A DNA stretch of 64,000 nucleotides from Octopus vulgaris (Eukaryota). Of the stretch, positions 1 through 64,000 are shown one piece after another. The stretch is from contig OX597817.1 of NCBI GenBank assembly GCA_951406725.2, forward strand, positions 126,604,001 to 126,668,000. The letters are read 5' to 3'. The translations under genes and the position numbers were made by a program. The number at the start of each line of letters is the position of its first letter. Position 1 is the stretch's first letter. Below the pieces are notes generated by a model, which searched no databases, was not told the DNA's origin, and worked only from the letters and a program-made list of their open reading frames with translations.

Positions 1-1514
1 TAGTTATGATTGCAAGAGCATCTAAATGACAAAAGCAGCAATAAATTATAGAATTAATTGCAAAAATAAGTAAACAATTAAGAATCTTCTCCTCATTCAA
101 CTTTCTGACTTCCATAAATGTGCATACACAACCTCTATAATTAATAAAAGTAACGTAACAATCAGTAGAAGAGAACAAACAGCGTATGAAGTGTCGTAGG
201 AACTACGTATATCACTATTAGCATAGCGATGAACACATTATCAAACAACGATATATCTATAGTATAGCATGCATTACTCATTGTCATAAAAATAAAATTA
301 GGAATAATATATGCTACAAACAAATGAAAATGAACACTCTGATCTGAAACAATTCTGGGAAACATGAAAGTCGGAGAAGAATCGTCAGAACAGTAATTTG
401 ATTAACAAAGTGTGGTAGACTCATAGCGACTATTGACTTCAAATACATGAGTGTGTGTGTGTGTATCTGCGTGTGTGTGTGTCTGCGTGTGTGCGTGCGT
501 GTGTATTGAGTAAGGAATATCTTTAGAAGCTGCGATGGCATTTAGGAATGCAAAACAAAACTAAATTCAGAAACCTTAAAAGACTAATTAAAAATTTAGC
601 CTAATATCTTTGACATTCTCGATTTGACGTCATTGTAGGGTTTCTGGTGTAAGTCATACTAAGGGAGTTACCAATGGAATGCACATTAGATTCCATAGCA
701 GGAGAATTGATATTAATTTCCGCTCTCTAACTTCAGAATTCAAATACTTTTCATGACATATTTGGATATCCGCTGTCTATGACATCAGTGCTGCAGGCGA
801 TTTCCTTCTGTCCCTGGCTATTTATCACTTTTTGTCAATCATTTACTCTGGGGAACAAACACAGGGTTAGACTCCACTAATTTGCAAATGCCAAACAACA
901 TCTGACCGATTGCGAGCCAACGAATTGAAAGACAACGAACGCATAAACTGACACACAAACAAATGGATATGCACACAAATGTACATATATGTACATACAT
1001 ACGCACACATATATGTGCATATATATAAATACATATATACATATTGAGGGAGAGATAGTACTGAGTAATTATTTACAGAAATGTGTGCGCGTTTGTGTGC
1101 GTGTGTGTCTGTCTGTCTGTGTGCGTGTGTGCGTGTGAGTGTGTGAGCGTGTAAGAAATATTGCTGAATATTCTGTTAGACAAATCTTGTTATTAGTGTG
1201 CGTTTTTTTCTCATATATTTCATGGTTTACTTGTACATCAAACTGATGTACTAGTAAGCCATATTTATTTCAGTAAGTGAACCCCGGCCAACCTGGGACA
1301 TCGCCTTGAAGAAATGAAAGGAATAAGTCCTCCCAAGTAAATATTTTCAGTTTGATATTTATTCTCTCGGACTTTTTTTCTTTTATATGATTTAAAAAAT
1401 ATCATTTATATTAAAGTAGATGGCTGTCAAACACAAGACATACGATGTCTGAGGAATAAGTATCAGGACGGGTGCTATAAAACCAATGTTACAACAGCAC
1501 CAATTTGGCATTTA

Positions 1515-2190
1515 ATCTTTAAATTAATTCACTTCGGAAGCCACACACTTGATAACGTGCTGCTTCCATTGATGGACGCATTCCTGGAACTCGTTTTCTT
1601 GGATAAGAAGCAGCTTCCCTGTCGCATTCACGTCCTAAATTCTCCTTCCTTTGAAGCGAGATTTGACTTTTGGAAAAAGGAAAAAGTCGCAAGGTGGGAT
1701 ATCTGGGGAATGCTGTTCTTAGCCAAAAACTGATGCGCAAGCTGCGCTAAATGAGCAAGGTGCATTGTCAGTTGAAAGCGGGTTTGGCAGACACGCGTCT
1801 CATACCTAAATCTTCAGTGACAAAGGACTGAACTGAATTGTAACTAATCTGCACATCTGATAATTCACGGATGGTGATTCAACAATTTCCCCTCACAGCT
1901 GCACACACATCTGCAATGTTGCTGACGACGACTTCCACATAATTTCTGTCTGCAAAATAAATTCTAAACTAAGTAGTGCTTGGGGTCTAACAGTAGATAC
2001 TTCCTGAATGTGACTATAGTGCAAATCAACCTTATGATCCGCGCTGCTATTCTTCAGACTACTTAAATTCTTGTACATTTCTTTACAGAGTATCGATCAT
2101 AGATAAGCCTGATATGTTCATGTTTGATCTTTGGAACATGAAACAATTATGACTTCGAACCATCTCTTTTCACGTGCAAATACAGTCTAC
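1515..2190 (-). mobile_element. Internally deleted mariner remnant
   Basis: Minus strand ITIRELSDVQISYNSVQSFVTEDLGMRRVSAK joined to DNAPC...SPDIPPCDFFLFPKVKSRFKGRR...FQECVHQWKQHVIKCVASE. Confidence 0.7.
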
Positions 2191-3038
2191 TACTTGTGTA
2201 TATTTTTCAGTTATATAACTAGTTATATACAATCAATTATACAATAATATAGCAAACTGTCAACGTTTGTTACTTTTGAATAACCATTTACTACTATAAA
2301 TATTTTTATACAATATTGTAGACTTACTTTTGATCACAAAACGTACTAATGAACGTCCACTTACATTTCATACATCAGTTCCATTTAGAGTCATTTATAC
2401 TTATTTATTGGATAATGAATTGGAAATGACTTAATACAGAAATGTAAGGAATGGCAAAGAAACGAACTGATGAAAATAGCATGAAATGATAGAAATAGCA
2501 GCGGCGTCTTTCATACACCATGCCAAATCCCCTTGCAGATGAAGGGAAAATAACGTAAGGACTATATTGATGTAGTATTTCATAAATATCTAAAACAAAT
2601 TAGTTGGACCGTTTAAGTATGGAAAGGATTAGAACTTAGCTCAAAAAAATTCTGAACTTGGGCTAATGAATGACAACAATGCAATCATATAACAAGCACA
2701 TCATGCTAATTTTATATATTTTAACATTTATATTATATAGCTGTTTGTAGCAGAATTGTACAAAGATAATTTCGTTTACAACACCATAGGCTAAATTGAA
2801 TGTCCTGTTATTAAAATATAGCAAACTAAGCTAACAGCCGAGTATTTATAAACGAAAAATAGGCTAGATGATCAATCAACCTCTTCGTAATAATTATATC
2901 ACCTTCAAATTACTCTTGATAAGGAATTCGCAATTTTTTGACGCATTATTTGACAGAGAATTTTATAAGGAGCAACTTTTCAACTAGAAGAAAATAGGAT
3001 GCTATAACCGAATAAGCACTGTACCAAATTATATATAT

Positions 3039-3330
<292 letters not shown>

Positions 3331-3366
3331 TACATAGATATATATATATATGTGTGTGTGTTCGTA

Positions 3367-3457
<91 letters not shown>

Positions 3458-4389
3458 TTAAATAATATCCTCCTGGTTTGCACAGAACATTTTGGCTGCA
3501 CAACAGTTGACCGTCTTTGTTGATTTTTGTAAACGTATCCGATATATTTCTAATATATCCCAAGCTGCTAAAAGTGTTTTTTGTTACCATTGTTGTTCTT
3601 AGTTTTGTTATATTCCTAATGTAACAGTGGCTTTGTGTTCTTTCGTTTATTTGCTTCCGTAATATATTAACGTTTTGTTTGTTTTACTATTCTTTGGAAT
3701 TTTCATTCATTTTCCTTTCAAATAGCAGAGACAGACAAATATTTTGTTTCCTATATTAAATTATCATTTTCTCGGGAAATGCAGGTTATTATTTGTATTT
3801 TATATCTTTGTAATATTGCTAACAATAGCGAAAAAAAATGTTCTTTCATGTTTCGAAAGAACCAGTAAGAATTAGATTACATTTGAACTTTTCTTCATGT
3901 TTGGCTAAGTCATGGAAAATATACCACTGCTGACTACAAAATTTCTAGTCAACACCACAGCACTATCACGGTGGTACTTTTGTATTTGCTCCTGAACAAT
4001 AAAGCCAACATTTCTGGTTGGATTCAGTTTGACAGTGTTATCGGTCAGTAAACAAGACATTTTTATGAAAGTGTATCATGGGTTTTTATTTGTAAGATAA
4101 ATTTCATGTATGTGAATAACTATTAGTAATTTATAGGTGCGGAGAGCGACGATAATTTGGTAAATTCACAATTTCACTTTGAAAATGGATTCGTATATTT
4201 TATGTATTATAACTCGTAATTTGTTTAGGAAAAATAAACGAAATTCACAATATTAGAAACGAGTAAATATCTTTTGCTCAGTGTTATGTAAACAAGACTG
4301 TATGTTCCCTTCATGATATTTGTGTCTTATATAACAATGATAGGCGGACACATTCATATAATTATGCTAGCACGCAAGCACGAATATAT

Positions 4390-4533
4390 TCGTCAAGTAT
4401 GCTTCCCAAACAAATGGTTTGGGTTTCAGTCCCATAGCATGGCATATTGGATGAGTAGGCTTCTGCTATGGCCTAGGATGGAACAAAGCCTTGCGAGCGG
4501 AGTTGTTTGACGGAAGCTGAAAGAAGCCTGTCA
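4390..4533 (+). mobile_element. SINE head fragment (related antisense fragment at ~20980-21070)
   Basis: GCTTCCCAAACAAATGGTTTGGGTTTCAGTCCCA...AAAGCCTTGCGAGCGGA...GGAAGCTGAAAGAAGCC running into a TA/TG microsatellite. Confidence 0.55.
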
Positions 4534-4565
4534 TGTATGTGTGTATATGTGTATATATATATGTG

Positions 4566-4613
<48 letters not shown>

Positions 4614-4734
4614 AATATATATACATATATATATATGTGTGTGTGTAAATATACATACATATATATACATATATTTATATTTATATATATATATATGTGA
4701 GGGTGTGCGCGTGTATATAAATATACATCAATTC

Positions 4735-5070
4735 TTCGATGTGGTTCAGTAGATAGTCTGTAGGGCTCGCACTCATGATTTAGTGAGTACGGTTCCTCGA
4801 CGACGCTGTGTGTTGTGTTCTTGAGCAAATCACTTTATTTCGCGTTGCTCAAGTTCATTCTACTGTAGAAATGAGGTGCGACATCAGTAGCGCCAAGGTG
4901 TATCGGCGTTTGTCTTTCCTTTGGATATCATTGGGTGCGTGGTGAGGGGAGGCTGTTAATCATGGGCGCTCGCTGGTCTTTCATTAACAACGTCTCCTGA
5001 ACTTGCGCCTCGGCGGGGAACTGCCTAGGTGCAATCCCATGGTCATTCGTGAACGGAAGGGATCTTTACT
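4735..5070 (+). mobile_element. Diverged tRNA-derived SINE
   Basis: GTGGTTCAGTAG head, degenerate B box GAGTACGGTTCC, then TGTTGTGTTCTTGAGCAAATCACTTTA core typical of SINE central domains. Confidence 0.6.
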
Positions 5071-5984
5071 ATTTATATGAATAAATAGTTATTTGGTTGT
5101 CTTTTCTGTAATTTTTAGTGTTTAATTACCCAGTGAGATCCTCGGTGGTCATCTATGTTGCTGAACACAATAATTCTTAACTTATTATAAAATATGGTTA
5201 ATTCCTATAGAAGGGTTTATTATTCTAAATAAATAAATAGGTAAATACGTATTGCGACATGAAGTATATAAGTTTCTATTGAGCAATACGTAGGATTATT
5301 ATCTGTTGTTTTTATTCTTTAGTTATTTTGTTATCTCATAAGCATAACGTAGAATTCTTGTCTCCAGTATTTTTTTTTCTTTTCTTCGCTAGGCTTTTTT
5401 ATGTAGATATCAAAATGTCAAAAAGTATTGAATTAAAATGGTATATTTTATATGGTATATTTTGTATAAACTAAATTAATTGTCCAATGACGTCGCTTTC
5501 GGTTTAATGAATGAATATCTAAAGTTGAATTCTGTTTGGCGTTTCTTTTTAGCAGCTAAATTTTTTTCAGATGTTCAGTTAGAACTTCACCAATTTGGAA
5601 TGCCTTGATAATGTGTTGACAAAAACTTTCGTACATATTATTATCAATTTCAATAATATTATGTATATATACATGTGTGCATGTGTTTGTGTGTGTGTGT
5701 TAATGCAATTAAAACTATTGCTCGATTTTTAATGCGTGATCTAAAATAAAGGTATGATTTTCTTCGTACATATTATTGATTGTTGATAATAATCTGAATT
5801 TCTTAAGATTCTGCATAAGAACTGTTAGATTTACCTGTCAAATATGATGATTTACCTGAGATTTTTATTCTACATACATCTACTGGAATCTACTTGTTGT
5901 ATATTTAAACTTATTCATTTATACAGAGTGCTTACTTGATATCTGACAGGATTTTTAATCACATTTATCTTGATATATCATTCA

Positions 5985-7915
5985 CACACTGTCGTGTGTG
6001 AATAATATTCTTCAGGCCAACATTTACTCACTCGGGACCATATCTAGGTCTTGTCACTAACTCAGTTTTTAACCAAATCAGAAGACGTTTACATTTTTAC
6101 ATTTGACGCATCCTACGCTATATTTTCAGCTACAATATTTGGAAGTTGCTTCGAAACAATAAAATGTTTCAGTAAAAAAACGTGAGGGCAAATTTGGGAG
6201 AGTAACATCGGAAATCAATTTTGTGTCCCCATTTTTTTTTAAGAAATCGATATTTTTTTTAGCTTATATAATAGATCCCGCTGAGAGAAATCTATCCATG
6301 TTACTTATATGCAAAATATTCTGTAGATAAACGTACTGAGATAAAATCCGGAGATTAAGGCCTGAAATCGACATTAACTCCAAATATTATTCTTATTTTA
6401 AAAGAAAACTATACTTAAATTGAACTTTTCTAATAGATCTCCACTGGAGGAATCTGATGATGTGACTTATATCAAAAAACAAATTGAAAATAGAAAACTC
6501 TACTGGGGCCAAATATGCCGTAAAAATTGGTAACGCCTAAAATCAAATTCTAAACATTTTTTTCTTTACCTCATATGATAGAACTCATAAATCCGAATGT
6601 CATGCTGCTAGCATTTTCAAAAAGTATCTTTCACAGACGGTTGTGTGTGAATACTATTTTTAAGGTCGACATTTACTCACTTATGACCACTTCTATGCTT
6701 TGTCACTAACTCATTTTTAACCATATTAGATGATGTCTGCATTTATATATTAGTCACACCGTAAGCTACATTTGGAGTTAACAGATTCGAAAATTGGTTC
6801 AGTAGAAAAATGTTTGAGTCAAATATATGAAGTCACAAACGGGAGAATAACGCTTGAAATCGACTGAGTTCAAATATATTCTTTTGAAAGAAATCTTTAT
6901 CTTATTTTAGTTTATATGATAGATCCCGACAACAGGAATCTTTCCAGATTACTCATATGCAAAAATATTCCGTAGAAAAAGTACTGAGGTAAAAATCGGC
7001 GCAAAGAACGGGGATTAACACTAAAATCGACTTTCACTCCAAAACGTATTCTTCTTTCAAAAGAAAACCACTTTAAAATATAACTTTTCTGATAGAGGTC
7101 GACTACAGGGATCCCATGATGCTAATTATGTCGCCTAAAAGCAAATTCTAAACCTAAACATTTTGTTTTTGTGTAAACATTCATTTTGTTTTTTTTTAGC
7201 TCATATGATAGAACTCATCAACGTAAGTGTCGTGGTGTTAATATTTTCAACAGGAATATTCAAAATGTAAACAGTTATCATATAAGCTACATGTACCAAA
7301 AGTACGTAAAACAATTTTCAATCAATATTATTACTTATTACAGTATTAAGACGACGAGCTGGCAGAGTCGCTAACACGCTGGGTGAAGCTTCCCGGGATT
7401 TGGTCTGTCTACTTTCTGAGTACAATTTTATCCAAGTTCGTCTTGGCCTTTATCTTTTTGGTACTCGATAAAATGAGTATCAGCTGAGCACTGAGGTCGA
7501 TCTAATCAACTTCCCTCTCACCCCTCCAGGTTTCGTGGCTGGCCTTCTGTCAAAATTGGAAAACAATAATGCAAAATGTTTGATTCAAATCCGTTTTCAG
7601 GTATCCTGCAAAGATCTACTTCATATTCATAGAATTCCCTATATTTAATAAATATCATTCACACATGGCAGTGTGTGAATAGTAATCTTGAGGTAAACAT
7701 TTCCTCACTCGCAACCACTTCTAGTCTCTGTCACTAATTCCGTTTTTTTATCAAATTTGAGTACGTTTATACGTTTTTTTTTATTTGTCACCTCCTAAGC
7801 TACATCTTGAGCTACGAAATTTGAAATTTGAAATATGGTTCAGTAGAAAAAAAGTTGATTTTTGAAAATATGTGAGGTCAAAAGGGTGAGAATAAGGCCT
7901 GAAATCGAATTCAGT
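5985..7915. repeat. Diverged ~650-bp tandem repeat (two full units plus a partial third)
   Basis: GTGTGTGAATA...ACATTT.CTCACT...TGTCACTAA.TC at 5994, 6643 and 7671. Internal subrepeats of the form ATAGA(T/A)C...GAAT. A SINE lies between units 2 and 3. Confidence 0.75.
7347..7565 (+). mobile_element. Older diverged copy of the same SINE family
   Basis: AAGACGACGAGCTGGCAGAGTCGCTAACACGC...TTCTGAGTACAATTT...GCCTTTATCTTTTTGGTACTCGATAAAATGAGTATCAG...GGTCGATCTAATC. Confidence 0.7.
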
Positions 7916-7959
7916 GATATACAGGCGATGCTGCATACATACTTTCGTAAATAAACACA

Positions 7960-8006
<47 letters not shown>

Positions 8007-9277
8007 GCGATGCACACACACACACACACACACTCACAAACAATGCACACACACACACACAAGCAATGCATACACAGACATGTACACACATGTACGTAAC
8101 TTTTAAACCGCCAATGAAAAGAAACAAAGGTGAGTGGTGTGACCCATACTTAGCTTTAAGGAGAGAGGGCGTAAGTTGACAACAATTGAAGGCAAGTTGA
8201 CTCTGTTCTGTTGTCCATTGTAAATAAGCACTCACACGCACACAATTACATAGATATACATACATACTTATTGCAGAAAATTGTTACTGAGTTTTAAAGT
8301 TTAATCATTTTCACCTAATCAGAAAATAGGATTTAGAAGCTGGCATTTTCTGCATGATAATTGTCTATCACAAAATGAAAGAAAAATCATTATGCGTGGA
8401 GGAATTTTTATTGAAACAAACAAAAGGAAAGCATTTTCAAAACAGAAATTTTCTAAAACTCATGTGTTTTGAACTATACAATTAAAATATATATTTGGTT
8501 CAGCTTTATCAAATACAAATAATAAAATATGAAGTTTTAAATAATAGTACACAAGGTTTCTTTTTCACTTGAATTATAATCCCATTACAAAACGACAAGA
8601 ACATTGATTGCAGTTGAATGGTCATTATATGGTTTCAAATCAACCAGAGCTGAGTCAATTCTTCCATATTGAAAAAAAATTAATATAACAAATAAATAAT
8701 AAGGAAACTTTATTAGTTAGCTTTAATACACTAGAATTAGTCTAATTCGTCTCTGGCTATTTTGTGACTTTCAATTTTCTCCTAGGGATGAGTAATTAGG
8801 CTAATTCTACAGTATATTTTGAAAATTAATTTTATCCTATTTCATTCTTAATATACTGCTTTCTTCAAAAATATGCTAATGAGCTTAAATACAGACTTAA
8901 ATAATTTACTTAAATAAATTACTGGGGTTAAGCATGACAAGATTTCTGAATATAAATCATTAGGCTTAAAATCGGATGGGCTCATGTTTGGAAAAGCCCA
9001 GTAATGTTTTTAAAATTTTTGTTTTCATAAATTATAGTAAATTTTTTAAATGTTATTCTCCACTGCAGTATTACAAGTATAGTAGAATTTTAATTTTAAG
9101 TACTTTTAAGTTTCATTTAGACATAACTAATTAGGCATATTCTGCTGTAGAAAATTTGTTGTCTACTTTTCCAGGTATAGCAACTTAAGAATATCAACAT
9201 GTATGTGCCCGCGTTTTGGATTGTAATCTCTCTTTCTCACTCTATCTCTCTATGTATCTATCTATATATATCTCTCC

Positions 9278-9347
<70 letters not shown>

Positions 9348-10354
9348 GTGCGTGTATGAGTATATGTGCAAATCTGTTTGACCATATCTGCATATATGAA
9401 GGCATAAATATATCGACGTCTATAGAGCCATGTAGAGCACTGAGTTTATTACTAATATATTTATGCAGGAATTTTGTCCTACTAGAATTTCCCATCTTAT
9501 AAATATATGAATGAGGCCCTTACAAGACTAACAGTGGCTAGTGCCCGGTCAATGATTTAGATATACTTTACATCTCCTCTGGGGCAACATTCCTTTATTA
9601 TTATTATATCATTGTGTAATTAGGAAGGTATGAATGCAGTGGAAAGGAATGCATCTTCGTTTCTCGAAATGAATATCAAGTAGCTTATAGACATAAGAAT
9701 TCCACATCCAAGCAGTATCAATAAGAAGGAACATATGCACACACATACAAACACTGACATAAATATGTTTATCCGTAACTACGTATATAACACTTCAACG
9801 CTATTCCCCAGTTCTTGCTTCAAGTCAGTTCATTGAATGAACGAGTAAAGCATAGAGGATTATTTGTTACTGTGTGACTTTGTATGTGTGTATCTGTGTG
9901 TCTGTCTCTCTGTCTTCATATTTGACGTCCACTTCAACGCCTGAAAACTGCTGTTGGTTTCTTCACATCCAAGTAAATTAGCGGTTCGACAGAAGGAAAG
10001 CAATAATGTTGCAGCCTTACAGAATAAGTACTGTGGTATATTTGATCGACTAAATGCACGTTTGCAGACGGTGTCCCTGCATGTCCATAATCTAATGACT
10101 GAAACAATTAAATTACTAAAATTATTTACGTAGCCATCTTCAGTAAGGCTAACTCGTTCAGTTGATTCTCGTCTACCTCACTTATCAGAGTATATATATA
10201 TATCGAATAGAAATATATATGGATGACTTAGTGATCGCTAATGTGTATCAGAGAATGTTATGTGCCTCGTAAAAGCATTGCAGCATTTTAGCTACAATTT
10301 CTAAAAATATAAATCTTACACACTTAATATGTATATATATATATGTATATACAA

Positions 10355-10438
<84 letters not shown>

Positions 10439-10477
10439 GAATATATATATATATGCGCTTCGCATTGCTTTAGCCTT

Positions 10478-10704
10478 TACATGACGCCACCCCGCTGGCT
10501 AAGCGAGCAGGCCAACAGAAGAAAGAGTGAGAGAAAGTTGTGGCGAAAGAGTGCAGCAGGGATCGCCACCATCCCCTGCCGGAGCCTCGTAGAGCTTTAG
10601 GTGTTTTCGCTCAATAAGCACTCACAACGCCCGCTCTGGGAATCGAAACTGTGATCCTACAACCGCGAGTCCGCTGCCGCAACCACTGGGCTATTGCTCC
10701 TCCA
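10478..10704 (-). mobile_element. tRNA-derived SINE
   Basis: Minus strand TGGAGGAGCAATAGCCCAGTGGTT (A box) ...AGTTTCGATTCCC (B box), between microsatellites. Confidence 0.75.
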
Positions 10705-10823
10705 CACACACACACACATGTATATATATATATATATATATAGATAGATAGATATAGATATAGATATAGATATATATACATACATATATATATGCATATA
10801 TATACATACATATATATATATGC

Positions 10824-10888
<65 letters not shown>

Positions 10889-11134
10889 TATATACACAGA
10901 GATAGCTAAAAGTCACCTGACAGTAAATCAAAGCTTTTCCAAGACTTATTTATGTTTAACAACTGAATGTATCTATTAAAAGCAACTAGATATGGAACAT
11001 CATGAAAATTGTTCAAACTGAAAACGGTGATATTAACTTCAATTATTAAATTCATATCTTGAATGAATAAGTAAAGCTGAATATTAAATATGATATATTA
11101 AGCACACGCGCACACACACGCACACACACACACG

Positions 11135-11220
<86 letters not shown>

Positions 11221-11225
<5 letters not shown>

Positions 11226-12383
11226 CATTAGTTATGAAATTTGTAGAAATAAAATGTATGCTAATGTTTTATGAATACAAGGAATAGTTTTATTCAAAGT
11301 ATGCACACATATTGTCAATACACTGTTGGCATTTCAGCGGTAGCTAGTCGCACCCGGAACTGTGAAAGCCTGGAAATCTGGCGACAATTATATCTTGGAA
11401 GGCCTGTTTTACAACATCGTCGGAATTCATTTTTTTTCCTATCAAAATGTTATCCAACAAAGTGATAGTCAGTGGGGGTGGGATCAGGTGAGTATGGTGG
11501 ATGATGGAGGACTTCCAACTACAAATCCTGTAGCTTCCCCAATGTCATGTTTGCGGTGTGGTCTGACGTTGTCTTGCAACAAATTACAAGTAGATCTATT
11601 GAATAATCAAGGTTGCTTTTTGTAATTTTCTGCCTGGTATAATGAAATCATAATGGATCATGCTTGCACCAGACCACCAAACACACACCATCATATTCTT
11701 TTGATAAATTTTGATTTTGGAATGTGTTTTGGTTGTTCGTCTTTGACTAATAATTGTGCTGGTCATCACATGTTAAAATTCGATTTATATTCAAACATGA
11801 TTCATTTTTGTGTCAAGAAAGTAGCATTATGGAGGCTTCCAACCGTTGCTGTATCTGATTTTCATTGTGTTCATGTAGAACCCACTCATCCAACTTTTTC
11901 ACTTTACCGATTTGAACAAGGTGAGTCAATATTGTTTGCTTGCTAACTCCAATCAACAACGATTATTCGAAGGTGGCTTTCAGTTCGTCATTATCCACCT
12001 TTGTTTCTGGTCAACCGCATTCCTCATTCGTGAGCTCAAAGTTACGAGAACGAAATTTTGCAAACGAAATTTTTCTATGTAATAAGATTAGAACGAAAAA
12101 CTCCATTAATATGCCAAGCTGTCTGTGATGTTCTATTTCCAAGAAAGAATTCATATTTCAAAACTGTACGAACTTCCGACTTATCCATCTCTAAACAAAA
12201 ATAGGAAAAAATGATTTATAAATACTTTATAAAACTCGCTCAAAATGAGTTAGAATAAGGAAATAAATGGGCCAGCTTTCTAACAATAAGTAAAGATTGT
12301 CAAAATAAAATAATGGCTGAAAATGAGCAGCTGCCAAATTTTACCATATAACTTACTACAAATTTCATACTTGATGCCCTAAT
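11221..12383 (-). mobile_element. Degenerate mariner transposon with TIR remnants
   Basis: Minus strand LHHPPYSPDPTPTDYHF. Ends TATGAAATTTGTAG (11233) and CTACAAATTTCATA (12356) are inverted. Confidence 0.75.
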
Positions 12384-13829
12384 ATATTTCTACATGCATA
12401 TGTAAACATGTACGCATGGGTGCGTGTGTTTGCCTGATTGTGTGTGCATTGATGTGTTTAATCGATGTAGTAGCCCCCCCCCAATGTTTCAGATCATATG
12501 CCTGTGGTAGAAAGGAATATCACTTTTTTTATTTACAATGTATATCCTTGAATGCTATCATAGAAATGCCATCTTACCTTGTAATTAAGAATTCCTAAAA
12601 AAAACGTTTCTTCGAAATCCCACGGTAATCTGTTTGCATTTTATTATTACTATGCAAATTAGCTGATCAAAATGAATTACTCAACCCGGGTTAACAAACA
12701 AAAGTGTATTGATTTCTTCATTCCAAATATTGTATACTGGATCATGTATAATTAGCAGGTTCCTGTTTTGTTTAAGCCAGAGAAGGCGAGGCGATTCATT
12801 TCACTTTTCCAGTGGAGGAAGTGAGGCTGCTATAGAAGATGCTTGCAAACGGAGGGACCCTGCTAAAGTTAAAAAGTGACCTGTTGGTTTTGTGTATCCA
12901 TGACTAGCATTTTGGCAATTGCCCATTATATATCGCCAAATTAATATAAGGAATTATCATCTACTTCTACTCATGACCATCCATTATTATCAAAAGTTTC
13001 AGTCGTACCACCATTACCCTTAGGAAATACATTGGACAGTATTGTTCGAAAGAAGACTAAACCAAATAGTAATAATAATTTCTATTCAGCACATATAGTA
13101 AGTATGCATTAAGTATTAATTGAGTAATAGTAGGATTAGAACATTTCATGGACGTATGACATAATAAATATATCTTGAAGTTATCCATTGAAACTAATAT
13201 TATGAATACGTTATGTTGAGGATAATATATTGTTTTATTGATAAGTGTGTGTAACACTTCTTTAATAAACTATCGATACTATATATTCTACATCTATATA
13301 TATATGTGTGTGTGTGTGCGTGTGCGTGTGTGTGTTTACAGTTGTAAGTGCCTGGTAGTGACCTAGATTTTAGTATTAGCTATGGTATAACTGATTTGAT
13401 ATATAGTGAGAGACCTGAAAATGAATTCAGTGTAATTTAGATGAGAATTGTTTTAAAGTAGAGAAATTGACAAATCTATTATGATACATAATTTAAACGA
13501 AATATTTATTAAAAATTATTATTGAAAAACAATTCTTAATTAAAACATACGAAAAGAATGAATATTCTATGTGAAAGCAAAATAATGCCTTAGATTGCTA
13601 GAAACCATTACTGAAATGAGAAGGGAAACAGTTTCATATGCAGTGATGTTCATCTATTATAATAGATATAACTCCGTTATCAGAAATGTGTTTGTTTTAT
13701 AGATTGCTAACGCATTAAATAAAAGATGTTAAATCGGAGCATAATTGTTCAGAGTGTGTGAATATACGGGTGTTTATGAAATTTAGACGGTCACAATAAT
13801 AGCTGAGGAATATTGGTAGTTTTTAAATT

Positions 13830-14680
13830 TTGGAACAATTAAAAGAAAAGTTTTTTAAAAGAATATTTTCACAGTATTCAAACACAAGGGGTATTTTGCT
13901 TCTTTCTGCCTGTCTCTGTATGTCTTGTTTACTCTTGTGGGTTCGAGGTCGTTGTGAATTATTGGCAAGGAAAAGAAAAAGGAGAAAAAGAAGAAGAAGA
14001 AGAAGAAGAAGAAGAAGAAAAAGAAGAAGAAGAAGAAGAAGAAGAGGAGGAAAAAGAAAAAGGAGAAGAAGAAAAAGAACAAGAACAAGAACAAGAAGAA
14101 GGTGGGAGTGCCATGATAGCGATAGGATGTTAAATGGTCAAGTGCCCTGAAAGTGACTTGTTGTGTGTGGTAGTAGTGGTTGAATACTTGAGAATCGCTT
14201 TTGAATGTATTGTTTATAAAATTTGCGTAGGTGTTATTCTAAACAGCAATAGTGGTGAAGTTAGGAAAAAGGTAGCGGAGAGGAAGAAGACAAAGAAGAA
14301 GGAGAAAGAGAAGGGAGAATGAGAAGGGAATGCAGCTGGTATGATAGTAGTAGGATGTTAAATGGTCAAGTGACCTAAAAGTGTCTAAAAGTGACTGTTT
14401 TTAATTGATTCTTGGGAATCTCTTGAGTGTATCATTTTTAATATTTGCGTGTGTTTGTGTTATTCTAAGACCGTGGTGGATATATCGTTTGTTGTTGATG
14501 CGTTCAAAAGCGGTCTGTATTTTGTAATAAAGATAGTATATTTGCTAATTTATTGGCTACAGGTTGTATCGTCCCTGAAATAGTAGAGCGGAAAAATTCG
14601 GAAGCTTGGATTTTTGTCATTGGCGCAAGTGGCGATGTGTTAGCTGAATGCTATTCTTGTGTTTTGGGTAAATTTGATCT
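13830..14680 (-). mobile_element. Inverted 3' copy (endonuclease C-terminus + terminal repeat) of the same Neptune-like PLE
   Basis: Reverse complement of ~15340-16040; for example TAAGACCGTGGTGGATATATCGTTTGTTG vs CAACAAACGACACATCCACCACGGCCTTAG. Contains (GAA)n. Confidence 0.85.
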
Positions 14681-14682
14681 AC

Positions 14683-16040
14683 CGTTCCCACTCGTGCCAC
14701 CTCAGACACACCAGAATATCCCCTTCAACCTAGCAAAAAGGATATGTACTATAGTTTCTAATGCAAACACCAGAGGCACATGACTACATGAACTAAAGGA
14801 TACACTCATCACCAGAAACTATCCCCTCTTTCACTAATTGACATATGCTTCCAACGTGACCTTCAACTCAACATCCACTAACTCAGACCTCCCAATTTAA
14901 AGAATGATTTACAACCAAGAGCCCTAACATATATCTCCACACACAACCTTCTTAACAATGAAGCCTTCGACACCATCCTTCAAAACATACCCCTGCTAAA
15001 AAAGGACCAAGTATGAACTCAATCCTCCAAACAATCACCATCATGAAAAGTGAGAGAGAAACCAAATCTATGAAAATTCTCCTAACGCAAGCCCGAATAC
15101 GCTCAACAGCAACACAGAAACCGTCAGTATAAAAGTGCGGAAGACCCAACTATGGGATATGCGCCAATTTAATTGAGGGATCAGAGTTCTGCTTCAAACG
15201 TGGACAACGTTTCACAGGTAAAAGTAGCTTCACATGTGCTTCGGAGAACCTGATATACGCACAAACCTGCTCTGGATGTCAAGAGCAATACATAGGCCAA
15301 ACAAATTTCAGTCTACGTAAAATTTTGGCTCTGCACAGATCCCAAATCAAAATTCCCTAAAACAGAAAAATAGCATTCAGCCAACACATTGACACTTGCG
15401 CCAATAATAAAAATCGAAGCTTCAGATTTTTTCCCATCTACAAATTCGGCAACCTGTTGCCAACGAATTAGTAAAGAGACTCTCCTTATTACAAAATACA
15501 GACCCCTTTGAACGCTTTTGCAACAAACGACACATCCACCACGGCCTTAGAATAACACAAACACACACGGAAATATTAAAAATAATACATTCAAGAGATT
15601 CCCAAGAACTAATTAAAAGAACTATCCCACTCACTGCTATAATCCTTAACGATTCAATTTTAGGTCACTTGACCATTTAACAGCTAACTACTATCATACC
15701 AGCAGCATTCCCTTTTCATTCTCCCTTCTCTTTCTCTTACTTCTTTATTTTCTTCCTCTCCGACATCTCCTTCCTAATGTTACCACTATTGCTGTTTAGA
15801 ATAACACCTACACAAATTATATAAACAATACATTCAAATGAGGTGACTGAAGTATTCAACCACTACTAACATCCACAACAAGTCACATTCTACCACTATC
15901 ATAGCACTCCCGCATTCTTCATCTTCTTCTGCTCCTCCTCCTCCTTCTTTTCTTCTTCTTCTTCTTCTTCTTCTTCTTCTTCTTCTTCTTCTTCTTCCTC
16001 TTCCTTGCCAAGAATGCACAACGACCACCAACCCACAACT
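14683..16040 (+). mobile_element. 5'-truncated, degenerate Neptune-like Penelope element (RT thumb, Cys-rich linker, GIY-YIG endonuclease, 3' repeat)
   Basis: Frameshifted translation: NIPFNLAKRICTIVS...TYISTHN...KCGRPNYGICANL...FTCASENLIYAQTCSGCQEQYIGQTNFSLRK...HRSQI...FSQHIDTC. Followed by a non-coding tail with (CTT)n. Confidence 0.85.
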
Positions 16041-16111
16041 TTTCACTGACTGAAACCGGTATTGAAATGTTTTTCATAAAATCATTGTAGCATTTTCTAC
16101 CTTGGCTTTTT

Positions 16112-16165
<54 letters not shown>

Positions 16166-16174
16166 ATAAATACA

Positions 16175-16674
16175 TTATTAGTTATCACCAAGCTAATATG
16201 GTAGTCCATAAATATAGGACGAAAGCTGCCGTTGCATAGCTCAAAAAGACCATTGCCTCTAGCTATATGACACCCGAACCTGTGTCCATTACAACCTTTG
16301 AACAGGGGAGGTCAGCCGCTTCCACTAGCTGGTCCGGCACGTGCAGACATGTTTCAGGGTATTTGTGCTTTATCAATGTAGAATATTCGAATCCAGCACA
16401 CGTCGCTTCGGACCATCTGTTCTAAGGATTATTTACCAAAATTCAGTGGAATACATCCACTGGTTTTCAAACATAGGAGCATATTTTTATTTCTAAGTCT
16501 CTCTAAAGGAGACTACGTCAGCGGTACTGGATATTGATAGTTATCGCCAAGGTAATATGGTAGTCCATAAATATAGGACGAAAGCTGCCGTTCATTAGTT
16601 CCAATAGGCCATCGCCTCTAGCTAGATATATGACACAGGAAACTGTGTCCATATGTTCGAAGGTTATATGTAAA

Positions 16675-16678
<4 letters not shown>
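16175..16678 (-). mobile_element. Retrozyme-like/PLE-type ~360-bp hammerhead repeat, locus 1 (~1.4 tandem units)
   Basis: GTTATC(A/G)CCAAG.TAATATGGTAGTCCATAAATATAGGACGAAAGCTGCCG recurs at 16181 and 16540 (period 359). Hammerhead-like motif on the minus strand at 16342-16381. Flanked by (TG/TA)n and (TA)n. Confidence 0.75.
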
Positions 16679-16753
<75 letters not shown>

Positions 16754-16980
16754 TACACACATATATATATATACACGTACATATATGCATACACATACAT
16801 ATATATACACGTACATATATATATACATACATATTTATATACACATACATATATATACACGTACGTATATATATACATACATATACATATATACACATAC
16901 ATATATATGCACATAAATATACATATATATATATATATATATACATGCAAAAACATACATATAGATATATTATATATGAT
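16678..16980. repeat. Compound (TA)n/(TACA)n microsatellite, representative of dozens across the window
   Basis: Direct reading. These arrays produce the YI/CV/HT-repeat ORFs in the track. Confidence 0.95.
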
Positions 16981-17321
16981 ATAAACATAACCCCACCATT
17001 TATTGATTTATATATATATATGTCTCTGTAATTTTATTCAACAGTTATTTACAGTACGCTTTCCTTGACCTACGAGCGTTTCCTGAAAAGAATGCTGTAA
17101 ATAACATTTTAATCAAATTATAGATATGGAAAATGTCGGCTCTACCTTTTCCACAATTATGCCATTTCATACTCTACAGAAAGTATGCAGTCCCGAATAA
17201 GGCACTCGTATTTACCAAAAGGAGAATTATTACCAAAGTTTAGCACATTCCAATTTAAGTGGAAACACGGTAACCGCCAGAATTATGTATCCCTTTAAAC
17301 TTTATATATACATATATGGAT

Positions 17322-17372
<51 letters not shown>

Positions 17373-17375
17373 TTA

Positions 17376-17421
<46 letters not shown>

Positions 17422-17425
17422 CATG

Positions 17426-17460
<35 letters not shown>

Positions 17461-19621
17461 ATACACATACATATTTATAAATGTATGTGCATATATTTAT
17501 ATGCGTATACATATATAAACACACACACATGTATGTATACACACACTAACGCTTATGTTTGTGCGTGTGTGTATGTGTAATAAAATAGTGACGACATGAG
17601 AAATATACCCAGAGGCTCAGACCTATAATCATACTAACGTGATGAATTTAATTAATGCAGTGATTCAGTGTAAATGTTTGTAACAGTAAAGGTGTGTATG
17701 GTAATTAGCATAGCATTGCAAATGTTGTTGATGACGCAGATGGTACTGGCTGTCAGTTGCGATAATTGCTATGAATAGCGATGATGACGATGGAAATGAT
17801 GATAATGATGTTGACAGATGTGGTGGTGTTGTTTCTGTTGATGGTGACAGTAACATTTGTTACTGGTGGTTGCTTTAATTAGAATGGTATTTAATCTTTA
17901 TGGTTTTGTCAGCGTTGCATGTGCAAAACTTGGAGCTGGTACCTGTTATATCGTTTTCCGAATGTACAGTCCCAAACAGAGAGTATTATATACTCAAACG
18001 GGTATCCCTTCTTAGCAGAAAATGTGATAACATACGCATATCACAGCTGGTGATAACATATGCACACACACTCACGTACTCTTGCTCACGTGCAAAAGCG
18101 AAAAGAGCCATCTGACATATACACACGCATACATACATACATACATACATTCATACATACATTCACGCGGGGAACTACACAAGTGTACACTGACACCACA
18201 CGGATGGAAAGGGTCATTCACGAGATGACAGAGTGCATACACAAATATGGAAGCGAACACACTTATATACAATCCAACATACACTCATACATAGATATCT
18301 TAATGCGTACCGTAGATATAAATGCCAACAGATAATCACGCACTTAAAAAACACACGTAACAAACTGTACAGTCATACAAGCATTTGTGCTCAGAAGGAA
18401 CGTACACTACTCCATGTAAGATCAGAAATATAAGTATCAAATTATCTGCATATTTGGCGATGAAGATAACATGGAATGTAACTGTTGTTCTGTCTGTCTG
18501 TCTCACTCTCACTCACTCTCTCTCTCTCTCTCCCTCTCTCTCTACCTTGCACTAGTTTCCTATCAGTCTATCTACTTGGTATTTGCCAATGACAAAACCC
18601 TTCTAGGAAATGCCAATTATCAACATCAGGGTGACCAAGAAAACCCTTCTAGGAAATGTCAGTTATTCAACATCACAATAACCATGAAAAGAGGATGACT
18701 ATATATGCTCATGGATGTCTAAATTTTAATAAATTACATCATTGTAACTTCACTTTTCACATTGCAACTTCATAAGTTGTAAAGATCGGAGTATTTGAAT
18801 GAAGACATCTTCACATATGTACGTAAACCCCTCCATAAGAAACTTGTTAATTTTCATTTTCACAAAACCTTGCGAAATCATATTCGCTCATGTAAATTTC
18901 AAAGCAGATATGATTTATTTTGCAAAATTTTATTTCAGCCCTCAATCTGGTAAATAATATATTTAGTAAGTACTTTGGAAACACGGGAAATAGATATTGG
19001 ATATTATTGTAACGGTAAGTATTTGATTAATTATTAATCACTAACCGTCGTTTGGGTGAATAATTAAAAACTTTTGTAAATGTTAGATGTCTGATATTGC
19101 AATATCCTTAATCACTTCTTTCACTTAGGGAAAGATTCAATTTAACGAAATAAAGTATTTCTTTTGTACATACGTTCGCGACAGTAGAATTTTAGAAACA
19201 ATAATTTCATGGGAATAAATGATTTAATAAGGGGGAACAAATGCAAATATTGTTAGGATTTCAGTATGTATCTATTATCCCAATTTACTTTCTGCATAAA
19301 CCAATTTCCTGAAACCTTTTAAGCATGAATATGCAACTCTAGCAACTTTAAACTCATCAGCATTTATCACAATGAATACACTTTTATACGACAGTTATAT
19401 ATTCAAACTTTTATTCATGATACCATGTGAAGGGAATACGAGTTCATTTACGATTACTTAGTATCACTCACTTCCATTAAATTTCTATCATTCTCATGCT
19501 TTATTATTTTCTCGAAAACATTTTATGATAGGGTGTAAGCAAATGCAATCGTCATACCAATAAGATGAAAATTACAGATTTACTCAATGTGCATGTAGAA
19601 TGAACTAACAGTGATAGAGAC

Positions 19622-19907
19622 CGGTTGTTCCCAACCCTTTTATTAAAATAAGTTTTATCACAGATCTCTCTTAATAGACTTGTCCTTATATATATGTATA
19701 TATATATATATATGTGTGTGTAAATATGTATGTATGTATGTATGCATGTATGTATGTATGTATGCATGTATGTATGTATGTATGTATGTATGTATGCATA
19801 TATATATATATATATATATATATGAAAATTTGAACTTAGTTCACGAACCCCCAGTACTACTTCTGCGGACCAGCTGGATTTCGTGGATCCCAGGTTGGGA
19901 ACCACTG
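19622..19907. mobile_element. hAT-Charlie-type MITE with internal microsatellite
   Basis: TIRs CGGTTGTTCCCAACC and GGTTGGGAACCACTG (Charlie-like consensus CAGTGGTTCCCAAC). Degenerate 8-bp TSD ATAGAGAC / ATATGGAC. Confidence 0.7.
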
Positions 19908-20315
19908 ATATGGACGATAAAAGAGTATATCTTGCACCTCAAGAAATAAAGATCTCTATCTCATAATGATACACATACACACACACACTTATACACACAC
20001 ACACACAGACACACAAACAAAGAAAATAGGTGATAGCTGCAATAGCAGAAGCTGTACATTTTGTTCTTAATTTCTCAATGAAATAGCACGACTCAATTAG
20101 CTGAGAGAATATTCATGGCCTTGTATTTGTTTTGCTTGACTCAGGCATCGGATTCCAGCCCTGATATGTCTCTGCCTTGGAGTGATTAGTTGAATAAATC
20201 GACCCCACTAGACCTTTTTGTCTCGTACTTATCCTTTCGATATCTTACCAAACTTCTAATTTATCGGAACGTAAGTAAGTCCACACCGGTTTTCAATTAG
20301 TCTCAAGGGAGGTCA

Positions 20316-20811
20316 GAAGGTTTTTAATGGACGCAGGTTCGTGTGTCAAATAGCTAGCTTGAGGCGGTGGCCTCATGGAGATAACCAGCGACAGCTTTAG
20401 TCTTATATTTATAAGACTGCCATATTAGTATGGCGATAACTATTAATTTCCAGTAACGCTGCCGTAATCCCCTTTAGAGAGACTTAGTAATTTTAATAGT
20501 TCTATTATTGAAAACAAGTGGATGTATTCCACTGAAACTAGGTAAATAAAGCCTTCGAACTGGGACGATCAGTAGCGACACCTGCAAGTCTGACTACGCT
20601 GCATTGATAAGGGGCAACAACCCTGAAACGTCGTCTGTAGATGTCTAACAGGCAGGATGAAGCGGCCGACCTCCCTTGTTCGAAGATTTGTAATGGACGC
20701 AGGTTCGTGTGTCAAATAGCTAGCGTGAGGCGGTGGCCTCATGGAGCTAACCAGCGACAGCTTTAGTCTTATATTTATAAGACTGCCATATTAGTATGGC
20801 GATAACTATTA

Positions 20812-20813
<2 letters not shown>
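20316..20813 (+). mobile_element. Retrozyme-like ~365-bp hammerhead repeat, locus 2 (~1.35 tandem units)
   Basis: AATGGACGCAGGTTCGTGTGTCAAATAGCTAGC...GGCGATAACTATTAAT recurs at 20326 and 20692 (period 366). Homologous to the reverse complement of locus 1. Ends in (TA)n. Confidence 0.8.
20599..20640 (+). ncRNA. Minimal type I hammerhead ribozyme with U3-A8 covariant core
   Basis: CTGCA (stem I) TTGATAA (core) GGGG-caacaa-CCCT (stem II) GAAAC-gtc-GTC^ TGTAG (stem I'). The canonical C3-G8 pair is replaced by U3-A8. Confidence 0.7.
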
Positions 20814-20852
<39 letters not shown>

Positions 20853-22920
20853 TGTGTGTGTGTTTGTGTGTATGTGTGTATGTGTATATATGTGTGCGTG
20901 TGTGTGTGTTTGTGTATACACACATATCGGACTCTCTCGCTGCTCCCGTAAGTACGAAATTCATTAAAAATCTCTCATTTTGGGGGCATTTGCCAAAGAG
21001 GCCGCACTGAATCCGAGACCATGTGATTGCAAACGAATCTTTCTTACTATCCAACCATGCCCACACCGATAGGTAAGTTTTATTCATGCATCCATTTGTA
21101 GCCAAAATATTTATGTTATATGCATACGTCAAGGTTTCAGCTTACAACCACGCATTTGCAGTGAACCTAGGTATTAATCAGCAAAAAGTTTGGAAACGAA
21201 ACAAAATTATTGTCATTTGTTCATGTTAAAACAAACAGAAAATGAAATTTTCAATTCTTTTTCCACTATGGTTTGTCCCTTTATTACATACATAGCACAA
21301 AACACAGAGTGTAATTATGGAATAAATTAGCATCATAAAGCTCTATTTTATATATTAAAACTATATGATATTCGGTTCCCCAAGAACAATTTAGCGATAT
21401 AAAATTGTCTTCAGATAGCTAGAATTAATATAGAACAATTTTTTACAAGTATGTTTACGGTTACCTACACATATATTTTATTTCCCTTATCTGGATAGTT
21501 GTTTTAGCTATTCGCAATATTTGAAATGACATTTCTGACGTGGACATCAATATTCAATAAATATTATTTTCCCAGTTTTCATCTACATGCATTGCAATTC
21601 AACGAATGTGATTTTATTGTAAACTGGTATTTTCTTTATCTATTATTCCCCATTGACTTTTATATTAACTTATAAAAGTTCCTTTGTATTTCTCTTTTTT
21701 TCTATTACATATGTCGGATGATTATGTGCAGAAATCTAGTGATTTATATATTAAATGCAAAACTAATGTTTTCCTTGTTCCTTCTAATGTTTCTACCCAT
21801 AGTTATAGAATTAAAGGAAACCTTTATTTCAGATTCCACGGGAATATGCATGTCCATGACAAAGCATTTTTCTGAAACGGTTGTGTTCTATGGTACATAT
21901 TATATTAGAAAATAAATATAAACAGGACAGTTTCTAAAAATACTGGCGAAATAAAATGTAAACTATCACTTTCGGAGTTATAAGACGAGGAAACTACGAT
22001 CAATATATCGAATATTACAGCTTCTGTTAATGCCTATTTTTCTTTTAAAATCAAATTTTATAACAAACATGTTACTTATACGACAATGCAAATCAAATTT
22101 ATTTAATTTTCACTAAACATAAATCTCGGACAACTCAAGACAAAAATGTTTAATTTAAATGTTAATGAAAAAATTATATGATAGCATAGTACTTTCATTT
22201 ATCCTAGTGTAGAATTTATTTTCTTAAGTTAAGCAGAAAATGGCACATATGTAGGTTATGTGTAATTTATAAATAAGAAAAATACTATAACTGAAATGGA
22301 AATGCAGGTATGACTTTAAATTTACAAAAATATAAAATGCATATAGGTTTTAAATGCGGTTCAGGAGCATTTTTTCTCCAGATGGTTTGTCTAATGAAAA
22401 CATGTTTTTTTTGATAACCCGAAAACTCTTATATTTTCATTATTAGTATATAAACAGCGATACTAATAAACTCCACTTCGTTTTCAATTATTTTCTCAGT
22501 GAGTGTTAGTTTGGTAACTGCCATATCTGCCGGTGATAATGTCTCTTTTCTGGTGTTCCCGATGTATCTAACACTGAAGAATATTTTCCATAACATCAAC
22601 ATATAGTTCACATATGTTCATATATTTACTTCCATGCTAACCTTTCTATTCTCTCGAGCATAATCAAATAAGCTTCGAGTCGTGACTTTGAGTGCGCCTA
22701 TCGCAAAATTGCAGCAAAAGTTATGGAATATTTTTCGACTTATATTTCAGAAACTCTGATATATCAGATTCTCTTATGATTTTTGATGTTCTTCGTTTCC
22801 ATTAGCTTGTAACTTTTGTAGTTACTTATAGGTTTCCATATCATTTAGAAGTCCATAACAATGACATATATATATATATAATTATTTGAGGGAATATCAT
22901 ATATATATATATATATATAT

Positions 22921-23128
22921 TTCTTTACTACCCACAAGGGGCTAATCACACAGGGGATAATCAAGGACAGACAAACGGATTAAGTCGATTACATCGACCC
23001 CAGTGCGTTACTGGTACGTAATTTATCGAACCCGAAAGGATAAAAGGTAAAGTCGACCTCGGCGGAATTTGAACTCAGAACGTAACGGCAGACGAAATAC
23101 GGGTACGCATTTCGCCCGGCGTGCTAAC

Positions 23129-23130
<2 letters not shown>
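22921..23130 (-). mobile_element. Same SINE family, 5'-truncated copy
   Basis: Highly similar to 25058-25268, flanked by (TA)n. Confidence 0.85.
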
Positions 23131-23164
<34 letters not shown>

Positions 23165-24673
23165 CTATATATATAGTTATATATATAACTATATATATAT
23201 ATATAACAAAGTGGAGTTGTAGGGCACCACACGAGTGGAATTATATACGAAAGAAGGTTTGAATATGCAATTTTAAAAGATGCTTTTTTAGTTTACCGGT
23301 TACACTCTTTGGAAAAAGATTGTCAAAAGTAACATGTAGAAGTTTGGTTGCGTTAATAATCGGTCGTATATGTATGTATGTATGTATGTATGTATATGTA
23401 TATGTATATATGTATGTATATGTGTGTGTGCGCGCGTAGTGTGTTTATGTGAAAAGTGATAGAAGAGAAGCTACTGCAAGCAGAGAAGAGATAGATATCA
23501 ATGCGATGGAGGAAAGATCGAAATTTTAAATTCCAAGCTCTGATCCAATGAGAACTTAGCAGAATCAGACAACAACACTGAAAGAAAAGCAAGATTCGAA
23601 ACGATATCAAAGTCAAAGACAAAAGACTGGCAACAGTTGAACACTTAGATCAGCCGTAACATCATATTTATATCCTGTAAATATATTAACGCCTCATAAA
23701 TTTCTTCCTTAAAGCTATGATTGCTTGCTCCTCATTTCTCATACGTACATACATACATACATTCATACATAGTAACATACATAAATACATACATAACAAG
23801 ATTTTATCCTACTATGCATTTGCAGTAAAAATGTTGTTTGCAGTAGTTGGGATATTTCACTGGACTGTAAAAGAAATCCACTTCATAGACATCAAAACAT
23901 GCCAAATAGTGACATCAACTGGAAATCACAAAAATATCGATATCAATAGTCTCTGCCTAAGAAGAAGTAAGATTATAGTGATTTGTACTCTTGAGAACAT
24001 TGAAGACAACTTTAAAATTTACTACAGTCTATCTTCGACATTAGATATATGAGCGCGTATAACATAGCCCGCATACATATCAAACAGATTTGGATGATTG
24101 GTGCAAGAATTCATTCACCTCTGGTTTATAACTGCAACACATCGATGTCCTAATTCAGTGGATAGCTGTAATGTTCCAAATATGACGACGCAAAGATAGA
24201 TCTACGTAAAAGCCAGAAAGCTTATGAAGCAACATACATAAATTCGCTTCAGGCATGTCAGATGATTCTCTGGAAACTGTTTTCACTGCCTAAAGCGGAA
24301 CAGATCATACATACAATTTATATCAACAGGCAGCAGTATTAATTTGATGCTAACACAATAATGCCGCGTTTGGTATTTGTGCCAATGGTATTAATTCATA
24401 CAGTTTCTATTACATGAAAATTAATTTCGGAAAGACAGAATGTTTTGTTAAGAAATAATTATGGTCAAATCGGACAAAACTGAGCAGTGTTGTAGAATAT
24501 GTGATCACTGCATATAAAGTTGCCCAACAATGTTTTAAAAATAAATCGTACATCCTAATCAAAGGAAAATGATAATTTGTTTAATTCCATTACGGAAAAA
24601 AATATTTCTTTTATCATTCTTGAAGCATAGGTGCATGCGTTAGTAAAACATGTATATATATATATATATATAT

Positions 24674-24713
<40 letters not shown>

Positions 24714-24714
24714 G

Positions 24715-24752
<38 letters not shown>

Positions 24753-25057
24753 TACATGATATATATATATATACATCATATATATATATGCATGCATATA
24801 TGTATGCATATGTGTATGTATATATATATACAAAGTAAATTTAGAATACGGACTTGTTCTCTACAAATGGGTTCGGTGTGTATTGTCGCGCATTCATCAT
24901 ATATACGGAATAATTATAGTAATATGCTTAGATTATTAATCCTTCGGCACATACGTTGTAAAGTAAAAGGTACTCAAACCTCATCCTAGCTTTACACTTC
25001 TAGTCGGCCGGAAAAAAACTTACTGAAAAAAATTCCTTTTATCATACCATATATATA

Positions 25058-25287
25058 TTTCTTTACTACCCACAAGGGGCTAAACACAGAGGGGACAATC
25101 AAGGACAGACAAACGGATTAAGTCGATTACATCGACCCCAGTGCGTAACTGGTACTTAATTTATCGACCCCGAAAGGATGAAAGGCAAAGCCGACATCGG
25201 CGGAATTTGAACTCAGAACGTAACGGCAGACGAAATACGGCTACGCATTTCGCCCGGCGCGCTAACGTTCTGCCAGCCATCCGCCTT
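25058..25287 (-). mobile_element. tRNA-derived SINE (Meta-domain-like), young full-length copy
   Basis: Minus strand AAGGCGG..GCTGGCAGAAC (A box) ...TGAGTTCAAATTCC (B box), then GCCTTTCATCCTTTCGGGGTCGATAAATTAAGTACCAG. Near-identical to 22921-23130. Confidence 0.85.
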
Positions 25288-26511
25288 ATACTGTTCAAAT
25301 ATTAAGCATATGCTGTAGATGCTTATATCCTCTTGTCAAATTATTCATTCTAAATAAAATCCCTCGACCTAAATTAATGCTGTGAATTTCCAATGCTTCT
25401 GCTAAAATATTTCAGGCCAGGGTCCATTTTTGTACACCGGTCAAAAATGGACGTAATTTGATTACGACTGCATTTAGTTAGTGTTTCAATAGATGTCCTA
25501 AGTAGTGATTTAGTATAACCAATAGAACACAGAACCATTGTTTTGCAGTGTTTTTCCCGATTTATATCATATTTTCCCAGTCTGAGTAAAAATTATGTTG
25601 AGTTTAAACTTGCCCTTCATGTAATAAATTATCATTTACTTGATTAGTTTATGATGTCTTCCGTTCTTTAATTCGCCCTTTTATAGTTAAAACATTCAAG
25701 AGACGACACCGGTCGTTTGACGTCTACTCCATGTACTCGGTAATTTACTGTGTGATATTAATATGGGACAAAAGCTCTCACATTATGTGTATAATAAATA
25801 AAAAATTTTGAAACATATTTCGTAGGAAATTATCTTATGATACAGTAGATCGGATAGTTGAAAGAACAACAAACTTAGTAAATTAGAGGAGGGTAAATGA
25901 AATGACAGAAAAGAGTAAACACTTCCGATACAATTTAAACAATAGGTAATCATATAAGAAATGACGGTATTACAAAATGTAAAGGCAAAGATAGGAAAAT
26001 AATTACGTTTGTGTAAAACATTGACAAAAATTTTGTCTTTTCTCTTAAATATATGCGACTTAAATTTAATAATGTATTTAGGTTGTCCTACACTTATTTG
26101 TAAACATTATTTATACAAATAAAAATACAAAAGATGTATCTACATCTTTTGGCTGTAAATTCTCACACCCATAATTACGTTTGGTAAATTCAAAAGAAAT
26201 GTGAAAAATAACAGATAGAAAACGTTTGAATATTCCTAGCTGTCAAAACAGAAAAACAGGGTGAAAAACTACTGAGGAAGTAATTTAGAAAACAATCAAT
26301 GAACCAATAAACTTAAATGATCGAGAAGAGGAGACATTGGCTGATGAAGCAAAAGAAAGAAATAAAGAAAGAGAGACAGACGGCCGGAAAGAAATATAGT
26401 AACTGAGGTGAGAAAAATTCTGAACGACATAATATTAGAAATGTAGTTTGGATTCTGTATTAGTAATTATAACATTTAAAAAATCCGAAAGATTATGGCA
26501 TTTAAAAAAGA

Positions 26512-26695
26512 ACCGTGGAACAAGCTGCCAGACGACATGGTGAAGATGCCGACGACCGCTTTGTTCAAAGTCTCCCTTGACCTCAAGTGGCCTGAACTCT
26601 TTACATGAACACCACCCTGTACTTAACTCCATGTCCCCCTACGTGGCCTTGCTATTTGCTTTTGAGCCAAAAATTAACTAACTAACTCACTAACA
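26512..26695 (+). mobile_element. Short 3' end of the same CR1 family
   Basis: GTGGAACAAGCTGCCAGACG...TCTCCCTTGACCTCAAGTGGCCTGAACTCTTTACATGAACACCACCC...AATTAACTAACTAAC is the reverse complement of 34297-34475. Confidence 0.85.
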
Positions 26696-28834
26696 TAAAG
26701 ACTGCATGTCAATGTGAGCACACAAAATGATAATGGTACGTTAATTCTAAGTCTATGATTATGAATATATTTTTGAAAGGAGGATTGGAGCAATATCCAT
26801 GACTATTTTCAGCGACGCAGACTGGCGAGGGAAAGTTCGGGAGTTGACTTTTAAAAAATTCTTTTTTTCAAATTCTTCTAGCTATGTATGTTATGCTAAA
26901 CACACACAGTAACCCACTGATTTGCAGCCAAATAAATCTATCTAGATTAAGAAATTGGAGATATTTCTTTAAGCAAACATCGACCAGATGGCAGCTGAAC
27001 GAAAATGTACATCAGATTAAGACTAGCAATGACCTATCAATATTTTCAAATGTCTTTGTATGTAGTTCTGAGCAGAAGTAGATATCGCCACACTGAAATA
27101 AGTTAATGTTATAGTTATATATATGAATGAGTTGTTGTTGTATTTCTAACTGTTGTCTTGAGGGAGACACTAATGAAGATAATTGTGTGGTCATTATTTA
27201 AGTCAATAAAACGATGGCAACGAACTTTACTGAAAGTAATGGAAGGTAGTAATCATATATCATATCACAGTTACATCATTACCGGACATACATATGTGTG
27301 CGTGCGTGCGTGCATGTGTGTGTACATGTGTGAGTGTGTTTATGTGTGCGTGAGTATGTGTGTGTGCTTACATTTCAACAACTATACAGTGTCAGCTCAT
27401 TAAATTTTAATATGACAAAATTTCCATCTAATATAACATCTATATTCACCACGGCCATCATCATCATCGGTGTCATTATCATCATCATGATCATAAACTC
27501 CACTATGTATAAAAATGGCAGCAACAGAAGCAAATTTATCATCATTGTCATCGCCATTATCATAATTATTTGCCATCATCTATGACACCATTTTTAGTTT
27601 CTGCAGAGCATAAGCTATGAGGAATAGGATTTTAAAAGCCGATAATTAAAGAGTGCATTTGTATTCTGATTGCATTATAATGCAATCAGAATGCAACACA
27701 ATACTAAAATATACAAATCATAGAATGGCCATAGTAAAATACATTTACTCATTGGTTGTTTCCATTACTGGTAACTTAATCAAAACAATTTGAAATTTAT
27801 GAAAATTCAAGACCGCTTTTCATATGACTTTAACATTTAGCAAAGGTTATCATGGAAGTGAGGCCCCAGGCGAAAACAAAAACAATAATGGTGGGATAAA
27901 TATATCCTCCAACAATATGAAAATTACACCATCCTGCTTCTTTCTGCGAAAACTTTGTCGTCTCTCTTCAAATTACACATATTCTTTCAGAAGTAGAAAC
28001 ACTCAAGATATATTGCCAGTGACGTAGATGTACTCCCCATTGCAACACGCCGCCTCGATTATCCGACGGAGCGGTGCATTGTGTTCTAGAGCCAAACAAC
28101 TTCATCGAACATAGCTATGGGATCTCTTCCGCATCTGGCGCATATATAGGTAGCATCGAGTAGATGGGGGATTAAGCAGTACAACCATTTCATCACTAAG
28201 AACAAAATATCTGTGCGTGGTGTGCAGCAATAAATTGCAGAACTTTCTTTTTCGAACTCTGACCTAACAAAATTATGACCTAACATATAGTAACACATTA
28301 CTATATTTAACTTGATCACGGTTAATCCAAGATTAAAATCCAACAACACTGGCAATATTAAAATCAAGTCATTTCTTATTATAATAAATTATCACATTTT
28401 GCATAAACCGTTTTCTCGCAAATACTACTTCATGCCGTACAAATATGCGGGTGGCATGCAAATATTCAACAAACTTCACATGGCAAACTTTAAATATAAT
28501 ATAAAAGAAATATGTACTTTAATATGTATCATATGTGTAAATATATATTTATATGTCTATGTATCTCCCTCTCGCTTTGTCACTCTATCTCTCTTTCTAT
28601 ATATATATATATAGAGAGAGAGAGAGGGAGAGTGAGTGAGAGAGGGAGAGAAAGAGAGAAAAAAAGAAAGAGAATATGTATATATATATATATAACAAAG
28701 TAGGGAGACAATTTCAAGTAAATAACAATTCAATCTCAAATTTGGTTTTCACCACACATAGTATTAATTGGAGTTAAAATACTTAATGTAGTAGGACCCG
28801 AGAAAATGTAATAAGGTAGAAAATGGAAACAGAT

Positions 28835-29250
28835 ATAATTCCTTATTTATTAATCCATTTTATGATATATGTTTCTGTTTCAATTAGTTAATTAAATAAA
28901 TTAATAATTAAATAATTGTCATTACAATGCATTTAGTAAAATATCTTCTCGGGGGGTTCCAGCGAAATTCTTAGTTACACCATTTAAAAATATTTATGAA
29001 CTAAATCATTAAAATGGTTATACTATTATGAACGCTAAAAAATATCAAAAATAAAACAAAAATGTGGTACGTATAATGGAAAGAAAAAATAAATTTCATA
29101 GAACGAATAGAAATCGAAAACAATGTCATTTCGGTGTTCTCTTTCTTCTATTCCAAGCAGCTACAGTTACAGCCTAATATAATGAAAATTTTGCCTAAAA
29201 AATAAAACATTAATTTTAAAGATTCTTTAATTAGAAAACTATTAACTTCA
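28835..29250 (+). repeat. Inverted copy of the 5' region of the Naiad-like element (32290-32725)
   Basis: AATAATTGTCATTACAATGCATTTAG...TTCCAGCGAAATTCTTAGTTACACCATTTAAAAATATT...AATTTCATAGAACGAATAGAAATCG...TTCTATTCCAAGC matches the reverse complement of 32370-32625. Confidence 0.75.
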
Positions 29251-29776
29251 TCATTTACATATGAATAATTGTTAACTTATGATTTATTAAATGTAACCCG
29301 CACATACACGTATATATATATTCAGAATAATATCCCTATATATGCACATATACAAATGCATGCATATGTCCATACATGTTCACACGCAGAAACACATATT
29401 AATACACTTGTATACGTGCATACTTACACACAGTCATGCATGTATATGTGTATACATCTATACGTAGAGGTACGCTCGAACGCACACGTTAACACATGTT
29501 TTTTCACACTCACACATACTCACACACACATACAGATACATATATATGTACTCTCATGTATACAAGCATATAATTGTATGTGGAGTAAGCAATGATATAT
29601 ATTTTTTAGCTTATGTATTCAGAAATTGGCTGAAAAGTTCGATGATGCGTCGTCATACACATACATCCACACACATACACACATAAACACACACACACAT
29701 ATATATATAGATATATATATATACATGCATATACATATATATACATGCATATCCATATATATATATATATATGTAT

Positions 29777-29814
<38 letters not shown>

Positions 29815-30155
29815 GTACAGATATATACATGCATATATGCATATATAAATAAATAAATCCCTATAGGCACCCACATAGATATTTTAAAACTCCTATACAT
29901 ATATGTCATCATGTTCCCATATATTCACACACATACACAGATATAGTTTTTAGATACACTTCTATATATATACAAATATACATGCATAAATACATATATC
30001 AATACACATGCATATACAATATATATATACATACATATACACACATACATACATTATCACATACATATACACACATAGATATATTATCATATACATATAC
30101 AAACGTATAAACGCACATATACATATCTGTACTCACATATATATCTATATACATA

Positions 30156-30189
<34 letters not shown>

Positions 30190-30429
30190 CGTGCATATAC
30201 CGCATAAATATACATACACATACGTATACATATATACGTTCACACATAAATATATACACACACATATATACGCATATACATACCTATAGACATATACAAA
30301 TGCATCCATATATATATATATATATATATCTACACACAAAAAGTAAAAAGTAAGAACAAATATATCAAAATACAGACATTAGAAATATCAAAAATATTAA
30401 ACATATTAAAAATTATGTATCAATTATCC

Positions 30430-30903
30430 CTATATATTAATGAGGATTCTTAGTATCAACATAATAAACTATTCTTAATTATCGTTTCCTAAATTTATGG
30501 GTAAAATTCATATTAAAACTAGAGGTCAAATTCAACAATTTAAATCTAGATGCATCAAAAATAGTTCCTCTAGACATAAATTGCACCTATTACTAACAAA
30601 GGAGTAAAGCTTTGCATATCCATTTATTGAACATTAAACTTCCTCATCAATGCTCTTTTCCTTCAGTCCCCATATATATTTACTAAGTCTAGTAGATCGA
30701 CTTCTTTAGTTAATATGAAAATCTGAGCAACGATTATTATATCAGGATTTAAATTTATTAGTTGTATATCCAATGTAATAAACCGTTTCACCATTAGTTC
30801 TTACCTCAGATCTATATACTAATTCTTTTCGAGACACAACCCATTTAGCGGACATATAGTTATATCTCTACAATTACAATCAATTTATTGTATTATTATT
30901 ATT

Positions 30904-30947
<44 letters not shown>

Positions 30948-32724
30948 TATTATTGATATTATTATTATTACTATAGGATGGAGAACATATGGAAGAGGCG
31001 TGGCGTGTTAATGCTGCTGAAGATAAGGCTACTTCGGGTTGCCACTTTCTCTATTGCAACGTACGGCTGAGAGTCGTGGACAATGTTGAAGGCAGACGCG
31101 AAAAGAGTGAGCTCTTTTGAAATGTGGTGTTACCGCAGAATCCTTAGAGTGTCGTAGACAGAGAGAAGGATGAACAACTGTGTACTATAAAAGCTCGGTT
31201 GCGAGATGACGCTTCGGCGAAATATCATGAAGCTGAAGCTACGGTTCTTTGGCCTCGTCATTCGCCGAGATGGACTCGAGCGAACGATCATAACTGGCAA
31301 GGTGAACGGCAGACGTAAAAGAGGCGGTCCGTCCACTTCTTGGCTGAAAGACATCGAGCCATGGGATTGTTTTTATTCTCAGCTGTCCATGGGGGTAGAA
31401 TACAGGAGCAGGTGGCAAGACATCGTGATGACCACAGCATCGCATAGTGCGACACCTGACTAGGATGATGTTGACATGACGTTCCCAACTGACGGTTATC
31501 CAGTATTATTCACATTTGGTATATACTTAATTTTCTCTTTGTATCCAGCTTTCATGAGAGCATAGGTATAATAATTATGATTATTATGGAAATTTGTCTC
31601 ATTAGATGATAATCTGGATAATCTTATAGATATATTCTTTATCAAAGATTTAATATTACTCCTTGGGAGATTAGAGTAATAGCTTATATACCTTAAATTT
31701 TCATTAGTCTTATGGAGAGGAACAAAACTCGCTGTATTCAAATCTAATGTTACGTCCAGAAAATTAGGTACATTAAATTCATTTACAATACTAATGGAAA
31801 GGCATATCTAGCGGAAAATCTAACGGATACTTTTGATAAATATTTCACTGTCTGACCTTACAGTTTCTCACAATAAATAGAGCATCATCATGATAAACAC
31901 CACCTTTAATGTTAACGAATTGATGGTGTAGTTCACTTAAAAGATATATACCTACATGATCAGTAACTTAAGTGGAGTCACTTGATCCCATAGTTATACC
32001 AAAATATCTATCTTTTATAACCAATAGCTATCCTCAAACTCAATGATAGATTTACAAGCAGCTAAGATAATATCAATTTCTTTCCTAGAAAGATCAGGAT
32101 GTGGCATACCGAAAATTAAAGTTTTATTCTAAATAGTAGGGTAAATAGAAGAGAAATATTTATCTATATCAAATTGAATAAACTTTTGCTTACCTCTATT
32201 GATCTAACCCAATCGATGACCATAGAAGAATCATCCCAAATTTCCAACGTAATAGCAACCTTGATTACTGCTATGTACTTTTCCAAAGGTTAATATTTTA
32301 CTAACATAACGAATCGTTAGAATTAATGTTTTATTTTCTAGATAAAATTTTCGATATATACTTTAACTTTAGCGGCTTGGAATAGAAAAAAGCAATATCG
32401 AAATAACATTGTTATTCTATTCCGATTTCTATTCGTTCTATGAAATTAATATTTATTTCCATTATACATAACAATTCTTATATTTGTATATTTTTTAACA
32501 TTAATAAGCGTAATAACGATTTAAATTATTTAGTTTATGAATATTTTTAAATGATGTAACTAAGAATTTTGCTGGAATCCCCGGAGAAGCTTTTTAACTA
32601 AATGCATTGTATTGACAATTATTTAATTAACTAATTAAAATAGATATGCTCTTAGTAATTAAGCAGAAATATATGTCGGAAAACTATATATTTATATGGA
32701 TAAATAAATAAAGGGATATTATAT

Positions 32725-32725
<1 letters not shown>
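30430..32725 (-). mobile_element. Degenerate Naiad-like Penelope element, interrupted by an RTE fragment and a microsatellite
   Basis: Minus strand RT at 31490-32280: FIQFDIDKYFSSI...ITMGSSDS...GVYHDDAL...NFLDVTLDLNTASF...YISYYSNLP...RLSRLSSNE...YALMKAGY. Endonuclease at 30480-30880: CNCRDITICPLNGLC...VYRSEV...YYIGYTTNKFK...STRLSKYIWGLK...CNLCLEE. The CNCR..CPL.G.C and C.LCL.E motifs are typical of Naiad/Chlamys-type PLEs. Confidence 0.8.
30976..31490 (+). mobile_element. RTE-clade LINE 3' fragment nested in the Naiad-like PLE
   Basis: FEMWCYRRILRVS*TERR...LKLRFFGLVIRRDGLERTIITGKVNGRRKRGGPSTSWLKDI, the typical RTE/BovB-like C-terminus. Confidence 0.85.
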
Positions 32726-32794
<69 letters not shown>

Positions 32795-34295
32795 ATGTGT
32801 GTGTATGACGAACATCCGATATACCTAGAATAAGATATAATATAAATTTATTATCCAGCATGGCTGTTTTCCCAAAAGTCAAATCTAAGTGAGGTAACCA
32901 CTCAAAAGATGTTATTCTAGAATACCGCTACTTCATTTATTGTTTTCTTTACGAGAAGCTCAGATAAATGACGAGACCATTTGACTTGATCCAAAATGGA
33001 GAGGAACAATATTCTGAAATGTGATCGGCTTGAAAAATTGTTAAGATATTAAGATACGCTTTCACAAAAATAAACGAATTTTAGCTTTAATACAGAAATA
33101 CTTAAATTCTATCTTCCAATGAGGTGCTGAGCACTCATTCACCTCACCTCACTCGACATTTACGAATACATATATGTGTATGTGTTAAAATGGAGTCCAC
33201 GACATTGACGAAACTTAGCCAGTCGACCACCAGGTCGTGGAAATTACAGTAATATTAGCGCCATGCACTGTTTATGCATGAGCAAATTTCGGTTAGTTGA
33301 AATATGTTTGTGAGATATTTCAACTGCTAAAAGACAGTTACTGCAGTTACTGTGGAGAAAATCTTCCTTTATGCTAAATAGTTTAAAAACACCGAATCTG
33401 CCCAGTGTCGCCATCTATCAGGGTTGTCAGACGTCGATGTTTCTCTCTCCGTAGTGGTTAACAATGCGAAATACTCATTACAATGTGTCGACAGAGGAAA
33501 TACTGCGAAGTATTTTGGCCGATGTGCTAACGATTCTGCAAGCTCGCTGCCTTGACTATAGGATTTAATATTAATACATATAAGGTGTACTTTTGGCTTA
33601 TCAAAAACGCATATATCTATGTATCCGACTTGAAGTTAACATCTAAGAATGCTGCATCTCGTAAATCGGAAGTCTCTTTCATACGACTATTAAATGATTA
33701 CTTCTACAAAGTGAACTCATCGGTTTACTAGTTTTTGCGAATTGCAATAACGGAAAAAAGGAATTACATTTGGCTGTAATATACACGAATCTCTTGGACC
33801 CTATCAGTGAAAGTAGTCCGACAATGTCACATATTCCAGTATTTCATTTGAGCTGATATTCCATAAATTGTAGTGCTTCCTAGCTTGTCATTTATTTTGG
33901 TGATGTCTAGTCCCCTCTAAAGTGCAGAATGTGGTAATTAGGTTTAGATAAAAAATTCCACTGTCCAAATCTAGACTCTTAAGTGTTACTTATTTCCTTG
34001 ACGAAACATAGTTGTTCTCGCTTACTTTGTTCATTAATATTTTATATTTGCATTCAGATGCATGTATTATCTTCTACCGAGAGATAACGGCTATGTTTTA
34101 TGAATTTGAATGCAGTTGTACCTTTCGATCTGCTAGAAAATCTACTCTTTTATCTAATATTTTGTTTCGGAAGGCATAATATTATATGCATGCGTTAATT
34201 AGCTTATAGCTAGGTAATAATATAATTAAGAGCATTTTTATTCGATATAACCTACTTCAAATAAATTAGAGATTAGATCGGAAACGATAAATATA

Positions 34296-35305
34296 TTAGT
34301 TAGTTAGTTAATTTTTTGTCTCAAAAAGCAAAAAGCAAGGCCATGTAGAGGGACATGGAGTTATGTAGAGGGTGGTGTTCATGTAAAGAGTTCAGGCCAC
34401 CTGAGGTCAAGGGAGACTTTGAACCGAGCGGTCGTCGGCATCTTCACCTTCTCGTCTTGCAGCTTATTCCACAGATCCGCAACCCGGACGGAGAAAGCCC
34501 CTCTCCTTCGATTGAGATGAAATCGTCGCAGATAGAACTTTTCGGAATGACCCCGCAGCCGACGCTCTGGAGCAAGAGTGAAGAACAGCTCTTTCGAGAG
34601 GTTACACTTTCCGCCTATGATGTTGTGAGCAAGAATGAGAACTCCACGGCGTCGTCGTTTTTCTAGAGAATAAAGGTCGAGCGTCTTCAGCCTTTCTTCA
34701 TAAGACAAATTCTTGAGACCAAGAACCATGCGGGTAGCCAGCTTGTGGACTCTTTCGAGATGCTGTATGTCTTTGAGGAGATAAGGAGAAGAGGCTCGAA
34801 TCCCGTACTCCAATATGGGTCTCACCAGCATAGGGCGGTAGGAATATGGCTGCTGTGAGCAATCCGAATGACCGTCGAATCAAGAACAGAATTCCGCGTG
34901 CTTTTTTGGCAGCATGGACGCACTGGGCCGAAGGCGAAAAGGAGGAATCCACCAAGATACCCAGGTCCTTTATCAGATCGGTCCTCTCCAGCAACAGACG
35001 ACCCGGCTCGAAATCAAGTTGAGTTGCAGGAGGAGAGCCAACAAGCAGATGACAGCACTTTGACACGTTCAGGTACTGGTTCCATTCGTCAGACCATCTC
35101 CAAACGTGGTGGAGGCATCGACGAAGATCCTCTATATCACCGCGAGGAGCGACCAGTTTGACATCGTCGGCAAATAGAAGGGTCAGTTGCGTGAGGTCGT
35201 CGAGCAAGTCATTTATGAAAACTAAGAACAATAAGGCTCCAAGCACTGAACCTTGAGGCACGCCACTGCTCGCACTGGAGACATCAGACCGCGAACCATT
35301 AATTT
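34296..35305 (-). mobile_element. 5'-truncated CR1-clade LINE (RT C-half, 3' UTR, (TAAC)n tail)
   Basis: SGVPQGSVLGALLFLVFINDL...LFADDVKL...KDLGILVD...VRPILEYG...LSYEERLKTLDLYSLEKRR...LRGH...FSVRVADLWNKL with one frameshift. Tail reads TTAGTTAGTTAGTTA on the plus strand. Confidence 0.9.
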
Positions 35306-35319
35306 TGAGACCTTTTGAA

Positions 35320-36290
35320 CTGTAACGATTAAATAATTAAATTTAGAAAAATTATAAAAGTTTTTTTAAAGGAATATTTTTATAGTGTTCAAATATAAGT
35401 GGCATTTTTCTTGTTTCTGCCTTTCTCTGTCTCTCTTGTTTGCACTTGTGTGTTCCAGGTCGTTGTGAATTCTTCTTAGGGTAGAAGAAGAAGAAGGTTG
35501 ATGAGGAGAAGGGGTGGAAAAATTTGGGAGTGCCTTCATTGTCTTATTTTGAATGGTCAGTGACGGCTAGCAGGAGAATATTTCTATTGAAAGGTTTGTT
35601 TATGGAATTTGCGTAGAAGTTATACTAAAATGCATTAGTGATAAAGTTAAGAAGTAGAAGGTGGAGCAGAAGAAGAAGAAGAAGAAGAAGAAGAAGAAGA
35701 AAAAGAAGATGACGATGTTGATGATGATGAGGATGAAGAAGAAGAAGAAGAAGAAGAAGAAGAAGAAGAAGAAGGAGAAGGAGAAGATGATGATGATGGT
35801 GATGATGATGACGACGATGATGATAATGATGATGATGAAGAAGAAGAAGAAGAAGAAAAAAAAGAGAAGGGAGAATATGAATGAGTGGAAGTAGTGAGGT
35901 GTTGTATGACTTGAAGTTGGCACGTTATGGATCATAGCTGTGATTGGGGCTGATTTGTAATGGATTCTTTGGAATGTAATAATTGCGGGTGTGTTTCTGT
36001 TATTCTAAAGTTGGGGTGTATTAATCGTTTGTCGTAGACCCGTTAAGAAGTGGCCTGTATTTTGTAATAAAGAGAGTTTCTTTACTTATTCGTTGTCTCG
36101 AGGTTGTATCGTCCCTAAATTGGTAGAGGGGCAAAATCCTGAAGCCTGGTGTTTTGTTGCTGGCGCAAGTACCCATGTGTTGGCTGAAAGCGATTTTTCT
36201 GCTTTGGGAAATTCTTATCTGGGATCTGTGCAGGGCCATTCTTTTACGCAAACTATTTTTTGTTTGGCCTATGTACTGCTCTTGACATAT
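35320..36290 (-). mobile_element. Third copy of the Neptune-like PLE 3' end (GIY-YIG C-terminus + (GAA/GAT)n-containing tail)
   Basis: Minus-strand CQEQYIGQTKNSLRKRMALHRSQIRISQSRKIAFSQHMGTCASNK...ETLFITKYRPLLN. The tail is homologous to 13830-14500. Confidence 0.85.
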
Positions 36291-37104
36291 ATATGATATA
36301 TATATATATCAGAAATTTAAAAAAAAACGAAAATACACTTTACATAGTTTTAAGATAATTTTAGTTGAAGGCTCGGATTTCCTTTTCAAACATGAACAGA
36401 TGTTCACAAATAAAACTATTTTCCCTTGGGCCCCTGAGAACCTAATTCATGTAATAACCTGCTCGGGTTGCGGACACAACTATATTGAACAAGCCAGTAT
36501 GACCTTGAGAAGGAGAACCACACTATATAAAGAGCAAATCCCTTTCCCGCAATAGAGGCAATTTCCTCAAAGTGAGCATATAGAAAAATGTGCAGATAAC
36601 ATCTCTCCACAAGAATGTTTAAATAAACTTTTTTCATTGAAAAATACAGAACACGTCTTAATATGCACGCATAAACAACTTTTATCATTTTACCTATTTC
36701 AATTCATGATTACATCGCTGTACATAAACCTCCTCACTAAACAAGTTTTTCGAAACCTTCTTTGTGTGTACATATATATTCCCCTCCCCTTACACAAGAG
36801 TTATCACCCTTGACCATAATACCAAAAGATAATGACGATAAAGAATTACCTCCCAATATTTTTCTTGTGAAGATATTCAGTCGTAAATATCATCACACAC
36901 AACATGGACAAAAATTTCTTCTTAAGAAAGTACATATTCAAATAAGTAAACCATAACATCATGAATAGAGAAAGCGAAACCGGTCGATATATTAAAAATT
37001 ATATTACAACTATGTAAAGTGTGTGCATTTTCCTTTTATAATTCCTTATATATATTACAACTCACCATGTGGGAATATTTGAATTTCCTCCTTATATGTA
37101 TACG

Positions 37105-37141
<37 letters not shown>

Positions 37142-37199
37142 ATATATATATATATATACTTGGAAAAGGATGTCTGGCGTCCGATGATATATTAAGGTA

Positions 37200-38595
37200 A
37201 ATAATATATAAATATATGCATATATACATGTACATATGAGACATCATATATACATGACATCAAAAACGTTGAACACAATCAGAAACGAAAACACAAAAAT
37301 CAAAAACATAGAAACCAACTTTTTTCAAACAACGAAAAAAAACCCCAGAGAAATGAGACATACAACACAAGGAATATTCTCCTTCTTCACTTGTTCCTGT
37401 TTCATCAACTCCGAATTCGAAGGCAAGGACAAGACGCGACTTCGTGGAAACAGTCCTTCCCGCAATGCAAATTAAATCACATTTGGTACTTTTTGCGGAG
37501 AGTGAAAGTGGTAACAAGAACAGGACAGTAAGAACAAAACAGTAAAAACAATAAAAATGTAAAAACAGTAAAAGACTTGCTTCGAACTCCTTACCTTCGA
37601 TAATGCGGATTAGATGAAACAGGGACAAAAGAGGGTGTGTATTTCCACGCAGGAATAAAATACAGGCAAACTTGTTGTTCACAATGCACCTAAATTTGAA
37701 AAAGTTGTAATTGTTTGAAAGAAATTTACTTACATATATACCAAATTAGTTTCAACAATATTTTTGTTTATCAATGGTAACAATTTAGAAATCTGAATTA
37801 GAGAAACATCTTTAAAAGTTTCAATGTTGACAAACTTAAATTTTCATAACGGATAAGTTGAAAATTATGAAAAATACCGAAATGCCTTCCAGAACCAAGA
37901 ATAACCAATACCCTCTCCAGGGTTGCTAACTCTCTTTAAAGACAGAAAATGGGAAATTCCACTGCACCCTTCACCGCAAGTCTCAAAGATACAGAAACGC
38001 ATCACACGCCAAGAACCATCCACGTCCCAAATGGAACGTCTTCGTAAATAACCCTTTCGGATAGAACTATAAGAGAAATATGACCTGCTCACGCCCGAGA
38101 CAATATCACATAAAGAAGATTTCGAACAGGACCAAAGAAGAAGTAGGTACGTTTCCCACACGAGACATTATTTTTCCACAATAACCACCTCGTCCAAACA
38201 GCATATAACCATCACGACAACGCAACTCAGAGCCGACCGCAACAGAGAACCAACAATATACCAAGGGTCAGCGGAAGGATAATCAACAGAAACACTAATT
38301 CGTCATATTAAAACCCAAGACACCATTCTTAAATAACCTGGGCCAAAACCAAGACAGTCGATGGCATCAACGAAATGTGATATGCTGGAGGCGATAAATC
38401 TCTCGCAAGAAACTCTTTCAAACCAGCAAATCACAATTCTCGCAAAGGGATTGAAGTTCACCCCAACATCATATAGGTCGAACCTAAATGATATATACAA
38501 TGATATCCAGAAATTCTGCTGAAAACTTCGCATCACTGAAGAACTACTGGATAAATATAATAATGATCAATCAATACTTCACAATAAAAGTAGTG
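37200..38595 (+). mobile_element. Degenerate 5' part of a Penelope-like element (terminal repeat + N-terminal coding remnant)
   Basis: 38395-38590 translates INLSQETLSNQQITILAKGLKFTPTSYRSNLNDIYNDIQKFC*KLR, matching the NLS..L....L.KGL.F.PT motif upstream of PLE RTs. Contains stops and frameshifts. Confidence 0.65.
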
Positions 38596-38745
38596 GCAGG
38601 ACAAGAAGCATTGATGCTTCCTAGGGCTAAATAGCAGTAGTGTGATTCTCTTCATGGGACTGTCACATTAAGTTGACAATATACAACTACTCTATCGTGC
38701 CACTACTGCATATATCTCTCTGAGATATTTAGAAATGATTTATTT

Positions 38746-38796
<51 letters not shown>

Positions 38797-38798
<2 letters not shown>

Positions 38799-39374
38799 AT
38801 AGAAATATTAAAATTACTAAGTCTCTCTAAAAGAGAACACGACAGCGTTCCTGGAAAATAATAGTTATCGCCATACGAATATGGCATTCTTATAAAAATA
38901 AGAATAAAGCTGTCCGCTTATTAGCTCCATGAGGCCATCGCCTTAAGTTAGCTATTTGATACACAAACTGTATCCATATAACCTTCGAAAAAAGGAGGTC
39001 AGTCGCTTCACACTACTTGATCGACAGCTACAGACGCGTTTCGGGGTATTGCCCCTTTTCTATGTAGCGTAGTCAGACCAGTAGGTGTCGCTTCCGACAA
39101 TCTCTGTTCGAAGGTTTTATTTACCTAGTTTCAGTGGAATACATCCACTTGTTTTCAATAATAGAAATATTAAAATTACTAAGTCTCTCTAAAAGAGAAC
39201 ACGTAGCTGTCGATCAAGTAGTGTGGAGCGACTGACCTCCCTTGTTCGAAGGTTATATGGATACAGTTTGTGTATCAAATAGCTAACTTAAGGCGATGGC
39301 CTCATGGAGCTAATAAGCGGACAGCTTTATTCTTATTTTTATAAGAATGCCATATTCGTATGGCGATAACTAAT
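38797..39374. mobile_element. Retrozyme-like hammerhead repeat, locus 3: minus-strand 1.1-mer (38797-39202) joined to an inverted plus-strand segment (39203-39374)
   Basis: AGAAATATTAAAATTACTAAGTCTCTCTAAAAGAGAACAC at 38801 and 39163 (period 362). 39203-39374 is the near-exact reverse complement of ~38860-39031. (TA)n on both sides. Confidence 0.85.
39028..39067 (-). ncRNA. Hammerhead ribozyme motif (core partly mutated)
   Basis: Reverse complement: CTACA TAGAAAA GGGG-caata-CCCC GAAAC-GC-GTC^ TGTAG. Perfect stems I and II and a palindromic ACGCGT stem III. U3/A8 retained, U4 mutated. Confidence 0.6.
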
Positions 39375-39391
39375 ATATATATATATGTATG

Positions 39392-39467
<76 letters not shown>

Positions 39468-39619
39468 TATATATATATATATATATATATAGGTGTAAAA
39501 AGGTTGAATGTACATTCGTCCATTAATCTGGATGTTACCCCAAAATGTTTCTAATGTTGATTCTTCATATTTGCTGGTAGATTACTAGATTACAGGCGTA
39601 AATATGTGAAGATATGAAA

Positions 39620-41760
39620 GTAATACTTGTATGTGATGTGTGAGGAATTTGTGGAAAGAAGTTCAATGAAACTCATCAATTTAGATACAAATGGGGAAGA
39701 CAAGTTGTTAAAATATGTAAGAGAATTTAAATTTTAATTTATGCAGACGATCGTTTCGTAAAAAGATATAAAATGTCATGATTGAATTGAATTAGATTAA
39801 ATTATTTAAATTTAATTATATACATCAATGTACTCTTCAATGCAGGAAGTGAAAACTAAATTTACAATGAATTTGAGAATAGATGTAGAAGAAGAATAGA
39901 ATTTAGGAGATTCATATTTTATCCTTGTGAGAAAGAGTTGTGTTTCAAGTTAGATATGAACTATAACTAAGGGCTGTAACGATTATTTGAAAACATAAGT
40001 AAAGAAGTATCAGAGACGTTCCCTCTATAGATGGGGAAGGAGATAAGAAATTTAATCTCCAAATAAATAGTGTGGGGCAAAGACTTTAATAGATATGTCC
40101 AATGGAAAGAGATTGCTATATTTGAATTAAGATATGAACTGACAGTTGAAAACGTTACTTAGCGTGATGTTTTTATGTAACCCCAATCAACAAACCCATT
40201 ATAACCCTTGCTGGTTTTATTCAACTTGTCACCATACCTGATATTTACATATAACTTACTGTTGATATATGCACGCATGCAGGCACATATAGTACTTCTA
40301 CAACAATGTGTCAATATCTAGATATGAATTTTATATGTCATCTGCGTGTGTATATCTATTGTTTTGTGATCCTTTACTCTCTGTTGGTACTAACATGTAT
40401 TTTTAATATGAACGTATGTATCAGTGTATATACGTATGTTTCACATACATATATGCTTATTATACACCGGTATGTGTATATCATTGTATGGTGTTTCTGT
40501 TTTTCTTATGTACACCCTAATCATATATCACCTAGAATTCCAATATCTATACTAATGTGCCAATATGTCTCTACTCACGTATGAGTAAATATATTAACAC
40601 TTTTTTCCTTATAAGCTTATTTTTCTCCGACAATATGTATAAAATTGTGTACATTTATGTGCACTCTACTTCTCGTATCTCTTCTTATTGCATAATTGTC
40701 AATACTCTTCCATTACTTGAATATCAATATTACTCCACTACCATTGCATATCCCTCTCATATAATTCTAAGCTAGTTTTTTCCTCGTAATAAATTTTTAT
40801 TTATACTAAAATATAGCTACCGTGTAACCTTGCACATCATTGCATAAGTAAAATAAACCGTTTTATTTACTTAATATTTCCATTCCCAGCTCATTTTATC
40901 CTCTCCATTGATTTATTTATTTATTTTTCCTTATTCTTACTTTTCTTGCCTGTTTCAACCTCAGTTCTGTCATCTTTATAGCCACACCAAGTATTTAGTA
41001 TTTAAATTGAAATATTAATAACTATTTCTCTGCTTTTACTTATTTTTCTGCCTTATATTTAATACACACTAAAGAATATTAGTTTCTAATGCATACATAT
41101 GTGCCTCTTATACATATTAATCTCTCTTTAGCTCTTTATACCTCTCTAATATTTGTTAACATTAACTATCTAGTATTAGCTATTTCTATACAATTTCCTC
41201 AAGATGAACTTCATTCTCATGTATAATTTTTACAAATAAAAACTACATTACACTAAGTAATGTTTTCAACTGGAAGTTCATATCTTAATTCAATTATAGT
41301 AGTCCCTCTCCATTAGACAATTCTATTACAATTTTTTTTCTAAACTCCTTACTAAGCTATACAAGGGACGTTTCTGTTATCTCTTTACTTATATTTTCAA
41401 ATAGTCGTTACAGACATTAATTATAGTTTATGGCTGACTTGACTCTCATCTCCTTCTCACAAGGATAATATATGAATCATTTAGATTCTATTCCTCTGCT
41501 ATATCCTTTCTCAAGTTCATTGTAAATTCTGTTATCACTGCCAGTATTGAAGAGTACATTGATATATATAATTAAATTAATTTAATTAATGTAATCTAAT
41601 TCATTTCTATCATGAATTGTTATATCTCTTTACGAAACGACCGTCTGCATGAATTAAAATTAAACTTCTCATAATTTTTAACAACTTGTCTTCTCCATTT
41701 TTAACTAAATCCATGAGTTTTATTGGATTACTTTCCATAAATTGCACGACACATCATATA
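39620..41760. repeat. Long diverged inverted repeat: arms ~39620-40180 and ~41235-41760
   Basis: Shared reverse-complement blocks: GAAGACAAGTTGTTAAAAT, ATGCAGACG.TCGTTTCGTAAA, TCAATGTACTCTTCAAT, ATCCTTGTGAGAA, CTGTAACGA.TATTTGAAAA, TTGAATTAAGATATGAACT..CAGTTGAAAAC.TTACTTAG. Confidence 0.8.
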
Positions 41761-41774
41761 TAAATACATACATT

Positions 41775-41820
<46 letters not shown>

Positions 41821-41979
41821 CACGGGTGTGTGTGATTGTGTATAGAAGAATATATTAATAAAAGTAATTCCAACCTTGTCTGAGTTTCACGTTTTATTTA
41901 CAATCTTATGATATTATATAAGATAATATAATAAAATAAAATAAAATAAAAGAATAGAAAGTTAATTGTTCATTCTGAT

Positions 41980-42024
41980 TGAACTAGTACTTTCATGCAT
42001 TAAATTCTGCAATCTTCAGGTTCA
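41980..42024 (-). ncRNA. Minimal type I hammerhead ribozyme with canonical core
   Basis: Reverse complement: TGAAC CTGAAGA TTGCA-gaatttaa-TGCAT GAAA GTAC TA^ GTTCA. 5-bp stem I and palindromic AGTACT stem III, in a ~220-bp island (41845-42065) next to (TA)n. Confidence 0.7.
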
Positions 42025-42061
42025 TGTATTAGTGGTGACAGTCATGCTTCACAATTTTTGA

Positions 42062-42109
<48 letters not shown>

Positions 42110-42305
42110 GTGTCTGTGTTTGTCGCCCCATCTTCACTTGACGACCGATGTTGTTGTGCTTATCTCCCTGTAACTTAGCGACTAAGCCAAAGAAACGGTA
42201 GACTAGACTTACAAAGGATAAATCCTGTGGTCGACTTGATCGATTAAAGGGGTGCTCCAGCAATCCCACTCTCAAATGATTGGAACAAATAAAAGATTAA
42301 GAGAA
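42110..42305 (+). mobile_element. SINE 3' body (related copies at ~9900-10112 and ~62040-62190)
   Basis: Shared blocks (CC)GTAACTTAGCG, AAT..GT.CTGTGGT.GA.TTGATCGA.TAAA, GGTGCTCCAGCA, AATGA.TG.AACAA.TAAA following (TG)n. Confidence 0.6.
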
Positions 42306-42337
42306 AATTATATAAACATATATACACATACACATAT

Positions 42338-42399
<62 letters not shown>

Positions 42400-42639
42400 A
42401 TATGTTGCAATTACTCAATAGTCAAGACAAAATTCTGTGTTTCAGATGCCGAAGTGGAAATCCACAACACCATCTCTTCGGTTATCTGGCCATCTGAAAA
42501 ACGTTATGAAAAAATACCGTTATATAAATTGAAATTACTGTGTTATAATTCCGCTAATTATATAAATTAAGATTAAAAGTTCATAGTAAACACGTAAACA
42601 TGGCTACTCATACGCTCACATGTGCGCTCGCATATATAT

Positions 42640-42930
42640 ATATATGTAAAAAAAATCAAGCTAGAATATGCTAAAATAATTTTATATAAAAATCAGTTTC
42701 AGTTTCAGTCATTGAGAATTGTTCAAGTGTAAAAATGGAAAACAATTACATTTTGGAAAAATTAAAGGAAAAAGTTTTGAAAATAATATTTGCAATGGGC
42801 AATTTCCTTCTTTCTGCCTGTCTCTGTCTCTGTTGTTTACTTTTGTAGAGTATAAGATTATTTTCGCATTTTCCACCATGACTTTGTTCCATATATATTA
42901 CCTCGTGTGTTCGTTTTCAACCTTCTACAC
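42640..42930 (-). mobile_element. Terminal-repeat fragment related to the Neptune-like PLE tail
   Basis: TGGAAAAATTAAAGGAAAAAGTTTTG...TTCTTTCTGCCTGTCTCTGTCTCTGTTGTTTACTTTTGT resembles 13831-13940 and 35345-35450. Confidence 0.55.
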
Positions 42931-42967
42931 ACACAGACACACACACACACAGACACACACACACACT

Positions 42968-43003
<36 letters not shown>

Positions 43004-43103
43004 AAATCGAGTGAAAGGAAGCTAATCTTCCTCATTAAGTTTAGACATGCCTCTGCCTAGAAGCAAATTCAGATATACATACATAGATACGTACATACAT
43101 ACA

Positions 43104-43186
<83 letters not shown>

Positions 43187-43356
43187 GCATATTTTAATTT
43201 GCAAGCAAGCAGAAGCATGTTGAAACTTGATAAGGATGTTTAACTGATTTCACTGTTGCTTTGAAATAATTTTATACCTTGGAATTCGAATGGTTGTGGA
43301 CGAATAAGTTAATATTTTTTAAGTTATTCATATTTCTTTTTCATAAATATGGAGGG

Positions 43357-43457
43357 ATAGTGCTGAAGATAGCCGTATGAATTTAAACTGAATTAATTAA
43401 TTTTTTTAAATTCTTTTATTTGATATGTAAGTTAAACCCGAAACTCTTGTACACTAT
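43357..43457 (+). ncRNA. Type I hammerhead-like motif with long AT-rich stem/loop II
   Basis: ATAGTG CTGAAGA ...~70 nt... C GAAAC-tctt-GTA^ CACTAT. 6-bp stem I and canonical core, but the stem II base pairs poorly. Confidence 0.5.
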
Positions 43458-43598
43458 TAACTTACATTAATTTTTTTATAAATACTCTGTTAGTCTCGCT
43501 CACTGACAGCTTTTGTCGTATAAAAGTGAATTATAGATGTTTCATTAAAGCATCTGTTTTTCAACAGGGAAGGAAACATACGTCCCTATCTCTCTCTC

Positions 43599-43638
<40 letters not shown>

Positions 43639-44403
43639 TTGTGCATATATATATATATATATATATACATATGTATATATATGTATTTGTGCATATATAC
43701 ATATATGTATACATACATATATATGTATATATGTGTTTGTGTGTGTATGTCTGTGTGTGTAGCGAGGGAGGGTTAGAGAAATAGATAGATTAGTTACAGG
43801 ATTTAATAGAATGTCTGAAGATCAATTCTATGGACGCGAGAGATTGCAAAAAATTATAGCAAATTGTCCAAGGTGGATTAAAATAATCAAGGCATCAAAT
43901 GTTGTTAGGGTAGATATGTAAGTACGAAATCCAATTTAAACCGTTGATCCGACTCAGTGCTGGTCCTAGGTGTGACGTAGGTGTACGAATAGAGAACACA
44001 AATGTGGTTTAACAGGTTCGACAGCTGTTGTGGTAGAATTATCGATGAATTCATTGATTACTCCATGACATGTAATTCATCATCTTCAGGTAAATTTTGA
44101 AGCAGGTATCAATCATGTGAGATATGCATCGATCTGGACATATCAAACGAGATTTGTCGGATAAGTATATTTCACACACACGCACATACAAACACACGAC
44201 ATCCGAATTTATTGATAAATCAGGAGTTGTTTTAAGGAGCACACGAGAAGAGATAACAAATTATATTATTTCAAACACTTGTGTACATATCTGCAATTAT
44301 TCATAAACATATATTTAATCATGCATGCGCACTCACTAACATACATAGGTAAACACACATATGCATATACATATATATTAATATATATGAATGTGGGCTT
44401 TCG

Positions 44404-44442
<39 letters not shown>

Positions 44443-44447
44443 TCACG

Positions 44448-44483
<36 letters not shown>

Positions 44484-44680
44484 AATGTATGTGATAAAAA
44501 TAGAAATAATTGGGCTCTTCTCGTGATACAACAAATGTTGCAACATAGTTTATTATTAATTCGGTCGTGAGTATACGACGCATGTAAGCATTTCTAGATA
44601 TTATAAAAATTCAACTGCAATTAAACATTATTCACTCTATTATTTCAAAGTATCATAAATCTTAAATATTATCTTCTAAG

Positions 44681-45938
44681 TATAATCGCATAAATAATCC
44701 GTTTTTTATTCTTTTATCATTCAAAATTAAGATAAACAAACTTCTTTTTTAATCTAAAATATACTCTCCTTCATTTTCTACAATGGCCTTCTACCTATCT
44801 GGTAAACTTACAAGGCACCGCTTACAAAATCCACTCCTCCGTGGAGAAAAATACTCTTCCACTACTGTTCTGACTTTCTCTACAGAATTTATATTTTTTT
44901 CCTCCAAATGATTTTGAAGATTGCGGAATAAATGATAATCAGATGGGGCAATGTCCGGCGAATATGGTGAGTTCGGCATCGTTTCCCTTTCAGTCTGCTC
45001 CAGCCTTTGGAGTGTATTTCTCACTGAATGTGGCCCATCATTATCCTGATTGAAGAACACCTTTCGTCTTGAAACTGAAGATGGTGGTTTTCATTCTAGC
45101 GCTGACCTAAGCCGCTGAAACTTATTATTTAGTTTGGGTTGAAAAGTGTTCGTTTAGTTTGGGTTTAAGAATTCAAAATGGACTAAACATTTTGTATCCC
45201 ACCAAACAGATAAAAACCATCTTACATGGGTGAAGACTTTTAACTTGGGGTGCCGGTCTTTCTCCTTTCGCTACTGACTGTTTTTGGTGCTTGATATTTT
45301 TTTATAAATCACCTATTTCTCTTCACCCGTTACTACTCTGTCTAAAAGAGTTACTGCAAAGTAGAGGACACGTTCACTCTCTGTGCGGGATTAGACTTGG
45401 AAAGTCTGTGAGGAAGCCATTTGCTGACTTTTCCGATAGCACGCATGTGTCGATGAATGGTTGAATGACCAAATCTAAACTTCTCTGCTAGTTCCCCAAC
45501 AGTTAAGATGAGATTTTGCTCCACTAGGTTTTGCAAGCTGTCTTCGTCGAGCTCTACAGATCTTCCAGGATGTGGCTCGTCTTCTAGGCTATAGTCTACG
45601 GCTCAAAATTTCTGGAACCCCTGTTGACACTGGCCTTCGTTTATTCTCGGATTCCCATATAGTGCATTAATATTCCTCGCAGTTTCTGTTCTGTTGTTGC
45701 CTTTATTGACCTTATACTTCAAAATATGCACATATGCTCATTTGTCACTTCCATTATAGCTTTGAAAATATACCTGTTATAATCAAACTGCACTCTTCAA
45801 AACATACACAAAGAATGTAGCACGCTAAAAGTATTACATGCTTTTACAGCAAGTTGGCGAAAGTATTTTATTCTATCCCCCTCCGAGTTTTAGTTCATGC
45901 AGTTGAAAAAACTGCATTATTTATGGGATGACCTATTA
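44681..45938 (-). mobile_element. Near full-length defective mariner transposon
   Basis: Minus-strand transposase from MEVTNEH (45754) through LTVGELAEKF...STIHRHMRAIGKVSKWLPHRL to QDNDGPH...SPYSPDIAPSDYHLFRNLQNHL. TIR GCATTATTTATGGGATGACCTA at the right end, partial match GCATAAATAATCCG at the left. Confidence 0.9.
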
Positions 45939-46493
45939 CATCATAATAAAATCGTACTTAAAAGCAAAAATAGGTTTCAAGTAAAAAAATTGCTTCAAAA
46001 ATACCCAACACTTTTCTGGATTTTTATTTCATGAAAATGCTTCCAACCGGTTTCTCGAGTTGAAATACACGATGTTTAAATATCAACAATTTCAAACGGA
46101 AATGAAAACTTGTATTAGTCAACTTGTATCTTAATTATAACGTGGATGTTAACGCCTATTGTAACAAACTTATCAGCAAATAACATACAAAATGCCTTCA
46201 ATGAGTAACTTGCTATATCCAAGTTTGAAATTAAATATGACCTGTATTGATGATCTCTCAAAGTAATGAATTTGCTATCCTTACATTTCTTCGCAAATTT
46301 CAGTGAGGAGTCGAACATTAATCCAGTTTTCTTGTTTACGTTGTGTTAAGCTGCGCATACGTTGGTATACGAAATAACATTCAGGCTAAGTTTAGATAAC
46401 AAGATTTTTTTTATATAACTGTGCTTAAAAAAAAGTGCATGTGAAATAGTAAAATGTGTGGAAAAGTTGTTGCTTCATAAGTAGTGAAAATTA

Positions 46494-46800
46494 GTTGGAC
46501 GATAGTTGGCAGGAGATTACGCCAGTTGGCATTAATGGATAAAGGTTCATCTTATGTGATTCGTGCCAGAACAGAAGAGTGTAAAGAATGCGCCAGCTAC
46601 ATAAAAAGGTAGCTGTATTGGCGATGAGTAAAGCGAGCCAACTGCTTCGAGAGCCAGGGTCAAGAGCTCAGTCCAGTGAGAGTCACACCGAATAAGAGAG
46701 ATTAAAGTCCGTCTAGAGTTTATACATCTTTCCAGCAGAAATGCTATATCGCAAAGACGGCTATAAGTACAGTACCATCAAAGCGCCAACTACCGACAAC
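46494..46800. mobile_element. Putative MITE-like element with short imperfect TIRs
   Basis: GC-richer island bounded by GTTGGACGATAGTTGGC and GCCAACTACCGACAAC. Internal hairpin CGCCAGCTAC...GTAGCTGTATTGGCG. Confidence 0.4.
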
Positions 46801-49800
46801 AGAATGAGGGCACCTAACTTTGATCTGTTCCTTTTATCATTATTTAGCCGTAACGACGATTGCTACAATCTAATTTCTATTTTTTTTTTCATATTATTGC
46901 TCCATTCCCTTTAGTATGTCATATTTATGAAAGAAAGATTTAAATCGGAACTACATAAACATATACACAGAGACGTGCCTTTAAATTTGTATCTATTGGA
47001 CGCTATAGCTTAATGTTATGTCAGCTTCAGTACCACAAAACAAGCTAAATATTGTATATAGATTTATAGTGTTAAATGTCATTCGTTTAAGAGAACCATA
47101 TTTTATTAACCGGAATATTTTTACTATTTATAACTTGTCGAGTGATTGCACAGATATTCCTTCAAAGGCGCTAGACAACATTCCTCTTACATGGCAGGTA
47201 TATATCGGTTACCAATACACGTTCATTATGAATGAGATGCATAAGAGGAAGCATCATCTCCGTACCTTACGTAATTATGTTTCAGTGTAGCTTGTATTTA
47301 GGCCTCATTTTGTATATGTATCTGCTATCCAATGCACTAGATGTGATATTGTTGTATTCATTTATTTTGCACGAATAATAATGTTGGTAAATGTGCATAT
47401 AGATGCATGATACTGCTTTGCATGTGTGTTTCATCTAAACTGCATATTTATAAAAATCTATTCGGGATGTTTTCTTCACTTCACTCCTTCGCAGGTTGAT
47501 TTTAATAATATATAGAATATTTAGGAAATGTTTGTTGCTGCATTTTGTAGGATTGTGTATTTTTTTGTTTTAATGTACATGTCGGTGCCTGGATATCTGC
47601 ATATATATTTGCATTACAGTCGTACTTTTCAGATTATTTCATTTTCCAGTTTTAGATGATGCGTACTTGTTTGTGTGCGCGTGTGTGTGCGCGCGCGATT
47701 GTTTGCCTCTAGGTATAAATATATATACATATAAATATATATACACATATATATATAAATATATACATATACACTTTTACATATATACACATTTGTGTGT
47801 TTGAGGGAGTATATTTTTGGTGTGTTTGTTTGCATGTGAGTGTGTAAATATATCATCATATTTACCACGCACATTTTGTGATCATGTGTAGTATACTATG
47901 GAAAATACGATGTTTTACATGTCAAAGTTGGTAATACGTTTACCTTTGCTGCGTAAGATAATGTTACTTCTAGTTACACTTTAAACACTCAGCATATTTT
48001 ATTCCTATATCGAATGTATAATAATTGCTTTCAAAACATAGTTTATGGATGAGCATTTTCGTTACACTCGATATAAAGCAAGGATATTTTCTTTTCATTT
48101 TTGCTTTGTCAATTATACATGAATTCAAGGGAATGTTGCATAAGATTTTTATAATCCATCATTATTCAGCACAATTTTTCGCTTATTTTTCAGAAGCTTT
48201 ATATAAACCTGCTAGCGCTAGGCAAATTATTTTTCGGTTGTTAATGCATTGATCTTTAAATTATATAATTTCAAGGTTCTTAGAGGTTGGCTGCAATTTT
48301 ATACCACTAGGTTTAGAATTGTTTAGTTGAATATACGTCAGATAATTTAGAAAGGGAACCAAAATTTGGTGCATCAATATATGCTAGTCACCATTTCAAT
48401 TACGTTTGTTTTTCAACATGGGGTTTGCTCTGTTTCAAGCTACAGTTATGGTTGTAATACACCATTATGTATACATGCGGAACTGAATTTCATTTCTATG
48501 CGATACAAGTATATGCATTGACAAATAGTTTACTGGATTAGTAACTATATACACTGCTTTTAGACACCCTTGTGATGTGTTCACACATCTGGTGACATTT
48601 CATTTAGAAACCCAGCATACATAAGCTATTGTATTCCATCGTTGTGAGACTGTTCAATACGCAATGAGCAATGATTTTCTGCCACATATTCTACTTATAT
48701 TTTCCTTAAGCAACTTAAGGATGCAAACATATGTAATAAATCCTGTGTTTATTGAATGCATTTGTGTTATTTTATGATACAAATGAAAACGAGTTTCTGT
48801 TAGCACTCAAAAATGCAGCTAAGTATGATTTTCATGGTAGAAATCAGGAAATATGACTTATTTCACTATAATTAATAAATCTATATGTGTTGAAATAGAG
48901 CTCTCCTTACCTCATATTTCTCTATAAGCTCATTTTAACTTATTGATTTTGTTACATTTGAAATATACATTAGTTCTACGAGCGTATAATATGAAACCAT
49001 TTACGCAATAACACACCGGTAATGGTAGGCGTTATTTTTACGAAAGTCAGAATTGATATTGTTTGTATGTAATTCATTAAAAATATTTTACACTCTTAAA
49101 TCACACATCATTTCAAAATGGAATTCTCATTTTATTTATATATACATTTGATAGATTATTTTTCGTACGCGCTCGAATATATTAACTTGTTTTCTAAATG
49201 TAATCCCTCGCTGTTATTCACTTACATTGAATTCATAACAACTGAACCTACTAAAATATGTTCTTTATTGTCACATACTTCAAATTATATACCTGCCAAT
49301 AACTAATGTAATAGGATTTGGTCTATACATCTTACTACAAAATGTTACCTTACTAACGAAATGTGGCTTATATGCGAATGCCTTTTACTCTACATCAAAG
49401 TTAAGCAATATAAGCATATAAGCATGGCACGTATGACAATATAATATTGCAATATAAGCAATATAAGCATGGCACGTATGAACTCTAGTAATTTGGGAAA
49501 TGTAATAATATTAAAGGTGGATTTTGAAACTTTGATAGCATTCCTTGAAATTCAATAACACGTAAATATAGTACTCCATTTCTTTTCCCGCTTAACCGAA
49601 ATAGAAACTGGATACAATGTTAAAATAATTTATTACGAAATACCCGAACATTGATAATCCTATGTTCCTACTAACGCAGTTGATGCTATTCTTCATGATG
49701 AGGACAATAACATGGAGGGTCTTCAGTGTCGTTAAGGAGATTCCAGATATTGATATCGTTTCGTATAAAGGAATGTTTTGATAATCGTATATATATCATA

Positions 49801-50211
49801 ACTTATCTCAGGATATGAACAGCTTCCCAACCGCATATAACTTACGTGATGTAAATTATGAAGGAAACACAATTCACTGAATAGCATTAACTGAAAAGAC
49901 AGGTGGATCTTTGAACTATCATTCGACTTTATAAATGAAAGGATTTTGCTGAGTTTCCTTCCTTACAACTAAAATATAATTTAGCTTCGGAGAATTGTTA
50001 AATTGAAGCCAGAACATGGTGTTTATGGTCGTCCTTTATTTGTTACCAACATTCTCCAAGCCATTAAAACTACAATTACTGTAACAATAACGTGCACGAT
50101 CTAAGTATACATACACATACACCCACATGTATATATATGAAAATATATATATGTATATATATTATACACGTATATGAGTGGGTGGGTGTGTCTCTCTATC
50201 TTTCTTTTCTT

Positions 50212-50281
<70 letters not shown>

Positions 50282-50728
50282 TAGTGACGATATTAAAATC
50301 TCTAATAGGGATATTTTATCAGAGATATACTGGTTTAATATAATATATTTTGAAGAGAAGAATATATTATATAAAACGTCGTAAAATATCAAACATTATA
50401 ATCTAGGTAGAAAACAGATATCTAATGGATACGGATTAATTTATTAATTAATTAGTACACATATATAAATTAACATATGTATATATATATATATATTAAC
50501 ATATATATATATATATTTTGAGTATTCCACACGTACCTTAATGTACACCTTCTATTGTCATTTGTACATTCTCATCATTTTGCATACCAGGCACTTAAAA
50601 TGCAAAATTATATATTTATATATGTTTTGAAAATTCAATTTTGTTTGTGGAATGAAACAAGTATAGCTGAATATGTTAACTAATAAATAAACTAATGTTC
50701 ATGCATTAAAGCTCTGTTTTCTAACTCG

Positions 50729-50730
<2 letters not shown>

Positions 50731-50825
<95 letters not shown>

Positions 50826-50834
50826 TAATAATAA

Positions 50835-50900
<66 letters not shown>
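50731..50900. repeat. (AAT)n microsatellite
   Basis: Direct reading. Similar arrays at 51450-51550, 56502-56540 and (TTA)n 58131-58430. Confidence 0.95.
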
Positions 50901-50902
<2 letters not shown>

Positions 50903-51449
50903 TGCAGTACCAGGCAGTGGCTCTCATGGCTTCTGATCTTAACTGATTGGAAGTGTTATCATATACATTGTTTTGTCTTGGTATAAAAGATGGGCTACAG
51001 CAAATATTCTGCTCAATACCACAGATTTGCTTGTCAATTGTTTGACCGTAACCAGTTGAGCATGTCCCTTAGTGGCTGACGATATGTGCATCTCTGATCA
51101 CGAGCAGAAGTAGTGGGGGAGCATCATAGCCATGTGTTGAGAGGGATGCTTTGGGGTTTGAATAGTTCACCTCTGGAAACATGGGTGGTTCTTTCAACAT
51201 CCTTAAACAACCCTTATTCGGGGACCGTTTGAGCGGGATGGGCTACTCAACCTGAAGAAAATTCTAACTGGGCCCCACCTGCAAGGTCATGTGCTGTTTA
51301 TCTTGATATGAGATCACCATGTCGCGCACATATGGTTGTGATGCATGTACCTGGTGTACCTTTATCAGACGGGTAGTCATGATGGGTATATTGGGCTTCG
51401 TATATTTTACCCCAGTGTCACTTTGATGGCATGAACTGCTCTCTCACTC
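50901..51449 (+). mobile_element. ~550-bp non-coding interspersed element flanked by (TAA)n on both sides (probable 3' UTR of a truncated second TAA-targeting LINE, or a non-autonomous element)
   Basis: GC-richer complex island with sharp edges between (AAT)n 50731-50900 and (AAT)n 51450-51550. No ORF. Its 3' end does not resemble the Dong 3' UTR. Orientation is inferred. Confidence 0.6.
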
Positions 51450-51486
51450 AATAATAATAATAATAATAATAATATTAATAATAATG

Positions 51487-51550
<64 letters not shown>

Positions 51551-52325
51551 GGTATTTCATTGGACGTGACAGAGGATGGACGTATTTTTACGATGCTCTG
51601 AACTGGCAACAGCGAACCCAGCAGGTCAACTGTAGAAAACTGGAAGATCTACTGTTTACTGTAAGTAATTTGAATTACCCTCAAAATAAGTAAAAAAAAA
51701 CTTACATATCTACAGCTCATACAAACGTACACCTAACAAGAAAAATTAGAAACATAAATATCTCCAATTCTGTGTGAACATTTACATTTAGTCGTCTCTC
51801 ATGACTATAAGAATGTGTCAAATTGCCTTTTAAATTACCTTTTATTGTAACAACACAATTAAATGCACGATAAAAAGTTATGGAATTAAGCACCTACTAC
51901 TATATACATACAACTGAATTCAGAAATTTAAAAATATATACATAACATTGAACTCAGAAAGTTATTTAAAAAAAGAAAAAAAAATCTTCGACGAAAACAT
52001 CAGATAATATGTGTGAGTGAATATACATATATATACATATACATATGCATGTGGTGAAGAAGAAAAGAGAAAGGAAAAAAATAAATAAATAAACGTAAAC
52101 AGGTTTGACCTTTTACTGACCATTAACGTCCTTTGTCTCCATCTACCGTGGCTATTTATAGACCCAAAGAACATGAATTCTTTAACCACCCATTCTCCAA
52201 CACAATGGAGTGTTGATGGTGGCTGTGGCTACACATAAAACAATGTCATTGAAGATGATGATGGTGATGGTGATGTTGCTGATGATGGTGATGGTGGTGA
52301 AGATGATAGTAATAACAATAATAAC

Positions 52326-55300
52326 TGACAGATCCCGTCTTTTTCCCTTTCTTTTCGTTTCCTTCTCCGTATTTTATTCTCATTATTTCGAACTAATACA
52401 GACACAGTAAGCTTTGAAGAAAGGAAGAGGAGGAAAGGAAAAAAAAAAAAAAAAAAAAAAATGTCCGGAGATAAAACTATCAACAAAAAAAATACAGACG
52501 AATATAGATCTGCTAGTCTTAAGAAGCGGCGCTATGAGCAATGCTTACACGTAGTGAACCCTAAACTGACAGATCCATCTCCTAATATAAGAATGGATGC
52601 TCGTCATGCTTCAAGGTCAACAAATCAAACAATAAACCGCATTGGTCATTGCGCGGATTACAAAAGACCACGTACCCGAAAATTGAACCAAATCCTGATT
52701 GAAAAATCAGTTACTGGATCAAATCTTCCCAACACACAGGAGCTGGACGAACCCCACAACCGGAATATTCCAACAGATGGCCATCCATGCTCATCACCAA
52801 ATAATCAAAAGAAAAAGAAGGAAAAATGGTCTAGGGAAGATAATAAAGAAGTTCTTGAGGCCTTCTACCATGCCATATATTTCCCCACAGATAAGTCTAG
52901 CACTGTACAAGCATACTTAAACTGGAGACAGAAACACCCTGAAGTAAGACCCTACATAGACAGTAACAAGCTTGCCAATGTTAGAAGAAACATTATAAAA
53001 AAGAAATTACTGACTGAAGTAGAGATTGATCAGGTTAGACAAGCAATATCGGATAAAATGAACGAAGCTGCAGCTAGAGAAGATAATACAGAGGAAATGA
53101 TTATAGACCAGCCCAGAGCGGATAAAAACGAAGAGAGGATTGAAAGAGTTAGTATAAGTGATAGGCAAAGTGAAATACGCCCTGAACCAATCATAAACAC
53201 TAAGACAGATGAGCATCAAATAGATAAAGAAAGTCACACAAATATTGACCCAACAGAACTACATGAGCTAAAAAATCAAATCATGATTGAATGGCTGAAA
53301 ATTAAAGAAACCAGCATGGATGAGCGTGATACACTTCCTAAAATCCGCAACTCTAACCAAAACATGAAAATAATTGGTAAAATCCGGCTTGCACTTAGGG
53401 ATATAATTTCAGTTAATGATGTTGATATCACAAACCTCAACCACCTATACTATGCATCCGCGAAAATCTCAACGATCCTATGTGGTGTAAAGATTAGAAA
53501 ACGGCAACAGTCCCACAAAAAGCCTTCTTGGCAAGAGCGTCTGCAACAACAAATTAAAATATTTAGATCTGACATTGAATATTTGAAAAACCTTAAGGCT
53601 CACAAGATTACCAAACCTACAAAAACCCCAAAATTACTGAAAAAATACAATATGAAAACTATACTTGATATTGATGCCACCATAGAAACCATCAAACAAA
53701 AGGTATCTGCCAAAGCTGCCCGCATAGCGAGGTATGAAAAGCGTGTTAGATTTTTCAAGGACAACAACATGTTCAAAAATAACACCAAGAATTTTTACAG
53801 GAAGATGGGAAAAACAGCGTTTACTGCAGGGTCTGTACCATCAAAAGAAGAAGTGCAGAGATTTTGGAATAAAATCTGGGCAGAAGAAAAAACACACAAC
53901 GAAAAGGCCCCCTGGATTGACAGAATATCCACAGAACTGGACCCCTTAGAAGAGCAAAAGTGGGAGGGTGTCAAGGTAGAAGATATAAGATCTGCTCTCA
54001 GGAGGTCAAGCAAATGGAAGTCTCCAGGAAAGGATAAAATTCCTAACTTCTGGCTGAATGCCTTCCCAGAGAGCCATGAACTGCTAACAGAACTGTACAA
54101 TGATGTTTTGCAACACCCTAGTAGGATGCCTCCTTGGCTAGTTAATGGGTTAACATTCCTGCTTCCAAAAAGTGAAGAAACAAATGAACCAAAAAACTAT
54201 AGACCCATAACTTGCTTAACAACTATGTACAAAACACTAACATCTGTCCTGACGGAATATACCTATAGTTTTTTAACAGACAGCAGCATATTCCCTAATG
54301 AACAGAAAGGATGTAAACGTGGATCCTACGGCTGTAAAGACCAACTACTCATCAATAAGATGATCTTAGAAGATTGTCACAAACGACACAAAAACTTATC
54401 AATAGCCTGGATAGACTATAAAAAGGCTTTTGATAGCCTACCACATAGCTGGATTAGGAAATGCCTTGAAATGTATAAGATAGCACCAACTCTGCGAAAC
54501 TTCTTGACTGTAAGTATGAGATCATGGAGAACCACACTAACTCTGAACAGTGACAGTGAATCCCTAAATGCTGGTGATGTAAAAATTTCGTGTGGCATTT
54601 TCCAGGGTGACTCACTGTCACCACTCCTCTTTTGTTTATCCTTAATACCTCTCTCAAAGCTGCTCAATGACGCGCAGTACGGGTATAAATTGTTTGATAA
54701 AAATATAAATCATCTCGTTTACATGGATGATTTAAAGCTTTTTGCAAAAAATGATCAACAACTCAAGGGCTTACTAGCGATAGTCAAACAATTCAGTGAC
54801 GACATCAGAATGCAATTCGGCCTCGATAAATGTGCAAAGGCTACCTTTATCAAAGGAAAAATGACAGAAACATCTAACGTTAACCTTGACCAACAGAATG
54901 TCATAAAAGAACTAGACCCAGCGGAGAGCTACAAGTACCTAGGGATAATTGAAGGGAACGGAATAAGGCATTCAGAGATGAAGGAAAGGATCAGGAGAGA
55001 ATGCTATCGAAGAGTGAGAGCAATACTCAAGACAGAGCTGAATGCAAGAAACAGGATCGAAGCAATCAATGCATTAGCTATACCAGTCGTGACTTACAGT
55101 TTCAATATTGTTAACTGGTCAATTACTGAAATATGTCAGCTCGACAGAAAAATAAGGAAACTGTTGACAATGCATAGAATGCACCACCCTAAGGCAGATA
55201 CAGAACGACTCTATCTGCCAAGAAAAGAGGGAGGCCGTGGTCTTTTGCAACTGGCAATAACAATGAAGATTGCTACAATTGGCCTAGACACCTACCTGAA

Positions 55301-56500
55301 AAACTCTGAGGACTGGATGCTAAAACTTGTCTCAAAACATGAAAACAAGAAAGCATCATACTCAGTCACAACACAGGCAAAGGAATATCTAAGTGAATTC
55401 CGAATACAACCAATTTCGGAATTAGAGATAGATATACAAGAAACAAGCACAGAAAAAGCTAGGCGCATGAAAACCCGTGCCAAAACTGCGGCCTTAGATA
55501 TTCTGAATAATAAATGGCAAGAAAAACCTCTCTATGGCAAATACCCAAAGAGAGCGAATAATGCAGATATCGACAAAGCCCTGACCCATCAATGGCTAAT
55601 GGCCTCTGGCTTAAAATCTGAAACAGAGGGGTTTATCATAGCAGCTCAAGATCAATGCCTACCAACAAGAAACTACCAGGCCAACATATTAAAGATCAGA
55701 AGCAGTCCAACGTGTCGTGTATGCAAGCAACAAAATGAAACCATTGACCATGTGGTCTCCAAGTGCAGTCTTCTAGCGCCTACAGAGTATCTCAACAGGC
55801 ACGATAGAGCTGCACAATATATTCACTGGGTAATCTGTAAAAACCTGGATTTGCCCCATGAAAAAAACTGGTGGGAACACAAACCACCCCCAGTGCTTGA
55901 AAATGACCACATCTCACTCCTCTGGAACTTCACCATTCAAACTGACAGGAAGATAGATGCAAATAGGCCAGACATCATATTGAAAAACTTCAAACAAAGA
56001 ACATGCCTCCTCATTGATATGACTGTCCCAATCGATATAAACGTATCTGTCAAGACCTACCAAAAACTGAGCAAATATAAAGATCTTGAAATAGAAATCA
56101 GCAAAATGTGGAAGCTGAAGACTAAAACAATACCTGTTGTCATAGGTGCCCTGGGAATGATAGCAAAAGGGGCTGATAGCTACCTAACTCAGATACCAGG
56201 AAACCCAAAAATGGCAGAAGTTCAAAAGATAGTGCTCATGGGAACTGCTCATATCCTACGCAAAATACTCTCTATGTAATCTCAAGGTTTAAAACAAACA
56301 TAATTTTCGGTTTAAAAAAAAAAAAAAAAAAAAACCTTTTTTTTTCTTTTTAGACATTCATTAGTACAACATCCCCACCCCCCAAATATATGGCACACTA
56401 GGCATAACAACAACATGAACTTCCAACCCTGTTGTCTCTTGAGGTCTCTGGGTGAGACTTGGAGCCAACTTGTACAAATATAAAGCAAAAGTCAAACATA

Positions 56501-56501
<1 letters not shown>
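52326..56501 (+). mobile_element. Apparently full-length Dong/R4-like retrotransposon in a (TAA)n target
   Basis: The ~220-bp 3' UTR runs straight into (AAT)n at 56502-56540. The 5' side is preceded by degenerate TAATAACAATAATAAC (52310-52325). Dong elements are established TAA-microsatellite-targeting REL elements. The 5' boundary is inferred. Confidence 0.8.
52461..56279 (+). CDS. Intact single ORF of an R4/Dong-clade non-LTR retrotransposon (RT + CCHC zinc knuckle + restriction-like endonuclease)
   Basis: 1272 aa without stops. RT motifs KSPGKDKI, NYRPITCL, WIDYKKAFDSLPH, GIFQGDSLSPLLF, YMDDLKL, YKYLG. C-terminal CRVCKQQNETIDHVVSKC (C-x2-C-x8-H-x4-C), YLNRHD, and NRPDIIL...IDMTVP...KLSKY (REL PD-(D/E)xK). 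No APE domain. The true start codon may be a downstream Met. Confidence 0.93.
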   Translation: MSGDKTINKKNTDEYRSASLKKRRYEQCLHVVNPKLTDPSPNIRMDARHASRSTNQTINRIGHCADYKRPRTRKLNQILIEKSVTGSNLPNTQELDEPHNRNIPTDGHPCSSPNNQKKKKEKWSREDNKEVLEAFYHAIYFPTDKSSTVQAYLNWRQKHPEVRPYIDSNKLANVRRNIIKKKLLTEVEIDQVRQAISDKMNEAAAREDNTEEMIIDQPRADKNEERIERVSISDRQSEIRPEPIINTKTDEHQIDKESHTNIDPTELHELKNQIMIEWLKIKETSMDERDTLPKIRNSNQNMKIIGKIRLALRDIISVNDVDITNLNHLYYASAKISTILCGVKIRKRQQSHKKPSWQERLQQQIKIFRSDIEYLKNLKAHKITKPTKTPKLLKKYNMKTILDIDATIETIKQKVSAKAARIARYEKRVRFFKDNNMFKNNTKNFYRKMGKTAFTAGSVPSKEEVQRFWNKIWAEEKTHNEKAPWIDRISTELDPLEEQKWEGVKVEDIRSALRRSSKWKSPGKDKIPNFWLNAFPESHELLTELYNDVLQHPSRMPPWLVNGLTFLLPKSEETNEPKNYRPITCLTTMYKTLTSVLTEYTYSFLTDSSIFPNEQKGCKRGSYGCKDQLLINKMILEDCHKRHKNLSIAWIDYKKAFDSLPHSWIRKCLEMYKIAPTLRNFLTVSMRSWRTTLTLNSDSESLNAGDVKISCGIFQGDSLSPLLFCLSLIPLSKLLNDAQYGYKLFDKNINHLVYMDDLKLFAKNDQQLKGLLAIVKQFSDDIRMQFGLDKCAKATFIKGKMTETSNVNLDQQNVIKELDPAESYKYLGIIEGNGIRHSEMKERIRRECYRRVRAILKTELNARNRIEAINALAIPVVTYSFNIVNWSITEICQLDRKIRKLLTMHRMHHPKADTERLYLPRKEGGRGLLQLAITMKIATIGLDTYLKNSEDWMLKLVSKHENKKASYSVTTQAKEYLSEFRIQPISELEIDIQETSTEKARRMKTRAKTAALDILNNKWQEKPLYGKYPKRANNADIDKALTHQWLMASGLKSETEGFIIAAQDQCLPTRNYQANILKIRSSPTCRVCKQQNETIDHVVSKCSLLAPTEYLNRHDRAAQYIHWVICKNLDLPHEKNWWEHKPPPVLENDHISLLWNFTIQTDRKIDANRPDIILKNFKQRTCLLIDMTVPIDINVSVKTYQKLSKYKDLEIEISKMWKLKTKTIPVVIGALGMIAKGADSYLTQIPGNPKMAEVQKIVLMGTAHILRKILSM

Positions 56502-56541
<40 letters not shown>

Positions 56542-56599
56542 TGTATGTATGTGTGTGTGTATATCGCATTCATCTATCACCACCATACGGCTCGTATAT

Positions 56600-57180
56600 A
56601 ACCTCTAATCGAGAAAACCAAAAGAATCGTCTTTACGTTTTTGTTACGGATAGTGAAGAATAGAGAATTTACGTCAATATGAAGTAGAGTGACGAATGGC
56701 AGAGTCCGGATAAGCAAGCAGTTCCTCAAGCTGGATCTGCATCTTCCAAGGAAAGGAATTGAGTTTGTTGAGATTGAAAAGAGCTGGTCGACTACGAATT
56801 ATTTGACACGATCAATGCACAACTTTAAATACCCTGGATTAACGAGGAAGTTCAGCTCAGACCAACTGAAAGGCTAATTTGATCGCTTCAAGATCTCTAA
56901 TTCTAACTATTCAAGAGCAATACTGAGAAGTTCTATTGCACCGATTATTTTCTTCTATTATTGTGCCTCCAGATTATTGCTTTGTTGTAACACTACAACA
57001 GTCTACAATGTGCTCCGTTCAACAAGTCCCTGAAACCAAAAAATTGACTCAATTAATTTTCGAGTGAAGACTCACTGATTATACTGTCTAGGTATTCTCA
57101 AGCCATTGGGTCGTAGAAAAGATGTCGTGAAATATGAAGGAAAAATATATTAGTGACAGAAATGTCAAAATTTTTGACTA
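56600..57180 (+). mobile_element. Highly degraded mariner transposase remnant
   Basis: Fragments WQSPDKQA..., ELVDYELF..TINA, EVLLH...PPDY resemble mariner catalytic-domain motifs. Confidence 0.45.
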
Positions 57181-57979
57181 TACACATTGATTAAAATAGT
57201 CAGAAATAAAGGACGAATTTATTTGAGAAGCCACAGTGTGTGTGTGTATGTGTGTTTGTAAGTTGCTTGGTTATTAGTTCGAGATGTGCTGTTCTTTCTT
57301 TCGTGGGGCACAGCATGTACAATGTTTTCCGAAAAATCTTACCGTTGTGAGGTATTTGAGTAGGGATTTACAATCGATGTACAAAAGAAATGTTACAAGA
57401 ACTATAGAGTAAATCACTATAGATGATAAAAGGTTTGGAATCCAGGAGTAATGTACTACGAGTCCAGTGTGTGCTGAGCTATATAAAGTACAGTTGCCTG
57501 AAATGAACTTCCGTAGGAGTTGAATGGACAAAGCTGATGTCAATAATCAATAACTTTAAATCACAAGAAGGAAAACGTCAGAACATACTCAGTAAATAAG
57601 ACGAAAACTGGAATATGTTACTGGCCTACGAAAGATATGTCAAGGAATTCTCTTAAGTATTTATTCATTTTTGCTTCGCAGCATGAACTATTTTATGTTT
57701 TGTCTTTCTTTGACGTTTATATAATTGGCTCATGGGTCGTCCAAACACAAGTGATTCGGTGTCAACGAATTAGTATGTTTGTGTTTCATAGTATGAATAA
57801 TGCAAACATAGTGAGGGTTACGGTAAATGTGTCCTCAAAACATTTAGCCGCCCACTTAAGAACGCAGATATAAAAGACAAGTACACTCAAACTCTTATTT
57901 AGAAACACACACTTCATCTCACTAAGACATACGATGGTAGTTCCGCTATCACGCGAAATGAAGATGAAAGAAATGCAGT

Positions 57980-59391
<1,412 letters not shown>

Positions 59392-59890
59392 AAAGCTGTG
59401 ACACGAGAAGATATTAATAAATCGGGTATAGCTGATCATGTATGGAAAAATGGAGACCACCTACCACTGTGGGATGAAGTGAAAATAATAGACAGAGAAC
59501 CCCACTGGAAAATACGAAAACTAAAAGAAGCAGCACGTATGCTAGGGCACAACATCCTTCCAAGCAGGTCGAGTACATATATGAGCAGCATATGAGAACC
59601 GGTATTACGGAAGGATAGGGAAATATTAGATTTATAAGCCCTAAAATTCAATCCATATTTGCCCACGGGCATATGGTGTAGTGGTTAAGAGCGCGGCCTA
59701 CTAACCCCGATTCCAAGCAGTAACCTTAATAATAATAAAAATAATAATAATAACAACAGCAACAACAACAATAACAACGGAAAAATACCTTAGGAATGAG
59801 AACCCTGGTTCTAAGTTTGCCCAAGACATCTCATGTTGGCTGGAGGGTAATATCAGCAGAAACGTGTTAAATGTAAATAATATAAATGAT
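59392..59890 (+). mobile_element. Inverted duplicate of the 3' end of the adjacent PLE
   Basis: KSGIADHVWKNGDHLPLWDEVKIIDREPHWKIRKLKEAARMLGH mirrors 58480-58710. Followed by the tRNA-like segment, (TAA/CAA)n and a degenerate hammerhead at 59826-59868. Confidence 0.85.
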
Positions 59891-60105
59891 TTACATAATC
59901 CCTCTAAATATAGAACTGAAATGCTGTACATTTAAGTCGACGGTAATCATAAAGTTCATCGAAAGCGAAGAACCCGTACGGCGATAAGTAGTTTTACTTT
60001 CTTTGTTTTCGGGTATATGGAAAGCAGGAACGAGAAAATGGAAGGGAGATTCTCTCAGGATCAAGACAGGTATTAATGGCACAGTCATATACACCTATTT
60101 ATATA

Positions 60106-60141
<36 letters not shown>

Positions 60142-60227
60142 ATCTATATAAACGTATACTTTCTATAGATAGATAAATAGATAGACAGAGACAGACAGAA
60201 GACAGACAGACAAGTAGACAGACAGAA

Positions 60228-60264
<37 letters not shown>

Positions 60265-60275
60265 TATAGAGAGAG

Positions 60276-60319
<44 letters not shown>

Positions 60320-61224
60320 TAGATAAGTAGGTAGATATATATCAGCATACAAATAATATCAATAAATTTTCATATCGATATCGGTATATCAAAAAATATA
60401 CGTGCTTATTATATTAATATGTATATGTGGGTGTATGTGTGCATGTGTTTGCAAAAAGAAAAAAGAGCAAGTAAGAAACAAAAAGAAGAGGTATAAGGGT
60501 TTTAAGATCGTTTGCCAGTATGCAAAATGAATATGCTGAAGCATAGAGTGTAACGATTTGATAAATGAAAGAAAAGCCATGGAAAGAAATATGTAGCCCG
60601 CGCAGTCGGGATATAATTAACTAAATTGTTCCCACTCTCTAGTTATGTAGGTAGCAGTTCTGTGTTAATGATAGAGATCTAAGTTTAAGTTTCGCAAAAA
60701 CGGGCAGATATTTATTTCATCTTTGGTAGGTGCCAAAAATGTTACGAATATCATTTATGAACGAGCTGCCTTCTAGATTATATAAGGCATCTATCAAGAA
60801 AAAGAATACTTGAAAATTAAAAATGGTACGTAAATTGTTGAAACATAAGTATATTTCTTCAACAAACCATTTACATGAATGCGCACATGTGTATATATGT
60901 ATGTATGTATGTATATATGTATGTATGTATGTATGTATGTAAGCTGTTTGTTTTTAGCTATATATGTATTTATATATATACATGTATGTATATATATGCA
61001 TGTGTATACGAGCGGAAGTAATATATTATCCACACTTTCGCCATAAAATATAATTACTTTAGTCACATTGTCTTCTGTGCATGCCTATATTTGGAACTAT
61101 TGTGGTCATATGATTGAAGTTTGAGCCTCATCACGCCATTTTTTATCTGCCTTTACAGTGTAAGCATAGCCGTCCCAATAGCAAAATGCACTAAAAAAAA
61201 ATTAAAAAATAAAGAGCAGTGATT

Positions 61225-61677
61225 CGAGTGATGTTAATGGTGAACCGGTTTACCATTACTATTTCTCTAGCTCGCTGAATATTCTCGTCAGTGGTGGTGC
61301 TTGACGGACATCCTGTGCTCTCCTCGTGCACAACGCTATACCGTACACTTTTAACTTTCTCGATCCAATTACACACACATCTACACGGTAGTGCACGGTC
61401 CCCGTATCGTGCTAAAAACCACCGATGAATTTCAGCACCTAACACGTTTCGACCAGAGAAATCTGACCACAGCTCCTTGTTCTTCTTTGGTGCACATTGC
61501 TAGTAGTGTGGCCATGCTTACACTGTAAAGCAAAATAGAAAAATGGCGTTGTCAGGTTCAAACTTCGATCACGTGGCCACAATTGTACTAGTTATTAACA
61601 TATATGCGCAGTAAGCGGTGTGACTATAATAGATATGTTATGGCGAAAGTGCGAATAACATTTGACTTTCCTTCGAA

Positions 61678-61682
<5 letters not shown>
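61225..61682 (-). mobile_element. Mariner 5' fragment (HTH region + TIR)
   Basis: GAEIHRWFLARYGDRALPCRCVCNWIEKVKSVRYSVVHEESTGCPSSTTTDENIQRAREIVMVNR. TIR-like end TTTGACTTTCCTTCGAATA abuts (TA)n. Confidence 0.75.
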
Positions 61683-61760
<78 letters not shown>

Positions 61761-61848
61761 TATATATATATATATATGTAGATTGATATATAGATAGACA
61801 GACAGATTAGTGTATACGTATCTCTGTGTGTGTATGTATTTATGTATG

Positions 61849-61903
<55 letters not shown>

Positions 61904-62615
61904 GTATGTATGTATATATATGTATGTATGTATGTACGTATGTATGTATGTGTGTGTGTAACCGATGAACCGTTTTACATATACATGCGTGTGTGTTTAT
62001 GTATGTATGTATATTCGTGTGTATGTGCATTCATAAATTGTTTCCTTCCGCCAACCGCTTGCCAGTCGTGAAAGTAGAGGTTCAGCAAAGAATACCGATA
62101 CCTATTGGATTCGATCCCTTCGAGTGAAAACTTTCAAGAGTGAGTCCCGATATGGCTGCAATCCAATGACTGGAACAAGTGAAAGCTAAAAGGTGCCTGT
62201 GCATGTATTCATTTATATATGTATACACACAATCACACACACCATACACACACACACACACACACACAAACAGACGCACGTGCACACGCAAGTATACACA
62301 TACGCATGCACCGCACACACATGCGTACACACACGTACACACATACACTATGAGATGGCTGTGTTAAATTTGAATCACAACTTTTATAACAATGCATTTT
62401 AGCTTCAAGAATTTACTGATTTTTTGAATTTATTGTTAGGAATACTGTCTACTTGCCTGAAAAATTATTTGAGGTTTTCAATGCTCCCTCAAGCAAAAAT
62501 GGAAAACCGCAATGGAAGCGTGGGTCGAAGTCTGCAAAGGACTAAGGTGAACTTCTGTTCCAACATTATATGATTTTTTAAAATTTTCTAAACCGTCAAA
62601 CATTTTATAAACACA

Positions 62616-62651
<36 letters not shown>

Positions 62652-62850
62652 ATAATAATATAGGGTGAAATTAATTAATTTGGAATAATCATTAATTTCA
62701 CCAAGTAGATTTCGGCATGTAAAAGCCCCATTCAAGGAAGGTTTAAGTGATCTCCCTTTTAAGTAGAAAGAATAGCCATAACTTTTTGACTGCTGTTTCT
62801 AAATTCGGTGTGTGGTGAGGCAAATCGTTGCTAAACCCTTAATTACTTAG

Positions 62851-62944
<94 letters not shown>

Positions 62945-62947
<3 letters not shown>

Positions 62948-63580
62948 CACGTAGGGGTACACAAAATTAAACGGAAGCGTTTTCTGTGGGACAAGCTAGT
63001 TGCTGTTGAGACCTCTCATACGTCCCTCAGTCATCAGTTCGCCAACCGGCGGCGTCGTTCAATGTCGGACTGCTACGGTATGCGTCTCTCTTTTTAGCAA
63101 TGTTTCGCCCCTGTTCGGCGATCTTTGTGATGACTAAAACGAAGGAGAAGCGTGTTCCGTGAAATTTTGCTTTCTGCTAGGGAAAACATTTGTTTTATTT
63201 GAAATAGTTTACAAGAAGGCTGCCTTGACCAAAACAGAGTTTTACGAATGTCTTTCACGCTGTATGGATGCTCAGCTGTCGTTTGAAAACCAACTTCGTT
63301 CAGGGCGACTGCCGACCTTCTGAACGAATGACAATATCACGAAAATTCATGAAGTGCACTTGGAGGGCCGTCACTGAACAATCGACTAATTTGTTGATAT
63401 GAATGATGTATCAGCGAGCTCCAGCCAACAAATACTGAGCGAGGAATTTCGAATGAAACGAGTTGCAGCAAAATTAATGACCTGCTTTCTCATGGACGAT
63501 CAAAAGCAATCGAGACTGAGTGCGGACGTTTTTTTTCGAAGGTCATCACTGTTGACGAAAGTTGGTGCTACGGAATTTGC
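62945..63580 (+). mobile_element. Mariner 5' half remnant
   Basis: VKFCFLLGK...RSGRLPT...ENITKIHE-like...QQILSEEFRMKRVAAKLM...DDQKQSRL...VITVDESWCYG (first catalytic D). Frameshifted. Confidence 0.75.
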
Positions 63581-64000
63581 AGATGTGGAAATGATGGGCG
63601 ATGGGTTCAGGCTCTTCCAAGATTTCAAGATTACTGCCAAGTTCCCTTACGGATTTGCAATCCTCCTCGACAATGGAATGTGATTTTTGCTACTTTCAAG
63701 TTTTCACCCAAGTCACATCGTCCACTTCTCTGCACTGGATAAGTACCGGTTTATTGCTATTGTGGAGGTCTTATAGCACAGTCCTACCTGCAGCATTCCG
63801 CTTCCTCACTTCTAGAGTAGGTATAGTTGATCATTATCTGCTTTTGGATGGTGCATGTTGTTAGAAGTTACTAGTTTTCTTGTCTTCCTGTTCAGGCGTT
63901 GTAGCTTTGGAAGATTCTAGTTAAATTTATTAAAACTATATTGGACTACTCGAAGTATCAGGATGTTAATGGCTTCGATACGACTTTTAGAGTTGGGTTC

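Follow-up and report, generated by a model that had tools for sequence, protein, structure and literature searches.

Arms and junction at the locus

Within the window, the 64,000-nucleotide stretch of Octopus vulgaris DNA analysed here, two copies of a short repeat are joined head to head (Table 1). We number the repeat unit from the first base past the predicted hammerhead cut, which lies between 39033 and 39032 on the minus strand, so that +1 is window position 39032. The minus strand reads GAAACGCGTC up to the cut and TGTAGCTGTCGATCAAG past it, the second part opening TGTAGC. The plus-strand arm begins at 39203, that is at unit +2, and because G39203 is common to both arms the break lies at +2 or +3. 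The original prediction that the inversion junction falls at the predicted hammerhead cut is thus borne out. Its description of the inverted segment as almost identical to its mirror copy also holds, as 39203-39376 on the plus strand and the reverse complement of 38858-39031 agree at 170 of their 174 bases. The left arm is a full 362-nt unit plus 45 nt and passes uncut through a hammerhead. One arm at this locus stops at +2/+3 and the other at 192, and both face outwards with their 3' ends in (TA)n. No open reading frame of at least 150 aa is present across 38797-39376; the element is non-coding and carries neither an RT nor a GIY-YIG ORF.

Table 1. Window coordinates of the two arms, their junction and their flanks
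Feature	Position	Strand	Remarks
Left arm	38797..39203	-	407 nt; unit 192-362 then 1-236; 3' end is the family's 'long' end
Right (inverted) arm	39203..39376	+	174 nt; unit +2 to 175; 3' end is the family's 'short' end
Head-to-head junction	39203..39203		1-nt (G) microhomology
45-nt exact direct repeat, copy 1	38797..38841		unit 192-236
45-nt exact direct repeat, copy 2	39159..39203		
(TA)n tract at the 3' end of the left arm	38750..38795		inferred target
(TA)n tract at the 3' end of the right arm	39377..39491		inferred target
Type I hammerhead motif, predicted	39027..39068	-	motif and fold

Several other mobile elements share the window. Older relatives of the unit lie at 20316-20811 (plus strand, about 85% identity, UUGAUAA core, short 3' end by (TA)n) and at 16176-16654 (minus strand, 74-77% identity, UUGAUAA core). 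Broken Penelope-like remnants occur at 14499-15453, 36042-36645 and 59023-59389, two of them with head-to-head inverted pieces. An intact 1316-codon frame at 52329-56279 (plus strand), with RVT_1 and weak zf-RVT matches, is apparently an intact non-LTR retrotransposon of another kind. The 251-nt inverted repeat pair at 39800-40050 and 41337-41587 (81% complementary, 1286 nt apart) is possibly an old DNA transposon.

The predicted hammerhead

The predicted hammerhead has a stem I of 6 bp (GCUACA/UGUAGC), a stem II of 4 bp (GGGG/CCCC) and a stem III that is minimal and palindromic, for which reason cleavage is predicted to need dimers (PMC4209133). An Rfam scan of the window returned nothing at the gathering threshold, so that the hammerhead is called from its motif and fold. 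For the window unit the predicted fold has an energy of -118.8 kcal/mol (z = -7.5) and forms a long rod that pairs about 1-57 with 275-332. The core of the window copy reads UAGAAAA, with a U4A change at 39061 that is private to this copy, while the family core is UUGANAA. Each unit of the family carries the motif. Stems I and II are nearly invariant across the family, as is the GAAA/UH core; U3 and A8 occur in all of the approximately 317-321 family calls, and the catalytic core is almost invariant. Covariation of U3 and A8 has been described for Penelope-like hammerheads (PMC4209133).

A young retrozyme family with two-armed insertions

The repeat at this locus is a member of a young non-coding 362-nt hammerhead repeat family, a non-LTR retrozyme, found in (TA)n. 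The unit has a GC content of 0.39 and no ORF, and forms arrays of up to 5.5 units; non-LTR retrozymes have tandem units of 150-450 nt with a GC content below 50%. Hundreds of copies exist, with about 0.6% divergence per arm. Genome searches covered the 2.8-Gb assembly (227 contigs) and used the short 3' end with TA repeats as an anchor, giving 336 and 188 exact matches genome-wide; anchoring on the 3' end was chosen to avoid bias on the 5' ends. From the first 100 matches in genome order of each search, 100 and 91 were taken. One duplicate locus, the duplicated second copy in locus L042, one edge-cut locus and one locus at an N gap were left out.

Arms of this family have fixed 3' ends (at unit about 172-175 and about 234-237) and scattered 5' ends. 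In 131 of the 149 sampled inversions, an arm ending at 170-179 is paired with one that ends at 230-240, each in (TA)n; one of these two canonical ends was set by the anchor and the other was free. The remaining 18 junctions lack the canonical pair of ends, and 41 of the 149 carry insertions. Microhomology of at least 2 nt, typically 2-4 nt, is found at 76 of 99 young insertion-free junctions, against 16 expected. The family thus combines tandem and inverted 5'-truncated copies with a one-sided tail, here of 62-65 nt, as in Penelope-like elements, and its fixed 3' ends, variable 5' ends and dispersed (TA)n copies point to dispersal by retrotransposition. Of the proposed combination of a hammerhead with an inverted insertion, the strand is as named and the Penelope-style layout recurs across the sample; the sharp breakpoint peak that was to accompany it does not appear. 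The geometry also misfits the suggestion that reverse transcription switched template or strand. Since each arm has its own fixed 3' end in (TA)n, the arms are better read as two separately primed cDNAs joined at their ends.

Breakpoints around the predicted cut

In the unbiased sample we considered 281 young arms (at least 93% identity, canonical 3' end). Four of their 5' ends (1.4%) lie at +1..+3, against 2.2 expected under a uniform stop rate (P=0.17). This interval ranks 69th among the 362 three-nt windows, and 217 passes cross the cut. Under uniform breakage, the chance that one of two arm ends lies at +1..+3 is about 1.7% (2x3/362), and junctions like that of the window arise at a low but ordinary rate. 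Genome-wide, the cut is crossed by 1204 exact 22-mers, and exact patterns show 7 apparent starts at +1. At +2 there are six exact patterns, one of which is an intact copy with a 1-nt insertion, leaving five real starts.

A single-base tally was made from sequences anchored at 21-39 and broken before position 342. From 201 matches genome-wide we dropped three duplicates, nine indel-bearing intact copies and two out-of-range ends, and tallied the remaining 187 by hand. Across this 39-nt range, +1..+3 holds 31 ends (6 at +1, 7 at +2 and 18 at +3); 103 lie at +4..+19, 41 at 353-362 and 12 at 343-352, with highs at +9 (16 ends), +12 (12) and +14 (18). With microhomology modelled, the rate at +1..+3 is 1.6 times that downstream at +4..+19 (p=0.018) and 2.45 times that upstream at 353-362 (p=0.0002), p-values that ignore strong overdispersion and recurrent identical junctions. 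The interval is the second-highest 3-nt window of the tally, and a single step in rate is best placed at 353 rather than at the cut. More than half of its ends (18/31) are at +3, where TA microhomology meets the (TA)n target, and many of these adjoin TA-rich flank or the AGCTA at unit 107. Comparable TA sites hold 5 ends (+18) and 3 ends (346-347). A run-off end trimmed to TA microhomology and plain microhomology are inseparable here.

The tally patterns recover about 32 of 44 broken copies, which implies about 42 ends, or about 3% of passes, at +1..+3, about half of them above the local background. About 97% of passes genome-wide run through the cut. The expected sharp peak of breakpoints is therefore missing both from the unbiased sample and from the genome-wide tally, where the excess is only mild and compatible with a small cut-template fraction. 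What survives of the idea that reverse transcription ran off a self-cleaved RNA is the position of the window junction and this mild excess; the lack of a sharp peak and the extensive read-through speak against it. With about 3% of passes stopping at +1..+3, run-off at the window junction is a minority prospect, and we doubt that this junction records a ribozyme-cut 5' end at the predicted cut. A lone junction at the cut site of a ribozyme counts only weakly as evidence for cleavage, and the headline of the original prediction, the junction as a trace of ribozyme activity, is weakly supported.

Real hot spots lie elsewhere in the unbiased sample, at 39-45 (26 ends observed, 6.2 expected), 201-208 (19 and 6.4) and +4..+19 (25 and 12.2). 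Availability of microhomology alone fails to account for the regional hot spots, as the model gives 6.7 ends at 37-45 where 26 are observed. Family-wide, arm 5' ends cluster 2.5-4x at unit 13-17, 39-45, 203-208 and 260-266, mostly towards the 5' side of predicted helices. Two apparent clusters were discarded. About five arms starting at -1..+2 came from a score-ranked search, which is biased to near-identical full units, and are absent in the end-anchored sample. A sharp hot spot at unit 194 was mostly family indel polymorphism, the corrected count at 189-195 being 7 against 5.3 expected. The best single candidate for run-off from cut RNA is a separate locus (L241/L249, G000:C6:104075043-104075163), where the two arms stop at +1 and +2, an insert of about 40 nt separating them.

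Haplotypes and continuity of the template

To the unbiased sample we added 23 loci selected by score, and compared haplotypes at 16 common polymorphic sites. Disagreement is rare within a locus: random drawing would give 538 mismatches in the 1408 comparisons between arms, where 49 are observed, and 683 in the 1842 between tandem units, where there are 36. At other sites, arm-arm divergence is 1.17% and unit-unit divergence 0.98%, and this closeness indicates that the arrays are as old as their insertion. Among 374 rare-allele cases, 16 are in every copy of the locus, 12 in some and 346 in one. Of the within-locus variants, 240 of 320 are private to one locus, and the most recurrent of them are at indel-prone sites. 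The seam at the cut carries 2 indel bases in 1285, against 0.25% elsewhere.

Arm lengths bear on the same question. In 18 of 121 pairs each arm is longer than one unit, the two lengths together exceed unit plus tail in 73 of 121, and they correlate (rho 0.37, n=110). The stop rate is about 0.15-0.35 per 100 nt to 1 kb and stays roughly flat to 1.4 kb. From these sequence patterns, the arrays appear to have been born at insertion from one template haplotype continuous across the cut. Cut-spanning, haplotype-uniform arrays would be explained most simply by a circle, and the copies were likely made mostly from circular RNA.

At the window locus the arms differ at unit 25, and exact 36-nt matches place the left-arm allele elsewhere only in locus L031. 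This difference hints at two template units. Rare alleles fixed in one locus and mixed in another number 8 in 199 loci, which makes unit 25 unexceptional. A greater arm-to-arm divergence at cut-site loci was considered and set aside as not significant (11 versus 102 loci, p=0.24).

A candidate Penelope-like helper

A search for GIY-YIG domains, in which 150 of 6136 candidates were scored, led to 20 long-frame loci that we examined. Sixteen of them have a 781-codon open frame with an RT (just below the Pfam cut-off) and a GIY-YIG domain. The 20 loci (L293-L312, e.g. G000:C4:116249000-116256000) belong to a young autonomous Penelope-like family, which lies in (TA)n and has a UUGAUAA (U3-A8) hammerhead core. 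Its 3' ends fall at +72 after its predicted cut in 15 of 20 loci and at +111 in 5 of 20, 39 nt apart, and the longer end reads CTATTAT, like that of the retrozyme. The retrozyme unit has no significant nucleotide match to the 20 young Penelope-like loci (best E 3.5). Across 30 GIY-YIG loci from the 150 scored candidates, the sole strong match is a retrozyme copy beside a Penelope-like element, on the opposite strand (L281). A partnership of the retrozyme with this young family is suggested by common features only.

Closer to the junction, 37932-38615 (plus strand) holds a broken N-terminal piece of an older Penelope-like ORF that ends near the (TA)n tract of the retrozyme. It is 44% identical to the protein of the young family, and copies of its own family are 68-93% alike. 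This remnant has no significant match to the unit, and we treat it as a neighbour in the (TA)n tract.

Proposed mechanism and alternatives

We consider it fairly probable that the locus is a two-armed retrozyme insertion made by two-strand Penelope-like priming on a circular template, with joining by microhomology. A Penelope-like RT-endonuclease likely nicks both strands of a (TA)n tract, one circular retrozyme RNA is likely copied from two fixed start sites, and the two cDNAs are then likely joined end to end through microhomology. Each cDNA would have a near-constant chance of stopping, about 0.33% at each nt, apart from hot spots tied to structure or sequence. The mild excess at +1..+3 may come from a small fraction of templates, about 1-2% of passes, that were linear RNA cut by the ribozyme. 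We infer the enzyme, the circularity of the template and self-cleavage itself. To a more specific version we give a little less than even weight: a Penelope-like RT dimer would carry out double target-primed rolling-circle reverse transcription on a single circRNA, with starts 62-65 nt apart, one for each nicked target strand, and closure by microhomology, the excess at +1..+3 being the cut-template fraction (about 1-2%).

The strongest competitor, which we hold to be somewhat unlikely, is a linear template with a hammerhead-cut 5' end, on which the right arm ran off at +1, lost 1-2 bases and joined the left arm; such a template could be dimeric, its internal ribozyme left uncut, or it could be a cut monomer accompanied by another RNA. 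The position of the window junction suits it, as do the genome-wide excess, the surplus at +3 over the other TA sites and the unlike arms at unit 25. The window arms would also fit one linear dimer without overlap, with 17 nt between the stop of the left arm (192) and the priming site of the right. Against this, arms ending at 237 do not generally stop just 3' of 175, the counts at +1 and +2 are no higher than those of many neighbours and are equalled or exceeded at +9, +12 and +14, and the unbiased sample has no excess at +1..+3. Nor are the arms of cut-site loci significantly more divergent, and the pattern at unit 25 is matched by other rare alleles. If instead the ribozyme were rarely active in vivo, uncleaved linear multimers from homogeneous tandem source loci could be copied with no circle at all. 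We judge this unlikely. A homogeneous multimer would also yield common haplotypes, the minimal palindromic stem III would make cleavage dimer-dependent (PMC4209133), the main substrate of a Penelope-like protein in vitro is unprocessed RNA (PMC11167929), and in the autonomous family the starts of the 10 upstream repeats all miss the cut, the closest lying at -7. The 16 new alleles fixed in all units of single arrays, however, would need frequent monomer bottlenecks, and the stop rate that does not climb with length, the variants private to one locus and the almost invariant catalytic core likewise tell against uncleaved multimers.

Haplotype-uniform tandems with a mild excess of stops near the cut could also be built by precise jumps from the end of one cut linear monomer to that of the next. 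Such template jumping is quite improbable, as the seam is scar-free whereas arm-arm joints carry microhomology or insertions, and nearly all passes continue past the cut. It is barely credible that misassembly produced the inversion, or that a satellite-like repeat was rearranged later at the DNA level: the two-arm layout with fixed 3' ends is repeated at 131 of the 149 junctions in the sample, every one joined in its own way, the window arms differ at 4 of 174 bases, and units are as old as arms. None of the contigs listed for four public runs spans the window junction, which proves nothing. Two-strand priming on a circular template thus remains our preferred reading of the locus, and a young family copied hundreds of times offers a countable in vivo record, one that argues for a continuous, probably circular, template.

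Comparison with known systems

In L1 twin priming, two cDNAs are primed from opposite target strands and joined head to head by microhomology, the arms coming from non-overlapping parts of one linear poly(A) RNA. Here, by contrast, both priming sites are fixed, poly(A) is absent, and the two arms draw on overlapping parts of the template and can both be longer than a full unit. The window locus alone would fit a linear dimer, but family-wide the arms do overlap.

In mussel, most RNA of the retrozymes, which measure about 350-390 nt, is circular, and the same largely holds for axolotl (PMC7229834). Cervera and de la Pena (2020, PMC7229834) proposed that priming on a circRNA lets an RT synthesise tandem cDNA, and named Penelope-like elements as possible helpers. 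The octopus family resembles these metazoan non-LTR retrozymes in its non-coding tandem unit of about 360 nt and 39% GC, its one type I hammerhead and its rod fold. It differs in that most of the sampled insertions have two head-to-head arms with two fixed 3' ends in (TA)n, and in its U3-A8 core; the word 'inverted' is absent from the main text of PMC7229834. Among the published accounts available to us, those of how retrozyme RNA circles return into animal genomes are models, and so are those of the inverted copies and one-sided tail of Penelope-like insertions. We found no comparable breakpoint census in the literature covered, which leaves out most subscription journals and supplements; supplements may show similar structures.

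A recent preprint describes retrozymes as non-autonomous derivatives of the pseudo-LTRs of Penelope-like elements (bioRxiv 10.64898/2026.07.22.740005). As there, the retrozyme co-occurs here with Penelope-like elements of matching hammerhead type. In contrast to the local tandem amplification proposed in that work, the arrays here appear to be born at insertion, since tandem units have diverged about as far from each other as arms have.

Penelope-like elements are known for inverted copies truncated at the 5' end, for tails and for a (TA)n bias (PMC8557442). In vitro, a Penelope-like protein nicks each strand of AT-rich DNA and extends it, and its RT starts at two internal RNA sites, which define the tail; the ribozyme was dispensable in this reaction, and RNA-seq gave no reads with an end at its cut (PMC11167929). 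The retrozyme insertions are like these (PMC8557442, PMC11167929) in their inverted truncated copy beside a tandem, their tail, their (TA)n bias, their two probable RT starts and the probable nicking and extension of both target strands. They are unlike them in that the retrozyme has no ORF, its tail of 62-65 nt compares with 30-40 nt, and nucleotide comparison of its unit with the pseudo-LTR of the young autonomous family gives nothing significant. The retrozyme family gives useful in vivo support for two-strand priming on a continuous, likely circular RNA, a record that agrees with the two-strand, two-start-site chemistry of the Penelope-like protein in vitro (PMC11167929).
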